Shown here piece by piece: positions 1 to 64,000 of a stretch of DNA of 64,000 nt. The stretch covers positions 30,551 to 94,550 of the forward strand of contig CAZNGF010000002.1 of the NCBI GenBank assembly GCA_964572855.1, in the 5' to 3' direction. A program made the position numbers and the translations under genes. Each line of letters begins with the position of its first letter. Position 1 is the first letter of the stretch. This DNA comes from an uncultured Thermotogae bacterium (lineage in GTDB: Bacteria; Bipolaricaulota; Bipolaricaulia; RBG-16-55-9; JAJCYT01). The notes under the pieces are model-generated. The model was not told the origin of the DNA and ran no database searches. It worked only from the letters and a program-made list of their open reading frames with translations.

Positions 1-969
1 TTCTCCTTCGTCCTGGCCCAGACGGGCGTAAACACGGGTTCGATCACAGGGGAGCTGCACGCCACCGTGATCGCCACGGCCGTGGTCACCATGGTGTTCA
101 CCCCGTTCAGCGCCCAATTGGCCGAGCCGCTCTATCGCCTGTGCAAGCGCTGGTTCCCGACGCCCGTGGTCCACACCGTCAACCGGCCGACCGAGCCGCT
201 GCGCGACCACGTCGTGATCGCCGGCATGGGTCGCGTGGGCGGCTACGTGGCGCGCGTGCTGAAGCAACTGAACGAGCCGTTCGTCGCCATCGAGCTTGAC
301 CAGCACCGCATCGACCAGCAGGCATCCCAAGAGTTCCCCGTGATCGTGGGCGACGCCAGCCAGCCCGTCATCCTTGAGGCCGCGGGGATCGAGGACGCGC
401 AGTTGCTGGTGGTCACGGTCCCCAATCCGCAAGCCGCGCAGGCCATCGTCGAGCACGTGCGGGGCGTGCGACCGGACCTCCACATCGTCACGCGGGCCAG
501 CGGGCTGGAGCAGATGAGGGGGTTTCACGAGCTCGGGGTCTACGAGGTCGTCCAGCCCGAGTTCGAGGCCGGTCTGGAGATCACGCGCCAGGCGCTCGTC
601 CACCTCGACGTCTCGCCCGGCGAAATCCAGCGCTTCACCGACGCTGTGCGCCACGAGCTCTACGCGCCGCTCTATCAGCTCCACGATGACTACCACACGC
701 TCAGCCTGCTGCGCCACGCGCACCGCCAGCTTGAGCTCGACTGGGTCGCGCTGGCCGAGGACAGCGCGCTGGTGGGCCACACGCTGGGGGAGTGCCACAT
801 CCGGGCCAAGACCGGCGTCTCGGTGGTGGCCGTGCTGCGCGGGGAAATGGCCCACGCCAACCCGGATTCGGACTTCGGCTTACAGGCCGGCGACCGGCTG
901 GGATTGCTCGGCAGCCCCGGGCAGATCAAGCGGTTTGTGCGCTGGGAACGGGCCGGGTGCGTCGACTAG
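1..969 (+). CDS. Partial gene, 3' part: the C-terminal region of a CPA2/Kef-type monovalent cation:proton antiporter with TrkA-N (NAD-binding) and TrkA-C domains.
   Basis: The reading frame is open from base 1 (FSFVLAQTGVNTG…), which is the last transmembrane segment of the membrane domain. It is followed by a GMGRVGGYVARVL Rossmann motif (TrkA-N) and a C-terminal TrkA-C-like region. The stop codon is at 967-969. Confidence 0.7.
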   Translation, partial: FSFVLAQTGVNTGSITGELHATVIATAVVTMVFTPFSAQLAEPLYRLCKRWFPTPVVHTVNRPTEPLRDHVVIAGMGRVGGYVARVLKQLNEPFVAIELDQHRIDQQASQEFPVIVGDASQPVILEAAGIEDAQLLVVTVPNPQAAQAIVEHVRGVRPDLHIVTRASGLEQMRGFHELGVYEVVQPEFEAGLEITRQALVHLDVSPGEIQRFTDAVRHELYAPLYQLHDDYHTLSLLRHAHRQLELDWVALAEDSALVGHTLGECHIRAKTGVSVVAVLRGEMAHANPDSDFGLQAGDRLGLLGSPGQIKRFVRWERAGCVD

Positions 970-972
970 GGG

Positions 973-1330
973 TGGTGGAGGTGGCGGGAATCGAACCCGC
1001 GTCCGAAAACGTATCCGCTCGGCATCTACAGGCTTAGCTCCGCGTTTTGGCCTGAGACCGCTCGCTCCCACGGAGCGGGATCAAGCGGTCCGGTCCTCCT
1101 GAAAGTCCCGGCGGCGCCGGAGGCAAGCGACGCCGGCAAGCACCTGTTGTCTATGTCCGTCGGTTCCCTAGGTGCAGCGGGTTCCGGGGACAGCCCTTCC
1201 TTAGTTCAGGGAAGGAGCGGCAAACGCTAGTTCGTTGCCAGTTATTGGTGTGATTGCCGGATTAAGGAGCGGACAATCGCGCTCCGCCTGCAGCCTCGGT
1301 TCAACGTTCCCGTCGAAGCCGTTCACCCCC
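973..1330 (-). ncRNA. ssrA: Transfer-messenger RNA (tmRNA, ssrA).
   Basis: On the minus strand the 5' end reads GGGGGTGAACGGCTTCGACGGGAACG…, the canonical tmRNA 5' end. The 3' end reads …GGACGCGGGTTCGATTCCCGCCACCTCCACCA, a tRNA-Ala-like T-arm and acceptor with encoded CCA. An internal tag reading frame, …GGC AAC GAA CTA GCG TTT GCC GCT … TAA, begins after the region that would correspond to the first pseudoknot. Length is ~358 nt. Confidence 0.8.
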
Positions 1331-1435
1331 ATGTCAATGACCGTTACGCTCCTATTTTAGCCGAACACGGCCCATTTCTCAACGGCAACGGGCGCACGTT
1401 GCCCTCGCCGTCCGCCACCCCTTACACTGCGGGCG

Positions 1436-2839
1436 ATGCGCATCCTCCGGACGCTCTACACGTGGCGCTGGCTCCTGCTGGGCTTCGGCCTCGGCGCGCT
1501 GCTGGTCGCGCTCCCGACGCCCGAGGGCCTGAGCGTGGCAGGGCAGCGCACGCTGGCCATGGCCGTGGTGGCCACGCTCTTTTTCATCACCGAGCCGGTC
1601 CCGCTGCCGGCGGTCGCGCTTCTAATCGCCGTGTTTCAGGTTCTGTTGGGCCTCGGCAGCGGCAACGAGGTGGCCCGCTCCTTCATGAGCGACTCGGTCT
1701 TCTTCATCATGGGCTCGCTCATGATCTCGGTCGCGCTCGTGAAGCAGAAGCTCGACCGGCGCATCGCCTACGGCATCATGCGCGCCACCGGGCCCGACGT
1801 GCTGCGCATCCTGTTCGGGTTCACGGCCGTCTCTGCCCTGCTGTCCTCGCTCATCGGCGAGCACACCGTCGCCGCCATGATGCTCCCGGTCGCCCTGGCC
1901 ATCCTGGGCCACGTGCGCCACGAGACCCCGGACGTGCGCGGGTTGGCCGCCGTGTTGCTGTTCGCGATCGCCTACGGCACGGCCATCGCCGGCATCGGAA
2001 CCCCGTCGGGCGGCGCGCGCAACGCCATCATGATCGACTACTGGCGCCAGCTCGCCGACGTCGAGGTGAGCTACCTGCAGTGGATGGCCTACGCCTACCC
2101 GCTGGTCGTCGTCCAGATCCCGCTGCTCATCGGCGTGCTCTGGTGGACTTTCAAGCCCGAGGTGCGCGACATCCGCCGGGCGCTCGTGCGCCTGCGCCGA
2201 GAGGTCCATTCCGAGGGCGGCCTCAATCGCCAGGATAAGGCCGTCATCGCGGTCTTCCTGCTCACCATGCTCGGCTGGGTCACGATGAGCGAGTCGCTCG
2301 GTTTGGGGATCGTCGCGCTCAGCGGGGCGACGCTCTACCTGCTGTTCGGGCTCGTGCGCTGGGAGGACCTCAACGGGGGTGTCAACTGGGGCGTCGTCTG
2401 GCTCTACGCGGCCGCCATCTCGCTCGGCGTCCAGATGAAGAACTCCGGCGCGGCGCAGTGGGTGGCGGAGAACTTCCTGGCGCTGCTGGCGACCGTCAAC
2501 ATGGACAGCGGATTCCCCCTGCTCATGGCCCTCAGCGTGCTGGCCGTGCTCGTGACGCACACCATGAGCGCCGGCGCGGCCGTGGCCGTGCTCGGTCCCG
2601 TCACGCTGCAGATCGCCTCGCTCTCGGGTGACAGCTTGCTGTTGGCGGGCTTTGCCACGGCCATCGGCTCGGCGTTTGCCTACATGGTGGTGGCCAGCCA
2701 TCCCTCGCCCGCCATCATCTACTCCAGCGGTTACCTGAAGACGCGCGACTTCCTGCGGGTCGGTGCGCGCATGGCCGTCGTCTCGTTGCTCGTGCTCTGG
2801 CTGGCCATGGCGGTATATTGGCCTTTGCTGGGAACCTGA
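1436..2839 (+). CDS. DASS/SLC13-family anion:Na+ symporter (CitT/ArsB-like permease superfamily).
   Basis: 467 aa, polytopic membrane protein. The repeated architecture and motifs are typical of divalent anion:sodium symporters, e.g. PSGGARNAIM and a 'SNT'-like segment MSAGAAVAVL. A large antisense ORF at 1622..2701 is rejected. Confidence 0.75.
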   Translation: MRILRTLYTWRWLLLGFGLGALLVALPTPEGLSVAGQRTLAMAVVATLFFITEPVPLPAVALLIAVFQVLLGLGSGNEVARSFMSDSVFFIMGSLMISVALVKQKLDRRIAYGIMRATGPDVLRILFGFTAVSALLSSLIGEHTVAAMMLPVALAILGHVRHETPDVRGLAAVLLFAIAYGTAIAGIGTPSGGARNAIMIDYWRQLADVEVSYLQWMAYAYPLVVVQIPLLIGVLWWTFKPEVRDIRRALVRLRREVHSEGGLNRQDKAVIAVFLLTMLGWVTMSESLGLGIVALSGATLYLLFGLVRWEDLNGGVNWGVVWLYAAAISLGVQMKNSGAAQWVAENFLALLATVNMDSGFPLLMALSVLAVLVTHTMSAGAAVAVLGPVTLQIASLSGDSLLLAGFATAIGSAFAYMVVASHPSPAIIYSSGYLKTRDFLRVGARMAVVSLLVLWLAMAVYWPLLGT

Positions 2840-2840
2840 G

Positions 2841-3797
2841 GTGGTTGAAACCGTGTTCCGAAAAACCGTGATCCCGATCGCCTACCTGCCGACCTCGGCC
2901 GCGACCTTGCGCTGGGGGGCACGGCTCACGCGTCGCCTCGGCAGCGACCTTACCGTGCTCTACACCGCGCAGGCCGCCCAGCAGGGCCCGCTGCACGCCA
3001 GCCTGGCGGCCGAGAAGATGTCCGAATGGGGGGTCGAACCGCCCAGCTTCGGTATCCTGCGCGAGGCCGAGGACGTGCTCAAGGCCGAGGGCGCGCTCAT
3101 GCTGGACGCCCGGGGACGGGTGGTGGAACGGCACGCCTTCAAGGCCGTCGACCGCGGCCTCTACGAGGTGCACGCGCGCGGCCCGCAAGGCGAAAACGTG
3201 CGCTTCCGGCTGCGGGAGGGTGCGGTCGTGAGCCAGATCCTGCAGGAAGTTGAGGACCCGTCCTACGACCTCATCTGCGTGGGCACCCGCGGCCGGCGCG
3301 GCTTCCGGCGCCACCTGCTGGGGAGCATCGCGCAGGACGTGGCCATGCACGCGCCGTGCTCGGTGCTGGTCGCCAAACACCTGGACCAAATCGAGCGGGT
3401 GCTCGTCGGCGTGACCGGCCGTGAGAGCTCGCGCGAGGCGTTGCGCCAGGCCGCCCAGCTGAGCCGCGCGCTCGAGCTCCCGCTCGAGCTCATCGCCATC
3501 TTCCCGAGCCCGGAACAGCGCGACGCCGCGGAGCAGAACCTCGCGGCGGGCATAGCGCTGGCCCGCGAGCTGGGCGTCGCTGCCACGCCGCGTCTCGAGC
3601 GCGGCGACCCCGCCCGGGTGCTGATCCACACCGCACTCGAGGGCACGCTGCTCGCGCTGGGGCGCACGCCGCTCTCGATGGTGCAAAAGTTCTTCCTCGG
3701 CGACACCTCGATCAAAGTTCTGGATCAAGGCCGGTGCTCGGTTCTCATTGCCGTCCCCCCCCGCCAGCCCGTGGAGGAAGACCGAACCGACGATTGA
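2841..3797 (+). CDS. Universal stress protein, tandem UspA domains.
   Basis: Two Usp-like halves are present. Each ends in the characteristic G(T/S)RGRRG…LGS(I/V)A…V…HAPC(S/P)VL(V/I) ATP-binding motif: LICVGTRGRRGFRRHLLGSIAQDVAMHAPCSVLVAKH, and a second, more degenerate C-terminal half LLALGRTPLSMVQKFFLGDTSIKVLDQGRCSVLIAV. The GTG start at 2841 is chosen because it lies just after the transporter stop at 2837-2839; the track ORF (from 2763) overlaps that gene. Confidence 0.65.
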   Translation: MVETVFRKTVIPIAYLPTSAATLRWGARLTRRLGSDLTVLYTAQAAQQGPLHASLAAEKMSEWGVEPPSFGILREAEDVLKAEGALMLDARGRVVERHAFKAVDRGLYEVHARGPQGENVRFRLREGAVVSQILQEVEDPSYDLICVGTRGRRGFRRHLLGSIAQDVAMHAPCSVLVAKHLDQIERVLVGVTGRESSREALRQAAQLSRALELPLELIAIFPSPEQRDAAEQNLAAGIALARELGVAATPRLERGDPARVLIHTALEGTLLALGRTPLSMVQKFFLGDTSIKVLDQGRCSVLIAVPPRQPVEEDRTDD

Positions 3798-3901
3798 GAC
3801 CCTTCGGCCCCGGCCGAGATCGGCACATGTCGGCTCGACCCGGGACAGACTTCGGCGCGCCCGCCAGCCCCCGTCCTCGTCCGCGGCGGACCGCTCCCGC
3901 T

Positions 3902-6820
3902 ATGCTGCGTCACCGTGACAAGGGGGGATCGGGAGTCGTGCGCACAAGCGTTTATCGTTTCGCGGGGGTGTCGCTTGCCGCCGTGCTAGTACTGACGGCG
4001 TGGGGGCAGCCTGCCGTTGGCGCCGACGCCCAAGTCTCGCTCGTCGCGCTCAACCGCACGGTGCGGGCCGACCCCGGCGCCTTCGTGACCCTGACCTTCC
4101 AGCTTCGGAACGAGGGCGATGCGGCCGTCGAGGTCCAACTGACCGCCGATATGCCGCCCGGATTGTCGCTCTTGGGTGGGCTCCCCGCGGTCATGCTCGC
4201 GGGCGCCTCGATCGAAAGCCTGTTCGTCACCGTCATCGTGAGCCGGGAAACCGAGGCGGGGCCGGCCATCGTTGCCTTGACTGCACGCATCGCGGGGGGA
4301 ATGGCGCGCGCCGAGGCGACCGTCGACGTCGAGCGCGTGGCCGGCCTTAGCTTGCGCCCTCCCCCGGATGGCTCGGCCGAGCCCGGCCAGTCCATCACGC
4401 TCGAATTCGGCGTAACCAACGACGGCAACGGCCCCGACCGGGTCGCCTTGGACGTGGACGCCCCGGCGGCGGTACAGGTCGCACCGACAAGCGCCTCGCT
4501 TACGCTGCTCGCGGGCGAAACCCGCCGGCTTGCGGTCACGCTGACCGTGCCGGCCGAAACCGACCTGCCGCGGGTTCGCGTCACGCTCGTGGCCAGCTCC
4601 ACCAGTTTCCCGACCGTGAGCGCTCGGGCAACGACCACGCTCGACGTGCTCCCTCCGCTGCCCGAGGCCGTGGGCGGGCGCCTCGTGCTCGAGGTGCCCA
4701 GCACCTTCGCGCTGGGGCCGACCGTCCTCCCCAACCGCGACGTCCCGCTGGTGCTCACGGCCAGTGTGGCGGGCGCGGCCGACTTCGACGACGGGGACCG
4801 CATCGACTATCGCCTCGCGCTCGACAACCTGGCCGTGCGCGACCTGCGTTTCGAACTGCGCCGCGGCGCGGTCGAGACCCGACTGGGTCGGCTCGCTGTG
4901 ACCTGGACCGAACTGATCGATCAAGCCGGAGACGGTGCTCAGCTCACGCTCGAGGGCCTGCCGTTGCAGGGGGCCGTGAGCCTGGCTGCGCTGCTCGACG
5001 GGCTCTGGCCCCGCGTGGGGACCCAACTCGGCGCGGATGTGGTCGGTATGCGACTCCAACTCAGCCAGCTCGCCCGCTTCGACCCCGAAGGGCGGGTCTG
5101 GCTCGGGTCGCTCTCGCTTACGCAATCCGTGGGCGAGGCGATTCGGTTAGGCAGCGAATGGGCACTCAGCCAAGCCGATACCGGGGAACGGGTTTGGGGC
5201 AACGTGATCCGTTTCGACTGGGAGGGGGACGACTTCCGCGTCGACGGCGAGTGGATCCGAACCGACGCGGCTTTCCTCGGCGACCGGCCCGGCCGGCGCG
5301 GGTTCCGGCTCGCCCAAGCGCTCGAGCACGACGATGTGGCCGTGCAGCTCGCCTACAGCCGCGTTCTCGATCAGGGGAACGTCTCAGGGACGGGCGCCCT
5401 GCTCGAAACCGCCTGGCGCTCGTCCCTGCGCTGGACGCCCTCGAGCCCGTGGCCTTCGTGGGTCGCACGCCTGGACTTCGACGGGGCGCACGCCCCCCCC
5501 AACCTGGGACAGTCAAGCCGCCTGCTGGCCAGCCTGGGGATGCGCCAGGAGATCGCTCCCCTCTCCCTCGGTGCCACTGCCAGCCGGCTGTCGTCGGTGG
5601 ACGCCACGGGCGCGCACGACGACTTGACGCTTCGCGCCGAGGCGGCGGTGGACCTGGCGCCGGCCCGTCTACTCCTGCGGGCCGGACAGACGCTTGCCGT
5701 CTCCCCGCTGCACGTCGCCCCGTCCCCCGCCGGCACCGAGCTGCTGGCCGCCCTGCAGCTCACCGGGGCGCTCGGGCGGGGGGCACTCTCCCTCCTGCTG
5801 TTGGGTGACGTGGTCACGGTCGACGCCGTGCTCGACTTACAAACGGGCCCCCTGCGCGCCGCAGCCGAGTTGGAACTCGAGCTCGACGCCGCCGGCCTGC
5901 TGAGCGCCGAGGCGCGCGCGGAACTCTCCGTGGCCTTCAACGCGCCGGTCGCCTTCATCCCGGTGGGCGGTCGGGTGACAGGGGTCGCCTTCGAGGACGC
6001 CAACCAGAACGGCCTCCGCGACTCCGACGAGGCTGGCATCGCCGACCTCGTGTTCCGCGTCGGCGACGCACGCGTCCGCACCGATGCGGAGGGACGCTAC
6101 CGCACGCCGCCGCTCTCCCCCGGGGCCTACGAGATCCGTCTAAACGCGCTCCCGCTCGAACTCGTCGCCGGACCCGTTCCCGGAACAGTCACCGTGAGCG
6201 CGGGGGAAACGAAACGGGCCGACCTGCCGCTCAACCGCGTGGGCGTCGTGCGCGGCGTCGTCTTTGACGACCGCGATCAAGACGGCATTCGGGACGCCGA
6301 CGAAGCCGGGCTGGAAAACGCGGTCGTGGACCTGCGTGGCGCGGGCCGCACCGCCCCCGGACGCACGGATGACCAAGGCCGCTTCAGCTTCAGCGGACTG
6401 GCCCCGGGGTCCTATCGCCTGACCCTCGATGTCTCCGCGCTCCCGCCCCGCAGCGAGCTCACCACCCCCGACACGATCGCGTTCACGCTTTCGCCGGGCC
6501 AAACCGTGGAAGCGGCCTTTGGCGCCTACCAAAGGCCGCGGGCCATCCGTTTCGTCCCGACCGCCACCTTCACCGTCTCTCCCGAGCTCCCGCAAGCGGG
6601 GGAACCCGTTACCTTTAACGGAAGCAACTCCTTCGATCCCGACGGGCGCGTCGTCGGCCACGCGTGGGATCTGGATGGAGACGGTCAAGCCGACGCGGAA
6701 GGCGCAACGGTCACGCGGACCTATGACCTGCCAGGCACCGTCCGCGTGACGCTCACCGTCCGCGACGACCAGGGGAACACGGACAGCTTAAGCCAAGACG
6801 TCGTGATCGCCGCGCCCTAG
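3902..6820 (+). CDS. Large secreted surface/adhesin-like protein carrying CARDB-like, Cna-B/SdrD-B-type (carboxypeptidase-regulatory-like) and C-terminal PKD domains.
   Basis: A signal peptide (…VYRFAGVSLAAVLVLTAWGQPAVGADA) is followed by repeated ~100-aa beta-sandwich modules with NDG/NEG motifs (CARDB-like). Two tandem repeats are of SdrD-B / Cna-B type: GRVTGVAFEDANQNGLRDSDEAGIADLVFRV…DAEGRYR and GVVRGVVFDDRDQDGIRDADEAGLENAVVDL…DDQGRFSF. The C-terminus (FNGSNSFDPDGRVVGHAWDLDGDGQ…VTLTVRDDQGNTD) is PKD-like. The start could be ATG 3902 or GTG 3938; the track start at 3734 runs through an R/P-rich, non-protein-like N-terminus. Confidence 0.7.
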   Translation: MLRHRDKGGSGVVRTSVYRFAGVSLAAVLVLTAWGQPAVGADAQVSLVALNRTVRADPGAFVTLTFQLRNEGDAAVEVQLTADMPPGLSLLGGLPAVMLAGASIESLFVTVIVSRETEAGPAIVALTARIAGGMARAEATVDVERVAGLSLRPPPDGSAEPGQSITLEFGVTNDGNGPDRVALDVDAPAAVQVAPTSASLTLLAGETRRLAVTLTVPAETDLPRVRVTLVASSTSFPTVSARATTTLDVLPPLPEAVGGRLVLEVPSTFALGPTVLPNRDVPLVLTASVAGAADFDDGDRIDYRLALDNLAVRDLRFELRRGAVETRLGRLAVTWTELIDQAGDGAQLTLEGLPLQGAVSLAALLDGLWPRVGTQLGADVVGMRLQLSQLARFDPEGRVWLGSLSLTQSVGEAIRLGSEWALSQADTGERVWGNVIRFDWEGDDFRVDGEWIRTDAAFLGDRPGRRGFRLAQALEHDDVAVQLAYSRVLDQGNVSGTGALLETAWRSSLRWTPSSPWPSWVARLDFDGAHAPPNLGQSSRLLASLGMRQEIAPLSLGATASRLSSVDATGAHDDLTLRAEAAVDLAPARLLLRAGQTLAVSPLHVAPSPAGTELLAALQLTGALGRGALSLLLLGDVVTVDAVLDLQTGPLRAAAELELELDAAGLLSAEARAELSVAFNAPVAFIPVGGRVTGVAFEDANQNGLRDSDEAGIADLVFRVGDARVRTDAEGRYRTPPLSPGAYEIRLNALPLELVAGPVPGTVTVSAGETKRADLPLNRVGVVRGVVFDDRDQDGIRDADEAGLENAVVDLRGAGRTAPGRTDDQGRFSFSGLAPGSYRLTLDVSALPPRSELTTPDTIAFTLSPGQTVEAAFGAYQRPRAIRFVPTATFTVSPELPQAGEPVTFNGSNSFDPDGRVVGHAWDLDGDGQADAEGATVTRTYDLPGTVRVTLTVRDDQGNTDSLSQDVVIAAP

Positions 6821-6848
6821 CTGCTTCCATCCCATCGCGCATATATGC

Positions 6849-6876
6849 GTCTAGAATGGTTGCCATTAGGTATACT
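6849..6876 (+). promoter_or_regulatory. Copy 1 of a promoter-like motif GTCTA-N15-GGTATACT, resembling a sigma-B-type -35/-10 pair.
   Basis: GTCTA at 6849-6853 and GGTATACT at 6869-6876. The same bipartite motif recurs at 8700-8728 and 9075-9102. It is followed by a strong SD (AAAGGAGGTG) and an ATG at 6905. Confidence 0.3.
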
Positions 6877-7121
6877 TGGAAAACGTTGAAAGGAGGTGTG
6901 ACCCATGCAGCGCCGCGTCGGACGCACGCAATCGCAGCGCGAGACAGCCCAAACGGCCCGTCTCCGTCGTGAGGTGTCCGTCGCGCGCAGCGGTGTCACG
7001 CCACCACAACCGCAAGAAACCTTGCACGTGGTCGCTAAGCGCCAGTTGGGGCTCATCGATCCGATGAGCGTGGTCTTATGTGGTTACGCGGGTCAAACCG
7101 ATCGTTTCTTCATGGAAGCAT

Positions 7122-7180
7122 CTACAAGGGCAAACCAAGCGAAAGCCTGGGGCGCAAAGCTACGGCCTTCTAGGTCCGCA
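7122..7180 (+). promoter_or_regulatory. Possible degenerate or partial upstream c-di-GMP-I (GEMM)-like aptamer, i.e. the 5' half of a tandem arrangement.
   Basis: The sequence aagGGCAAACCaagcGAAAGcctggGGCGCAAAGCtacgg closely matches the GEMM 5' half: GGCAAACC, then a P2 hairpin with a GAAA tetraloop, then GACGCAAAGCC. No convincing 3' half (ACAGCCGGG…ACCG) follows before the next aptamer begins. Confidence 0.3.
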
Positions 7181-7252
7181 CGAACAAGGCAAACCCGCCG
7201 CGAGGCGGCGACGCAAAGCCACGGGTCTCTTGCAGACAGCCGGGCTACCGTA
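7178..7252 (+). promoter_or_regulatory. c-di-GMP-I (GEMM) riboswitch-like aptamer in the 5' leader of the downstream secreted pilin-like gene.
   Basis: The sequence acaaGGCAAACCcgccGCGAggcgGCGACGCAAAGCCacgggtctcttgcagACAGCCGGGCTACCG carries the hallmark GEMM-I blocks. These are GGCAAACC, a P2 hairpin with a GNRA tetraloop, GACGCAAAGCC, and a P3 with a conserved 3' ACAGCCGGG(Y)UACCG. A near-identical arrangement is found at 9150-9222. Downstream, CCTAATG…CATTAGGAGG could form a hairpin that sequesters the RBS. Confidence 0.55.
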
Positions 7253-7307
7253 GCGTACCTAATGGTGGCAGAGCCGCTAGATGCGACATCATTAGGAGGT
7301 GCTTTTT

Positions 7308-7745
7308 ATGAAGAAAGTAAGCATGTTGTTTGCGACGTTTGCGGTGTTGGGCATGGTGACAATGGCCGTTTGGGCCGGCAACAGCGACAAGGCGCAGGTT
7401 GGCTTCTCGTTGGAGCAGTACTTTTCACTGGAAGTCAAAAACGGCGCCAACGTCGAGTTCGGCACGCTGGACGCCCTGGCCGGGCCGTTCGAGAAGAAAA
7501 ACGGTTCCGCGCTCAAGGTCGACAGCAACACGAGCTGGAGCATCAGCACCAGCAAAGCGGTGCTGACGAGCCCCAACGGCGCCAACGCCGACACCGTACT
7601 CAACGCCCTGGCCGTCTCGCTCGAAACCGAGAGCGGGATAGGCAAAGACGCGGACATCAAGGTGGATTACGCCTTGGACAACCTCGAGGACCTGCCCACG
7701 GGTGACTATGTCGTCGAGGTGACGTTTACGGGTAGCACCAAGTAA
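7308..7745 (+). CDS. Small secreted protein (145 aa), paralog of the 9233..9748 product. Putative donor-strand pilin-like subunit (SCPU/CsuA/B-like).
   Basis: RBS AGGAGGTG precedes ATG 7308, and the signal peptide is MKKVSMLFATFAVLGMVTMAVWA. The mature N-terminus has an alternating-hydrophobic strand (QVGFSLEQYFSLEV). The C-terminus, …KVDYALDNLEDLPTGDYVVEVTFTGSTK, resembles the G-x-Y-x-D-T-L-x-V-T-V-x-F ending of SCPU/Csu pilins. It is clearly homologous to the second paralog (SNTSWSIS…/SNAPWVVN…; VDYALD…GDYVVEV / VDYRVR…GDYALDL). Confidence 0.6.
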   Translation: MKKVSMLFATFAVLGMVTMAVWAGNSDKAQVGFSLEQYFSLEVKNGANVEFGTLDALAGPFEKKNGSALKVDSNTSWSISTSKAVLTSPNGANADTVLNALAVSLETESGIGKDADIKVDYALDNLEDLPTGDYVVEVTFTGSTK

Positions 7746-7789
7746 CCCACATAAGGCTGCCACATAGGACCACTGCTGCAAGCAAGCAC

Positions 7790-7819
7790 GCGGGGGCGGG
7801 TCAAGCGACCTGCCCCCGC
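7790..7819 (+). terminator. GC-rich hairpin, candidate intrinsic terminator after the pilin-like gene.
   Basis: GCGGGGGCGGGTC-aagc-GACCTGCCCCCGC forms a 13-bp stem with one G·U pair. It lies 45 nt after the stop at 7745. The 3' U-tract is weak (ctcattg). Confidence 0.4.
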
Positions 7820-7923
7820 CTCATTGTCCCCGACCGCCCAAGGTCATCGTCGTTACAGGGGGGCCTGCGTGGGTACGCTAGAATTGGGTACAATCTCCGT
7901 ATCCACCCCGCTCCCGGAGGCTT

Positions 7924-8697
7924 TTGGCGATGGATTCAGAACAACTTCTTGCGCAACTGGCTCGGCTGCACGCCCAAGCCGCGCCGCAGGATCAAATCCT
8001 CAAGCTCAAGGAGGAGCTCGTTGAGGCCAACGTCGGCCTCGTGACCTCGATAGCCAAGCGCTTCGTCCACTCCGGCGAACCCTTAGAGGATCTCGTTCAG
8101 GCCGGCTACATCGGCCTCCTCAACGCCGTCCACAACTTCGACCTCAACCGCGGCACCAAGTTCTCGACTTACGCCACTTACCTCATCCAGGGCGAAATCC
8201 GGCACCACATCCGCGACAAGAACACCACCATCCGCCTGCCGCAGTGGCTTCAAAAGCTGAGCCAACAGGTCAAGCGCGCCGAGGAGCGTTTCTATCAGGA
8301 ACACGGACGCCTGCCCACCATCGCCCAGCTTTCCGACGCCCTCAACATCGAGGAGGACGGCATTCGAGAAGCCCTCAAGGCCCGCGAAGCGCTTCATTAC
8401 GTCTCCATCGATGCCGAGCGTCGAGAAGAGGATCCCCGTCCCCTCGCCTTCGACCCGAGCAAGATCCGCAGCAAACACCCGGACGAGTTCCCGATCGAGT
8501 ACAGGATTAAGATCGCCTCCGCCATCGAGACGCTCACCGACCTGCAACAGCGCGTCATCAACGACCTCTTCTACGCCGGCAAATCCCAAGCCCAGGTGGG
8601 CCAGGAGGTCGGTTACTCCCAGCGCCACATCTCCCGCATCAAGCAAGAGGTCCTCGATGCCATCAGGGGAGAATTCGACGAGCAGGACCCCGAATAA
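7924..8697 (+). CDS. RNA polymerase sigma factor, sigma-70 family group 3 (SigB/SigF/SigG-like).
   Basis: 257 aa. Region 2 (DLVQAGYIGLLNAVHNFDLNRGTKFSTYATYLIQGEIRHHIRDK) and region 4 HTH (QRVINDLFYAGKSQAQVGQEVGYSQRHISRIKQEVLDAIRGEF) are recognisable, with no region 1.1. A GGAGG RBS lies 10 nt upstream of the ATG. A TACAAT -10-like hexamer is at 7889-7894. Confidence 0.85.
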   Translation: MAMDSEQLLAQLARLHAQAAPQDQILKLKEELVEANVGLVTSIAKRFVHSGEPLEDLVQAGYIGLLNAVHNFDLNRGTKFSTYATYLIQGEIRHHIRDKNTTIRLPQWLQKLSQQVKRAEERFYQEHGRLPTIAQLSDALNIEEDGIREALKAREALHYVSIDAERREEDPRPLAFDPSKIRSKHPDEFPIEYRIKIASAIETLTDLQQRVINDLFYAGKSQAQVGQEVGYSQRHISRIKQEVLDAIRGEFDEQDPE

Positions 8698-8699
8698 GG

Positions 8700-8728
8700 T
8701 CTACGCGCCCGCGCTTCTAGGTATACTC
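8700..8728 (+). promoter_or_regulatory. Copy 2 of the GTCTA-N16-GGTATACT promoter-like motif.
   Basis: GTCTA at 8700-8704 and GGTATACT at 8721-8728. It lies 36 nt upstream of ATG 8764. Confidence 0.35.
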
Positions 8729-8763
8729 CCAAGCAACGATGGGACGCGGACGGAAGGACGCCC

Positions 8764-9057
8764 ATGAGTGATACCGCCAACGCGGACGATCGGGGGGAGT
8801 TCCTCGTGACACTGCTCAGCGACGTCAACAGCGCCATTAGCGAACTGGTCGACCTCAGCGTCGCCTGGTCGAACGGCGACTTCCCGCGCGCCCACGCCAA
8901 GTGCGACTTGGTTTTCGCGCGACTCGAGCGCGCCGCCGCGGCCGCCCAGGGAGAAGCAACCCGTTCGGCGCGTGCCCAACGTTACCTCCACCAGCTGGAC
9001 GACGTTCGCGACCAACTGACCCCGCTGCGCCCCATCCTCGCCAACCGCATCGGTTAA
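8764..9057 (+). CDS. Hypothetical protein (97 aa), acidic N-terminus, no recognisable domain.
   Basis: ORF directly downstream of the sigma factor gene and behind motif copy 2. The composition is protein-like (MSDTANADDRGEFLVTLLSDVNSAISELVDLS…). No signal peptide. Confidence 0.45.
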   Translation: MSDTANADDRGEFLVTLLSDVNSAISELVDLSVAWSNGDFPRAHAKCDLVFARLERAAAAAQGEATRSARAQRYLHQLDDVRDQLTPLRPILANRIG

Positions 9058-9074
9058 GCCTTCATCCCGTGAAT

Positions 9075-9102
9075 GTCTAACTCGGCCGCTTCCAGGTATA
9101 AT
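9075..9102 (+). promoter_or_regulatory. Copy 3 of the GTCTA-N15-GGTATAAT promoter-like motif, directly upstream of the second riboswitch leader.
   Basis: GTCTA at 9075-9079 and GGTATAAT at 9095-9102. The predicted TSS lies ~9108-9110 at the conserved leader element TTACCGCGGTCAAA, which is also present at 7084-7098. Confidence 0.4.
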
Positions 9103-9149
9103 CATTACCGCGGTCAAATGCCGCCGTGAAGAAGCCACAGCTTCACATC

Positions 9150-9222
9150 GCGAAAAAGGTAAACCCGCCGCGAGACGGGGACACAAAGCCACGGGTCTCT
9201 AGAAGACAGCCGGGCCGCCGAA
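9150..9222 (+). promoter_or_regulatory. c-di-GMP-I (GEMM) riboswitch-like aptamer, second copy.
   Basis: The sequence aaaaaGGTAAACCcgccGCGAgacgggGACACAAAGCCacgggtctctagaagACAGCCGGGCCGCCG has the same block order as the 7178-7252 copy. Differences sit at loop or compensatory positions (loop cttgc vs ctagaag). The aptamer ends 11 nt before ATG 9233 and directly abuts the RBS (GAAGGGGTGAAGC-ATG), which is consistent with translational control. Confidence 0.55.
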
Positions 9223-9232
9223 GGGGTGAAGC

Positions 9233-9748
9233 ATGAGACACGCAAACCTTAGCTTGCTCGCGCTTGGCGCGCTGCTCGTTTTCGTCGGCGGCTTTTGGGC
9301 CGATGGTGCAACCCAGACCGAGGTCGTTTTTCACCTCGCGCCGTTTCAAACCCTCTCGCTGGCGGACGGACCCTTCGGTGCGCGCACCGCTTACAGCGTG
9401 CACATCCCACAGCCCAGCGCGCGCGAACTCGCCCGCGGTCACGTCGACGTTCCGGGGGCGGTCACCCTCAACGTCCACAGCAACGCCCCGTGGGTCGTCA
9501 ACGTCCGCGCCCTCAGTCCGGACATGGGCCACAGCGACGACGGCGCCGTCACCAAGCCACTCGCCGACTTTCAACTCCGCGCCGCAAATCGCCCCTACAT
9601 CACACTCGATACCCAAGACCAACGACTCATCCAGGGAGACCACGGACGCTTCTCCTTCGAGGTGGACTACCGCGTCCGCTTCGACCCACGCACCCATCGC
9701 GACGGCGACTATGCGCTCGACCTCCTCTACACCATCACCAGTCGCTGA
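9233..9748 (+). CDS. Small secreted protein (171 aa), paralog of 7308..7745. Putative SCPU/Csu-like donor-strand pilin subunit.
   Basis: Signal peptide MRHANLSLLALGALLVFVGGFWA. Homologous blocks to paralog 1 are present, including the C-terminal …FEVDYRVRFDPRTHRDGDYALDLLYTITSR. The gene is preceded by riboswitch copy 2. Confidence 0.6.
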   Translation: MRHANLSLLALGALLVFVGGFWADGATQTEVVFHLAPFQTLSLADGPFGARTAYSVHIPQPSARELARGHVDVPGAVTLNVHSNAPWVVNVRALSPDMGHSDDGAVTKPLADFQLRAANRPYITLDTQDQRLIQGDHGRFSFEVDYRVRFDPRTHRDGDYALDLLYTITSR

Positions 9749-9802
9749 CCTATGTGGACGTGCGTCCTTGCCGCTGCGCTCAGTTCCCGCCAAACTGACC
9801 TC

Positions 9803-10840
9803 ATGAAGCCGCCCATCTACCTACTCATCGCCGCAGTGGTCCTGATTGTTGTCGCCCCGCCGGCCCAGGCGCTTCGCCTCTCCCGAATCGAGTTCGACCT
9901 CTCCCTCCCGCCCGGCGCGCGGGAAACCTTTTCCTTCCACGTTTTCAACGACGAGGCGGAGGAAACCACCGTTTCGCTCTCGCTGGCCGACTGGGATCGA
10001 ACGCTCGACGGCGAGAATCGTTTCTTCGAGCCCGGCACCAACGCGCGCTCGGCCAGCGATTGGATCACCTTCGCCCCCAACCAGTTCACCCTCGCGCCCG
10101 ACGAAACCGCCGAGGTCCGCTTCACCCTCAACGTCCCCCCCGACGTCCGCGGCACCCACTGGGCAGCCCTCTTGGTCGAAGGCTCGCCGCGCGAGGTCGA
10201 CACCCAGGGCGGGACCACCATCCTCGTTCGCCGCCGTTTCGCCGTCAAGATCCTGCAAACCCCTCCCGACACCGGGGCGCAGGACATACGGCTCCTCGGG
10301 CTCGACGTCGCGGGCCTTAACCCCCTTACCGTTCACCTTCGCGTCCGCAACGCCGGCACGCGCAACCTCGCCGCCGTCAAGGGCCGCCTCGAGCTGCGCG
10401 ACCAAACCGGCACGCTCGAATCCGTCCCCATCGAGGACTTTCCCATGCTTCCCGGCGCCGAGCGGCGCGTCACCGTCGCCAGCAAACGCTTCCGCAACGA
10501 GCCCTTCCCCGCCGGCCGCTTCCTCGTCCTCGCCATCCTAGATTTCGGCGGGGACGACCTGCTCGGCGGCCAGCTCAACCTCAACGTCCCAGCTATCCAG
10601 CTCGCCCCCCTGGAGCCTCAATTGTCACTGCCTCAGGACCTCGACCGGGACGGTCTGTTCGAGGATGTCAACGGAGACGGCCAACTGACCGACGACGACC
10701 CCGTCCTCCTCGGCTTCCACTTGGACAATCCGGCCGTCCTCGACAACCATCGCCTCTTCGATTACGACAACGACGGCGACGTGGACTTCGACGACGTGCT
10801 CGCCCTCCGCGCCCGCGTCGAAACCCAATCCGACGCCTAA
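9803..10840 (+). CDS. Secreted protein with an N-terminal fimbrial-chaperone-like (PapD-like Ig-fold?) region and a C-terminal dockerin-type Ca-binding repeat pair.
   Basis: The preferred start is ATG 9803, which gives the signal peptide MKPPIYLLIAAVVLIVVAPPAQA. An alternative ATG at 9752 lies 3 nt after the pilin stop. The N-terminal segment RIEFDLSLPPGARETFSFHVFNDEAEETTVSLSLADW resembles the chaperone N-domain pattern. The C-terminus DVNGDGQLTDDDPVLL…DYDNDGDVDFDDVLAL is a dockerin / EF-hand-like duplicated D-x-N/D-x-D-G motif. Confidence 0.5.
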   Translation: MKPPIYLLIAAVVLIVVAPPAQALRLSRIEFDLSLPPGARETFSFHVFNDEAEETTVSLSLADWDRTLDGENRFFEPGTNARSASDWITFAPNQFTLAPDETAEVRFTLNVPPDVRGTHWAALLVEGSPREVDTQGGTTILVRRRFAVKILQTPPDTGAQDIRLLGLDVAGLNPLTVHLRVRNAGTRNLAAVKGRLELRDQTGTLESVPIEDFPMLPGAERRVTVASKRFRNEPFPAGRFLVLAILDFGGDDLLGGQLNLNVPAIQLAPLEPQLSLPQDLDRDGLFEDVNGDGQLTDDDPVLLGFHLDNPAVLDNHRLFDYDNDGDVDFDDVLALRARVETQSDA

Positions 10841-10949
10841 GCCCTCCAGCTGTCCGCTAGACGAATGCCCGCCGCCTGACGGACTTGCGTCCCTGTGCTC
10901 CCGACTCCCCCGCGTTACATTGCACACAACATTGGGAAGGAGGACAATC

Positions 10950-11495
10950 ATGCGAAAGGTGTATTCCTGTTTAGCCCTGCTATTGCTTGCCGTTTCCCTC
11001 GTCTCAGCAGTCCCCACAGACGCCTATGCCCGCGACGGTGCGGCCGGCGGCGTCTTCTTCGATCCGGCCGGTGGTCTCTCCGACGGCGGCGTGCTCCCCA
11101 TGACCCGTCTAGTACTCGGCAGCGGCTTCACCGTTGCTCATCTCGACATCCTCTTCGGCATCTCCACCGCGTCCATCCCCAACCCGGGCGTTCGCTTCCT
11201 CCCGTATTGGGTCTTGAACTTCCCGCTCAAGTTCAGCTCCCTGGCCGTTCTCACACCATACTTTGGGGTCTCCCCGGTCCTCTTCACCACCAGCGCACTC
11301 GCCGTGCCGCCTGCCGCCGACTGGATCTTCAAGTTCGGCACCACCTTTACCTTCGGCGGTTTTGGCTTTTTCGCAGAAACCGGCTTCTTCGTCCCCTTGG
11401 CCTCGTTCCCGGCCTTCGCCGTAGGCTTCAGTGTCGATTTCGAATCCATGGATTCCCTCTTTTGCGACACGTGCATCGACGAATCCGTCTACTGA
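10950..11495 (+). CDS. Hypothetical secreted protein (181 aa), Gly/Phe-rich beta-rich C-terminal half.
   Basis: RBS GGAAGGAGG precedes the ATG. Signal peptide MRKVYSCLALLLLAVSLVSAVPTDAYA. No recognisable domain. It is the last gene of the accessory cluster. Confidence 0.5.
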   Translation: MRKVYSCLALLLLAVSLVSAVPTDAYARDGAAGGVFFDPAGGLSDGGVLPMTRLVLGSGFTVAHLDILFGISTASIPNPGVRFLPYWVLNFPLKFSSLAVLTPYFGVSPVLFTTSALAVPPAADWIFKFGTTFTFGGFGFFAETGFFVPLASFPAFAVGFSVDFESMDSLFCDTCIDESVY

Positions 11496-11620
11496 GTTCC
11501 GCCCGTACCGCAGAGCTTGCCGGCGCCGCCCGCAGCCGCAACCTCCCCTTGGGCAAGCTCCCCCAACGCGCCCGCTCGCCCCGTTTGCCGTCGCCATCGG
11601 GTCCGCCTACAATCCACGCC

Positions 11621-12646
11621 ATGGCCAATCGCAAATCCCACACCCCCGACCTCTCAACCGAACAGCGACGCTCGCTCCACCGTTGGATGCGCCTCGGCCG
11701 CCTCCTAGACGAACGCCTCCTCAAGCTCCAGCGCCAGGGCCGGATCGCCTTCTACGGCACTGCAACCGGCGAAGAAGCCGCCGTCGCCGGCAGCGCCTTC
11801 GCCCTCTCCCCAGATGACTGGATCTTCCCCGCACTTCGCCAAGGCCTCGCCGCCCTCATGCGCGGCATGCCTCTCGACGCGTACATCGCCCAGTGCATCG
11901 GAAACGCAAAGGACGTGGCGAAAGGACGCCAGATGCCCGTCCACTACGCCTATCGGGCCGCCAATTTCGTCTCCTGGAGTAGCTGCATCGCCACCCAGCT
12001 TCCCCATGCCGTCGGCATGGCTTATGCCGCCCGTCTCAAAAGACACGAACGCGTCGCACTCGCTTACCTCGGTGACGGTGCCACCTCCGAGGGCGACTTT
12101 CACGTCGCCATGAATTTCGCCGGCGTCTATCGCCTTCCCGTCGTCTTCTTCTGCCAGAACAACCAATGGGCCATCTCCGTCCCAATCGAACGCCAAACCG
12201 CCTCCGCCAACATAGCAGCCAAGGCGGCCGCCTACGGCTTTCACGGCACCCGAATCGACGGGAACGACGTGCTGGAAGTCTATCGAGCCACCCGAAAAGC
12301 CGTACTCAAGGCACGGGCCGGCCAAGGCCCCACCCTCATCGAGGCCGTCACCTACCGCGTCGGCAGCCATTCCTCCTCTGACGATCCCACCCGCTACCGC
12401 GACCCCGCCGAACACGAAGCCAGGAGCGCCAAGGACCCGATTTCAGCATATCGCGAAAAACTCATCGCCGACGCCATCTGGGATCCCGATCGCGAGCTAC
12501 AGCTCACCCAGGCCCTGGACCAACAAATCACCCGCGCCATCCGAGCGGCCGAAAACGCACCCTCCCTGCCACCACACACCCTCTTCACCGACGTCTTCGC
12601 CCAACCTCCCGCCTCGCTGACCAAACAGCAAAGCCAACGCACCTAA
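11621..12646 (+). CDS. Thiamine-diphosphate-dependent 2-oxoacid dehydrogenase E1 component, alpha subunit (PdhA / BkdA-like).
   Basis: TPP-binding motif region (…YLGDGATSEGDFHVAMNFAGVYRLPVVFFCQNNQWAISVP…), 341 aa. A TACAAT hexamer sits ~10 nt upstream of the ATG. The track ORF 10895..12646 carries a spurious R-rich N-terminal extension. No E1-beta, E2 or E3 gene follows. Confidence 0.8.
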   Translation: MANRKSHTPDLSTEQRRSLHRWMRLGRLLDERLLKLQRQGRIAFYGTATGEEAAVAGSAFALSPDDWIFPALRQGLAALMRGMPLDAYIAQCIGNAKDVAKGRQMPVHYAYRAANFVSWSSCIATQLPHAVGMAYAARLKRHERVALAYLGDGATSEGDFHVAMNFAGVYRLPVVFFCQNNQWAISVPIERQTASANIAAKAAAYGFHGTRIDGNDVLEVYRATRKAVLKARAGQGPTLIEAVTYRVGSHSSSDDPTRYRDPAEHEARSAKDPISAYREKLIADAIWDPDRELQLTQALDQQITRAIRAAENAPSLPPHTLFTDVFAQPPASLTKQQSQRT

Positions 12647-12708
12647 ACCCCTTGCTTTTCCCCTATCCCGCTCGTTAACCTAGGCCAAACAACTACCTGG
12701 AGGCACAC

Positions 12709-13203
12709 ATGCGCCCCACATTCATTGCAATCCTAGCCTCGGTCACCCTCAGCCTCGCCGCACCCCACGCTCAAGCCCAGTCGGTGTCTATCCTTCAACC
12801 CCTCCAAGACGCAACCGTCTGGGGCAGTCAGGTCACGGTACGTTGGACCTCCGACGACGCCGAGAACGCCGCCGAAACCACACAAACCCACTATCACCTC
12901 TTCCTGACAAAGGGCATCCAAACCGAACTGAACCTTCAACCCGACGAACCCATCGGCTCCGAAGCCATCCACACCACAGAAGAATCGCACACCTACACGG
13001 ACCTCTCCGCAGGCACATACACCTTTCACGTGGCCCTAGCCGACGAAAACCACGTTCCCCTCGAACCAAACGCCATCGCGACCGTCCAATTCAAAGTCCG
13101 CACCCCGGACGAACGTCCCACCGCAGACCTCCCCAACTGGCTCATCGTAACCGGCGTGGGCGTACTCCTCTTGGGAGCGGTCCTACTCACGCGTACCTTT
13201 TAA
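12709..13203 (+). CDS. Hypothetical exported protein with an Ig-like/beta-sandwich feel and a C-terminal membrane anchor.
   Basis: Signal peptide MRPTFIAILASVTLSLAAPHAQA and a C-terminal hydrophobic segment LIVTGVGVLLLGAVLL. No family recognised. Confidence 0.5.
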   Translation: MRPTFIAILASVTLSLAAPHAQAQSVSILQPLQDATVWGSQVTVRWTSDDAENAAETTQTHYHLFLTKGIQTELNLQPDEPIGSEAIHTTEESHTYTDLSAGTYTFHVALADENHVPLEPNAIATVQFKVRTPDERPTADLPNWLIVTGVGVLLLGAVLLTRTF

Positions 13204-13371
13204 GGCAAATTCGCATACAGGGGGGCGGGGAAGGGAGGCATGAACCCAAAACAAAAACATGCCTCCCTTCCCCGCCTCCCGAATACCCATCGCACACTGC
13301 CGACCAAGCTTCGTTTGACACGGGACGACACCGACCATACCCTATGCTCACTCCACCCAAGGAATGAAACC

Positions 13372-14316
13372 GTGGATAAACCAATCCTTATCTCCGGCAA
13401 CGCAAATCCCGAACTCGCTTCCGAAATCGCAACGCACCTCGAACTTCCCCTCTGCAACGCAAGCATCCGCCGTTTCGAGGATGGAGAAATCAGCCTCTAC
13501 ATCAGCGAAACAGTCAGGGGGCATAACGTCTACGTCCTTCAACCCACCTGCCCCCCCGTCAACGACAACCTCATGGAACTCCTGCTCATCATCGATGCCC
13601 TCCGCCGCGCATCCGCTCGCCAAGTCACGGCCGTCATTCCCTACTTCGGATATGCAAGGCAAGACAGAAAACACATCGGAAGGGTTCCAATCAGCGCCAA
13701 ACTCGTCGCAAACTTGATCACAACGGCCGGCGCCCACCGCGTCCTCACCCTTGACCTTCACGCAGGCCAAATCCAGGGATTCTTCAACATCCCGGTTGAC
13801 AACTTGCGACCCGACTACATCCTCGCCAATCATTTCCGCGACCTTCAAAGCGACCCGAACACCGTCATCGCCACCCCCGACATCGGCGGCGTCAAACGAG
13901 CCCGACAGCTAGCCGAACGCCTCAACCTCTCCCTCATCATCGTCGAGAAAAGACGCCTCTGGCAACAAGAACAAACCGAGGTCATGAACGTCATCGGCGA
14001 CGTCGGCGGCAAAAAGGTCCTCCTCGTGGACGACATCCTCGCCTCGGGTGGCACCATCGTCAACGCCACCAAGGCCCTCCTCGCCAGCGGAGCACGCGAG
14101 ATCTGGGCCGCCTGCACCCACGCCGTCTTCTCTTCAGGCGCCCTTCAAAAGCTCAACGACTCCCCTCTCAAACGCCTCGTCGTCACCAATTCCATTCCCG
14201 CCCGGCACGACGAAACACCCCTCGTCCAGCGCATCTCCATCGGCAAGCTGTTCGCCGAAACCATCAAACGGATCGACCATGGCGAGTCCGTCAGCAAGCT
14301 CTTCCCGCACGACTAA
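13372..14316 (+). CDS. prs: Ribose-phosphate pyrophosphokinase (PRPP synthetase).
   Basis: Canonical Prs motifs are present: RRFEDGEISLYISETVRGHNVYVLQ, the PRPP-binding loop VLLVDDILASGGTI, and DLHAGQIQGFF. GTG start at 13372 (VDKPILISGNANPELA…). Confidence 0.85.
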   Translation: MDKPILISGNANPELASEIATHLELPLCNASIRRFEDGEISLYISETVRGHNVYVLQPTCPPVNDNLMELLLIIDALRRASARQVTAVIPYFGYARQDRKHIGRVPISAKLVANLITTAGAHRVLTLDLHAGQIQGFFNIPVDNLRPDYILANHFRDLQSDPNTVIATPDIGGVKRARQLAERLNLSLIIVEKRRLWQQEQTEVMNVIGDVGGKKVLLVDDILASGGTIVNATKALLASGAREIWAACTHAVFSSGALQKLNDSPLKRLVVTNSIPARHDETPLVQRISIGKLFAETIKRIDHGESVSKLFPHD

Positions 14317-14463
14317 CCCCCTCGGCTTGACGTTCACTGATCCTTTCCGGTATACAAGATCAAAAAGGGCAAGCCAACTGCCATTCAACACCGCCCAAAA
14401 CCCACCGAGGAGGTGAGCGCTTCGCACTTCCAATCGTCTGCCCAACACATCAAGGAGGTTGCC

Positions 14464-15531
14464 ATGACACAAAGAAATTCGTTCGTCGCGGCATTGTCAC
14501 TACTGGCCGTTCTCGCCTTCGCCGCACCGACAACCGCCGAAACCCTGAGCGTCTGCCCATCCGGTTGCAGCTTCAATTCGCTCCAATCGGCCGTCGCCAA
14601 CGCCTCAAAGGGCGACGTCATTGCCCTCGGCGCCGGCACCTTCATCGGCCCCGTCCGCATAGACAAATCACTCACCATCAAGGGACAAGGCGCTTCCTCC
14701 ACCATCGTCGGCGGCGGCCTCATCGTCGGCGGCGTCAACCTCGACGTCCGCATCGAATCCGTGACACTCACCCGTGGGCTAAACGGGCTCGCCGTCCTTG
14801 GTATCTCCAATGTCGTCGTCCAGGACGTCACCATCGCCGAGAACATCGCCGACGGCGTCCTCGTCACCGACCGCTCGCTCGCCACCCTCTACAATGTCGA
14901 CGTCGTCCGCAACGGTTCGGTCCTCGCTGGCAATCCCGTCGGGGCCGGCCTCTCCGCCAACGGCGCCGGCCGCATCGTCACCTCCGACGTCACCATCGCC
15001 GAAAACGTCAGCGCGGGGGTGGCCGCCTTCGGCCAGTCCAACGTCCAGCTCGGTACCCTGACCCAGGTGCTACGCAACGGCACCGCCCAAGGCATCGTCC
15101 CCGGTTTCGGCGGCGAGGGCATCGTCTTCGGCGGAACCTCCACCGGTACCGTGGACGCCGTCCTCGTCCAGGCCAACGGCGCCGCGGGCATCGCCGTGCG
15201 GGAGTCCGCCAACGTCACCATCCGCAACACCCAGGTACTGCAGAACGCGGGCGTTGGCATCCAAATTGGCGGTCCTGTCTCCAGCAATCCCGACGTCGAA
15301 CTCACCGCAACCGCCAAGGTCGAAAACACCAAGGTTGCCCAAAACGGTTCCCACGGCATCCTCCTCGGCGACCTCGCCAAGGTGCTCGAATCCGCTATCG
15401 CTACCCTCCTTGGCAACGGCATCACCGACAACGGCGCCTGCGGGATCGCCCTGGAAAGCCACGCGGCCGACGCCACCATGGAAAACAATTTCCTCTCGGG
15501 CAATCCCGGGGGATCGGTCTGCCAACTCTAA
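14464..15531 (+). CDS. Secreted right-handed parallel beta-helix repeat protein (NosD / pectin-lyase-fold-like).
   Basis: RBS AAGGAGG, signal peptide MTQRNSFVAALSLLAVLAFAAPTTA. This is followed by SLQSAVANASKGDVIALGAGTFIGPVRIDKSLTIKGQG and many ~22-aa repeats with conserved N/G/V positions, typical of PbH1 repeats. Confidence 0.65.
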   Translation: MTQRNSFVAALSLLAVLAFAAPTTAETLSVCPSGCSFNSLQSAVANASKGDVIALGAGTFIGPVRIDKSLTIKGQGASSTIVGGGLIVGGVNLDVRIESVTLTRGLNGLAVLGISNVVVQDVTIAENIADGVLVTDRSLATLYNVDVVRNGSVLAGNPVGAGLSANGAGRIVTSDVTIAENVSAGVAAFGQSNVQLGTLTQVLRNGTAQGIVPGFGGEGIVFGGTSTGTVDAVLVQANGAAGIAVRESANVTIRNTQVLQNAGVGIQIGGPVSSNPDVELTATAKVENTKVAQNGSHGILLGDLAKVLESAIATLLGNGITDNGACGIALESHAADATMENNFLSGNPGGSVCQL

Positions 15532-15545
15532 TCAAGGAGGTTCCC

Positions 15546-16859
15546 ATGACTCATACCAAACACGCGCTTAATCGTCGTCAGTTCATCAAAACGCTGGGCG
15601 CCGGGGCCGCAGCCCTCTCCCTCTCCGGCCAACTCGGACCTTGGGTCCACGGGCAGCAGCCGTTCGTCATCGGCATGGCCAATCCCCTCTCCACCTTCTT
15701 CGGCCAAGCCGCCGAAAAAGCGCTCCGCCTGCGAATTCAGCAGATCAACGCCGACGGCGGCCTCATGGGCCGCCCCCTCTCTCTGGCGGTCTCCGACAGC
15801 GCCGGCCGACCCGACCAGGCGCTGCGCGCCGTCCAGGATCTCGTCCTCTCGCAGGGCGCCAACGTCCTCACCGGCTTCTTCTTCAGTGAAGAGCTCCTGG
15901 GTGCCCTGCCCTCGCTCCCGGCCTTCAAGAAAATCCTGCTCGGCACCGGCGCCTCCACGCCCATCGCCACCATACAGGTCCAGCAGGATTACGACAGCTT
16001 CAAGTACTTCTTCCGCGTCGGCCCGACCAACTCCTTCTTCATCCTCCAGTCCCTCGCGCAATTCGCGCGCGGCTACGTTGAAGGCGTCCTTAAATGGTCG
16101 AGCATCGTCGTCCTCGCCGAGGATGCCGCCTGGACACAGGCTGTCACCGACAGCCTCCCGACCCTGCTCCAGGCCTTTGGCTCATCACTCCAAATCGCCG
16201 ACACCATTCGCTACGCCGAGGACACCACCGACTTCAGCTCCATCTTCCAGCGCGCCGAGGACACGGGCGCCGACGGCATCGTCACCGTCATGGCCCACAC
16301 CGGCCTGCGTCCCACCACGCAGTGGGCTCAGGGCGAGGTGCCCATGCCCATGGTCGGCATCAACGTACAGGCCCAGGACGGTCGCTTCGACGACCTCAGC
16401 GGGGGCAACGCCGAATCCGTCGTTACCTTCACCTCCGGCGCCAAAGCGCCCATCACCCCCAAGACCGTCCCCTTCGTCGACGCTTTCTCGTCCTTTACGG
16501 ACTTCCTGCCCGACGTGACCATCCCGTCCTACAACGCCTTCGCTTCCACCGACGCCATCGACGTGCTCCTCGACAGCGTCGAGCGCGCCGGCGTGCTGCC
16601 CGACACCGACGCCAATACGGACAAGGTCATCGAGGCCATGGAAGGGACCGACATCGTCGGGACCCAGGGCAACGTCTCGTTCTACCAGGTGGGCGAAACC
16701 GGGGTCTCGCCCGTCCGCCCGGACCTCGCCTTCCCCCACGACATCCGCTTCGAGTCCGCACAGGGGGTTTGGGTCCAGTGGCAAAGCGGCGCGCTCGAGG
16801 TCCTGTTCCCTCTGGAACTGGCCTCGTCCGAATTCGTGCTTCCGCCCTGGTTGCGCTAG
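15546..16859 (+). CDS. ABC transporter substrate-binding protein, type-I periplasmic binding fold (LivJ/LivK / branched-chain amino acid family), with a Tat-type signal.
   Basis: RBS AAGGAGG. The Tat-like signal is NRRQFIKTLGAGAAALSLSG, and a Leu/Ile/Val-binding-protein-like fold follows. The permease genes livH and livM come next. The track ORF 14565..16859 is a frame run-through. Confidence 0.7.
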   Translation: MTHTKHALNRRQFIKTLGAGAAALSLSGQLGPWVHGQQPFVIGMANPLSTFFGQAAEKALRLRIQQINADGGLMGRPLSLAVSDSAGRPDQALRAVQDLVLSQGANVLTGFFFSEELLGALPSLPAFKKILLGTGASTPIATIQVQQDYDSFKYFFRVGPTNSFFILQSLAQFARGYVEGVLKWSSIVVLAEDAAWTQAVTDSLPTLLQAFGSSLQIADTIRYAEDTTDFSSIFQRAEDTGADGIVTVMAHTGLRPTTQWAQGEVPMPMVGINVQAQDGRFDDLSGGNAESVVTFTSGAKAPITPKTVPFVDAFSSFTDFLPDVTIPSYNAFASTDAIDVLLDSVERAGVLPDTDANTDKVIEAMEGTDIVGTQGNVSFYQVGETGVSPVRPDLAFPHDIRFESAQGVWVQWQSGALEVLFPLELASSEFVLPPWLR

Positions 16860-16946
16860 ACAAAGGCGTGACCACCACAACCGACACCGATCATACGTGC
16901 CGGGAAGGCCTGCTCCCGTGGGCCTTCCCGGTCTTCTAGGAGAACC

Positions 16947-17807
16947 ATGGGTGCAGCGCTCGACATCCTCGTCCTCGGCTTCCTGATCAGCTCCCTCTAC
17001 GCACTGGCCGCCGTCGGTTTCACCATGATCTTCGGCGTCGCCGGCGTCCTCAATCTTGCCCACGGCGCCTTCGTCATGGTCGGCGCCTACTTGGCCATCT
17101 GGGCCAGCTCCTTCATGAACTGGAACATCTATGCCGCTACCCTCATCGCCGTCGCCGGCATGGCCGTCATCGCACCTATCGTCTACATCGTCTTTGTCCG
17201 TCCCATCATCCATCGGCCCGTCACGGTCTTTCTGGCCACCCTCCTGCTCGCCTTCATCATCGAGCAGGGTATGATCCTTTTGTTCTCCGTCAGCCCACGC
17301 ACGCTCACCCCGCTGGTCTCCGGTGGCTTCTCCCTGCTCGGTATCAACATCACTTGGAATCGCTTGATCGCCAGCGTCGTCGCGCTCGTCTCCATCGCCG
17401 CCCTCTGGCTTTTCGTCACCCGCACGCGCACGGGCAAGGCCATCTCCGCCCTCTCCATGGAACGGGTCGGCGCCGCGCTCGTCGGGATCAACGAGTACCG
17501 CATCCAGTTGATCGTCTGGGGGCTATCCGGCGCGCTTTCCGCCGTCGCCGGCGTCTTCCTCACCTCCTTCCTCGGCATGAGCCCCTTCGGCGGCAGGGTC
17601 CCACTGGTCGTCTCTTTCTCCATCGTCGTCCTCGGCGGCCTCGGAAGCATCCCGGGCTCGCTTTGGGCCGCCTACATCATCGGCTACGCCGAAACGATCA
17701 CCACCCAGTTCCTCCCCGAAGCGCGTGGCCTGCCCTCGCTAATCATCCTGCTCGCCATCCTCGCGCTGCGCCCTCAAGGCCTCTTTGGAAGGGGGGCCGA
17801 GGCATGA
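16947..17807 (+). CDS. livH: Branched-chain amino acid ABC transporter permease (LivH family).
   Basis: 286 aa, ~8 TM segments, typical LivH N-terminus MGAALDILVLGFLISSLYALAAVGFTMIFGVAGVLNLAHGA. Confidence 0.8.
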   Translation: MGAALDILVLGFLISSLYALAAVGFTMIFGVAGVLNLAHGAFVMVGAYLAIWASSFMNWNIYAATLIAVAGMAVIAPIVYIVFVRPIIHRPVTVFLATLLLAFIIEQGMILLFSVSPRTLTPLVSGGFSLLGINITWNRLIASVVALVSIAALWLFVTRTRTGKAISALSMERVGAALVGINEYRIQLIVWGLSGALSAVAGVFLTSFLGMSPFGGRVPLVVSFSIVVLGGLGSIPGSLWAAYIIGYAETITTQFLPEARGLPSLIILLAILALRPQGLFGRGAEA

Positions 17808-18811
17808 GTAAACGCGCTCTGGTCAAACGCTTTCCCGACGAGTACTACTGGCTCGCCCTGCTCGCCCTCGTCCTCGTCTCGCTGCCCGCCCTCGGCTCGC
17901 TCAATGCGCTCACCATCCTCACCATGGCCAACATCTGGGCGGTCTTTGCGATCAGTTGGGACATCCTCTCCGGCTACACCGGCCAGATCAGCTTCGGACA
18001 CGCCTTCTTCATCGGCCTTGGGGGCTACGCCAGCGCCCTCATCTCCGTCACGCTCGCCTGGCCGCTCCCGCTGGCCATCCTCGCCGGTGGTTGCGTCGCC
18101 GCGCTCGGCGGCCTCTTGCTCGCGCTGCTCACCACGCGCCTGCACGGCCCCTATCTGTCTCTGGTCACCCTCGTCGCCGCGCTCGGCACCGAGAAGATCA
18201 TCCGCCTGCTCAAGATCCAGAGCACCGGCGCTGAGGGCGCCATCATCGGCTTCGAACCGCTCATCGGCTTCGAGCACGGCCTCGAGCACTTCATCCGCGC
18301 GCCGTACTTCTACTCGACCGCCCTGCTCCTGACCATCGCGCTGCTAGCCGTCGTCCTCGCCCGCTCTCGGATCGGCAAGGTCTTCGTCGCGCTGCGCGAA
18401 AGCGAACAGGCCACCGAAGCCGCCGGACTCAACACCACCAAGTACAAGCTACTCGCCTTCGTCGTCAGCGGCTTCATCGCCGGCGTCGGCGGCGCTTTCT
18501 ACGCCCACTACCAGGGCAGCGTCTCCCCGGCCTCCCACTTCGCCCTCGAGATCTCGATCTTCTGCATCGTCGCCTCGGTCATCGGCGGCATGGGCACCGT
18601 CGTCGGTCCCATCGCCGGCGCCTTCATCTACAAAGTCCCCGAGGAAACCCTGCGCTTCCTGGGCAACTGGCGCTACTTCGCCCTGGCCGCCATCGCCCTG
18701 GCCGTGCTCTATTTCCTCCCCAAGGGCTTCCTCACCGAGGTCCGCCTCCTTCTCTTCCGCGTTCTCCGTCGCCTGCGCCGTAGAAACAAGCCGCCCTCGG
18801 CGGTATCATAA
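17804..18811 (+). CDS. livM: Branched-chain amino acid ABC transporter permease (LivM family).
   Basis: ATG 17804 overlaps the livH stop (ATGA). The LivM-like membrane protein has the GYTGQISFGHAFFIGLGGYASAL motif. The track ORF has a spurious 150-aa extension. Confidence 0.8.
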   Translation: MSKRALVKRFPDEYYWLALLALVLVSLPALGSLNALTILTMANIWAVFAISWDILSGYTGQISFGHAFFIGLGGYASALISVTLAWPLPLAILAGGCVAALGGLLLALLTTRLHGPYLSLVTLVAALGTEKIIRLLKIQSTGAEGAIIGFEPLIGFEHGLEHFIRAPYFYSTALLLTIALLAVVLARSRIGKVFVALRESEQATEAAGLNTTKYKLLAFVVSGFIAGVGGAFYAHYQGSVSPASHFALEISIFCIVASVIGGMGTVVGPIAGAFIYKVPEETLRFLGNWRYFALAAIALAVLYFLPKGFLTEVRLLLFRVLRRLRRRNKPPSAVS

Positions 18812-18815
18812 ACCC

Positions 18816-19799
18816 ATGCCGGCGAACCTGACCCCGCAGTACCACAAGGCCGAACAGCGCTACAAAGCTGCCAAGACCCCCGACGAAAAGCTCGCGGCGC
18901 TCCAAGAGATGCTTGCCCAGCTCCCCAAGCACAAGGGCACCGAGAAGATCCAGGCCCAACTCAAACGCAAGCTCTCCAAGCTCAGGGAACAAGCCCAAAA
19001 CGCGCCCAAGAAAAAAAGCAGCGGGGCCGCCTACGACGCCATCGACCGCGAAGGCGCCGGCCAAATCGCCCTGGTCGGCCTACCCAACAGCGGCAAATCC
19101 ACCCTCATCAACCACCTCACCAACGCCACCTCCGAGGTCGCCGACTTCCCCTTCTCGACCTTCAAGCCCGTCATCGGTATGGCACCTTACGAGGACGTCC
19201 AAATCCAGCTCGTCGACCTCCCGCCCGTCTCGCAAGCATACACCGAGGGGTGGGTCTACAGCTTGGTGCGCAATGCCGACCGGATCTGCATCCTGCTCGA
19301 CCTCGCGGCGGGCGACCCCGAGCAGGGCTGGCGCGACCTCCTCGCCCTCCTCGAAACCGCCAAACTCCAGGTCGTTGGCCAAGCGACCCCGTCGGGTTTC
19401 GGCCCCAGCACCGGGGTCCACAAGGCCCTCCTCCTCGGCACCAAAGCCGACGCGGCCGCCCCCGCCCGCCGCCAACGGTTCGAGGACGCCTTCGCCGCCG
19501 ACTTCGCTTGCCTCACCGTCGGCGCCCACGATCCGCTTGACCCGCTCCGCCGTGCACTCTTCGACCTGCTCGATGTCATCCGCGTCTACAGCAAGGAGCC
19601 CGGCAAGCCCGCCGACACCAATACCCCCTTCACGCTCGCGCGCGGCAGCACCGCCATCGACCTCGCCCGCGCCATCCACCGCGACCTCGAACAGGGCTTC
19701 CAGTTCGCCCGCCTCTGGGGCTCCGGCCAGTTCGACGGCCAGCGCATCCAGCGCGACCACGTGCTGCAAGACCGCGACGTGGTCGAGATCCACGCCTAG
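18816..19799 (+). CDS. GTP-binding protein of the Obg/DRG class (COG1163-like) with a C-terminal TGS domain.
   Basis: N-terminal coiled-coil region, G1 motif GLPNSGKSTL, and a C-terminal TGS-like region (TPFTLARGSTAIDLARAIHRDLEQGFQFARLWG). The start lies 4 nt after the livM stop. No livG/livF ATPase genes follow. Confidence 0.7.
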   Translation: MPANLTPQYHKAEQRYKAAKTPDEKLAALQEMLAQLPKHKGTEKIQAQLKRKLSKLREQAQNAPKKKSSGAAYDAIDREGAGQIALVGLPNSGKSTLINHLTNATSEVADFPFSTFKPVIGMAPYEDVQIQLVDLPPVSQAYTEGWVYSLVRNADRICILLDLAAGDPEQGWRDLLALLETAKLQVVGQATPSGFGPSTGVHKALLLGTKADAAAPARRQRFEDAFAADFACLTVGAHDPLDPLRRALFDLLDVIRVYSKEPGKPADTNTPFTLARGSTAIDLARAIHRDLEQGFQFARLWGSGQFDGQRIQRDHVLQDRDVVEIHA

Positions 19800-20050
19800 C
19801 GCTAAAACGTCATTCCCGTTTCACAAGCAGATCCCTGCGCGAGTTAAACGTAGAGGCGAGCAGCCCGCGCACGAAAGGCGCGTAGCGGGATGACAAGCGA
19901 GAGCGAACAAGGGCTGGGGTAAAGGGCGGGACGCGTCAGGCCTCGTCGTAGGGCAGGCTGCTCGAAGCGCACCGTCGGGATGGAGGCGCGCCCTTCCATG
20001 TAGGGCTTTGCCACGCGGTCCATCACGCGCCCTGGGGAAAGGAAAAGTAC

Positions 20051-20077
20051 GAGGGGAAGCCTCTAGGGCTTCCCCTC
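20051..20077. terminator. Bidirectional hairpin terminator between convergent genes.
   Basis: GAGGGGAAGCC-tctag-GGCTTCCCCTC is a perfect 11-bp stem. It lies between the GTPase gene end (19799, +) and the rbsB end (20105, -). Confidence 0.5.
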
Positions 20078-20104
20078 GCGCGCGGTCATCCTGACTTGAT
20101 AAGT

Positions 20105-21073
20105 TTAGAGGTCGGCGGCCGTGATGACCTGGACCTCAACGGGCATGAACTGACCGTTCTCCAGTTGGCTGAAGATGAGCGAATTCAGCGCCACCAAGCG
20201 ACCGGCACTCACACCCAACTGACCCATCAGCGCGGGCTGCTGGGCGATGGTCGCGTCCATGTTGCCCATGCCGATTTGCTCCAGCGCTTGCCCGATGGCG
20301 TCGAAGCCCACCACCAGGATGCGCTCTCCGTTGGGACGGGTAGCCCCGGCCTGTTGGATCGCCTGCAACGCCCCCAGCGCCATGGAGTCGTTGGCAGCCA
20401 CCACGGCGTCGATCTGATTGGGGTTGGCCTGCAGGATGTTCTGCATCACGCTTAAGCCCTCGGCTTGGTCGAAGCCGGCAGGCTGGTTGGCAATGATCTC
20501 GATGCCCGGCGCGATTTGCGCCAGCTCGTCCTCGAAGCCCTGCTTGCGGTCGCGGGCGGCCGAGGTGCCGGGGATGCCCTCCAGCTCGACCACGCTGCCG
20601 GATCCGCCTAACTGTTCGTTGATGAAGCGGGCCTGCAACCGGCCACCGAACACGTTATCGGAGGCGATCTGGGCGACCACCTGTGCGCCTGAACTGGTGT
20701 CGATGCCGCGGTCGATGGCAAACACCGGGATGCCGGCGTCGTTGGCTTGGCGCACCGCGGGTACGATGCCCGCGCTGTCAACGGGATTGATCAGCAACAC
20801 GTCCACGCCTTGCTGGATCAGGTCCTGCACGTCGGATACCTGTTTGCTCAGGTCGTTCTGCGCGTCGGTCACCACCAGGTTGGCGCCCACGAGATCGGCT
20901 TCCTGCTGGGCGCCTTCCTGCACGCTCACGAAGAAGGGGTTGTTCAGGGTCGAAAGCGACAAACCGAAGGTGAGGTCCTCGCCCTGCGCCTGACCGCTGA
21001 TGCTCCCGAGGGGGAGCGCCAACAGGGCCAGCGCCAGGGCCAATAGCGAAAACGTTTTGATGGGGTGAGACAT
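20105..21073 (-). CDS. rbsB: Ribose ABC transporter substrate-binding protein.
   Basis: Signal peptide MSHPIKTFSLLALALALLALPLGSISG. The periplasmic-binding-protein family 1 sequence is highly RbsB-like (LSLSTLNNPFFVSVQEGAQQEAD…). Confidence 0.85.
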   Translation of the reverse strand: MSHPIKTFSLLALALALLALPLGSISGQAQGEDLTFGLSLSTLNNPFFVSVQEGAQQEADLVGANLVVTDAQNDLSKQVSDVQDLIQQGVDVLLINPVDSAGIVPAVRQANDAGIPVFAIDRGIDTSSGAQVVAQIASDNVFGGRLQARFINEQLGGSGSVVELEGIPGTSAARDRKQGFEDELAQIAPGIEIIANQPAGFDQAEGLSVMQNILQANPNQIDAVVAANDSMALGALQAIQQAGATRPNGERILVVGFDAIGQALEQIGMGNMDATIAQQPALMGQLGVSAGRLVALNSLIFSQLENGQFMPVEVQVITAADL

Positions 21074-21127
21074 TTTGGCCTCCTTGGTCGGATGGTTGGG
21101 TTGAGAATGGACCCTCTATCCCATCTA

Positions 21128-22090
21128 TCACTCCTTTCCGCGCAGGGTTCGCTCGACCAGCAGCGCGACCAGGATGACCACGCCTTTCGTGATCTGCTGC
21201 CAATACGCTTGCACGTTCATGAGGTTGAGACCGTTGGAGATGATCTGCAGGATGATGGCGCCGACCAGCGTCTTGGCCACGCTGCCGCGGCCGCCGTAGA
21301 GGCTTGCCCCGCCCAGCACCACGGTGGCGATGACGTCCAGCTCCCAGCCCGTGGCGGCGGTGGGCTGGGCGGAGTCCAGACGCGCGGTCAGCATGATGCC
21401 CCCCAGCCCCGCCAGTGCGCCGGCCAGCGCAAAGACCGCGATCTTGATTCCCTTGACGTTGACGCCGGTCAGCTCGACCGCGCGCTTGTTCGACCCGATG
21501 GCGTAGATGTAGCGCCCCCATTGCGTGTCGCGCAGGAACAGCCAGGCCAACACGTAGAGCACCAGCATGATCAAGATCGGCGTGGGCACGGGGCCGATGG
21601 AGGACCAACTCAGCTGGGAAAACGTCTCCCCCAGCCCGAAAATGGGCCGGCCCCCGGTAAACAGCAGCACGAGCCCGCGCCCGATCGAGAGCATCCCCAG
21701 CGTCACGATGAACGACGGGATGCCTCCCAGCACCGTAAACAGCCCGTTGATCAGGCCCGCCAGCGCGCCCACGCCCAGGCCCGCGCCCACCGCCAGCGCC
21801 AGCCAGGCCAGCTCCGGGACGTTCGGCGGCATGCTGGTGATGACCCCCGCGGTGATCGCGCCGGCCAGCGCGGCCACCGAGCCCACCGACAGGTCGATCT
21901 CGGCCATCAGGATCACCTTGGTGACGCCGATCGCGATGATGGCGATCATGGCCACCTGGGTGCCGATGTTGAGCAGGTTCGACGCGCTCAAGAAATGCGG
22001 GCTCAGCTGCGACATGGCCAGCACGAGCAGGGCCAGCACCGCGTAGATGCCGTAGTCCAGCGCCAGCCGGCGCCATCGCTCACGCGTCAT
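21128..22090 (-). CDS. rbsC: Ribose ABC transporter permease.
   Basis: RbsC-like polytopic protein (…AGGASLYGGRGSVAKTLVGAIILQIISNGLNLMNVQAYWQQITKGVVILVA…). The start is MTRERWRRL at 22090; the track's upstream extension is R/G-rich junk. Confidence 0.8.
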   Translation of the reverse strand: MTRERWRRLALDYGIYAVLALLVLAMSQLSPHFLSASNLLNIGTQVAMIAIIAIGVTKVILMAEIDLSVGSVAALAGAITAGVITSMPPNVPELAWLALAVGAGLGVGALAGLINGLFTVLGGIPSFIVTLGMLSIGRGLVLLFTGGRPIFGLGETFSQLSWSSIGPVPTPILIMLVLYVLAWLFLRDTQWGRYIYAIGSNKRAVELTGVNVKGIKIAVFALAGALAGLGGIMLTARLDSAQPTAATGWELDVIATVVLGGASLYGGRGSVAKTLVGAIILQIISNGLNLMNVQAYWQQITKGVVILVALLVERTLRGKE

Positions 22091-22848
22091 AATCCCCCCC
22101 CGCCGTGGCCCACGATGTACTTGACCACCTCGTCTAAAGAAGTGGCCGCGGCGGCCAGGTCGGCCACCTTCTCGCCCTTGCGCAGCACGACGACCCGGTC
22201 GGCAATGGAGAGTACCTCCTGCAGCGTGTGACTGATGTAGACCACCGCGATGTCTCGCTGCTTGAGCGCCTGGGTCAGTGCGAGCACGTTCTCGACCTCG
22301 CGCACGGCCAAGGCAGCCGTAGGCTCGTCCAGGATGACGAGCTTGGGATCGGTATAGAGCGCGCGGCTGATGGCCACGCTCTGGCGCTGCCCACCCGAGA
22401 GCCAACCCACCTCGGCCTGCAGCGAGGGCAGGGTCAGGCCCACCTCGCGCAGCAGCGTCTCGGCCTCTTGGGCCATGCGGCGCTTGTTTAGCACCTTGAT
22501 GGGGCCGACGCCGAGGCGCAGCAGCTCGCGCCCGAGGAAGATGTTGCCCGGCACGTCGAGCGTGTCGACCAGGGCCAGGTCCTGATAGACCGTCTCGATC
22601 CCGAGCTCCTTGGCCGCCCGCGGCGTGTTGAGCGCCACTTCGCGCCCCTCAAAGCGGATCGTGCCCCCGTCGGGCTGGTAGGCCCCGGCCATCACCTTGA
22701 TGAGCGTGGACTTGCCCGCGCCGTTGTCGCCCACCAGGCCCACGATCTCGCCCCGCTCCAAGTGCACGTTCACTTGGTTGAGCGCCACCACGCCGCCGAA
22801 GCGCTTGGTGATGCCCGCCAGCTCGATCAGCGGCGCCCCCTGGCCCAC
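22087..22848 (-). CDS. Sugar (ribose-type) ABC transporter ATP-binding protein, single-NBD half-size form.
   Basis: Walker A GDNGAGKST, signature LSGGQRQ and Walker B ILDEP. Only one nucleotide-binding domain is present (~253 aa), versus the usual two-NBD RbsA. The start is GTG 22848 (or TTG 22854), directly after the rbsD stop. Confidence 0.75.
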   Translation of the reverse strand: MGQGAPLIELAGITKRFGGVVALNQVNVHLERGEIVGLVGDNGAGKSTLIKVMAGAYQPDGGTIRFEGREVALNTPRAAKELGIETVYQDLALVDTLDVPGNIFLGRELLRLGVGPIKVLNKRRMAQEAETLLREVGLTLPSLQAEVGWLSGGQRQSVAISRALYTDPKLVILDEPTAALAVREVENVLALTQALKQRDIAVVYISHTLQEVLSIADRVVVLRKGEKVADLAAAATSLDEVVKYIVGHGGGGL

Positions 22849-22850
22849 GC

Positions 22851-23246
22851 TCAAAATCCCACCCCGCACTCCAGGATCGCGTTGGCAAACGGCGTAGCCT
22901 CGCCCGTGCGCACGACGCCTTTGGCTTGGGCCAAGCGAGCCTTGAGCTCCTCGTGCGGCACCCGCTCCAGCGGCACGCCCTCGAACTGTTCCTGGACAAA
23001 CGCCGCCAGTTCGCCGTTTTGCTCGGCCATCTCCTCGGCGACCGTCACCTTTTGGACCACCAGCTCGCATGCGAGCGCTTCCAGCACCGGCGCAAAGCCG
23101 GGCACCCCTGCTACCAGCGCCAGGTCCACACGCGCGACCCCGGCCGGGATGGGCAGGCCGCAGTCGGCCACGACCAGCGTGTCGGTGTGTCCCAACTGGG
23201 CGATCAGGGCATTCAATTGGGGATGCAAGATCCCTTCTCGTTTCAT
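22851..23246 (-). CDS. rbsD: D-ribose pyranase.
   Basis: 131 aa, MKREGILHPQLNALIAQLGHTDTLVVADCGLPIP… is the canonical RbsD. Confidence 0.85.
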   Translation of the reverse strand: MKREGILHPQLNALIAQLGHTDTLVVADCGLPIPAGVARVDLALVAGVPGFAPVLEALACELVVQKVTVAEEMAEQNGELAAFVQEQFEGVPLERVPHEELKARLAQAKGVVRTGEATPFANAILECGVGF

Positions 23247-24191
23247 TCACTCTCCCTTCGTTGCGGTGCCCGCCGCCTTGCGAACAAACGCCTCGACGGC
23301 CTGGCGCGCAGGCATCGAGGGCTGGGCGCCGGCGCGCGTCACGCTCAAGGCGGCCACGGCGTGGGCGAACCCGACGGCCCCGTCCAGCGGCTGCCCTTCC
23401 AGCAAGGCGACCGCCAGCCCGCCGTTGAAGGCGTCGCCGGCCGCGGTCGTGTCCACGGCGTCGACGCGGTAGCCGGGCACGTGCCGAAACCCGCCATCGT
23501 CCAACAGGTAGGCACCGCGCGCGCCCGCCTTGCACACGACGGCCCCGGCCCCGCTGGACGCGCGCAGCGCGCGGCACGCCCGCTCCAGCGCGGCATCCGT
23601 GTCGGCGGCCTCCCCTGTCAGGAGTTCCAGTTCATGTTCGTTGGGCGTGAGCAGGGACAGCCGTTCCGTAGGCAGCGCGCTCAGGTCGGCGGCGGGCGCG
23701 GGATCGAGCATGACACGGGGACGCGAGGCCGGGAGGCGTTCCAGCAAGTGCGTCATGGCCGCCAGCGGGACCTCCAACTGGAGCAGCAACCAGTCCGCGC
23801 GTTCTACGGCCGGCAGAACCCGGTCGACGTAGTCCGCGTCGACCCGGCCGTTGGCGCCGGCGTGGACCCCGATCATGTTCTCGCCGGCGTCGTCCACCCA
23901 GATCGAGGCCGTCCCGGTGGGCGCGTCGTCGCAGTAGCGCAGGTCGTCGGCCCGGACGTTGGCCCCCTGCAATGAATCGAGCAAGCGCGGCGCCAGGTCG
24001 TCCCGGCCGAGCGCGCCGTACATGGCCACCGGCGCGCCGAGCCGGCCACAAGCCACGGCCTGGTTGGCCCCCTTGCCGCCCGCGTGGATCTGGAACGCCC
24101 GCGCTTGCAGGGTCTGCCCCGGCCGCGGGAAGGTCGCGACCCGCGTGACCAGGTCGGCGTTGAGGCTGCCCAGCACCGCCAGGCCGCTCAT
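23247..24191 (-). CDS. rbsK: Ribokinase.
   Basis: PfkB-family protein with GGKGANQAVA and the C-terminal DTTAAGDAFNGGLA anion-hole motif. The start overlaps the regulator gene's stop by 4 nt. Confidence 0.85.
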   Translation of the reverse strand: MSGLAVLGSLNADLVTRVATFPRPGQTLQARAFQIHAGGKGANQAVACGRLGAPVAMYGALGRDDLAPRLLDSLQGANVRADDLRYCDDAPTGTASIWVDDAGENMIGVHAGANGRVDADYVDRVLPAVERADWLLLQLEVPLAAMTHLLERLPASRPRVMLDPAPAADLSALPTERLSLLTPNEHELELLTGEAADTDAALERACRALRASSGAGAVVCKAGARGAYLLDDGGFRHVPGYRVDAVDTTAAGDAFNGGLAVALLEGQPLDGAVGFAHAVAALSVTRAGAQPSMPARQAVEAFVRKAAGTATKGE

Positions 24192-25228
24192 GGTTGCCTC
24201 CGGGTCGATTCGCCCTCGACCAGCTGCGAGGGAACGGTCACCTTGGCGGGCGCCGCCTCGCCGTCGGACAGCGAACGCACGAGCAGGGTCATTGCCTCCC
24301 AGCCGATGTCGTAGGCGGGGATTTCCACCGTGGTCAGGCGCGGCTTGGTCCAGTCCGACATCGGGATGTGGTCGAAGCCCGCCAGGCCGACGTCCGCGGG
24401 CAGGCTGACCCCGCTGTCCTCCAGGGCCCGCTTGGCTCCCAGCGCCATCAGGTCGTTGGCCGCCACCACCGCGCCGGGCAACCTCGCGGTTCCCAAGAGT
24501 TCCACCGCCTCGTAACCGCTCTCAAACGTGTAGTCGCACTGTTCCAGCGTGACGACCTCAAGCGGCACGCCTGCGCCCTCGATGACGTCACGAAAACCGG
24601 CCAGCCGCTCGCGCGCCGTGCTGACCTGTTCCGGACCGGCCAGAAACACAAACGAGCGATAGCCCAGTCCCAGCAGGTGCTCGGCCAGCAGCCGGCCGTC
24701 CTGTTCGCTGTCGCTCAGCACGGTGGACACCGCCGGGTGCTCCAGGCGCCGGTCCGCGGCCACCAGCGGGATGCTGCGCTGGAGCAGTTTGGCTAGCGGG
24801 TCGCTGGCGCCGTGCGTGGAGACCGTGGTGAGCACGACCCCTTCCACGCGTTCGTAGCGCAGCAGGTCGAGGTAGTCGTCCTCGGTCTCCAGGTCGTTGT
24901 TGGTGTCGCAAATGAGCGCGCTGTAGCCCTGCGAGCGGGCGGCGTTTTCGCAGCCGCGCACCAGGAGGCAGAAGAAGGGGTTGGAGATGTCGGGGACGAC
25001 GATGCCCACCACGCCCGTCTTCTGGTTCTTGAGCGTGCGCGCGGACTTGTGGGGAAGATAACCCGTCTTTTCGATGGCGTCCAACACCCGCTGGCGCACG
25101 GGTTCGCCCACCGGAGCGCTACCGTTGATGACGCGGGACACGGTGGAAATCGACACGCCGGACTTGCGGGCCACGTCGTGGATGGTCGCGTTGGGCAGCA
25201 GTTCGGGTTTTTGTTCGGTTCGGTTCAT
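24188..25228 (-). CDS. rbsR: LacI-family transcriptional regulator (ribose operon repressor-like).
   Basis: N-terminal HTH ATIHDVARKSGVSISTVSRVIN plus a periplasmic-binding-fold effector domain. The preferred start is MNRTEQK at 25228. An alternative ATG at 25252 lies inside the operator palindrome. Confidence 0.8.
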   Translation of the reverse strand: MNRTEQKPELLPNATIHDVARKSGVSISTVSRVINGSAPVGEPVRQRVLDAIEKTGYLPHKSARTLKNQKTGVVGIVVPDISNPFFCLLVRGCENAARSQGYSALICDTNNDLETEDDYLDLLRYERVEGVVLTTVSTHGASDPLAKLLQRSIPLVAADRRLEHPAVSTVLSDSEQDGRLLAEHLLGLGYRSFVFLAGPEQVSTARERLAGFRDVIEGAGVPLEVVTLEQCDYTFESGYEAVELLGTARLPGAVVAANDLMALGAKRALEDSGVSLPADVGLAGFDHIPMSDWTKPRLTTVEIPAYDIGWEAMTLLVRSLSDGEAAPAKVTVPSQLVEGESTRRQP

Positions 25229-25237
25229 GCGCCACCA

Positions 25238-25251
25238 TGAAAACGTTTTCA
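25238..25251. promoter_or_regulatory. LacI-family operator: perfect 14-bp palindrome TGAAAACGTTTTCA.
   Basis: It matches the LacI/CcpA-family consensus TGnAAnCGnTTnCA. It is located 10 nt upstream of the rbsR start codon on the minus strand, at the head of the rbsRKDACB operon. Confidence 0.65.
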
Positions 25252-25487
25252 TTCAGACTAGCACATCTCTTTAAGCGTGTCAATAGGGGCCACAGTGCCC
25301 AGGATCAATTCACACGCTACGGCGCTCGTGTGTGAAGGGCGTCTCTCACTGAACCATCCAGCAGCGGGGTCTGGGGCATCGGGTTCAAGACCGCCAACCG
25401 CGAGGCCAAGTAGGGGGCACCCCAGTCCGTTGGCAGCAGTAACACGCGCTGGCAATCCCTCCGTGCGCCGCCTACTCTGAAGGCCTC

Positions 25488-26276
25488 ATGCTCGCCACCA
25501 ACCTCGTCCTCGGCGTCGCCGGCGCGCTCATCGGCACCATCGCCAGCATGATCGGCGTGGGCGGCGGCATCCTCATGGTCCCGCTGCTCTCCTTCTTCTT
25601 CGTCGCCACCACGCAGGAAGCCGTCGGCACCTCCCTGGCCGCCGTCGTCGTTACCAGCCTGTTCAGCTCGCTCAATTACGGGAGAAAACGGGTCATCGAA
25701 TACCGGCTCGCCTTCGGGCTCATGCCCACCGTCATCGCCGGCGCCTGGCTCGGCGCCTGGCTCACCCAGTTCGTCACCTCCGGCGGTCTCGCGCTCGCCT
25801 TCGGCGTTCTCCTCCTCTACCCCGCCGGCATGATGGTCACCGGCCGCGAGCCCAAGGAGATCGTCAAACTCTTCCGGCTCACCCTGCCCGATCCGGACCG
25901 AGGCTACAGCCCCGTCCGCGTCGTGCTCATCGGCACCGTCGCCGGCGTGGCCTCCGGCTTCTTCGGCGTCGGCAGCGGCATTCTCATGGTCCCGGCCATG
26001 ACCCTCTTCCTCGGCGTCGACATGCTGGCCGCCGTGGCCACCAGCCTCTTGGTCATGGGCCCCTCCGCGCTCATCGCCTCGGCCCAGCACTGGGCGCTGG
26101 GGCACCTCCACGTCGAGCTCATGCTCCCCCTCGCCCTCGGCATCGTCGCCGGCGCCCAGCTCGGCCCCCGCCTGGCCATGCGCATCCCCCGCGCCCGCCT
26201 GCGCCAGGCTTTCGGCGCCGCCCTGCTCTATGCCGCCCTCAACATGATCTGGAAGGGGCTCTCCAATCTGGTCTGA
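25488..26276 (+). CDS. TauE/SafE (TSUP, DUF81) family membrane exporter.
   Basis: Two homologous 4-TM halves with the GxGGG motifs GVGGGILMVPLL and GVGSGILMVPAM. Confidence 0.75.
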   Translation: MLATNLVLGVAGALIGTIASMIGVGGGILMVPLLSFFFVATTQEAVGTSLAAVVVTSLFSSLNYGRKRVIEYRLAFGLMPTVIAGAWLGAWLTQFVTSGGLALAFGVLLLYPAGMMVTGREPKEIVKLFRLTLPDPDRGYSPVRVVLIGTVAGVASGFFGVGSGILMVPAMTLFLGVDMLAAVATSLLVMGPSALIASAQHWALGHLHVELMLPLALGIVAGAQLGPRLAMRIPRARLRQAFGAALLYAALNMIWKGLSNLV

Positions 26277-26402
26277 TCTCGGCCATCGACCTCGCTCATG
26301 GGTCAGAAACCCCATAACTTTCGCTTAACCGCATGGAAAGAAGAACGCCTGCCACAAAGGGAAACAAGCGCCGACATGCGCGGAAAATCGCTGACGGAAA
26401 CC

Positions 26403-26431
26403 TTGACTAATAGGCGAAAACATGCTTAAAT
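26403..26431 (+). promoter_or_regulatory. Candidate sigma-70-type promoter: TTGACT-N17-TTAAAT.
   Basis: It lies in a locally AT-richer intergenic region, ~95 nt upstream of the beta-propeller gene. Confidence 0.3.
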
Positions 26432-26527
26432 AAGTCGTTGAGCTAGGTCACTGTAATGGGGGAGGTGATCAAGCGCGTTCACTCAATACACAACCGCAAC
26501 AACCAAAAATCATGAGGAGGTTTAGCC

Positions 26528-27700
26528 ATGAGTCGAAGCGTTCGTTTCGTTGTGGCGTTTCTTCTAATTGTGGGAATCGCTATCGGATGGGGCAATCTGG
26601 CCGCAACTCAAAGCACGCTCACCCAAGTTTCCACCATCTCCGGATCGGAATTCACCTGGATCTTCGCCACGGTCAAGGTTGAGGACATCGCCATGTGCCA
26701 AAACGGCACCGACGCCTGGGCCATCGGTATCGGCCCCGGAGCCTTCGATGACGCCGTCTTGTTCAAGATCACCGGCGTCAACACCGCCAACCCGAGCGTC
26801 GATCAGGACTCCTTCATCGGCTTCCCCGATCCCTCGCTCGACGGTACCTTCCCCGCCGGCATGGGCCCCCGCGGCTACCCCGGCCTCGAAGTTGACACGG
26901 CCTGTCAAAACGCCTACTTCGGCAACTTCTTCGGCGACAGCGTCGTTCGGGTGAGCCTCACCACCGGCGAACTCGTCTGGCCCGAGGACTTCGACGCCGA
27001 TCCCAGCACGGGGCTGTTCACCGAGGAGCAGCGCGTCCTCTCCGCCCCAGTCGACGTCAAGCTCAACGCGCCCGCCGACGACAAACTCCTGGTCAGCTCC
27101 GCCGACGGCGCCGCCGTCATGCTGGACGCCGCCACCGGCACCGAGCTGGCCAACATCAACACCGGCGGTGTGGGCCCCGGCAGCATCGTCACCTTCGCCA
27201 ACGACTGGGGCGCCGTGCTCCAGAACGACCAGACCATCGCCTGCATCGACTTTGTGGACAACTCGGTCAGCACCGTCACCGGCCTCGGCAACAACCCCTT
27301 TATGGGCGTTGCCACCGGCGACCGGGCCCAGTTCTACGTCTCCAACCAAGGCTCGAACTCGGTCAGCGTGCTCTCCGGCAGCGGCTGCGACAAGGCGGTC
27401 GTAAAGGAGATCGAGGTCGGCGCCTCCCCGCGCCACATCGCACTCTCGCCGGACGAGGCGTTCCTCTACGTCTCCAACTCCACGGACAACACCGTCAGCG
27501 TCATCGACACGGCCGCTTTCTCGGTCATCGAGACGCTCCAGGTCGTCACCGACGAGCCGGCGCCCGTGGGCATGTTGACGGTCTCCAACAACAACCGTTA
27601 CCTCTACGTCTTCTGGGAGGGCGGCACCAAGGGCACGCCGGGGACGTTCCAGATCCAGGGGTTCGACACGAGCAAGCTCTATGGAGGCAGTCTGGACTGA
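26528..27700 (+). CDS. Secreted YVTN-family beta-propeller repeat protein.
   Basis: RBS GAGGAGG, N-terminal signal/anchor MSRSVRFVVAFLLIVGIAIGW. Repeated ~40-aa blades include …FYVSNQGSNSVSVLSGS…, LYVSNSTDNTVSVIDTA… and LYVFWEGG…. Confidence 0.7.
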   Translation: MSRSVRFVVAFLLIVGIAIGWGNLAATQSTLTQVSTISGSEFTWIFATVKVEDIAMCQNGTDAWAIGIGPGAFDDAVLFKITGVNTANPSVDQDSFIGFPDPSLDGTFPAGMGPRGYPGLEVDTACQNAYFGNFFGDSVVRVSLTTGELVWPEDFDADPSTGLFTEEQRVLSAPVDVKLNAPADDKLLVSSADGAAVMLDAATGTELANINTGGVGPGSIVTFANDWGAVLQNDQTIACIDFVDNSVSTVTGLGNNPFMGVATGDRAQFYVSNQGSNSVSVLSGSGCDKAVVKEIEVGASPRHIALSPDEAFLYVSNSTDNTVSVIDTAAFSVIETLQVVTDEPAPVGMLTVSNNNRYLYVFWEGGTKGTPGTFQIQGFDTSKLYGGSLD

Positions 27701-27827
27701 TCGCACACGATGTCAGAAGGCCGCCATGGGCGGTGACTGTGAAAACCACATCCCTTGGGTCAGGAGCTTCCGAGGCCCCGTGATCCCAAGAACGAGATGA
27801 CAAAACCATTTCAGGGAGGTTTAAGCC

Positions 27828-29738
27828 ATGCGCAAAGCTTTCTTTCGCTTCGGAGCACTTGGGCTCCTAACCCTGGTGTTGCTGTTGGGCGCCTTCAGCA
27901 CGGTGGCGCAGCAGTCCGACGTGCTCACCATCGCCGTTCACGAGGACATGAAGGGCGCCACCAACTTCATCGCCAGCAACAACGGCCAGAACAACACCGT
28001 TTGGAATCGATACGTGCTCGGCGGCTCTCACATGAGCCTCTACGGCCTCACGCCCGTCTCCAACCAGCCCTTCCCCCTGCTCGCCGCCGACTTCGCCTCG
28101 CCGTTCGAGCAGGAAGGCGACTTCTTCACCTCCACGGTCGAGCTGCTCCAGGGCGTGCAGTGGACCGACGGTACCGAGGTCACCGCCGACGACGTGGCCT
28201 TTTCCTACAACAACATGGTCCGCCCCGTCGAGGCCACCGGTCGACCACTCGCCCAGGAGTTGGGCGGTTCCTTCTCGCAGCAGATCGACGCCGCCTTCCT
28301 CGAACGGGTCGACGTTGTGGACGACCACACCGTCAAGTTCGTCTTGAAAGAGGTGCCGGGCTTCTCCATCTGGGAGTTCAACATGCTCCAGGCTTGGGTC
28401 TTTCAGAAGGCCTTCTGGGAGGACCGCTTCGAGCAGGCCTTCGCCTCCGAGGATCCCGTGCTCACCCTTTCTAGCTTCGAGGTGCTAGCCGAGGAGCCCA
28501 TCAACGGCCCCTTTGCCTTCGTCGACCGTGAGCCGGGCGCCTTCGCCGAGGTCGGCGCCAACCCGAATTACTTCTTCAAGGGACGCATCCAGCGCGAATA
28601 CAGCACGGGCGGCTACGAAGAGGTGCTGCCCGACGGCACGACGCGTTCCGTCGGCGACATCAGTGGCGAGCTCATCCTCGAGGTCGAGGAAGGTCCGTTC
28701 GTCGATTCGGTCGTCTACAGCCTGTTCGGCAGCCAGGGCGAGGCCGCCCAGGCCGTCATCGACGGGGTGGCCGACTTCCAGCTCAACAACCTGGGCTTCG
28801 GTTTGGCCAGCATCCGTGACTTCCAGAGCGCCGAGAACGTCGGCCTGGCCGAGAACCCCGACTCCGGCTTCTTCTACATGTCCTTCAACCTGCGCAAGGC
28901 GCCGTTCAACTACCTGGCCTTCCGCAAGGCCGTGCGCTGCGTGCTGGACATCCAGGCCGTCGCCGAGCAGCAGCTCTCGGGCCAAGTCATCCCGGCCTAC
29001 AGCACCGTGGCCCAGTCCCTGGGCTCCTGGCACGAAGACTTGCTCGCTGACGAGGCCAACCGCGAAGCGGCCTGCATCGGCCTCAGCGAGCAGGACAAGA
29101 TCGCGCGCGCGCGCCAAATGCTGACCGACGCCGGCTTCGAGTTCGATGGCAACCGCTTGGCCCGCGACCCGGAGGGCAACGCCATCCGGCAGCTTGAGCT
29201 CCTCCACCCCAACGCGGCCTACGACAACAACCGCAACATCTACGGCCTGCACATCAACGACCGGCTCAACAAGCTCGGCATTCCGGTACGGGACGTGCCG
29301 GCCGGCTTCAACAACATCGTCACCCTCGTGTTCGCCCAGCAGGACTTCGACATGTGGCAGCTGGGCTGGACCGGCGGTGTGGAGCCAACCTTCAACGTCG
29401 TCGACCTGTTCACCCTGGAAAACACGCAGCCAAACGGAAACGCGGCCCAGGGCGGCGTCTGCAGTCCCCGCGAGAACGCGGACAACGGCTGCCAGGACCG
29501 CTACGAGGAGCTGGCCAACCAGTTCAAGGCGGCCACCTCCGTCGAGGAGGCCATTCCGCTGGCCATCGAGATGCAGCAGGCCATCTTCGACAACGTGGCC
29601 TACATCCCCACGCACAACACGATCCAGTTCGACGCCTATCGTGCCGATCAACTCGATTTCCAGGGTTTGGCAGAAGCCTCGCTGCTCAACGGCTTGCAAT
29701 TCAACGACGGCTATCGCGAGTTCGTCCGCCTCAAGTAG
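27828..29738 (+). CDS. ABC transporter substrate-binding protein, family 5 (oligopeptide/dipeptide, OppA/DppA-like).
   Basis: 636 aa, signal peptide MRKAFFRFGALGLLTLVLLLGAFSTVAQQ. The SBP_bac_5-type fold is long and divergent. It is followed by the oppBCDF-type genes. Confidence 0.7.
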   Translation: MRKAFFRFGALGLLTLVLLLGAFSTVAQQSDVLTIAVHEDMKGATNFIASNNGQNNTVWNRYVLGGSHMSLYGLTPVSNQPFPLLAADFASPFEQEGDFFTSTVELLQGVQWTDGTEVTADDVAFSYNNMVRPVEATGRPLAQELGGSFSQQIDAAFLERVDVVDDHTVKFVLKEVPGFSIWEFNMLQAWVFQKAFWEDRFEQAFASEDPVLTLSSFEVLAEEPINGPFAFVDREPGAFAEVGANPNYFFKGRIQREYSTGGYEEVLPDGTTRSVGDISGELILEVEEGPFVDSVVYSLFGSQGEAAQAVIDGVADFQLNNLGFGLASIRDFQSAENVGLAENPDSGFFYMSFNLRKAPFNYLAFRKAVRCVLDIQAVAEQQLSGQVIPAYSTVAQSLGSWHEDLLADEANREAACIGLSEQDKIARARQMLTDAGFEFDGNRLARDPEGNAIRQLELLHPNAAYDNNRNIYGLHINDRLNKLGIPVRDVPAGFNNIVTLVFAQQDFDMWQLGWTGGVEPTFNVVDLFTLENTQPNGNAAQGGVCSPRENADNGCQDRYEELANQFKAATSVEEAIPLAIEMQQAIFDNVAYIPTHNTIQFDAYRADQLDFQGLAEASLLNGLQFNDGYREFVRLK

Positions 29739-29874
29739 AGGGCGTATCATGACGCGGAGATCGCGTTGACAAGGGGAGGAGGGGGTCTCATCTCCCTCCT
29801 CCCCGCTTTGAAAAGGGTTCGCGCCCGCATACAATGGCTCCTCGACCGCAAAGTGAACGGGCCGGTGATCCGCT

Positions 29875-31032
29875 TTGAGAAAGTACTTGGCCAAACGCGT
29901 GCTGCAGATGGTGTTGACGCTGTTCGTCTTCATGACCATCGTCTTCCTCATCCTGCAAGCCCAACCCGGCGACATCTCTAACATCTACCTGGCCAGCCCC
30001 AACATCCCGCCCGAGGCCAAACAGGCCCTGCAGGAGCGCCTCGGGTTAGATCAGCCGCTGCACATCCAGTACTTGAACTACCTCAGAAACGTGCTCACGG
30101 GCAACCTCGGCGTCTCCTTCAGCGATTACCCACGGCCCGTCTGGGACATCATCGTCGAACGCCTGCCACGCACGTTCGTCCTGTTCATGGTCGCCACGCT
30201 CACCTACTACTTTTTCGGGTTCAAGCTCGGCAAACTCATCGCCTGGCGCCGCGGCGGCGTGATCGACTATGGGGCCACCATCAGCGGCGTGATCCTGTTC
30301 ACGGCCTACACGCCCTGGTTCGCCCTGCTCTTGCTCTGGATTTTCTCCAGCAAGCTCGGCTGGTTCCCGCGCGGCAAGTTCCTGGATCCGTTGCTCTGGC
30401 GCCACTTCGACATCAGCGCCAACTCGGTATTCGGCCTCATTATCACGATCGGTCTCGCCATCTTCGCGCTGCTCACCGCCATCTACATCGCCCAGCGCAA
30501 GCTCCGGCTTCGCCCGCTCACCAAGATCGGCCTCAACCTGCTCAGCGTGGCCATCATCCTGGCCGTGCTCGTCCCGCTCGCGCTTCAGACCGACATCGGC
30601 ACCCTCGCGCTCGACATCCTCTGGCACTTGGTCTTGCCCGTGACCACCATCCTCCTCATTGGCTTCGGCGGCGCCATGCTCATCATGCGCGACAGCATGC
30701 TCGACGTCATCAAGGAGGACTACGTCCTGGCCGCGCGCGCCAAGGGCTTGCCCAGCAAGGTGGTCCGCGACCGGCACGCCGCGCGCAACGCCCTGCTGCC
30801 CGTGCTCACCAGCTTCGTGCTCGCCCTCGCCTTCACCGTGGACGGCGGGATTATCACCGAGACCGTGTTCTCATGGCCTGGCATGGGCCTCACCCTCATC
30901 AACGCCGTCGGAAACCAGGACATCCCCCTAGCGGTGGGTGTTTTCGTGTTCACGGGGATCTTCGCACTCATCGCGCACTTGATCGCCGACGTGCTCTACG
31001 CTTACTTGGATCCCCGCATCCGCTACGATTAG
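29875..31032 (+). CDS. Peptide ABC transporter permease (OppB/DppB family).
   Basis: N-terminus MRKYLAKRVLQMVLTLFVFMTIVFLI and the BPD-transporter EAA-like region (DYVLAARAKGL…). 385 aa. Confidence 0.8.
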   Translation: MRKYLAKRVLQMVLTLFVFMTIVFLILQAQPGDISNIYLASPNIPPEAKQALQERLGLDQPLHIQYLNYLRNVLTGNLGVSFSDYPRPVWDIIVERLPRTFVLFMVATLTYYFFGFKLGKLIAWRRGGVIDYGATISGVILFTAYTPWFALLLLWIFSSKLGWFPRGKFLDPLLWRHFDISANSVFGLIITIGLAIFALLTAIYIAQRKLRLRPLTKIGLNLLSVAIILAVLVPLALQTDIGTLALDILWHLVLPVTTILLIGFGGAMLIMRDSMLDVIKEDYVLAARAKGLPSKVVRDRHAARNALLPVLTSFVLALAFTVDGGIITETVFSWPGMGLTLINAVGNQDIPLAVGVFVFTGIFALIAHLIADVLYAYLDPRIRYD

Positions 31033-31045
31033 GAGGAAATAGGCC

Positions 31046-31999
31046 GTGACAACGCAAGCAAAATCCGGCTTCAAACCCCAACCGCTCTGGCGGGTTCGGC
31101 TGCGGCTCCTGCGCCGCAGCTTCGCCAAGAACTGGGAGCTATTCCGGGAAACCCGCATCGGCCTCATCGGCCTCATCATCATCGTCCTCTACGGCGGGCT
31201 TGCCCTGGCGCACCCCATCTTAATGAACTTCGTCTGGGATACGAACATCTACGACCCCGTGGTGGGCTACGACCCCGCGCTCACCCACCCGTCGACGCCC
31301 TCCGCCGCCCATTGGCTCGGCACGGATCCCTGGGGGCGCGACGTGTTCTCACAGCTCGCCCACAGCGCGGCCGCCGAGTTCTTCCTCGGCGTGCTCGCCG
31401 CCGTCATCACCGTGGTCATCGGCACGGCCGTGGCTTCCGCGGCCGCCTACTACGGCGGCTTCGTCGACACATTCTTCATGCGGCTCGCCGACGTCGCCTT
31501 GTTGTTCCCGCTCATCGCCTTCCTCGTCGTGTTGGGCAGCCTCATCGACCTCAACATCTTCATGCTGGCGCTCGTGCTCGGGCTCATCAGCGGCTTCGGC
31601 GGCATCGCCATCGTGCTCAAGTCGCAGGCACTGGCCATCAAGGTCAAGCCCTTCGTCGAGGCGGCCAGGATCTCCGGGGGGAGTAGCTTCCACATCATTC
31701 TGTCCCACATTATCCCCAACATCCTTCCCCTGACCTTTCTCTACATGATGTTCACCGTCACCACGGCCATCTTCTCCGAGGCCGTGCTGAGTTTTCTGGG
31801 CGTGCTCCAGATCCAGATGAGCTGGGGCATCATGGTCCACATGGCGGAAATCGGCGGGTACCTGCGCGGGGACTGGGTCATCAAGGCCTGGTGGCTCTTC
31901 TTCCCGGCTTCGGTTTCGATCACGGCGCTCTGCGCCGCGTTTTACTTCGTCGGCCGCGGTTTGGACGAGATCGTCAACCCGCGGCTGCGCAAGGTCTGA
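31046..31999 (+). CDS. Peptide ABC transporter permease (OppC/DppC family).
   Basis: 317 aa, 6 TM. OppC-like conserved region …EAARISGGSSFHIILSHIIPN…. Confidence 0.8.
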   Translation: MTTQAKSGFKPQPLWRVRLRLLRRSFAKNWELFRETRIGLIGLIIIVLYGGLALAHPILMNFVWDTNIYDPVVGYDPALTHPSTPSAAHWLGTDPWGRDVFSQLAHSAAAEFFLGVLAAVITVVIGTAVASAAAYYGGFVDTFFMRLADVALLFPLIAFLVVLGSLIDLNIFMLALVLGLISGFGGIAIVLKSQALAIKVKPFVEAARISGGSSFHIILSHIIPNILPLTFLYMMFTVTTAIFSEAVLSFLGVLQIQMSWGIMVHMAEIGGYLRGDWVIKAWWLFFPASVSITALCAAFYFVGRGLDEIVNPRLRKV

Positions 32000-32009
32000 T
32001 GGAGGGCTT

Positions 32010-32981
32010 TTGGCACTGCTGGACGTTGTCGACCTGACCATCCACTACCGCACCAAGAAGGGCGAGGTGAGCGCCGTCCAAACCGCCTCTTTCTCGCTCG
32101 AACAGGGCGAGTCACTCGGCCTCGTCGGCGAATCGGGCTGCGGCAAGACCACGCTCGCGCTCGCGCTCATGCGCCTGCTGCCCGAGAACGGCTACATCCG
32201 CGCCGGCCAGATCTTGTTCCAGGGGCAGGACCTGGCGCGCCTGCCCGAGGAGAAGGTCCGCCAGATCCGCTGGAGCGGCATCTCCATGGTGTTCCAGGCC
32301 GCCATGAACGCGCTCAACCCCGTCTACCGCGTCGGCGACCAGATCATCGAGGCCATCCAGGCCCACGAGAAGATGCCACACGTCGAGGCGCGCCAGCGCG
32401 TCGCCGAGCTCTTCGAGCTCGTCGGCATCAACCCCAACCGCATGGACGCCTATCCGCACGAGTACTCCGGCGGCATGCGGCAGCGCGCCGTCATCGCCAT
32501 GGCCCTCGCCTGCTACCCTTCGCTCATCGTCGCCGACGAGCCCACCACCGCGCTCGACGTGATCGTTCAAGACCGCATACTGCGGCGCATGGAAGAGCTG
32601 CGGCAACGGCTCAACATGGCCATGATCTACATCTCGCACGACATCGCCGTCATCGCCGAGGTCGCCGACAAGATCGGCGTCATGTACGCCGGCAAGATGG
32701 TCGAGTTCGGCACCGCCGAGGCCATCTTCAAGCGCCCGCAGCACCCCTACACCGTGGCCTTGATGTCTTCCTTCCCCAGCATCCAGGGGGACAAACACGA
32801 CCTTGTCACCATCCCCGGCGAGCCGCCCAATTTGCTCAACCCGCCGCCCGGCTGCCGCTTCCACCCGCGCTGCCCCTACGTCACCGGGCAGTGCAAGCAG
32901 CAGGAACCCCTGCTCGAGCGCCACAGTGATGAGCAGTTGGCGGCCTGCTGGCATCCCGTCAAGGGCAAGGTTGAGGTTTGA
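32010..32981 (+). CDS. Peptide ABC transporter ATP-binding protein (OppD/DppD family).
   Basis: Walker [10 protein letters not shown], signature [12 protein letters not shown], Walker [12 protein letters not shown], and a C-terminal oligopeptide-transporter extension with a CxxC-like [11 protein letters not shown]. Confidence 0.85.
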
Positions 32982-34312
32982 TCTCCATGGCAAACCAAAC
33001 CGGCAACGCCCCCGTTATCCGCGTCCACAACGTCAGCAAGCACTTCAAGCTCCAGCAGGGCGTGTTCATCCGCAGCAAGCCCGTGTTCGTCCACGCCGTC
33101 GACGGCGTCACCTTCGATATCCTAAACGGGGAGAGTTTCGGCCTCGTCGGCGAGTCCGGCTGCGGCAAGACCACCATGGGCTCACTCATCGTGCGCTTGC
33201 TCGAGCCCTCGAACGGCACGATCCACATGCACGACCCCGACGTGCAGGGGTTCGTCCTGCGCCGAGACGACGCGCCCCTCGGCGCCCTGGCCCTCAAGCG
33301 GGCCGAGGCCACCAAGCGCGGGATCACCGTGGTCGACGCCGTGCCCGCGCCGCACATCGACCCCGCGCGCTTCAAGCAAGAGGCCCGCCAGCTCGTCTCC
33401 CAGTCGCTGGACGACGGGCACAACCCCCTCGAAAGCGTACCCCTCCGGCTCCAGCGCAACGGGCACGCCTTCACGCTCGAGCGCGCTGCGACGCTCGAGC
33501 TTCCCGAAGGCGCTTCCGCACAGCCCGATTGGCAGCGCTGGCTCGAGCGCGCCCACGCCCTCGAGTACACCAACATCGCCCACGTCGAGGGCGCACGACT
33601 CAAGCGCTTTCGCCGCCGGGTCCAGATGATCTTTCAGGACCCCTACGGCTCGCTCAACCCGCGCCGCACGATCTACGACATCGTCGCCGAACCGCTCGTC
33701 GTTCAGAAAATCGGGACCGTAGTCGAACGCGAACACCAGGTCATGGAGATGCTCGACCTCGTCGGCCTCTCGCCGCCCGAGAGCTTCATGTTCCGCTACC
33801 CGCACGAGCTCAGCGGCGGCCAGCGCCAGCGGGTAGCCATCGCGCGGGCCATCATCGTCCGCCCGCAGTTCGTCGTGGCCGACGAGCCCACCTCGATGCT
33901 CGATGTCTCGATCCGCACCGGCATCATGAAGCTCATGGGGATGCTCAAACAGGAATTCGGCATGAGTTATCTCTACATCACGCACGATCTGGCCGTCGCG
34001 CGCTACATGTGCGAACGAATCGCGGTTATGTACCTGGGCAAGATCGTCGAGATGGGGCCCACCGAGGAGGTGCTGCACAACCCGCTCCACCCCTACACCA
34101 AGGCCCTCATCGCCGCCGTCCCGATCCCCGACCCGACCTTCGAGCGTGAGCCCATCGAGCTCAAGGGCAGCATCTCCAAGGCCATCGACCCGCCGCCCCA
34201 GTGCCGCTTCTACGAGCGCTGTCCGATCGCGACCGAACGCTGCCGCACCCAGGACCATCCACCGCTGGTCGACCACGGCGACGGGCACTTCGCGGCCTGC
34301 TACGAGGCATAG
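32978..34312 (+). CDS. Peptide ABC transporter ATP-binding protein (OppF/DppF family) with a ~110-aa insertion in the NBD.
   Basis: Walker [10 protein letters not shown], signature [12 protein letters not shown], Walker [12 protein letters not shown] and C-terminal [11 protein letters not shown]. It is 444 aa, against ~330 typical, because of an insertion between Walker A and the Q-loop. Confidence 0.8.
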
Positions 34313-34313
34313 C

Positions 34314-34811
34314 ATGCGCCCGCGTTGGGTCTGGGTCGGCGCGTGCGCCGTGGCCGTCGCCCTGCTGCTCCTGCTCGCCCGCACCGAGGCCCGCTACCTG
34401 CGCTTCATCGACAGCTTGGACGAGGTCGAAACCGAACTCACCCTGGCGGAGACCGCCCCCGACCCGGCCGACCCGCAACGCATCCTGCTCCGCTTCGAGC
34501 TCCGCGTCGCCAACCGCTCCGAGCTGCCCGTCGCGCTGGAGGCCTACTCCGTCAACGTCATCATCGGGGAGGAGCACGTCTCGCTGCAGGCCAGCGAGAC
34601 GGTTACCGACATCCCCCAGCGCGAAGCGCGCACCTTCGAGCTCGTCGTCCCGCTCTCGCCGGCCCGGCGCCAAACCTACGCCGACGCGGCCGAGCAAGGC
34701 TTGGCCCTTCGGCTCGACGGGCGCGCGCGCGTCCGCTTCGACCTCGAGAACGTGGCGTTGAAAGCGTTTTACCCCATTGAGAAGTCATTCCCGCTCGGAG
34801 GAGCACAGTGA
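34314..34811 (+). CDS. Membrane-anchored LEA_2-like (LEA14 / water-stress-hypersensitive-response domain) protein.
   Basis: N-terminal TM anchor MRPRWVWVGACAVAVALLLLLA, then a ~130-aa beta-sandwich-like region (…ILLRFELRVANRSELPVALEAYSVNVIIGEE…RARVRFDL…). This resembles bacterial LEA type-2 proteins, though the assignment is tentative. Confidence 0.4.
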   Translation: MRPRWVWVGACAVAVALLLLLARTEARYLRFIDSLDEVETELTLAETAPDPADPQRILLRFELRVANRSELPVALEAYSVNVIIGEEHVSLQASETVTDIPQREARTFELVVPLSPARRQTYADAAEQGLALRLDGRARVRFDLENVALKAFYPIEKSFPLGGAQ

Positions 34812-35227
34812 AGCTGCATTGGGAGCCCACCCCCGCCCAAGCCAGGTTGCAACGCGTGCGTTCCACGGCCTACGCCGGCGTCCTCGCCGGGGTTATCATG
34901 GGGGCGGGCAACGCGCTCGCGCTGCTGGGGGATTTTTCCGCGCTCCCCAGGGTGTTCGGCCAAGCCGCCGCGTTTTTGGCCGGCCTGTTCACGGGCCGCA
35001 CCACGCCGCACTTGAGCCTGAGCCTCGCCGCCATGCTCCTGGCCACGCTCGTGAGCGCCGCCGTCAGCACGCTCTCGCTCGTCTTTCCCGAGTTCTACGT
35101 CGACCACCTCGGCCTCGAACTGGCGCTCGACCTCTCGCTCGGGCGGGCGATCCTCACCTCGCTCGGCGGGATGCCCTTTCTCGCCGGCGGCATCCTCCTC
35201 GTCAAGTTTCTCACGCGCTTCGACTGA
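34808..35227 (+). CDS. Hypothetical small membrane protein (3-4 TM).
   Basis: GTG 34808 overlaps the preceding stop. Hydrophobic segments AGVLAGVIMGAGNALALLG, AAAFLAGLF and AILTSLGGMPFLAGGILLV. Confidence 0.4.
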   Translation: MKLHWEPTPAQARLQRVRSTAYAGVLAGVIMGAGNALALLGDFSALPRVFGQAAAFLAGLFTGRTTPHLSLSLAAMLLATLVSAAVSTLSLVFPEFYVDHLGLELALDLSLGRAILTSLGGMPFLAGGILLVKFLTRFD

Positions 35228-35228
35228 G

Positions 35229-36317
35229 CTAGCGCTTGACCGACCCCCGGTAAAACGGCCGCTTCACCACGCGCGCCCGCTTGGCTTGCCCGCGCACGTC
35301 CACTGCTATCGCCGTCTCCGGCGCCAGCTTGCGGTCCACCAGGGCCAGCGCCAGGAACGCGTCCACGCTCGGCCCCTTCATCCCGCTGGTCACCGTCCCG
35401 ACGCGCTCCCCCTCCAGCGTGACCACGTAGCCCTGGCGCGGCACGCCGCGGTCCGCCATCTCCAAACCGATCAGCCGGCGGGGCGGATCGGTCTTCTGGC
35501 CCAACAGGACGTCCTTGCCCAGGTAGTCGTCGGGCTTGTCCTTCACGGTCCAGCCCAGCCCAGCCTCGATCGGCGAGATGTCGGTCGCCAGCTCGTGTCC
35601 GTAGAGCGGCAGGCACGCCTCGAAGCGCAGCGAGTCGCGCGCGCCCAGGCCCACGGGCGCGACGCCGCGCTCCATGAGCGCGTCCCACAACCGCAGCCCG
35701 GCGGAAACGTCCGTGCCGTAGATCTCGAAGCCGTCCTCGCCCGTGTACCCCGTGCGCGAGACCAACAGGTCGGCCCCTGCGATCTCGACGGTCGCGCTGC
35801 GGAAGTAGCCCAGTGGGGCCAAGTCCGCCGCAGAGAGCGCCTGCAGCGCCGACTCGGCCTCGGGCCCCTGCACCGCCAGCTCCCAGTAGCGTTCGCTCGC
35901 GTTTTCGACCACGGCCTCGAACGCCGTTGCGTGCTCCTCGATCCAAGCCACGTCCTTGGCGATGTTGGCCGCGTTGATCACCAGCAGGTACCCCTCGTCC
36001 AGCCGGTAGACCAACAGGTCGTCCACCGTCCCGCCGTCCGGCTGGCACATCGGCGTGTAGAGTATCTGACCGGATTCAAGCGTCGAGGCGTCGTTCGTGA
36101 TCAGGTGCTGCACGAACGCCAGCGCCTCCGGTCCCCGCACCCAGACCTCGCCCATGTGCGACACGTCGAACACCCCGGCCGCCTCGCGCACGCTCCGGTG
36201 CTCCTCCAGGATCCCGGCGTATTGGATCGGCATCTCGTAGCCCGCGAACGGGACCAGCTTGGCCCCCGCGGCGCCGTGCCGGTCGTAGAACGGCGTTCGC
36301 TTCAATTCCGTGCTCAT
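35229..36317 (-). CDS. gcvT: Glycine cleavage system T protein (aminomethyltransferase).
   Basis: MSTELKRTPFYDRHGAAGAKLVPFAGYEMPIQYAGILEEHRSVREAAGVFDVSHMG… is canonical GcvT, 362 aa. The track ORF 35229..37298 is a stop-free run-through into gpsA. Confidence 0.85.
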   Translation of the reverse strand: MSTELKRTPFYDRHGAAGAKLVPFAGYEMPIQYAGILEEHRSVREAAGVFDVSHMGEVWVRGPEALAFVQHLITNDASTLESGQILYTPMCQPDGGTVDDLLVYRLDEGYLLVINAANIAKDVAWIEEHATAFEAVVENASERYWELAVQGPEAESALQALSAADLAPLGYFRSATVEIAGADLLVSRTGYTGEDGFEIYGTDVSAGLRLWDALMERGVAPVGLGARDSLRFEACLPLYGHELATDISPIEAGLGWTVKDKPDDYLGKDVLLGQKTDPPRRLIGLEMADRGVPRQGYVVTLEGERVGTVTSGMKGPSVDAFLALALVDRKLAPETAIAVDVRGQAKRARVVKRPFYRGSVKR

Positions 36318-36334
36318 GTCAATCGTCCCTTCCG

Positions 36335-37330
36335 CTAAAGTCGTTCCACCTTGGCCTCGCGCGTCATCAGCTCGCTCAGTTGCGCCAGCGGGGCCGCGCC
36401 GTCGTAAAGCACGGCGTGGACGGCCTCGGTGATCGGCAGTTCGATCCCGCGTGCGCGTCCGGCGGCGCGCACCGTGCGCGTGGCGTACACGCCCTCGGCC
36501 ACCATGTTCATCTCTTCCATCACGTGCTCCAGCGTGCTCCCGCGCCCGACCTGCTCCCCCACCGCGCGGTTGCGGCTGTGTCGCGAGGTGCACGTCGCCA
36601 CCAGGTCGCCCAGGCCGCTCAGCCCGAACAACGTCTCCCGCCGCGCGCCCAGCTCGACGGCCAGCCGGCTCATCTCCGCCAGCCCGCGCGCGATCAGCGC
36701 GCCCTTGGCGTTGTCGCCGAAGCCCAGCCCGTCCGAGATGCCCGCGGCCAAAGCGATCACGTTCTTGACCGACCCGCCGTATTCCACCCCCAGCACGTCG
36801 TCGCTCAGGTACGGGCGGAAGCGCTCGCTCATGAACAGGGCTTGCAGCCGTTCCCCCACCGGCAGGTCGTGGCCCGCGATCACCACCGAGGTCGGGGAGT
36901 CCCGCCCCACCTCCTCGGCGTGGCTCGGCCCCGAGAGCGTGAACACCCGGCTCGTTGGCAACTCCTCGCCCAGCACCTGGGACATCGTCTTGAGCGAGTC
37001 CGCCTCCAGCCCCTTGGCCAGGTTCACCACGACCGTGTTCGGCGTGCAGTGGGTCCGCAAGCGTACCGCGAGTTCCCGCACCGCAAACGACGGCACCGAC
37101 ACCACCCACACCGCCCGCCCTTCCGCTGCGTCGGCCAGGTCCACCGACGCCGTCAGGGCCTCCGGCAGCGGGACGCCGGGGAGGTACTCGGCGTTCTCGC
37201 GCTTGGATTCCAGCGCGCGCACGCATTCGGCCCGCCGCGCCCACAAGCGGGTCGGATGGCCCTGCCGGGCCAGCAGGCGGGCGACCGCCGTTCCCCAACT
37301 TCCCGCACCGAACACGGCTACCCCATCCAT
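36335..37330 (-). CDS. gpsA: NAD(P)H-dependent glycerol-3-phosphate dehydrogenase.
   Basis: Rossmann motif AVFGAGSWGTAVA and the GpsA-specific region (…LAKGLE…, GVEYGGSVKNVIALAAGISDGLGFGDN…). Confidence 0.85.
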   Translation of the reverse strand: MDGVAVFGAGSWGTAVARLLARQGHPTRLWARRAECVRALESKRENAEYLPGVPLPEALTASVDLADAAEGRAVWVVSVPSFAVRELAVRLRTHCTPNTVVVNLAKGLEADSLKTMSQVLGEELPTSRVFTLSGPSHAEEVGRDSPTSVVIAGHDLPVGERLQALFMSERFRPYLSDDVLGVEYGGSVKNVIALAAGISDGLGFGDNAKGALIARGLAEMSRLAVELGARRETLFGLSGLGDLVATCTSRHSRNRAVGEQVGRGSTLEHVMEEMNMVAEGVYATRTVRAAGRARGIELPITEAVHAVLYDGAAPLAQLSELMTREAKVERL

Positions 37331-37467
37331 GCCGCCAGCTTATCGCCTCCGGCCCGGCTCGGGCAAACCCGAATCGCCCCCTCGAATTGCGCTACAATGG
37401 GACGGGAAAGGAGGGATGCCAGCGGTCGCGGGCCGGTCCAACAATCCCATTCACAAAGGAGACATTC

Positions 37468-38355
37468 ATGAAAAAGTTCCTGTCGTTGGCGGGCAGTTTG
37501 GCGGTGTTGCTCCTCGTGCTGTTCACACTCGGAAACGCCCAGTCGTCGACCCAGCCTCCCGACGGGGTCGACGTCGAGCTCATCATCTCGAACGAGGCGT
37601 GCCAGGGCGGCGTCCAGCTCACCCAGATCCTGTTCCTGCGGGACGGACAGACCATCTCGATCAACCTGCGCCTCCCGGCCACCCAGATCCCGGTCGGCTC
37701 GCGCCAGCGCCTCGCCTTCGAGCTCAACGACCAGCCCACCGCCGTCAACCTCAAGGGCACGATCGGCGGCGAGGCCCCGCTCGACGTCACCGCCCAGGTC
37801 GGCACCACCCAGTACCAGTGCGGCATCGTCCAGCTCATCGTCGAGGGCAGCACGGCCGCCCCCTCAGGGGTCGCCCCGCAGCCCGGCACGGGCGCCCAGC
37901 TCCCGCCCCAGCTCGCCGGCATCGGCCCCGGCGTCGGCCCGCAGCAGGCCCTGAATCAATTGCAGGCCAACGGGTTCGACATGCAGGTCCAGGGAACCCA
38001 GGCCAACCCCAAGGTCGGCAACGCCGACGACATCCTGATCAGCTCGGCGCTCGGCGCCGGCTTCCTCAGCGGGTTCGGGGCCTGGGTGAGTTCGGGATCC
38101 TTCCAGTTGCGCAGCGCGGTCGTCTGGGACGTGCCCTCGACCAGCATGGTCTTGCTCGTCATCAGCAACGTCGGCGGGTTCTGCGCCTCGGTCCCCCCGG
38201 GCGGCGGCGGCATCGCGCTCTTCTGCGACCGTCCCGGGGCGCTCGCCCCCACCACGACCCTGGGCAACGGGCCCGTGCCCGGCAACGTCTTCCTCGTGCT
38301 CGTGCTCAAGATCGGCGGGCCGACGCAGCCGTTCGTGCTCTCGCTGGCGGGCTAG
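37468..38355 (+). CDS. Hypothetical secreted Gly/Pro/Gln-rich protein.
   Basis: RBS AAAGGAGA, signal peptide MKKFLSLAGSLAVLLLVLFTLGNAQS. A TACAAT hexamer lies ~80 nt upstream. No domain recognised. Confidence 0.5.
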   Translation: MKKFLSLAGSLAVLLLVLFTLGNAQSSTQPPDGVDVELIISNEACQGGVQLTQILFLRDGQTISINLRLPATQIPVGSRQRLAFELNDQPTAVNLKGTIGGEAPLDVTAQVGTTQYQCGIVQLIVEGSTAAPSGVAPQPGTGAQLPPQLAGIGPGVGPQQALNQLQANGFDMQVQGTQANPKVGNADDILISSALGAGFLSGFGAWVSSGSFQLRSAVVWDVPSTSMVLLVISNVGGFCASVPPGGGGIALFCDRPGALAPTTTLGNGPVPGNVFLVLVLKIGGPTQPFVLSLAG

Positions 38356-38407
38356 CAGCGTTCGGGAAGTGAAAAAGGGAGGGGGCGCCGGCGCCCCCTC
38401 CCGTCGT

Positions 38408-39622
38408 TTACGGACCCGTCTCGTTCATCCAAACCTGGATCTCGCCATTGAAGAAGTTCACCACCGCGATGTCCGGGTAGCCGTCCCCGTCGAAGTCGTC
38501 GCTCAGCAGCCCCGCCGGGCCGAAACGCGTCTCGAACGGCTCGGGCGCGCGCAACTCGCCCCCGCCCGCGTTCAACAGCACGTGGACCTTGCCGGGCTCG
38601 ACCTGCCCGCGCGTCCGGCTCGTGATCACGTCCAGGTCGCCGTCCCGGTCCAGGTCGGCCAGCGCGATGCCCGAGACGTTGTTCACCACGTACTTGATCG
38701 GCTCCCCGAACGCCCCGGCGTCGGTGTGCGGCACGATCCCCAGCGCGTTGTTGAACTCGCTGTACACGGGGTCCATCCGGCCGTTCCCGGTCACGTCCCC
38801 CAGCGCGACGCGCCCGAAGCGGTTGTGCAACGACCGCGCGATCGACTGCGACGGCCCGAACCCGTCCCCGTCCGACACGAACAGCACCAGCTCGCCCCCC
38901 GCGTCGTCCGGGTGGTCCGCCGGCCGCGCGACGGCGCCCGCGCGCGTCGGGTTGCCGGCCATCCCCTCGATCTCGCCCAGCACGTACAGGTCGTCCAACC
39001 CGTCGCCGTTCACGTCGTCGACCGCGAACCGGCCCGCGTGTACTTCGAAATCGACCAGGACGGGCGCCGTAAATCCCCCCGTCAACGCGCCGAAGGCCAG
39101 CGCGCCCGTGGTGGCGTCCCGGTAGCTCACCACGACGTCCAGCCGCCCGTTGCCGTCGAAGTCGCCGTACCCGACGCTGCTCGGCGTGCCGGGCTCCGTC
39201 GGCAAAGCCAGCGTCTCGACCCGCGCCAGTCCCGCGGCCGCGTCGCCGGCGTAGAGCGCCACCTGGTGCGAGGTGTCCAGCAGCACCACCAGGTCGGTCA
39301 GGCCGTCCCCGTTGAACGAGGCCGACAGGATGCCCGCCGGCCGTGGCAGGACTTCGAACGCCTCCCCCGCCTCGAACGCCCCCGTGCCGTCGCCCAAGAA
39401 CACCTGCAGGTGGTGGTCGATAAAGTAGTTCACCACGAGATCCACGTGGCCGTCCCCGTTGAAGTCCCCGCTGGCCAGGCTGCTCGGGCTCTCCCCGGTC
39501 TCAACGCTCACCGGGGCGCCCAATGAGACCGTAAACGGGATCTGGGAAAACGGGGTAAAAGAACAGGACGCGGCCGCGGCCGAAACGACCAGCACGGCCA
39601 GCGTCGCAAGGTACCGTCGCAT
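38408..39622 (-). CDS. FG-GAP / VCBS-repeat (integrin-alpha-like beta-propeller) lipoprotein.
   Basis: The lipobox-like signal is MRRYLATLAVLVVSAAAASC. Seven or more FG-GAP-type repeats carry Ca-binding DxDxDG motifs (GDFNGDGHVDLVV, ASFNGDGLTDLVV, GDFDGNGRLDVVV, DDVNGDGLDDLYV, ADLDRDGDLDVIT, DDFDGDGYPDIAV). Confidence 0.75.
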   Translation of the reverse strand: MRRYLATLAVLVVSAAAASCSFTPFSQIPFTVSLGAPVSVETGESPSSLASGDFNGDGHVDLVVNYFIDHHLQVFLGDGTGAFEAGEAFEVLPRPAGILSASFNGDGLTDLVVLLDTSHQVALYAGDAAAGLARVETLALPTEPGTPSSVGYGDFDGNGRLDVVVSYRDATTGALAFGALTGGFTAPVLVDFEVHAGRFAVDDVNGDGLDDLYVLGEIEGMAGNPTRAGAVARPADHPDDAGGELVLFVSDGDGFGPSQSIARSLHNRFGRVALGDVTGNGRMDPVYSEFNNALGIVPHTDAGAFGEPIKYVVNNVSGIALADLDRDGDLDVITSRTRGQVEPGKVHVLLNAGGGELRAPEPFETRFGPAGLLSDDFDGDGYPDIAVVNFFNGEIQVWMNETGP

Positions 39623-39740
39623 ACGCGCTCCTCCCTTGTCCGGATGGGCTGATTTCGGGCCATTGTATCGCCCGTTCCCCTCGAATCAACGGCCGGCACC
39701 CCTTTGGACACCGCTCCCCGCCTCCGTTACCCTTGCCCCC

Positions 39741-41651
39741 ATGGTTCCCGACCGCGTGCGCCGCGCCCTGGCTTCGCTGCCCCGCGCCCCCGGCGTCTAC
39801 CTCATGCGCGACGCTTCGGGCGAGGTCATCTACGTCGGCAAGGCGCTGCGGCTCAACGAGCGCGTGCGCTCCTACTTCCAGCCCTACCACCAGAAGGCCG
39901 ACCACAAGGTCTTCATGATTGCCCAGACCGTGCGCGACCTGGAAACGATCGTGACCCGCTCCGAAATGGAGGCGCTCGTGCTGGAGGAACAGCTCATCAA
40001 GAGCCACCGCCCGCGCTTCAACGTCCGCCTCAAGGACGACAAGCGCTTCCCCTACCTCAAGGTCACGCTCGGCGAGCCCTTCCCCCGCCTGCTCGTGAGC
40101 CGTCGCGTCGAGCGCGACGGCGCCAAGTACTTCGGTCCCTACACCAACGCACAGCTCGTGCGCGAGAACCTCAACACGCTGCGCCGCTTCTACCCCGCCC
40201 GCACCTGCGCCGACGACATCCGCGACCGTCCCACCCGCGCCCGGCCCTGCCTGGACCACTTCATCCGGCAGTGCCCCGCCCCCTGCGTCCAGAAGATCGA
40301 ACGGGACGCATATCGGAAGCGCGTCGAAGCCCTGTGCCGCTTCCTGGAAGGGCGGGACCGGACCCTCTTTCACGAGATCGAAGTCGACATGGCTCAGGCT
40401 TCCGAGGCACTGCGCTTCGAGCGGGCCGCCCACCTGCGCGACGCGCTGGGCGCCTTGAAGGCGCTCGCCGGTCAGCATCGCGCGGTCTCGACCGGCACCT
40501 TAACCTCGCGCGACGCCGTCGGGCTGGCCTCCAGCGAGGGGACCTGCGCGGTCCAGGTGTTCTTCGTGCGCGACGGCGCGATCAAGGGACGGGAACACTT
40601 CTTCCTCGACGTGCCCCAGGGGTCGAGCCCCGGCGAGGTCCTGGGCGCGTTTTTGACCCAGTTTTACGCCGAGGCCACCGTCATCCCGCGCGAGGTGCTG
40701 CTGCCGGAATCGATGCCCGAGTTGGAATGGATTCAGACCTGGCTCAGCGACAAGCTCGGCGGCGCGGTCAAGCTGCTCGTCCCCCAGCGCGGACCCAAAC
40801 GAAAGCTCGTCCAAATGGCCACCCGCAACGCCGAACTGGCCCTGTTCGAGTCCGTCAACCGCGAAGCGCGCGCCGGGCGCCGGCGCCGGGCGTTGGAGGA
40901 ACTGCGGGAAGCCCTCGACCTCCCGCGCCTCCCCGAACGGATCGAGTGCTACGACATCTCCAACCTCCACGGTGGCGACGCGGTGGGCGCGATGGTCGTG
41001 TTCGAGGACGGGTCTCCCCACAAGGCCGACTACCGCCGCTTCCGCATCAAAACCGTCCGCGGCGCGGACGACTTCGCCATGATGGCCGAGACCCTGCGCC
41101 GGCGCTTCCAACACGGGCTGCGGGAACGGGCCGAGCTCGGCGACCTTGATCGGAACGCTTCCCGCGGGGACGGAACCATCCCCGCCGTAAAATTCGCGAA
41201 ATTCCCTGATCTGATCCTGATTGACGGCGGAAAGGGTCAACTCGGCGCGGCCCGCCACGTGCTGCAGGAATTGAACCTGACGGACATCCCGCTGGCCGCG
41301 CTCGCCAAGAAACGAGAGGAGATATTCCAGCCGAAGCGTAAGGACCCTGTGCTCCTGCCGCGCGAAAGTGAGGCGCTCTACCTCGTGCAGCACCTACGTG
41401 ACGAGGCCCACCGCTTCGGGGTGCGCTACCATCGCTCGCTGCGCCAGCGCCACACGGTCCACTCCGCGCTGGACGAGGTGCCCGGCGTGGGCCCCAAGAG
41501 GCGGACGCAACTGCTGCGGCACTTCGGCTCCGTGAGCCGGATCCGCGCCGCTTCGCTCGAGGAAATCGAGGCCGTTCCGGGCATCAGCGCCCGCGTGGCC
41601 CGGCAGGTCCACGCGGCGCTCCGCGTCGAGGACCTTTCGAAGAACGCCTGA
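39741..41651 (+). CDS. uvrC: Excinuclease ABC subunit C.
   Basis: N-terminal GIY-YIG (PGVYLMRDASGEVIYVGKALRLNERV), UvrBC-interaction region, RNase H-like endonuclease domain and a C-terminal (HhH)2. ATG at 39741. Confidence 0.85.
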   Translation: MVPDRVRRALASLPRAPGVYLMRDASGEVIYVGKALRLNERVRSYFQPYHQKADHKVFMIAQTVRDLETIVTRSEMEALVLEEQLIKSHRPRFNVRLKDDKRFPYLKVTLGEPFPRLLVSRRVERDGAKYFGPYTNAQLVRENLNTLRRFYPARTCADDIRDRPTRARPCLDHFIRQCPAPCVQKIERDAYRKRVEALCRFLEGRDRTLFHEIEVDMAQASEALRFERAAHLRDALGALKALAGQHRAVSTGTLTSRDAVGLASSEGTCAVQVFFVRDGAIKGREHFFLDVPQGSSPGEVLGAFLTQFYAEATVIPREVLLPESMPELEWIQTWLSDKLGGAVKLLVPQRGPKRKLVQMATRNAELALFESVNREARAGRRRRALEELREALDLPRLPERIECYDISNLHGGDAVGAMVVFEDGSPHKADYRRFRIKTVRGADDFAMMAETLRRRFQHGLRERAELGDLDRNASRGDGTIPAVKFAKFPDLILIDGGKGQLGAARHVLQELNLTDIPLAALAKKREEIFQPKRKDPVLLPRESEALYLVQHLRDEAHRFGVRYHRSLRQRHTVHSALDEVPGVGPKRRTQLLRHFGSVSRIRAASLEEIEAVPGISARVARQVHAALRVEDLSKNA

Positions 41652-41701
41652 CGGGCTCCCGCCGCAGAACGCAGGCTTGTTCGCTGCGCGCCGCGCCCGG
41701 A

Positions 41702-42115
41702 CTAGCGCCGCACGCGCGCGTTGTCGCCGCGCACCAGGATTTTCAACCCCACCTTGGTGATACCACGCCCGGTGTCGTCCGGGGTCTGGCCCGACAGGCC
41801 CAGACGCCGCGCCGCGCCAAACGACAGGTCGATGATGCGCCCCTCGACGAAGGGCCCCCGGTCGTTGATGCGCACCACGATCGAGCGCCCCGTCTCCAGA
41901 TCGGTCACGCGCACGACCGTCCCAAACGGCAACGTCTTATGCGCCGCGCTGTAGGCGTACATGTCATACACCTCGCCGTTGGCCGTGTGGTTGCCGTGGA
42001 AGCCCGGCCCGTACCAACTCGCGATTCCGACCTGGTCGTACCCCGGACTCAAGGTCAGCAACGCCACGGCCAGCGCCGCCAGCGCGGCCCCGACGCCTGC
42101 GATCCACCAATGCAT
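41702..42115 (-). CDS. rlpA: Septal ring lytic transglycosylase RlpA-family protein (DPBB domain).
   Basis: [67 protein letters not shown] is the double-psi beta-barrel of RlpA. It is preceded by a TM/signal segment; the start is MHWW at 42115. Confidence 0.8.
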
Positions 42116-42274
42116 CGTCCCTCCCGTGCGCTGCCTTGACGCTACCCGCGCGGGCCGGCGGCGCGCAACGACGCGCGTCCGCCCCGCGCGGGCCACCCGC
42201 CCGTACGCGTTGCATTCGCCCAGCCAAACGTCCCTTGACAAGCCCTCCGGGCGAGGCTACAATGGGGGCATCTC

Positions 42275-42301
42275 TTAGCAGTCACACACTTTAAGTGCTA
42301 A
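42275..42301 (+). promoter_or_regulatory. CIRCE-like inverted repeat (HrcA operator) upstream of groES.
   Basis: TTAGCAGTC-N9-AAGTGCTAA, against the consensus TTAGCACTC-N9-GAGTGCTAA (one mismatch per arm). A TACAAT -10-like hexamer lies at 42257-42262, just upstream. Confidence 0.6.
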
Positions 42302-42322
42302 AACCGAACCAAGGAGGCCTGT

Positions 42323-42613
42323 ATGGCGAAGAAGATCCCGTTAAAGCCGTTGGGGACGCGCGTCCTGCTGCGCGAACTCGAGGAGAAGAACGAGCAGGGG
42401 GGCATCATCCTGCCGGAAGACGCCGAGGGCAGCAAGTTCCGCCGCGGCAAGGTGCTCGCGCTGGGCAACGCGGTCGGCACCGAGGACGAGGAGATCAAGC
42501 TCAAGGTCGGCGACACGGTCCTGATCGACAGTTTCCTGGGCAAGGAAGTCGAGTACGAAGGCGCTGAATACCTGATCGTCAAGAGCACCGACGTCCTGGC
42601 CGTGCTCGAATAA
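42323..42613 (+). CDS. groES: Co-chaperonin GroES.
   Basis: MAKKIPLKPLGTRVLLRELEEKNEQGGIILPE… 96 aa. Confidence 0.9.
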   Translation: MAKKIPLKPLGTRVLLRELEEKNEQGGIILPEDAEGSKFRRGKVLALGNAVGTEDEEIKLKVGDTVLIDSFLGKEVEYEGAEYLIVKSTDVLAVLE

Positions 42614-42653
42614 CCCAGAAAGGAGTGGAGGAGCAAGCAAGCTCCGAATTACT

Positions 42654-44285
<1,632 letters not shown>

Positions 44286-44312
44286 AGTCTGAGCAGAACG
44301 CAAGTTGAAACA

Positions 44313-44354
44313 GCGGCGCCTCGCCCTTTGCGGCGGGGCGCCGCCTTTCCTTCC
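44313..44354 (+). terminator. groEL intrinsic terminator hairpin.
   Basis: GCGGCGCCTCGCCC-tttgc-GGCGGGGCGCCGCC followed by TTTCCTTCC. Confidence 0.5.
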
Positions 44355-44415
44355 TCCCCGGTTTGCAAACCCGCCGCGCCCCACGTACCATGCCCGCAAC
44401 ACGACTCAAGGGGTG

Positions 44416-44499
44416 ATGGCCATGTCCAATCCGAAGCGCACCGATCCCGCCGTCCGGAGCGTCATCGCCCACCACCACGTCGGCCGCTGGGTTCATTGA
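44416..44499 (+). CDS. hisL: Candidate his operon leader peptide (27 codons) with three consecutive His codons.
   Basis: RBS AAGGGGTG. The ORF is MAMSNPKRTDPAVRSVIAHHHVGRWVH-stop and ends 65 nt before hisG. A candidate promoter, TTTGCA-N18-TACCAT, lies within or next to a perfect 12-bp palindrome GGTTTGCAAACC at 44360-44371. Confidence 0.4.
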   Translation: MAMSNPKRTDPAVRSVIAHHHVGRWVH

Positions 44500-44564
44500 G
44501 CCGTACGGTCCGTCCACGAAACCCACCACGCATGGCTCGAAGCTGAAGCAGTCAGGAGGCGCCC

Positions 44565-45425
44565 GTGTCTGACCCGTTGAAGATCGCGGTGCCCAGCAAG
44601 GGCCGCCTAAGCGAACGCGCGCTCGAGCTTTTGTCCAAGGCGGGCTTCCACGTCCCGCGGCACGCACGCCGGCTCATGTCGGACGTCAACGGCGGCTGGC
44701 GCCTGCTGTTCGTGCGCACCCAGGACATCCCCGAGTACGTGGCCACCGGCACGGTCGACGCCGGGATCACCGGCAGCGACCTGGTGGCCGAGCACGGCGT
44801 GGGCGTCCAAGAGCTGCTCCCGCTTGGCTTCGGCCGCTGCCGCTTGGTGGTGGCGGCGCCCCGCTTGGGGGCAATCGAGTCGCTCGAGGACCTGGACGGA
44901 AAACGCGTGGCCACGACCTTCCCGCGCGCCTCGGGCCGCTTCTTCGCGTCGCGCGGCCTGCGGGTCGAGATCGTCCCGCTCTCGGGCGCCACCGAGGTCG
45001 CGCCCAACGTCGGCGTGGCCGAGGCCATCGCCGACCTGGTCGAGACCGGCTCGACCTTGCGCCAGAACGGGTTGGCCGAACTCGAAACCGTGTTCCGCTC
45101 CGAAGCCGTCTTGATCGCCAACCCCGCCAGCTACGAGGCAAACGGCAACGCGCTCGACGAATTTCGCGCTGCGCTCAAGAGCGTGCTGGACGCCCAGGCG
45201 AAGCGTTACCTGATGGCCAACGTCCCCGAGGCGCAACTCGAGCGCGTCAAGGGGCTGCTGCCCGGCGTGACCGCGCCCACCGTCATGCACCTGCTCGACG
45301 GCGACGGCTGGGTCGCGCTACACGCCGTTGTCCACGAGGACGAGATCAACGCGCTCATCCCGCAACTCAAGGAGCTCGGCGTCCAGGGCCTGCTCATCCT
45401 GCCGATCGAAAGGATGGTCCCATGA
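44565..45425 (+). CDS. hisG: ATP phosphoribosyltransferase, long form with C-terminal regulatory domain.
   Basis: 286 aa, GTG start. HisG motifs (…DAGITGSDLV…) and a C-terminal ACT-like HisG_C domain. Confidence 0.85.
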   Translation: MSDPLKIAVPSKGRLSERALELLSKAGFHVPRHARRLMSDVNGGWRLLFVRTQDIPEYVATGTVDAGITGSDLVAEHGVGVQELLPLGFGRCRLVVAAPRLGAIESLEDLDGKRVATTFPRASGRFFASRGLRVEIVPLSGATEVAPNVGVAEAIADLVETGSTLRQNGLAELETVFRSEAVLIANPASYEANGNALDEFRAALKSVLDAQAKRYLMANVPEAQLERVKGLLPGVTAPTVMHLLDGDGWVALHAVVHEDEINALIPQLKELGVQGLLILPIERMVP

Positions 45426-46690
45426 TCGCGGTGCAAGCGCTCGAGCGCCTGGACGCGGCGGCGCGCACGCGCCTGCTCGACCGCCCGAGCCCGCTCGACG
45501 ACGCGGCCCGCAGCGCGGCCATCCGCATCCTCGCGCGCGTGCGCGCCGAGGGCGACGCCGCGCTGTTCGCGCTCACCCGAGACCTGGACGGCGTCGCGCT
45601 CGAAACCCTGAGCGTGCCGCGCCGCGACTGCTTCCGCGCGCTGGACGGCCTCCCGGACGAGCTCAAGCGCGCGCTCGGAACCGCCAAGCGCAACCTGGAG
45701 CGCTTCCACGAACCCCAGCGGCTCGACGGCTACGAGCTGGCGCCCGAGCCGGGCGTGACGCTGGGCCAGCGCGCCGTCGCTTATGAGCGCGTCGGGATCT
45801 ACGTGCCCAAGAACCTGCCCTCCTCGCTGCTGATGGCCGCCGTGCCCGCCCGGCTGGCGGGCGTCTGCGAGCTGGTGGCCTGCACGCCGCCCGACGCACA
45901 CGGTCGCGTCCCCGAAACGGTCCGCGCCGCGGCCGCGCTGGTCGACCTCGACGTGCTGCACCCGGTCGGCGGCGCGCAGGCGATCGCCGCGCTGGCCTAC
46001 GGCAGCGAAAGCGTGCGCCCGGTCGAAAAGATCGTCGGGCCCGGCAACGCCTACGTCACGGCCGCCAAGGCGCTCGTGCGCGATTTTCTCGGGATCGAGG
46101 CGCTGGCCGGCCCCAGCGAGGTCGCGCTCGTGGTCGAGCCGGTTGAGGGCCTCGATTCGGACAGGCTTGCCGACTGGGCGTTGGCCGAGCTGCGCGCTCA
46201 ACTCGAGCATGGGCCCGGCACCTCCGCGCTCCTGCTCACGTCCCTGTCCGACTTGGCCTCACATGTCGCCGACGCGCTCTCGGACGAGCTGAAAGCGAGC
46301 CAGCACGTCGCGCTGCTCACCTACGGCTCGCTCAACGAGGCGATTCGCTTCGTCAACGACTACGCACCCGAGCATCTGTGCCTCTGGGGCCCCGGCCCTG
46401 AAGGCGCGTTCTCACGGATCAAGGCGGCCGGCTCCGTGTTCCTGGGACCGTGGACGCCGGTGGCGTTGGGGGACTACGCCTCGGGCACGAACCACATCCT
46501 GCCCACGGCGCGCGGCGCGCGTCTGGGGGGCGGCCTGACCGTGCGCGACTTCCAGCGCACGATCTCCTATCAGCGCGCGACACCCGAGGGGCTGCGCGCG
46601 CTGGCGCCGGCCGTGACCGCGCTGGCCCGGTCCGAGGGCATGGCCGCACACGCCGCCGCGGTTACAACGCGACTGGAGGAAAGCGCATGA
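45422..46690 (+). CDS. hisD: Histidinol dehydrogenase.
   Basis: 422 aa, canonical HisD (…EKIVGPGNAYVTAAK…, …GDYASGTNHILPT…). Confidence 0.9.
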   Translation: MIAVQALERLDAAARTRLLDRPSPLDDAARSAAIRILARVRAEGDAALFALTRDLDGVALETLSVPRRDCFRALDGLPDELKRALGTAKRNLERFHEPQRLDGYELAPEPGVTLGQRAVAYERVGIYVPKNLPSSLLMAAVPARLAGVCELVACTPPDAHGRVPETVRAAAALVDLDVLHPVGGAQAIAALAYGSESVRPVEKIVGPGNAYVTAAKALVRDFLGIEALAGPSEVALVVEPVEGLDSDRLADWALAELRAQLEHGPGTSALLLTSLSDLASHVADALSDELKASQHVALLTYGSLNEAIRFVNDYAPEHLCLWGPGPEGAFSRIKAAGSVFLGPWTPVALGDYASGTNHILPTARGARLGGGLTVRDFQRTISYQRATPEGLRALAPAVTALARSEGMAAHAAAVTTRLEESA

Positions 46691-47709
46691 GGCGCTCGCT
46701 GGAACGGCTGGTCCCCTACCGCCCCACCCCGCACGCGGGCACGATTTTGCACAACAACGTCAACCGCTGGGGGCGCAACCCCGTCTGGGATAAGCTCCCC
46801 GAGTTGCTCGACCTCGTCCCCAACGACTACCCCGACGACGGCGCAACCGAGCTGCGCGACGCCCTGGCGGATCTGTACGGGCTCGCGCCCGAGCAGTTCC
46901 TGGTGGCCAACGGCTCCAACGAGGCCTTCGACCTCGCGTTCAAGGCCCTGCTCGACCCCGGCGCGCGGGTGGCCTTCCCGAGCCCGAGCTTCTCGATGTA
47001 CGCCAAGTACGCGCACATCAACGCGGTCGAGCCGGTCGAGATCGCACTGGACGACGCCTTCGACCTGGACGCGTCGGCCATGACGGACGCGGACGCCGAC
47101 CTGCACGTCCTTTGCTCGCCCAACAACCCCACCGGCAACCCCCTGAGCCGCGACCGCGTCGCGGCCGTGCTCGAGGGGAACCGGCCCGTGATCGTGGACG
47201 AGGCGTACGGGGAGTTTACGGAGCCCAACTGGCTCGACGAGGTCGCCAGACGCCCCAACCTGCTGGTGAGCCGCACGTTCTCGAAGGCCTACGGGCTCGC
47301 CGGCCTGCGGCTGGGCTACCTGGTCGGGAACGCCGATCTGATTCAACGCGTCGAGCGCGCCCGCCTGCCCTACAACCTCAACAGCGTGGCCCAGCGCGTG
47401 GCCGCTGCCGCGCTGGGCGAACAAGGCTTCGTGCGCGACTACGTCGCGTATGTAACGGCCGAGCGGCCCCGCTGGTCGGAAGCGCTCCGGGGCCTGGGCT
47501 TCCGGGTCTGGCCCTCGAAGACGAACTTCGTTTTGGCCCAGGTTCCGGACGAACGGGACCGCGACGCGCTCGTGGCCGCGCTCGGCGACCGCGACGTCTG
47601 GATCCGCTCGGCCGGCTCGCACCCGCGCCTGTCACGCTGCGTGCGGATCACGATCGGCTCGCACGACGACCGCGACGCGCTCTTCGGCGCGCTGGAGGAG
47701 GTGCTGTGA
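46687..47709 (+). CDS. hisC: Histidinol-phosphate aminotransferase.
   Basis: Class-II aminotransferase with the PLP lysine region (…RTFSKAYGLAGLRLGY…). ATG 46687 overlaps the hisD stop. Confidence 0.85.
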   Translation: MRRSLERLVPYRPTPHAGTILHNNVNRWGRNPVWDKLPELLDLVPNDYPDDGATELRDALADLYGLAPEQFLVANGSNEAFDLAFKALLDPGARVAFPSPSFSMYAKYAHINAVEPVEIALDDAFDLDASAMTDADADLHVLCSPNNPTGNPLSRDRVAAVLEGNRPVIVDEAYGEFTEPNWLDEVARRPNLLVSRTFSKAYGLAGLRLGYLVGNADLIQRVERARLPYNLNSVAQRVAAAALGEQGFVRDYVAYVTAERPRWSEALRGLGFRVWPSKTNFVLAQVPDERDRDALVAALGDRDVWIRSAGSHPRLSRCVRITIGSHDDRDALFGALEEVL

Positions 47710-48305
47710 GGGTCACGATCGCCGACCTCGACGTGGGCAACCTGCACAGCTTGAACAAGGCGCTCAAGCACCTGGGGGCCGAGACGACGATTACGGCCGA
47801 GCCGGACCGCTGGCTCGACGCCGAGGTGCTCGTCCTGCCCGGCGACGGCGCCTTCCGAAGCGTGGCGGCGCAGGTCGCGCCCCGGCACGAGGCGCTGGCC
47901 CAACGCGTGCGGGCGCGCCCGACGCTGGGCGTGTGCATCGGGATGCAACTCTTGTTCGAGTCGAGCGCCGAGGCGCCGGAGACCGCCGGCCTCAGCGTGC
48001 TCCCCGGCCAGGTCGAGCGCCTGCCCGCCGCGCGACTGCCGCACATGGGCTGGAACACCGTCGAACACCGGGGCGACGACCTGTTCGTAGCGGTGCCCTC
48101 GGGGGCCCACTTCTACTTCGTCCACAGCTACGCGCCGCTGGACTCGGAGGCGGCCGTGGGCTGGTGCGACTACGAGGGCACGTTTGCCGCCGCCGTGCGC
48201 GCCGGTCCGGCCAGCTACGCCGTCCAGTTCCACCCAGAAAAGAGCAGCCGTTGGGGCCTGGAGCTGCTGGATAACTTTTTAGCCATCGCGGAGGAGGCGC
48301 TTTGA
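47706..48305 (+). CDS. hisH: Imidazole glycerol phosphate synthase, glutamine amidotransferase subunit.
   Basis: Class-I GATase catalytic residues (GVCIGMQLL; HSY; FHPEKS). GTG 47706. Confidence 0.85.
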   Translation: MRVTIADLDVGNLHSLNKALKHLGAETTITAEPDRWLDAEVLVLPGDGAFRSVAAQVAPRHEALAQRVRARPTLGVCIGMQLLFESSAEAPETAGLSVLPGQVERLPAARLPHMGWNTVEHRGDDLFVAVPSGAHFYFVHSYAPLDSEAAVGWCDYEGTFAAAVRAGPASYAVQFHPEKSSRWGLELLDNFLAIAEEAL

Positions 48306-49030
48306 AGGGAGAAGGGGGGAAGATCTGGGCGGCCGTGGACGTGATGGGCGGCGAGTGCGTCCAGCTCAAAGGGGGCGATCCCGACACCGCGCGCTTCAAC
48401 CGGGACGCGCGCGCGGCCGCGCGCCACTGGGCCGCGCAAGGGGCCGACGGCCTGCACCTGATCGACCTGGATGCCGCACTCGAGCGCGGCCACAACCGCG
48501 CGCTGCTGGAGGCGATCGCCCGCGAGACCGACGCGCCCGTCCAGATCGGCGGCGGCGTACGCGACGACGACGCGCTCCGCTTCTGGCTCGACACAAGCGC
48601 GGACCGCGTCATCGTCGGGACGCGCGGCGTGGCCGACCCCGACTGGCTCGCGGACGCCGCCCAGCGGCACCCGGACCGGATCGTGCTCGCCGTCGACGCC
48701 CGCGGCGACGAGGTCGTGATCTCGGGCTGGACGCGTGGGGCGGGGGTCAAGCTGCTGGACTTGGCCGCGCGCGTGGCCGGCCTGCCGCTGGCCGGGCTGC
48801 TCTACACCAACGTCGGCGTCGAGGGCTCGCTGCACGGCATAGACCCCGAGCCCGTGCGCGCGCTCTGCGGGGCCGCGGACCTGCCCGTGCTGGTCTCCGG
48901 CGGGCTCAAGGACGCGCGCGACGTGGCAGCCGCTTTCGAGCTGGGCGCGGCGGGGGTCGTGCTGGGCACGGCGCTCTACGCGGGCGCGATTTCACTCTCG
49001 GAACTCGGGACCGAAAGGAGCACGACGTGA
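48302..49030 (+). CDS. hisA: ProFAR isomerase.
   Basis: (Beta/alpha)8 HisA motifs (…HLIDLDAA…, …VQIGGGVRD…, …VLGTALY…). Confidence 0.85.
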
Positions 49031-49578
49031 CCGACACGGGTTGGACCGAGCTCAAACGCCACACGCGCGAGACGGAGGTCGCCCTGCGGCTCAAACTGGG
49101 TGGGAGCGGTCAGACCGACCTCCAACTCGCCCCCTACTTCCTGCGCCACATGCTCGAGACGTTCGCCCTCTACGCGGGCTGCGATCTGGAACTGAAAGCC
49201 ACCGGCGAGGACGAGCACCACCTGATCGAGGACGTCGGGATCACGCTCGGCCGGGCCGTGCGCCAAGCGTTGCCCGACATGAAGATCGAACGCTTCGCGC
49301 ACGCGATCGTCCCCATGGACGACGCGCTCGTCCTGGCCGCGCTCGACCTGGTGGACCGCCCCTACGCATCCGTCGACCTACCCGACCCGCTGTACGCCCA
49401 CATGCTGCGCTCGATGACGCTCGAAGGGAAGTTCACGCTCCACCTCCGGCCGCTGGCCGGGGAGGACGTCCATCACGTGGTCGAGGCCGGCTTCAAGGCG
49501 CTCGGGCGCGCACTGCGCGCGGCGGTCCAGCCCGTAGGGGGCGTGTCGAGCGCCAAGGGCGAGGTGAGCTGGGCATGA
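49027..49578 (+). CDS. hisB: Imidazoleglycerol-phosphate dehydratase (monofunctional).
   Basis: IGPD motifs (…HHLIEDVGI…, …DDALV…, …[15 protein letters not shown]…). GTG 49027. No histidinol-phosphatase domain. Confidence 0.85.
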
Positions 49579-50330
49579 CGCTGGCCAAGCGGATCGTCCC
49601 CTGCCTCGACGTCGACGGCGGGCGCGTGGTCAAGGGCGTGCGCTTCAAGGCACTGCGCGACGTGGGCGAGCCGGCCGAGCTGGCCGCCTTCTACGAGCGC
49701 CAAGGGGCCGACGAACTCGTCTTCTTGGACATCACCGCCTCGGTCGAGGGCCGCCAGACGTTTCTGGACGCCGTGCGCCGCACGGCCGAGACGCTGTTCG
49801 TCCCGCTCACCGTGGGCGGGGGCGTCGCATCGGTCCAGAGCATGTACGAGACGCTGCGTGCGGGTGCCGACAAGGTCTCGTTCAACACGGCCGCCGTGCG
49901 CGACCCCGAGCTCATCACCCGCTGCGCCGAACGCTTCGGCAGCCAGTGCGTCGTGGTGGCCATCGACGCCAAACGGGAGAGCGAAGGCTGGACGGTCTAC
50001 ACGCACGGCGGGCGGGCTGAAACGGGCCTGGACGCGCTCCACTGGGCACAGCGGGTCGTCGGGCTCGGCGCCGGCGAGATCCTGCTCACGAGCATGGATG
50101 CCGACGGCACCAAGGACGGCTACGACCTGGCGCTCACGCGCGCCGTCGTGGACGCGGTGTCCGTACCGGTCATCGCCTCGGGCGGCTGCGGCTCGAGCGA
50201 GCACATCGCGCGCGTCCTGGACGAGGGCGGCGCGCAAGCCGCGCTGGCGGCCTCGATCTTCCACGACGGCGAGTGCACCGTGGGCCAGGTCAAGGACGTG
50301 CTCAGGGCGCGCGGGGTGCCGGTGCGATGA
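49575..50330 (+). CDS. hisF: Imidazole glycerol phosphate synthase, cyclase subunit.
   Basis: [25 protein letters not shown]… is canonical HisF. Confidence 0.9.
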
Positions 50331-50905
50331 TCGATCTGGAAAAGGTGCGCTGGGACGCGCGCGGCCTCGTGCCCGTGGTCGCCCAGCATAGCGACGGGCG
50401 CGTGCTCATGCTGGCCTACGCCAACCGCGAGGCGCTGGAGAAAACGATCGAGACGGGTTTTATGCACTACTGGAGCCGCTCGCGCGCGGCGCTCTGGCAA
50501 AAGGGCGGGACCTCCGGACACCTCCAGCGTGTCCGCTCGCTCCACCTGGACTGCGACGGCGACGCCATACTCGCTCGAGTCCAACAAACCGGCCCCGCTT
50601 GCCATACGGGGCAAGCCACCTGCTTTGGCAACGAGCCCGCCACGATCTTGAACGAGCTCGAGCGCGTTTTTCGAGACCGGCAAGCCAACCCAAAGCCCGA
50701 CTCCTACGTCAACAAGCTCTTGGGCGAGCCGCGCCGCCTGCGCCAGAAGGTGGGCGAGGAGGGCGTCGAGGTCGCGCTGGCTCAAGGGGAAGCCGAGCTC
50801 TCGACCGAAGCGGCCGACCTCGTTTTCCACCTGCTGCTTGCGCTCTATCAAGCCGGACTCGACTGGTCCGACGTGCTGGCCGAGCTGGAACGGAGGCGGG
50901 CGTGA
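50327..50905 (+). CDS. hisIE: Bifunctional phosphoribosyl-AMP cyclohydrolase / phosphoribosyl-ATP pyrophosphatase.
   Basis: HisI part (…[17 protein letters not shown]…CDGD…) fused to HisE part (…[19 protein letters not shown]…). Confidence 0.85.
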
Positions 50906-52383
50906 TCCGGCGCGCGCTGCTGAGCGTCTCGGACAAGGCCGGGCTGGTCACTCTCGCGCGCGGACTGAGCCAATTGGGCGTCGAGCTGATCGCCACCGGC
51001 GGCACGGCCGCCGCGCTGCGCGAAGCGGGGTTGGCTGTGCGCGAGGTCGCAGAGCTCACCGGCTTTCCCGAGCTGCTGGGCGGCCGGGTCAAGACGCTCC
51101 ACCCCGCGCTGCACGCGGGACTGCTGGCGCGACGCGACCTGCCCGACCAAATGGCCGAGCTCGAAGCGCGCGGGATCGACCCCATCGACCTGGTTGCAGT
51201 CAACCTCTACCCGTTCGAGCGAGGCGTGGGACCCGACACGCCGCTGGAAGAGGCGCTGGAGCTGATCGACATCGGCGGCGAGACCCTGCTGCGCGCCGCC
51301 GCCAAAAACTTTCCTGCGGTGCTCCCGGTCGTCGATCCCGCGGACTACGGCTCCGTGCTCGACGCGCTGGAGTCAAACGGCGACCTCAGCCCCGAACGTC
51401 GTCGGGCGCTGGCCCGCAAGGCGTTCGCGCACGCGGCTCGCTACAACGCGGCCATCGCAAGCCACTTCGCCGACGACCCGCTGGCGGAGGACCTGACGCT
51501 GGGCCTGCCGCGCGCCCAGCTCCTGCGCTACGGCGAGAACCCGGACCAGCGGGCCGCACTCTACGGGGTGCCTGCCGAGCAACTGGCCGGCAAGGGGCTG
51601 TCGTGGACCAACGTGCTCGACCTCGACGCGGCGTGGGACTTGGCCCGGCGTTTCGATCGCCCCGCCTGCGTCATCGTCAAGCACGCCACGCCCTGCGGCG
51701 CGGCCGTGGCGCGCAGCGCGCGCCTGGCCTTCTCTGCCGCGCTCGCCGGCGACCAGCAGTCCGCCTTCGGCGGCGTGGTCGGCCTCAACCGCCCCGTCGG
51801 CGTCGGACTCGCTCGGCGGCTTGCCAAGCGCTTTCTGGAGGCCGTGGTCGCGCCCGAGTTCAGCCCGGAGGCGCTGGAAACGCTCAAGCGCAAGCCCAAC
51901 CTGCGCCTGCTGATCGGACCTGAGCGCGCGCCGGCGCTGGAGGCGCGCTCGACCGCGTTCGGCTGGATGGCGCAAACCGACCCGCCGTCGACCCCGCTGC
52001 GGCTGAGCGGGACCACCGAGCGCGACCTCACCGAGTCGCAGCGGCGCGACGCGCGCTTCGGCTGGGCGGTCGTGCGCGCGGTCAAGTCCAACGCCGTCGT
52101 CCTCGTGCGCGAGGGCGCCACGGTGGGCATCGGCGCGGGCCAGATGAGCCGCGTCGACGCGGTCCGCATGGCGCTCTGGAAGGCCGGGGAGCGGGCTCAG
52201 GGCGCCGTGCTGGTCTCCGACGGCTTTTTCCCCTTCCCCGACTCGATCGAGTTGGCCGCCGAGGCCGGCGTCGAGGCCGTGATCCAGCCCGGCGGCTCGA
52301 TCCGCGACGACGAGGTCGTGGGCGCGGCGGACCGGGCGGGCCTGGCCATGGCGTGTACGGGCCGGCGCGCGTTCCGGCACTGA
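50902..52383 (+). CDS. purH: Bifunctional AICAR transformylase / IMP cyclohydrolase.
   Basis: MGS-like N-domain ([13 protein letters not shown]…STGGTA) and AICARFT domain. GTG 50902 overlaps the hisIE stop. Confidence 0.85.
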
Positions 52384-52477
52384 TCCGGGTCCTTGCCATT
52401 GCCTTGCCGCGGCCCTACCTTGGCCGCAAAACGCCCTTGCAGCGCACGGAACGCACGGGGCACAACACGGAGGCATC

Positions 52478-53983
52478 ATGGACGCAAAACTGAACGAGCT
52501 CAAGGACTTGTGGCGCACGTACAGCGACCTCACCGGTGCGGCCGCGCTGCTGCACTGGGACCAGGCCACCCAGATGCCGCCGGGGGGCGCCCCGGCGCGC
52601 GCGCGCCAGCTGGCCACGCTCCAACGACTGGCCCACGAAACGCTTACAGACGAGCGCCTGGGGCGCGTGCTGGATGACCTGGGAGTCTACGCAAACGACT
52701 TGCCCGAGGATTCGGACGACGCCCGCCTGATCCGCGTGGCGCGCCGGGACTACGAGAAAGCCACGCGCCTGCCGGCCGCGCTCGTGGCCGAGATGAGCGA
52801 GCACGCAGCCAACGCCTTCGCGGCCTGGGCCAAAGCCCGGCCTCAAAACGACTTCGACGCGGTGGCCCCGCTGCTGGAACAGACGCTCGAGCTGAGCCGC
52901 CGCTACGCCGAGCACTTCGAGCACGAACACATCATGGATCCGCTCATCGACGAGTCCGACCCCGGCATGACCGTGGCCCAGATCCAGCCGCTGTTCGCTC
53001 AACTGCGCCGGGCGCTCGTCCCGCTGGTCGAGGCCATCGCGGAGCAAGCCCCGGCCGACGACGCGTGCCTGCACAGACGTTACCCGGAGGCCCAGCAGCG
53101 GGCGTTCGGGGAGTCGATCATCAAACGCTTCGGCTACGACTTCGAGCGCGGCCGGCAGGACAAGACGCACCACCCGTTCATGATCAAGTTCTCCCTGGGC
53201 GACGTGCGCATCACGACGCGCTTCAATGAGGACAATCTGGCCGAAGGGCTCTTCAGCACGATGCACGAGGCCGGCCACGCCATGTACGAACAGGGCATCG
53301 ACCGCGCCTTTGAAGCCACCCCGCTGGCACGCGGCACCTCCTCCGGCGTGCACGAGAGCCAATCGCGCCTGTGGGAGAACCTGGTGGGCCGCAGCCTCGG
53401 CTTCTGGAAACACTTCTATCCCGAGCTGCAGGCGCAGTTCCCCGACCAGCTCGGGGACACCGCGCTGGAGACGTTCTACCGCGCCGTCAACAAGGTCGGC
53501 CGCTCGCTCATCCGTACCGACGCCGACGAGCTCACCTACAACCTCCACGTCCTGGTGCGCTTCGAGCTGGAACTGCGGCTGCTGGAGGGCAAGCTGAGGG
53601 TGCGCGACCTGCCCGAGGCCTGGAACGAGGCCTACCGGGACACCGTCGGGGTCGCCCCGCCCGACCACAAGGACGGCGTCCTGCAGGACGTCCACTGGTT
53701 CGCGGGGACCGTCGGCGGGGCGTTCCAGGGCTACACGCTCGGCAACGTGATGAGCGCCCAGATCTACGAGGCCGCGCTGCAAGCGCACCCCGACATCCCA
53801 AGCGAGATCGAGCGCGGCCAGTTCGGGACGCTGCACGGCTGGCTGCGGGACAACGTCTACGCGCACGGGCGCAAGTACGCGGCGGACGAGCTCATCCAGC
53901 GCGTCACGGGCGCGCCGCTCTCGGTCGAGCCGTACCTGCGCTATCTGAAGGAAAAGTTCGGCGGCCTCTACGAACTCGGGTGA
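52478..53983 (+). CDS. Carboxypeptidase Taq-like metallo-carboxypeptidase (peptidase family M32).
   Basis: 501 aa, HEXXH zinc motif in HEAGHAMYEQG, and the M32-typical IRTDADELTY / HWF…G regions. Confidence 0.8.
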   Translation: MDAKLNELKDLWRTYSDLTGAAALLHWDQATQMPPGGAPARARQLATLQRLAHETLTDERLGRVLDDLGVYANDLPEDSDDARLIRVARRDYEKATRLPAALVAEMSEHAANAFAAWAKARPQNDFDAVAPLLEQTLELSRRYAEHFEHEHIMDPLIDESDPGMTVAQIQPLFAQLRRALVPLVEAIAEQAPADDACLHRRYPEAQQRAFGESIIKRFGYDFERGRQDKTHHPFMIKFSLGDVRITTRFNEDNLAEGLFSTMHEAGHAMYEQGIDRAFEATPLARGTSSGVHESQSRLWENLVGRSLGFWKHFYPELQAQFPDQLGDTALETFYRAVNKVGRSLIRTDADELTYNLHVLVRFELELRLLEGKLRVRDLPEAWNEAYRDTVGVAPPDHKDGVLQDVHWFAGTVGGAFQGYTLGNVMSAQIYEAALQAHPDIPSEIERGQFGTLHGWLRDNVYAHGRKYAADELIQRVTGAPLSVEPYLRYLKEKFGGLYELG

Positions 53984-53999
53984 TCGGGACCGGCACCGA

Positions 54000-54857
54000 C
54001 TAGCGCAGCTCCGGGGCGCGTGCGACCGGACGCCCCGGCTCAGCGCACCACTGGCTCCACGAGCCCACGTAGAGCCGCGCCCCCGACAGGCCCGCGTGCG
54101 CCAGGGCGAGCAGGTGGTGGCACGCGCTCACGCCCGAGCCGCAGTAGACCGTGGCGTCCTCGGGGGGCGCGCTTCCCAGCAGGTTTTGGAATTCCTCGCG
54201 CAGCGACGCGGCCGGCTTGAACGTGCCGTCTCCTCGCAGGTTGTCGCCGTAGTAGCGGTTGCGCGCGCCGGGGATGTGGCCGGCGACCGGGTCGATGGGT
54301 TCCTCCTCGCCGCGGTAGCGCTCGGGGGAGCGGGCGTCGATCAGCAAATGCTCGGGATCCTCCAACATCGCTTCGACGTCAACCAGCGTGGCGATTCCCT
54401 CGGTGCGCGGCGTCCCCTGGAACGTCGCGGGCGCGTTCCGCTCGACGCCGACTTGCAGCGGTCTGCCCTCGCGCGCCCACTTCGGGAACCCACCGTCCAG
54501 CACGGCGGCGGCCTCGTGGCCCAGGCAACGCAGAGCCCACCACAGGCGCGCGGCGATCGCGCCGCCCAGGTCGTCGTAGGCCACGACCTGCGTCGCGTTC
54601 GAGATGCCCCACGCGCCCAGCGTCCGTTTGAACGCCTCCCAGTCCGGCAGCGGATGCCGGCCGCTGGTTTTCGTGGCCGGGCCGGCCAGGTCGTGGTCGA
54701 GGTGGGCGTAGACCGCGCCGGGGACGTGGCCCTCCCGATAGCGCGCAAAGCCCGCATCGGGATCGGCCAAGTCGAAGCGGCAGTCGACCCCGACCCAGGC
54801 GGGGTCGTTCAGATGTGCGTTCAGGTCGTCCGTGGAGATCAGCGTGCGGTGGGTCAC
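54000..54857 (-). CDS. Thiosulfate / 3-mercaptopyruvate sulfurtransferase (tandem rhodanese domains).
   Basis: Two rhodanese domains. The catalytic Cys loop CGSGVSA is in the C-terminal domain. It overlaps the upstream CaCA gene stop by 4 nt. Confidence 0.8.
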   Translation of the reverse strand: MTHRTLISTDDLNAHLNDPAWVGVDCRFDLADPDAGFARYREGHVPGAVYAHLDHDLAGPATKTSGRHPLPDWEAFKRTLGAWGISNATQVVAYDDLGGAIAARLWWALRCLGHEAAAVLDGGFPKWAREGRPLQVGVERNAPATFQGTPRTEGIATLVDVEAMLEDPEHLLIDARSPERYRGEEEPIDPVAGHIPGARNRYYGDNLRGDGTFKPAASLREEFQNLLGSAPPEDATVYCGSGVSACHHLLALAHAGLSGARLYVGSWSQWCAEPGRPVARAPELR

Positions 54858-55837
54858 GGCAGCTCCGGCACGGCCGCCTGCGGGCCGAACAGCCAGATGA
54901 GCGCGACGAAGTAGGCCACGTACAGCCCCAGCATCGCGATCCCTTCGCGCCGGGTCATCTGCCAGCCCGTGCGCAGGAAGACGAGCATGGTCAAGACCAC
55001 GACGATCATGGCCGGGAACGAGAAGTTGATGATGGCGGGCTCGACCGTGATCGGGTTGACCAGCGCGGACATGCCGGCGATCCAGAGGATGTTCAAGATG
55101 TCCGCGCCGATGATGTTGCCCGCGGCCACCTCGGTCTCGCCGCGCCGGGCCGCCGAGATCACGGTGGCGATCTCGGGCAGCGACGTGCCCACGGCCACCA
55201 TCGTGAGGCCGATGATGATCTGCGGCACGCCGAAGGCCGCGGCGATGGCCGTGGCCGACTCCACGATCAGGTGACTGGCGACCAGCACGCCCAGCAGCCC
55301 GCCGCCGAAGAACAACCCGACGCGGTGCCAGCGGTGCGGCACCGCGTCGGGTGCGACCTCCTCGACGGGGAGGATCGAGCGCCCGCGCTTGGCGGCCCGA
55401 ACGGCGGTCAGAATGTAGACCGCCAGGCCCAGCACGAGCATGGCGCCTTCCATCCGGCTCAGCGTGCCGTCGGCGGCCAGCCCGTAGGCGATCACGTCCA
55501 CGGCGATCAAGAAGAGGGCCGCCGCGCGGAACGTTCCGCGGTGCACGACGATGGGCGCGATCAGCGCCGCCAGCGCCAGCGCGAGCGCGTCGTCGGCGAT
55601 CACGGAACCGATCGCGTTTCCCAGCGCGATCTCGGGCTCGCCGCGCCAGGCCGCCTGCACCGAGACCAACAGCTCGGGCAGCGTGGTCGAAAAGCCCACG
55701 ATCACGATGCCAACGAGCATTTTCGGCAGCTCAAGCTTGAGCGAAAGCCCGACCGAGCCGGCCACGAACCAGTCCCCGGCCTTGAACAGGATGACCAGCG
55801 CCACGATAAACACGAGCGCCGCGACCGTGACGTCCAC
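54854..55837 (-). CDS. Ca2+/Na+ antiporter, CaCA family (YrbG-like).
   Basis: Two alpha-repeat halves with GNAIGS…/GNIIGA… signature motifs (GNAIGSVIADDALAL; AAGNIIGADILNILW). Confidence 0.8.
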   Translation of the reverse strand: MDVTVAALVFIVALVILFKAGDWFVAGSVGLSLKLELPKMLVGIVIVGFSTTLPELLVSVQAAWRGEPEIALGNAIGSVIADDALALALAALIAPIVVHRGTFRAAALFLIAVDVIAYGLAADGTLSRMEGAMLVLGLAVYILTAVRAAKRGRSILPVEEVAPDAVPHRWHRVGLFFGGGLLGVLVASHLIVESATAIAAAFGVPQIIIGLTMVAVGTSLPEIATVISAARRGETEVAAGNIIGADILNILWIAGMSALVNPITVEPAIINFSFPAMIVVVLTMLVFLRTGWQMTRREGIAMLGLYVAYFVALIWLFGPQAAVPELP

Positions 55838-55891
55838 GCGATCCCCTCCGCTTGTGGCTGAAAACGGGAAAAGCCGTCTTCGGCCAAAGTA

Positions 55892-56455
55892 TCAGCCCCG
55901 CCGGGTCTTGGCAAAGATCAGCGTGTCGCGTACCTCGCCCCGCGACGAGACGTCGTCGCAGCGCAAGGTGGCCTCCAATTCGTACTGCAGCGCCTCGGGC
56001 ACGCGGCGGCTGCGGGCGTTGCGCGGGTCGCAGCGGATCTCGACGCGCCGGGCGCCCAGCGCCTGGAACGCGAAACGCGTGATGGCCTCGACGGCCTCGC
56101 GGATGTAGCCCCGGCGCGCGTAGGGCGTGCGCACCCAGTAGCCGATCTCGAACTTGGGCACGTTCCAGTCGATGCGGTGCAGCCCGCTGCAGCCGACCAG
56201 CGTCTCAGTCCCTTTCAGGTACAGGTGCAAGCGCAGGTCCTTGCGCGCCAGGAAGTCGACCCAGGCTTGGCGCACGTTCTCCTCGGCTTCCTCCGCCGAC
56301 TGCTCGGACTGCGCCCAGGGCATCCAGGGCTTGAGCTCGTTCAAGCTCTCGGCGATCGCGGCGCGTAGCTCGACTCCGTCTCCGGGGCGCGGCGCGCGGA
56401 TCAGCAGCCGCTCGGACTCGAAGGCGTCGGGAAAGTCTTTCAGGATTGGATGCAT
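55892..56455 (-). CDS. GNAT-family N-acetyltransferase (RimJ/RimL-like).
   Basis: LIRAPRPGDGVELRAAIAES… and a GNAT fold with the RRGYIREAVEAITRFAF acetyl-CoA-binding motif. Start MHPILK at 56455. Confidence 0.7.
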   Translation of the reverse strand: MHPILKDFPDAFESERLLIRAPRPGDGVELRAAIAESLNELKPWMPWAQSEQSAEEAEENVRQAWVDFLARKDLRLHLYLKGTETLVGCSGLHRIDWNVPKFEIGYWVRTPYARRGYIREAVEAITRFAFQALGARRVEIRCDPRNARSRRVPEALQYELEATLRCDDVSSRGEVRDTLIFAKTRRG

Positions 56456-56596
56456 GCCGCCCGTTATACGGCAGCGAGGGCGGAGCTGGCAACGGGGGGA
56501 ACCCTGCCCCATGATGGAGGTCAGCGCTGCCGTTGACCGAAATCATCTCGCGCCCCCGCAGCGCCCCGTACACTTGGCCCCGCAAGGGAGGAAACC

Positions 56597-57733
56597 ATGA
56601 TCGTTGGCGTTCCCAAGGAAATACCGTGGCTCAAGGGCGCCCAGGAGCGGCGTGTCGGGCTTTCGCCCGCCGGCGCGTCGGAACTGGCTCATGGGGGCGC
56701 CACCGTCCTGATTCAGCACGGCGCGGGCGAGGGCGCCGGCTTTTCGGACGAGACCTATGAGGAAGGCGGCGCGCACATCGTGGCCAGCGCCGAGGAGGTC
56801 TACCTCCGCTCCGAGATCCTCTGTAAGGTCGAGCGGCCCGACGAGTCGGAGTGGCGTTACCTGCAACCGGGGCACGTCCTGCTGGGCTACCTGCATCTGG
56901 CCGCCGCGCCCAAGTCGTTTTTGGAAACCCTGATCGAACAGCGCGTGACGGCGATCGGCTACGAGGTCATCCAGGACGACGCCGGCCGGCTCCCCGTGCT
57001 TGAACTGACCAGCCAGATCGCCGGCCGGCTCACACCGCAACTGGCCGGCCGGCTGCTGGAGCGCGGCCGCGGCACCCTGTTGAGCGGCATCCCCGGCGTG
57101 CCGCCCGCCGACGTCGTCATCCTGGGCGGGGGCACGCTGGGCTACCACGCGGCCCGCGCGCTGCTGGGCGCCGAGGCCAGCGTCTACATCCTGGAGCGCG
57201 ACCTGCAACGGGCCAGCGCGATCGACCGCCTGCTGGGGGGGCGCGCCGTGGTCGCGATGTCCAACCGCCAGAACCTCGAAAAGTTCGTCAAGTTCGCCGA
57301 CGTCCTGGTGGGCGCCGTGCTGCAGCCGGGCGAGCGCGCGCCGCTGCTGGTGACGCGCCCCATGGTGCGCTCGATGGAGGAGGGCGCGGTGTTCCTGGAC
57401 TTCTCGATCGACCAGGGGGGCTGCTCCGAGACCTCGCGGCTTACCCCGACCGAGGACGAGATCTACACCGAATCGGGCGTCATCCACTGCTGTATGCCGA
57501 CGATCTCGAGCGTGGTGGCCCGCACGGCCACGCACGCGCTCTCCAACGCGGCCATCCCCTACGTCAGGCGGCTCGCGAAAAGCCCGCTGCACGCCGTCAT
57601 AGGCGAGAAGCCCGAGCTGGCGCGCGGGGTCTACACGCACGGCGGCCTGGCCACGCACCCCTCCCTGGCGGGCGAGAGCGCCGTCCCGTCCGCGTCGCTG
57701 GAGGACGCCTTGAAAGCGAGGCCCACCCCATGA
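56597..57733 (+). CDS. ald: Alanine dehydrogenase (AlaDH/PNT family).
   Basis: MIVGVPKEIPWLKGAQERRVGLSPAGASEL…, the NAD-binding GGGTLGYHAARALLGAEASV, and the C-terminal AlaDH region. Confidence 0.75.
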   Translation: MIVGVPKEIPWLKGAQERRVGLSPAGASELAHGGATVLIQHGAGEGAGFSDETYEEGGAHIVASAEEVYLRSEILCKVERPDESEWRYLQPGHVLLGYLHLAAAPKSFLETLIEQRVTAIGYEVIQDDAGRLPVLELTSQIAGRLTPQLAGRLLERGRGTLLSGIPGVPPADVVILGGGTLGYHAARALLGAEASVYILERDLQRASAIDRLLGGRAVVAMSNRQNLEKFVKFADVLVGAVLQPGERAPLLVTRPMVRSMEEGAVFLDFSIDQGGCSETSRLTPTEDEIYTESGVIHCCMPTISSVVARTATHALSNAAIPYVRRLAKSPLHAVIGEKPELARGVYTHGGLATHPSLAGESAVPSASLEDALKARPTP

Positions 57734-59061
57734 GCGCCAACGGATGGATCAAGGCGTACCGCGACAAGTCCGTCACGGCCGAGGAGGCCGTGGGCGTGAT
57801 CCAAAGCGGCCAGCGACTCTACGTGAGCGCCAACGCGGCCACGCCCTTCCACCTGCTGGAGGCGCTGGCGCGGCGCGGCCCCGAACTCGAGGACGTCGAG
57901 GTGCTGCACGTCCTGCTGCTGGGCCAGGGCCACGAGGACCCGCTCTCCCGGCCCGAGCTCGAGGGGCACTTCCGGCACAACTCGCTGTTCGTCGGGCCGG
58001 CCGACCGCGAAGCCGTCAACACCGGGCGGGCGGACTACGTGCCCATCTTCCTCTCCGAGATCCCCGACGTGCTGCGCACGACGCTGCAGCCCGACGTGGC
58101 GGTCATCCACACCTCGCCCCCCGACGAGCACGGCTTCATGAGCCTGGGCGTGGAGTGTCTGAACACCAAGGCGGCGGTCGAGTCCGCCACCACCGTGATC
58201 GCCCAGGTGAACGAGCGCATGCCGCGCACGCTGGGCGACTCGTTCGTGCACGTCTCCTCGGTGCACCACGTCGTCGAGGTCAACGAGCCCCTGCCCACGC
58301 TCGACACCGGCGAGCCCGATCAGGTCTCGCGCCAGATCGCCAGCCACATCGCGCCGCTGATCGAGGACGGGGCCACGCTCCAGTTGGGGATCGGCGCGAT
58401 TCCGGACGCCGTGCTGCGCCTGCTCAAGGACCGTACCGACCTGGGCGTGCATACCGAGATGGTCTCCGACGGCGTCATGCAGCTCATGGAACTGGGCGTG
58501 ATCACGGGCCGGCGCAAGAGCCTGCACCGCGGCAAGGTGATCTGCACCTTCATCCTGGGCACCGAGGACCTCTACGACTTCGTCCAGGACAACCCGGCCT
58601 TCGAGGTGCACCCGTGCGACTACACCAACGACCCCTTCATCGTGTCACAGAACGAGAAGATGGTCGGCATCAACTCGGCCATCGAGGTCGACCTCTCGGG
58701 GCAGGTGTGTTCGGACTCCATCGGGCCCAATATCTACAGCGGCTTCGGCGGCCAGCTCGACTTCATCCGCGGCGCGGCCCGCTCCAAGGGCGGCGTCCCG
58801 GTGATCGCGCTGCCGTCCACGGCCAAGGGCGGCAAACTCTCGCGCATCGTGCCGTATCTGAAGGAGGGCGCGGGCGTGGTCACGACGCGCGGGGACGTCC
58901 ACTGGGTCGTCACCGAGTACGGCGCGGTCAACCTGCACGGCAAGAACCTGCGCGAGCGGCTCGACGCGCTCGTCTCGATCGCGCACCCCGACTTCCGCGA
59001 GGAGCTGGCCCAATCCGACTACGCGCAGCGGTTCAAGCGGGGCGTGCGAACCAAGGGCTAA
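57730..59061 (+). CDS. Acetyl-CoA hydrolase/transferase family protein (4-hydroxybutyrate / succinyl-CoA:acetate CoA-transferase-like).
   Basis: 443 aa, conserved ...EVDLSGQVCSDSIGPNIYSGFGGQLDFIRGA… C-terminal CoA-transferase motif. Confidence 0.75.
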   Translation: MSANGWIKAYRDKSVTAEEAVGVIQSGQRLYVSANAATPFHLLEALARRGPELEDVEVLHVLLLGQGHEDPLSRPELEGHFRHNSLFVGPADREAVNTGRADYVPIFLSEIPDVLRTTLQPDVAVIHTSPPDEHGFMSLGVECLNTKAAVESATTVIAQVNERMPRTLGDSFVHVSSVHHVVEVNEPLPTLDTGEPDQVSRQIASHIAPLIEDGATLQLGIGAIPDAVLRLLKDRTDLGVHTEMVSDGVMQLMELGVITGRRKSLHRGKVICTFILGTEDLYDFVQDNPAFEVHPCDYTNDPFIVSQNEKMVGINSAIEVDLSGQVCSDSIGPNIYSGFGGQLDFIRGAARSKGGVPVIALPSTAKGGKLSRIVPYLKEGAGVVTTRGDVHWVVTEYGAVNLHGKNLRERLDALVSIAHPDFREELAQSDYAQRFKRGVRTKG

Positions 59062-59106
59062 ACGCCTTGAGCCTTCGCGCAAGCACCGCTATAATGGCCC
59101 GCATCC

Positions 59107-59182
59107 GTCCCCATCGTCTAGCGGCCTAGGACACCGCTCTTTCAAGGCGGCGGCGGGGGTTCGAATCCCCCTGGGGACGCCA
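59107..59182 (+). tRNA. tRNA-Glu (anticodon UUC).
   Basis: GTCCCCATCGTCTAGCGGCCTAGGACACCGCTCTTTCAAGGCGGCGGCGGGGGTTCGAATCCCCCTGGGGACGCCA. The acceptor stem pairs GTCCCCA with TGGGGAC, the anticodon loop is CTTTCAA, and CCA is encoded. A TATAAT hexamer lies ~15 nt upstream. Confidence 0.9.
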
Positions 59183-59314
59183 GTTGGACACTGCCAGGTC
59201 AGCAAACCCCGCTTTGAAGGTTGGAACCAGCGTTTCGTGCCCGACTCCGAAGATCAACACGAGAAAAAAAGCGCACGATACCTCCTTCTTTCGCTTATCA
59301 TACAACAGAGGGAA

Positions 59315-59353
59315 GGATGTAGTAAAGAGACAGCTTAGGCAGGCTGAAGCTGG
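59315..59353 (+). repeat. Direct repeat copy 1 (39 bp) flanking the two-gene cassette downstream of tRNA-Glu.
   Basis: GGATGTAGTAAAGAGACAGCTTAGGCAGGCTGAAGCTGG matches 60476..60514 at 35/39 positions. The last 21 bp are identical. Confidence 0.7.
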
Positions 59354-59439
59354 AGGTTCTCCACTTTGGCTTCGGCGAAATGGCGGGGGGCATGCGGCTG
59401 GTGGGGGCAGGCGCCAGCCCTTCGAGCTACAATGAGGGC

Positions 59440-60186
59440 ATGGTTTCCAATGTGCTCGCCCTGAAACGGCTTCAATCCGGTTTCAATGCGCTCCCCTTCC
59501 ATTCACCCCACAAGGGAGAAGAGGATCAATTCCGAGCGGCCTGGGGCCAGATTCTCAACGCCTCCGGCCTCGACACCGAGCTTGAGCGCGCCTTCGACGA
59601 GCTTGCGGGCTTACTATCGCCGCTGTGTGGAGCACGAACAGAGGAGGCGGTAAGCGAAGCCGTCGAGACGTTGCTGCCACACTACGGCTTGTGGAAGGTG
59701 AAACTCTCGGCCGTCCTGGTGAACTCGTTGGAGGAAGGCAAGGCGCACGAGTTCCTGCACGCCTATGGTGAGGGAATGAATGAGGCTCAGCACCTTTTCG
59801 ACCGCGCAGACACGAGCACAAGCGAAGAGACCGCAGAACTTCTCCACTCCGCGTTCGAAGGCATCGCCCTCTACAGCGAGAACATGCTGGGTGCCCTGTT
59901 AGAGGACGGCAGGGACGCTCTCAACGAGGCGCATGTCGAGGCCACCTTCAATCGGTACCTCAAAGCCGACCTCCTGGTCCTGACCGCGGCCATGATGATC
60001 AACGGTGAGCTGCAAGGCTGGGATCATCAGACGCTGGCGGGGGTCGCTTCGCAAGCGGACGTCCACGTGGAAGCCATCGAGGACTACCTCATCGGCCATG
60101 ATCCAGCGCTCAGGGAACGCTTGCAAGACGACACCGACGACAGCATCTCGCTGGACGAGATGATGCGGCAGCTCGACTCGGCATGA
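59440..60186 (+). CDS. Hypothetical protein (249 aa from ATG 59440), acidic, no recognisable domain. Translationally coupled to the downstream RelE/ParE toxin gene.
   Basis: The ORF sits in a lower-GC stretch. A TACAAT hexamer at 59425-59430 ends 9 nt before the ATG, suggesting a possibly leaderless mRNA. The stop overlaps the toxin start (ATGA). Confidence 0.5.
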   Translation: MVSNVLALKRLQSGFNALPFHSPHKGEEDQFRAAWGQILNASGLDTELERAFDELAGLLSPLCGARTEEAVSEAVETLLPHYGLWKVKLSAVLVNSLEEGKAHEFLHAYGEGMNEAQHLFDRADTSTSEETAELLHSAFEGIALYSENMLGALLEDGRDALNEAHVEATFNRYLKADLLVLTAAMMINGELQGWDHQTLAGVASQADVHVEAIEDYLIGHDPALRERLQDDTDDSISLDEMMRQLDSA

Positions 60187-60446
60187 TCGAAGTCAGGCTC
60201 AGCCCAAGAGCCGTCAAAGACCTCAAGAAACTAGACCCTCAAGACCGCCAGAGAATCGCAGCGAAGCTCCAAGAGCTTCGGGAACACCCCAAGCCAGCCG
60301 CCCTCCTGAACGCCCTCCAAGGATACTCCACACTCTACAAAATACGCATCGGCCACTGGCGCGCCATCGGGCCGTTCGACGGCGAACGCTTCCTCGTGAG
60401 GTGGATCGGGAAGCGCGACGACGTCTACAAGCAGCTCCGACGCTGA
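60183..60446 (+). CDS. Type II toxin-antitoxin system toxin, RelE/ParE superfamily.
   Basis: 87 aa, MIEVRLSPRAVKDLKKLDPQDRQRIAAKLQELREHPK…YKIRIGHWRAIGPFDGERFLVRWIGKRDDVY is the typical RelE/ParE fold signature. Confidence 0.7.
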   Translation: MIEVRLSPRAVKDLKKLDPQDRQRIAAKLQELREHPKPAALLNALQGYSTLYKIRIGHWRAIGPFDGERFLVRWIGKRDDVYKQLRR

Positions 60447-60475
60447 TCCATCACGGGCCAGAGGTGCCAGCCAAT

Positions 60476-60514
60476 GGATGTGGTAAAGAAGCGGCTTAGG
60501 CAGGCTGAAGCTGG
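60476..60514 (+). repeat. Direct repeat copy 2 (39 bp).
   Basis: GGATGTGGTAAAGAAGCGGCTTAGGCAGGCTGAAGCTGG, located 30 nt after the toxin stop. Confidence 0.7.
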
Positions 60515-60605
60515 CTCGAAACCGGGCGTTGCCTTGTTGGTCCAGTTGTTCAACGAAGCTCTTCTGCTTCTTGACCACGTTTCAACGCCGCCGCGACACC
60601 ATAGC

Positions 60606-62039
60606 TTACTCCCCATCGGTGCGCCGCGGGAGCCAGACCGCAAACGCCGCGCCCCCGTCCGTCCCGTCCGCCAGCGCGATACGCCCTTCGTGCTTTTCCA
60701 CGATCTCCTTGGCGATGGCCAGCCCGAGACCGAGGCCAAAGTGCGTCCCCTGGCGCTTGGAGGTGAAGTTGGGCTCGAACACCCTCGCCTTGAGCGCGTC
60801 CGGCACGCCCGGCCCCGTGTCCTCGAAGCGGACCCAGACCCAATGGTCGTCGGCGCCGGTCGCGATCCGGAGCGTCCCGGTCTTGCCCATCGCGTCGCAG
60901 GCGTTCACGATCAGGTTGGTCCAAACCTGGTTCAGCTCGCCCGGGACCGCGCGGATCGGCGGCACGGGATCGAGTTCGAGCGCGAGGTTGAGGAATTTGA
61001 GCCGGTTGCTGAGCACCTTGAGCGTGTCGTTGAGCCCCGCGCGCACGTCGACCCACTCGGCCGTCTCGCCGGCCGGCCGGCTGTAGCTTTTCATGCTCTG
61101 GACCAAATCCGCGATCCGCAGGCCCGCCAGCTCGACCTTGCGCAGCAGCCGGCCGGACTCGTAGGCGGCCAGCCGCCGCTCCCAACCCTCGCCTTGTGCG
61201 CTTTCGATCAGCTCGAGCGCCTCCTCGGCCATGCCGGCCAGCTTGCGCAGGGTGGCGCGCCCGAGCTCGGGGAAGCGGCCCGACAGCGCGTCCATGCGCG
61301 CCCGGACGCGCTCGCTGTCGGCCAGCCCGCTGCCGTAGCCCAGCCCGAACAGCGCGCGCTCGGCCTCGGCATGGGAGAAGATCGTCTCCAGCGCCCCCTT
61401 TAGGTGGTCGCCGGCGCGCGTGAGCGAGGAGACCGGGTTGTTGACCTCGTGGGCGAAACCCGCGGCTAGCTGGCCCAGCGTGGCCATCTTCTCCTGGTGA
61501 ATGAGGCGCTGCTGGGTGCGCTCCAGGTCCCGATACGCCTCGGCCAGCTCGTTGCGCTCGCGCGCCAGCGCGTCGTTGAGCGCGTCAAGCCGCAGCTGCA
61601 GCGCGACGGTGTGCCGGTAGCGGTCCACCAGGTTGGCCAGCAGCAACTGCTGGATGTGGCCCTGCAGCCGCGGGTGCGCGCGCATGAGCGTCTCGAACTC
61701 GGCCATGTCGATCACGACGGCCTCGCCCGCCTCAAGGGCTCGCGCCGTCGTGAGCGAGGCCTGGCCGGTCGTCAGCGCGATGATGCCCATGAACGCCCCC
61801 GGCAAGAGCGAGTCCACCCGCGAGAGCCGGCCGTCGTCCCGCGCCTTGCAGAGCTCGACGCGCCCCTCGGTGAGCAGGTAGAGCTGCGAGAGCCGCTCGC
61901 CCTCGCGGAAGAGCACGTCGCCGGCCGCAAAGCACACCGTTTGCGTCTCGAGCTCGCTGAAGCGCTTGGAAATCCGCTTCAGCAAGTCGAGCAGCGCCCG
62001 GTGGTCCTCGAGCCAGCGCTGGCCGTAAGGAAAGTCCAC
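60606..62039 (-). CDS. Sensor histidine kinase with an N-terminal cyclic-nucleotide-binding (cNMP/CAP-effector) domain.
   Basis: cNMP-binding fold (…FAAGDVLFREGERLSQLYLLTEGRVEL…FMGIIAL…). A coiled-coil and DHp with H-box follow (FAHEVNNP), then HATPase_c (N-box NLIVNACDAM; G-boxes DTGPGV, GLGLGLAIAK). Confidence 0.8.
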   Translation of the reverse strand: MDFPYGQRWLEDHRALLDLLKRISKRFSELETQTVCFAAGDVLFREGERLSQLYLLTEGRVELCKARDDGRLSRVDSLLPGAFMGIIALTTGQASLTTARALEAGEAVVIDMAEFETLMRAHPRLQGHIQQLLLANLVDRYRHTVALQLRLDALNDALARERNELAEAYRDLERTQQRLIHQEKMATLGQLAAGFAHEVNNPVSSLTRAGDHLKGALETIFSHAEAERALFGLGYGSGLADSERVRARMDALSGRFPELGRATLRKLAGMAEEALELIESAQGEGWERRLAAYESGRLLRKVELAGLRIADLVQSMKSYSRPAGETAEWVDVRAGLNDTLKVLSNRLKFLNLALELDPVPPIRAVPGELNQVWTNLIVNACDAMGKTGTLRIATGADDHWVWVRFEDTGPGVPDALKARVFEPNFTSKRQGTHFGLGLGLAIAKEIVEKHEGRIALADGTDGGAAFAVWLPRRTDGE

Positions 62040-62041
62040 GG

Positions 62042-62536
62042 CTAGGCGTCGCTCAGCGAGCCGCCGCGGTGCAGACGGTCGGCCAGCCGCGCCGCGTCCA
62101 GCACGTCCATGTAGGGGAGCACGTCCCCCTCGCGGGCCAGCACGTACTCGGTGAGCTCGTCGCGCACGACCCGCTCCAGCGCTTCCCTGCGCCAGGGCTT
62201 GGCGATGTAGTGGTTCAGGTCGGCCTCGTTGACGGCCCGGACGGTCTCGTCCAGCCCGGCGTGGCCCGTGATCAGGACCTTGCGGCTGTGCCGGGTTTCG
62301 TCGCGGCCCTGCAGCTCGACCAGCAGGTCGACGCCGTCCTGGCCCGGCAGCAGGTGGTCGCAGAGCACGAGCCCGACGGCGTCGCCCTCGGCTGCGATGC
62401 GCTCTATGAGACGGCGGGCCGCTTCGGCCGAGGCGGCGGTCTCAATCGGGAAGCGGTCCTCGAACGCCGCCAGATCGGTCACGATCGCGTCGCACACGTC
62501 GGATTCGTCCTCAACCACCAGGATATAGATCGACAA
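62042..62536 (-). CDS. Stand-alone response-regulator receiver (REC) domain protein.
   Basis: ILVVEDESDV…D (phospho-acceptor Asp in LVLCDHLLPG)…KPW; 164 aa, no output domain. Confidence 0.75.
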   Translation of the reverse strand: MSIYILVVEDESDVCDAIVTDLAAFEDRFPIETAASAEAARRLIERIAAEGDAVGLVLCDHLLPGQDGVDLLVELQGRDETRHSRKVLITGHAGLDETVRAVNEADLNHYIAKPWRREALERVVRDELTEYVLAREGDVLPYMDVLDAARLADRLHRGGSLSDA

Positions 62537-62545
62537 AGCGCCTCC

Positions 62546-63943
62546 TTACCCGGCCGAAACCAGCGCCGGCCAGTAGAACAGCGCGGCCAGCGCCACCAGC
62601 AACAGGCCGACGGCCCCGACCACGAGGCCCGCGCGCGCCATGTCGCGCGTGGCGCACAGGCCGGTGCTGATCGCGATCGCGTTGGGCGGGGTCGAGATCG
62701 GCAGCACCATCGCCAGGCTGGCGGCCACCCCGATCACGAGGCTGCCCACCACCCAGTCGAGCGCCAGGCCGTCCCCGGCCAGCCCCAGGCTCACGCCCAG
62801 CGGGACGAGCAGCGTCGCGGTCACGGTGTTCGACAGGAAGTTGGACATGGCCATGGCCAGGGCCCCGAAGCCGAGCAAGAGCCAGGCGCTTCCCAGTGCG
62901 CCCCAGTCGACGCCCGCCACGACCCAAGCCGCCAGCCCCGTGTGTTCCATCGCCAGCCCCAGCGAGAGCCCGCCGGCCACCAGCCACAGGACCTCCCACG
63001 GCAGGCGGCGCACCTCCTCGCGGGTCACGACCCCGGTGGCCGTCAGCAACGCGACCGGGACGAGCGCCACCATGCCGCTCTTGAGCCCGTGCAGCCCCTC
63101 GGTGACCCAGGCCAGCACGGTGAGCGCGAACACGCCGTAGAAGACCAGCGCGGGCCGGCTGCGGTCGAACGCGCCCTCGAGCTTGAGCCGCAGGGCCGCG
63201 GCCCGCGGCCGGTAGAGCGCCAGCAACACGCCCCAGGCGCACAGCAGGCCGACCGCCGCCAGCGGCAGGGCCAGGATCATCCAATCCGTGAAGGCGATTT
63301 CGACGCCCTGGCGCGCCAGCGACTGGAGCACGACGGCGTTGGGGGGCGTGCCGATCGGGGTGGCGATCCCGCCGATGTTGGCCGCAAACGGCACGCCCAG
63401 GGCCAAGCCCACGCGGAACGGGTCCCCCGGCTCGAGTTGCGCCACCACCGGCAGCACGACCGTGACCATCATGGCCGTGGTGGCCGTGTTGCTCATGAAG
63501 GCCGAAAGCGCCGCGGTCACGGCCATCAGGCCCAACAGGATGTAACGCGGACGCGTCCCGAACGGCCGCAGCAACAGCCGCGTCAGGTTGCGGTCGAAGC
63601 CGTGCTTGACCGCCGCGGCAGCCAGCACGAACCCGCCCAGAAACAGCACGACGATGGGGCTGGCCAGCGTGGCCAAGTAGTCCGCGTACGGCAGCGGCGC
63701 GTAGCCGCGCGCCCGGTGCGCCTCACCCAGCGGCCCCTCGCCGCTCAAGAGCGCGACCTCCAGCAGGATGATCAGCAACGAGGTGGCGTAGATCGGCACG
63801 GGCTCGAACAGCCAAAAGGCCGCCGCCAGCAGGAACACGCTCAGCGCCAGTTGGCCGGCAAAGCCCAGCCCCGCCGGCGGCAAAACGAAGGGGAGCACGA
63901 AACCGAGTGCACCCAGCGCCAGCCCCAACCGGGCAGCGCTCAT
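62546..63943 (-). CDS. DASS/SLC13-family anion:Na+ symporter (second copy in the window).
   Basis: 465 aa, polytopic, with the same repeat-unit motifs as the 1436..2839 product (…SNTATTAMM…, …TPPNAI…). Confidence 0.75.
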   Translation of the reverse strand: MSAARLGLALGALGFVLPFVLPPAGLGFAGQLALSVFLLAAAFWLFEPVPIYATSLLIILLEVALLSGEGPLGEAHRARGYAPLPYADYLATLASPIVVLFLGGFVLAAAAVKHGFDRNLTRLLLRPFGTRPRYILLGLMAVTAALSAFMSNTATTAMMVTVVLPVVAQLEPGDPFRVGLALGVPFAANIGGIATPIGTPPNAVVLQSLARQGVEIAFTDWMILALPLAAVGLLCAWGVLLALYRPRAAALRLKLEGAFDRSRPALVFYGVFALTVLAWVTEGLHGLKSGMVALVPVALLTATGVVTREEVRRLPWEVLWLVAGGLSLGLAMEHTGLAAWVVAGVDWGALGSAWLLLGFGALAMAMSNFLSNTVTATLLVPLGVSLGLAGDGLALDWVVGSLVIGVAASLAMVLPISTPPNAIAISTGLCATRDMARAGLVVGAVGLLLVALAALFYWPALVSAG

Positions 63944-64000
63944 CCCCGTGTGCGCGTCCCCTCAAGCATGGTGGCTCCAGTGTAGCCCGGGGCGGCGCCG

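Follow-up and report, generated by a model that had tools for sequence, protein, structure and literature searches.

The control region studied here lies within a 64,000-nucleotide stretch of DNA (the whole stretch analysed, hereafter the window), which comes from the genome of an uncultured member of the Bipolaricaulota (Acetothermia). Its upstream edge is formed by the intrinsic terminator of groEL (44313..44354, + strand), a 13-bp GC-rich hairpin followed by CTTTCCTT, which was detected by the terminator scan and is conserved in L065, the closest relative in our comparison with a hisG 91% identical. At the downstream end, hisG (44565..45425, + strand) starts with GTG and encodes a long-form ATP phosphoribosyltransferase of 286 residues (NCBIfam TIGR00070 and TIGR03455). 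It is the first gene of an operon with the order hisG-D-C-H-A-B/F, which extends to about position 50330 and gave matches for hisD, hisC, hisH, hisA and hisF. The Shine-Dalgarno sequence of hisG, AGGAGG (44554..44559, + strand), sits 5 nt upstream of the GTG, and the block GAAGCAGTCAGGAGGCGCCCGTG at this site is identical in L065. Overall, the segment between the two genes holds the controls of the his operon, namely a promoter, a strongly initiated leader ORF of 25-27 codons and an unstructured spacer of 65 nt.

The promoter-like pair TTGCAA-N17-TACCAT (44363..44391, + strand) has its -35 hexamer at 44363-68 and its -10 hexamer at 44386-91, with the transcription start expected near 44398. 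An earlier reading of this DNA from its letters alone (the sequence-only reading) had noticed the pair as TTTGCA-N18-TACCAT; the pair is indeed present, and the present spacing and hexamer describe it better. A scan for the strict promoter consensus returned no match, the his promoter-like pair included, and a relaxed search found a TTGNNN-N17-TANNNT pair at the corresponding position ahead of the leader in 10 of 10 relatives examined. The self-complementary -35 hexamer TTGCAA is surrounded by a perfect 12-bp palindrome, GGTTTGCAAACC (44360..44371, unstranded), which the sequence-only reading had correctly reported and had regarded as a possible repressor site. If a repressor acted there, or if the his operon were constitutive, the small ORF downstream would be irrelevant to regulation, as the overlap of the palindrome with the -35 hexamer and a 10-bp version in L075 (GTTTGCAAAC) might suggest. 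However, the window holds 38 perfect 12-bp palindromes against 29 expected from its composition, the symmetry is broken in L065, which reads CGTTTGCAATCC at this site, and most other relatives lack it, with -35 hexamers of TTGACA, TTGACG, TTGCAC or TTGATA. We therefore rejected the operator and judge the palindrome to be a chance extension around the -35 hexamer, which by itself accounts for it. As the leader is in addition clearly under purifying selection, an irrelevant ORF is very improbable.

The His leader ORF in frame 0 (44416..44499, + strand) comprises 27 codons from the ATG at 44416 or 25 from the ATG at 44422, encoding (MA)MSNPKRTDPAVRSVIAHHHVGRWVH; its translation from ATG 44416 is MAMSNPKRTDPAVRSVIAHHHVGRWVH, and its stop is the TGA at 44497-44499. 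The extended Shine-Dalgarno sequence of the leader, GGGGTGAT (44410..44417, + strand), is the sole + strand copy within the window, and is kept as GG(G/A)GTGAT, 4-7 nt ahead of the ATG, in most relatives. Since the relatives align as GGGGTGAT-N4-ATG, the second ATG at 44422 (25 codons, MSNPK...) is more likely the start than that at 44416. The ORF of 27 codons with a good Shine-Dalgarno sequence, ending 65 nt before the hisG GTG at 44565, is present in every particular that had been noted for it. Its His run, CAC CAC CAC (44470..44478, + strand), occupies codons -9 to -7, giving three consecutive His codons plus a terminal one. The run is HH or HHH in most relatives and HRH in L065, and His takes up to six of the last nine codons among the relatives; an uninterrupted run of 5-7 His codons, as in classical leaders, is absent from the window and the relatives.

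Of 13 relatives, with hisG 62-91% identical and a GC content of 48-70%, 12 carry the leader ahead of hisG; the sequences compared represent only about 10 independent lineages. Comparison in related genomes, proposed earlier as a way in which the leader might be disproved, thus revealed conservation. The claim that the HHH run is unlikely by chance does not hold for the triplet alone, as CAYCAYCAY occurs six times in the window against 2.7 expected, but it does hold for the ORF as a whole, because its Shine-Dalgarno sequence and His-rich tail are conserved upstream of hisG in those 12 of 13 relatives. The kept tail motif is [A/S]HH[H/P]xx[H/R/P]x[V/L]H-stop, with an aromatic residue or Cys at -3, V or L at -2 and H at -1, whereas the N-terminal half of the leader is not conserved and, together with the spacer, cannot be aligned between lineages. 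A scan of the genome collection yielded no member of this clade, with a best hisG match of about 51% identity; a metagenome scan added one member, L031.

Histidine sensing through translation of the leader would be the obvious role and is the most likely one. The sequence-only reading had proposed a his attenuator leader, and a real, conserved, His-codon-rich leader does head the hisG-D-C-H-A-B/F operon; the terminator and antiterminator of a classical attenuator were not found. In the classical hisL type, where the ribosome stands among the His codons decides between terminator and antiterminator, and such transcription attenuation is suggested by the His-codon leader directly upstream of hisG and by its use among relatives with a hisG of about 50% identity. 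In this outgroup, comprising MAGs labelled Gemmatimonadota and Planctomycetota and metagenome contigs, leaders take the form MNNMIHVRHHHHH(H)... and precede a 13-bp terminator with a U run. However, the terminator scan from the leader to hisG revealed no terminator-like site, the groEL terminator at 44313-44344 being the only one found. The predicted fold of the leader-to-hisG RNA in the window is less stable than its shuffles (z = +2.2), and the MFE z-scores across the relatives, from -0.95 to +2.18, indicate no stability beyond shuffles, with no terminator in the folds of 11 sequences. RNAalifold found 0 conserved pairs in 12 aligned leaders, whereas the classical his leaders of the outgroup, used as a positive control, gave a structure of -60.7 kcal/mol with the 13-bp terminator. 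The mutually exclusive stem-loops for which the sequence-only reading had proposed a search, naming their absence as a refutation, were thus absent from both predictions. Moreover, Rfam His_leader had no match in 44200-44700 even at E<=10 and reached the gathering score neither in the window nor in any of 18 related loci, the T-box covariance model had no match in the region, the window or the same 18 loci, and no U tract follows any hairpin in the low-GC relatives. The window has a hairpin that begins at the leader stop (GAGCC...GGCTC), which L065 does not retain, and a T-box-like UGGG is not conserved; both were set aside. As far as sequence analysis goes, a classical attenuator at the window locus is refuted, and attenuation of the hisL type is extremely improbable.

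The E. coli his leader carries the run HHHHHHHPD, with seven consecutive His residues. The Bipolaricaulota leader resembles hisL (RF00514) as a short, efficiently initiated His-rich ORF directly upstream of hisG, in which Pro often follows the His run (HHHP in Bipolaricaulota relatives), and most likely, like hisL, responds to how much tRNA-His is charged. They differ in other respects. Compared to the seven consecutive His codons of hisL, the Bipolaricaulota leader has two or three (up to six of the last nine), and it lacks a terminator, an antiterminator or conserved RNA pairing. Instead, it conserves a peptide tail and the codons NUU-CAU-stop, and a start-less +1 frame joins it to hisG.

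Analysis of the codons at the end of the leader revealed only GTT or CTT in the penultimate position, with CTT in most relatives, followed in every case by the His codon CAT (13 of 13). In the window these nucleotides form G_UUC_AUU (44491..44497, + strand; GUU CAU U in frame 0), which we propose as a +1 shift heptanucleotide, and within which NTT-CAT is invariant in 13 of 13 sequences; the frame-0 stop lies 0-3 codons beyond the last CAU. The choice of codons differs from that of the genes downstream, as GTT makes up 0-27% of Val, CTT 1-17% of Leu and CAT 0-61% of His codons in hisG and hisD of the same loci, and 5%, 3% and 20%, respectively, in hisG and hisD of the window. In L076, CAT accounts for 0% of the His codons of hisG and hisD, yet for 7 of 7 leader His codons, with three CTT-CAT pairs and one GTT-CAT. 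The product of the per-lineage chances for the NTT-CAT invariance is about 1e-14 if synonymous sites are assumed to be free. A codon of the type NUU followed by C lets the P-site tRNA re-pair in the +1 frame, as described for Ty1 CUU_AGG_C (40% shift), EST3 CUU_AGU_U and RF2 in a review (PMC5009743). At the his site, a move from CUU to UUC would keep three pairs counting wobble, and one from GUU to UUC only two of three. No prfB-type Shine-Dalgarno-like stimulator was found at this site, where codons -4/-3 vary (CGC TGG, CAC TGT, CAC CAT, CAT TTG and others) and show no conserved purine-rich motif.

The frame that such a shift would enter is open. From 44417 on, the +1 frame of the window is free of stops, and neither ATG, GTG nor TTG occurs in it; its spacer portion (44495..44572, + strand; AUU GAG CCG ... 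CGU GUC UGA) encodes IEPYGPSTKPTTHGSKLKQSGGARV and ends at the TGA 44570-72, which overlaps codons 2-3 of hisG. In 13 of 13 sequences, the +1 frame carries no stop from the His-rich tail onwards, across a spacer of 50-111 nt and up to the hisG start, and the spacers of 11 sequences contain 6, 0 and 16 stops in frames 0, +1 and +2, respectively. Dinucleotide shuffles put the chance of an open +1 frame, as a product over 8 lineages, at 9e-4, but an open frame is cheap in GC-rich members, with a per-sequence chance of 0.67 in the window and 0.90 in L065. In 11 of the 13 sequences the frames were analysed post hoc; the other two, the newly retrieved L077 and the re-read L076, were examined after the idea had formed, and their +1 frames are open as well, to ATGTCTGA and to ATGA, respectively. 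By contrast, 6 of 6 classical his leaders of the outgroup carry one or two stops in this frame.

The +1 frame is also open over at least 13 codons before the leader stop, in the 11 sequences as well as in L076 and L077, so that it spans the whole His-rich tail. Upstream of the shift site, it lacks ATG, GTG and TTG in the window, L065, L031 and L073. In the window, L065 and L031, this frame has no canonical start at all; in L066, L067 and L073, none appears before the final few codons ahead of hisG, with the sole start codon of L066 and L067 being two codons before hisG. Most sequences lack a start of their own in the +1 frame, and in these six it can therefore be entered from frame 0 only.

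In 13 of 13 sequences, the end of the +1 frame lies 1-13 nt inside hisG, at starts of the types ATGA and GTGTCTGA, and the spacer length is never 1 mod 3, the length that would fuse this frame to hisG. The window and L065, whose spacers differ by 1 nt, do not share a stop: the sequence is TCT GAC, with the rare codon TCT, in the window, whereas L065 has TCG GAC and stops at the TGA in TTGAAG. Stops just inside hisG are common anyway, as 50% of the outgroup hisG starts (n = 16) are ATGA and 37% of the ATGTCTGA type; a naive P of 2e-12 for stops near the hisG start was accordingly replaced by an outgroup-based null, which gave about 2e-4 over 10 lineages. His codons are not depleted in the spacer in the +1 frame, with 8 against 11 and 9 in the other frames. 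Other ways across the spacer were rejected. The -1 (+2) frame closes after 5-16 codons in all sequences, and frame 0, which a read-through of its stop would follow, closes before hisG in several relatives. Reinitiation at an AUU overlapping the UGA (AUUGA) was rejected because L076 and L077 keep CUU-CAU without such an overlap at their stops, and because its regulatory logic would be inverted.

The conserved tail might also be read as a peptide. In an arrest of the TnaC type, the tail ...HHHxxxW[V/L]H-UGA would sense free histidine or the state of the ribosome in the exit tunnel and control release at the UGA, and this release would in turn govern Rho access or hisG initiation. Conservation of the tail at the amino-acid level is consistent with such a sensor, as is the stop, which is UGA in 9 of the 11 sequences with a stop directly after CAT and is followed by a conserved GCC. 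However, the conservation reaches synonymous positions (always NTT and CAT), which a peptide sensor would not need, and L077 and L076 keep CTT-CAT yet have the stop 2-3 codons further away and of a changed type. The logic would also be inverted for a biosynthetic operon, where an arrest with histidine would protect the RNA and raise expression, and the open +1 frame would go unexplained. Both the arrest and its proposed output are improbable.

Alternatively, the leader could act by stalling alone, without a change of frame, when pausing at the late His codons alters the fate of the downstream RNA. The pause might free the hisG ribosome-binding site (RBS) from pairing with a C-rich spacer, as in translational attenuation of the erm/cat type, or disturb Rho loading; Rho-dependent attenuation operates at the tna, mgtA and corA leaders. 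A stall of this kind would give a role to the HH(H) run of the conserved tail, which is superfluous to a frameshift. It is also consistent with the pooled 13 spacers, which are C-rich, G-poor (C/G 1.41), unstructured and rut-like, and with pairings seen by eye between anti-Shine-Dalgarno and Shine-Dalgarno sequences, namely CTCCCGCGA::TCGCGAGGAG in L031 and CGCACCCT::AGGGTGCG in L066, in addition to a hairpin over GGGAGG in L073. However, pairing in the ensemble covers 45-80% of the hisG RBS and exceeds that obtained with shuffled spacers in none of the 13 sequences, so that Shine-Dalgarno sequestration through the by-eye pairings of L031, L066, L070 and L073 failed the accessibility test. For the Rho/rut idea, the pooled C/G is suggestive, but the 1.26 of the window spacer is ordinary, at the 57th percentile of the strand. 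Moreover, no pairs are conserved, and a ribosome that stalls 20-30 nt before the stop does not cover a spacer of 65-105 nt. A stall without a shift would also leave unexplained the synonymous invariance of NUU-CAU, the open, start-less +1 frame and its end at the hisG start. We regard this explanation as unlikely, though far from negligible.

The codon invariance together with the open frame leads us to propose, as the best explanation, a +1 frameshift at (C/G)UU_CAU_U, induced by histidine starvation, that would carry ribosomes to the hisG start; we hold the case for it to be evenly balanced. With ample His-tRNA, ribosomes would read ...GUU CAU, stop at the UGA at 44497 and come off the mRNA 65 nt short of hisG. 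Under a shortage of His-tRNA, the ribosome would wait with CAU empty in the A site, a delay that would depend on the charging of His-tRNA. The peptidyl-tRNA on GUU (Val; CUU in most relatives) could then slip one base forward onto UUC, Ile-tRNA would read AUU, and the ribosome would go on in the +1 frame through the whole spacer. It would terminate at the UGA overlapping the hisG start (GTGTCTGA) and thereby be delivered to this start for termination-reinitiation. Translation of the spacer would in addition clear any pairing of the RBS and leave no naked RNA for Rho, so that, with the delivery of ribosomes, his expression would rise. The occurrence of the shift, its dependence on histidine, the raised hisG expression and the cause of low hisG expression without the shift are all points that we infer from the nucleotide pattern.

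In favour of the frameshift, no alternative output device was found at the locus among terminators, conserved structures and Rfam families. Against it stand the ease of an open frame in GC-rich members, the frequency of stops just inside hisG, the undepleted His codons of the +1 spacer frame, the two of three pairs restored at GUU and the incidental shift of pheL. In addition, the upstream HH(H) run is given no role, although a starved ribosome would stall there first. The off state is likewise unaccounted for, because hisG has a strong Shine-Dalgarno sequence, its occlusion does not exceed that of the shuffles and the spacer has an ordinary C/G of 1.26. The broader proposal, that the his operon of Bipolaricaulota is switched on by a selected "hungry-codon" +1 frameshift into a start-less spacer frame, is put forward tentatively, with slightly less confidence than an even call.

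Control by leader peptides is textbook knowledge, and in every case known to us the position of the ribosome is converted into a choice of RNA folding. Here a deeply conserved His leader comes without such a folding choice, and the nucleotides that it conserves most strongly make up a Ty1/RF2-like slippery site before a His codon. The frame that a slip there would enter extends exactly to the hisG start. If the proposal is true, amino-acid supply would be read as a change of frame rather than by an RNA hairpin switch, in a structure-free type of attenuator that is invisible to RNA-motif searches, and the finding would offer insight into gene control in a candidate phylum without cultured members. 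Such attenuators could then be searched for by a simple rule: an amino-acid-rich uORF with NUU_XXX_N, together with a +1 frame that is open, has no starts and closes on the next start codon. Should the shift not be confirmed, the locus would still represent a new, terminator-less his leader family in need of a mechanism.

A precedent is the ermC leader, where ketolide-induced frameshifting sends ribosomes into the spacer and activates ermC (Gupta et al. 2013, via PMC5009743, section 28). In both, a frame shift within the leader ORF passes the leader stop, the spacer is translated and the downstream gene is turned on. However, the ermC trigger is a drug and largely independent of sequence, whereas the his shift is proposed to be set off by an empty His codon within a fixed slippery sequence; the ermC output unfolds a defined hairpin that hides the start, whereas no conserved pairs were found at the his locus. 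In addition, the proposed his shift is +1 and leads into a frame that closes on the hisG start.

In its build, the heptanucleotide (C/G)UU_CAU_U is similar to those of Ty1 (CUU_AGG_C), EST3 (CUU_AGU_U), ABP140 and prfB/RF2. In ABP140 the shift site is followed by a stop, and in RF2 the slow A-site codon is the sensed stop itself. Compared to Ty1 and prfB, the slow step at the his site would hinge on the supply of histidine, and not on a rare tRNA or the level of a release factor, and the trans-frame product would be a non-conserved spacer peptide instead of a functional protein. The his site also lacks the Shine-Dalgarno-like stimulator that prfB has 3 nt upstream.

The trigger itself corresponds to the hungry-codon shifts of Gallant and colleagues (cited in PMC5009743, section 31), in which limitation of an aminoacyl-tRNA leads to single-base shifts where the P-site tRNA can realign. 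Such frameshifting is known as an error or a laboratory phenomenon, whereas the his case would be a selected, regulatory use, in which the error-prone shift of starved E. coli would have been recruited as a sensor. According to this 2016 recoding review, no utilised examples of starvation-induced frameshifting are known (PMC5009743). Within the literature that we found, the his leader would thus be, if the proposal is true, the first natural and utilised one, and would define a new class of amino-acid attenuator.

A +1 shift is also known from the E. coli pheL leader, where frameshifting at UUC_CCC_UGA reaches 15% and was judged incidental (PMC3082878). Both leaders belong to amino-acid biosynthetic operons, with the +1 shift (proposed for his) at the last sense codon and conserved nucleotides at the ORF end. 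However, the pheL shift occurs at the stop, depends on the nascent peptide and has no effect on pheA, which a classical attenuator regulates (PMC3082878), whereas the his leader has no attenuator and its shifted frame is kept open to the downstream gene.

The leader ORF runs from an ATG at 44416 to a TGA at 44497-44499 on the forward strand (product MAMSNPKRTDPAVRSVIAHHHVGRWVH), with an extended Shine-Dalgarno (SD) sequence GGGGTGAT at 44410-44417 (+). A spacer of 65 nt separates it from the GTG start of hisG at 44565 (+); a good SD, AGGAGG (44554-44559, +), precedes that start. The ORF, its SD, the gap and an upstream palindrome are all present as the sequence-only reading gave them, whereas three consecutive His codons, which it took to be unlikely by chance in so short a peptide, are not rare by themselves: the window (GC ~67%) contains CAYCAYCAY 6 times against 2.7 expected. 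The region upstream holds groES, groEL and, from the terminator scan, the groEL terminator (44313-44344); NCBIfam assigned the downstream genes to hisG, hisD, hisC, hisH, hisA and a hisF fusion. Names borne by GroEL relatives and by one member of the hisG cluster (Candidatus Bipolaricaulia, Acetothermia or Bipolaricaulota) place the window in an uncultured representative of this phylum. In the hisF-matching ORF (49041-50330, +), the match is confined to residues 180-429 of 429, and the equivalent product of the relative L075 has 433 residues with His_biosynth and IGPD domains; together these suggest that hisB and hisF are fused in this lineage.

Genome and metagenome scans yielded a single close relative, L031, and a protein search revealed a clade of ~37 hisG proteins of 62-91% identity. 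We compared the DNA around 12 clade members plus L031. The comparison, which had been proposed as a check on the leader, showed that in 12 of these 13 relatives hisG is preceded by a short ORF bearing the same SD. The exception, L071 (hisG 69% identical), has no leader; its hisG lies 20 nt downstream of the end of an rpoD-like sigma factor gene. The SD of the relatives sits 4-7 nt upstream of one ATG only, the counterpart of the window's second ATG in the alignment, so the leader probably starts at 44422 and has 25 codons. No relationship is seen between the N-terminal halves of different lineages; the tail is conserved as [A/S]-H-H-[H/P]-x-x-[H/R/P]-x-[V/L]-H-stop, for example SAHHHPHHWVH in L067, SAHHHPVHHLH in L075 and AHRHAGRWVH in L065, the closest relative.

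A classical terminator/antiterminator leader, as first proposed, was rejected. The terminator scan found no terminator-like site downstream of the leader, and the leader-to-hisG RNA of the window is less stable than its own shuffles (z = +2.2). Across the window and 10 relatives the fold z-scores range from -0.95 to +2.18, with no hairpin-plus-U-run in any fold; RNAalifold predicted zero pairs in 12 sequences, leaving the suggested alternative hairpins undetected. Rfam gave no match for the leader in the region, the whole window or the related loci. As a positive control we used hisG relatives of ~50% identity, from MAGs labelled Gemmatimonadota and Planctomycetota and from metagenome contigs, whose leader is of the textbook type, MNNMIHVRHHHHH(H)AHTGGGKVVHA, with CCGCGGCCCGTCGAGAACGGGTCGCGGTTTTCTTTT after it; here RNAalifold recovered the structure (-60.7 kcal/mol) with a 13-bp terminator. 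Textbook his attenuators with this terminator and a U run were found at L002 (2800-3000; a MAG labelled Gemmatimonadota) and on the metagenome contigs L032, L034-L037 and, partially, L038; none of the control leaders matched an Rfam family at gathering score. Overall, the leader family is real, conserved and terminator-less in Bipolaricaulota, and of greater interest than first proposed.

Alignment anchored at the leader stop codon showed that the string (G/C)TT CAT TGA GCC is almost invariant, synonymous positions included. Every sequence has GTT or CTT as its penultimate codon and CAT as its final His codon. In hisG and hisD of the window, GTT makes up 5% of Val, CTT 3% of Leu and CAT 20% of His codons, and T-ending codons 3% of the total. 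The hisG and hisD genes of L076 (70% GC) contain no CAT, whereas its longer leader uses CAT for each of its seven His codons, with CTT in front of three of them and GTT in front of one. As NUU-CAU is fixed at synonymous sites against codon usage, we infer that selection acts on the RNA string beyond the peptide alone.

The +1 frame, entered at N-UUC-AUU, is open through the whole spacer (65-105 nt) in all 11 sequences of the first set and stops 1-13 nt within hisG, at ATGA in L066, L031, L068 and L070, at GTGTCTGA in the window and at ATGAGTAA in L075. By contrast, the +2 frame shuts after 5-16 codons and frame-0 read-through at varying positions; the spacers hold 6, 0 and 16 stops in frames 0, +1 and +2. 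Dinucleotide shuffles put the probability of an open +1 frame at 0.23-0.90 for single sequences and at 9e-4 across 8 lineages. Going back from the leader stop, the frame stays open for 13 codons or more and so spans the whole His-rich tail. For the window, L065 and L031, the part of the frame that was examined is free of ATG, GTG and TTG; in L066, L067 and L073 such codons are confined to the final few before hisG. Lacking usable starts, the frame is reachable in these six only from frame 0. Conservation of the +1-encoded peptides is limited to I-E-P. L077 (GC 54%), the most divergent unsampled lineage, was fetched after the idea arose; its leader ends in HSLHLL-TAA, where two codons separate CTT CAT from TAA, and its +1 frame is open up to ATGTCTGA. 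L076, re-read afterwards, has ~60 open codons ending in an ATGA overlap, and with it the count reaches 13 of 13. None of the spacers has a length of 1 mod 3, at which HisG would be fused to the shifted frame. Classical outgroup leaders have +1-frame stops in six of six.

The frame analysis was mostly post hoc, and a first estimate of 2e-12 for a stop near the hisG start was too optimistic, because such stops are common at outgroup hisG starts (n = 16; ATGA in half, a ATGTCTGA-type stop in 37%); our calculation from these frequencies gives ~2e-4 over ten lineages. An open frame costs little in GC-rich members, and His codon avoidance was not found in the +1 frame. Nevertheless, three largely independent sequence features agree: the +1 frame is open, it ends close to the hisG start, and the slippery heptamer is invariant at synonymous sites.

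These comparative features suggest that +1 frameshifting, dependent on histidine and coupled to hisG, is how the leader family works. When His-tRNA is scarce, CAU would be left empty and the peptidyl-tRNA would move from NUU to UUC, after which AUU (AUC in L076 and L077) would be decoded by Ile-tRNA. The ribosome would then read through the spacer and terminate at the hisG start, where reinitiation would be favoured, pairing of the ribosome-binding site melted and no free RNA left for Rho. With plentiful histidine it would end at UGA, 65 nt before hisG. Occlusion of the hisG ribosome-binding site showed no excess over shuffles, and the rut-like composition of the window's own spacer is weak. 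Control by stalling, with no frameshift, is a serious rival that we consider rather unlikely; an arrest sensor resembling TnaC is a minor rival. The proposed site, (C/G)UU_CAU_U, is built like known +1 sites at which the A-site codon is slowly decoded, including Ty1 CUU_AGG_C (40% shift), EST3 CUU_AGU_U, ABP140 (stop after the shift site) and RF2 (PMC5009743). The nearest functional precedent for such frameshifting is the ketolide-induced frameshifting of the ermC leader (PMC5009743, section 28). Frameshifting at pheL was judged incidental (PMC3082878), and according to the recoding review no utilised hungry-codon frameshift is known (PMC5009743). A full-text literature search found no his leader of the frameshifting type.

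Ahead of the leader, all 10 relatives checked have a TTGNNN-N17-TANNNT pair, whose version in the window is TTGCAA-N17-TACCAT (44363-44391). The overlapping palindrome GGTTTGCAAACC (44360-44371), once considered a possible repressor site, is ordinary: the window holds 38 palindromes of 12 bp against 29 expected, L065 has CGTTTGCAATCC at this site, and the element is a self-complementary -35 hexamer extended by three chance pairs. In L073 and L074 (both 2700-2870) the promoter-like pair is TTGACG-N17-TATGAT, 75-104 nt upstream of the leader ATG, compared to 23-35 nt in most other relatives; the resulting long 5' untranslated stretch is only partly conserved between the two. Downstream of the groES-groEL promoter, TTGACA-N17-TACAAT (42235-42263, +), lies a CIRCE-like inverted repeat, TTAGCAGTC-N9-AAGTGCTAA (42275-42301, +), the whole element (42235-42301) showing the usual HrcA operator arrangement.

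Elsewhere in the window, two c-di-GMP-I-GGC riboswitch variants (RF03167) score above gathering at 7179-7253 (+, 70.0 bits) and 9149-9223 (+, 76.2 bits), ~2 kb apart on the same strand. A tmRNA gene (RF00023, 163.7 bits) lies at 973-1330 (-), with the predicted tag peptide GNELAFAAPSLN.
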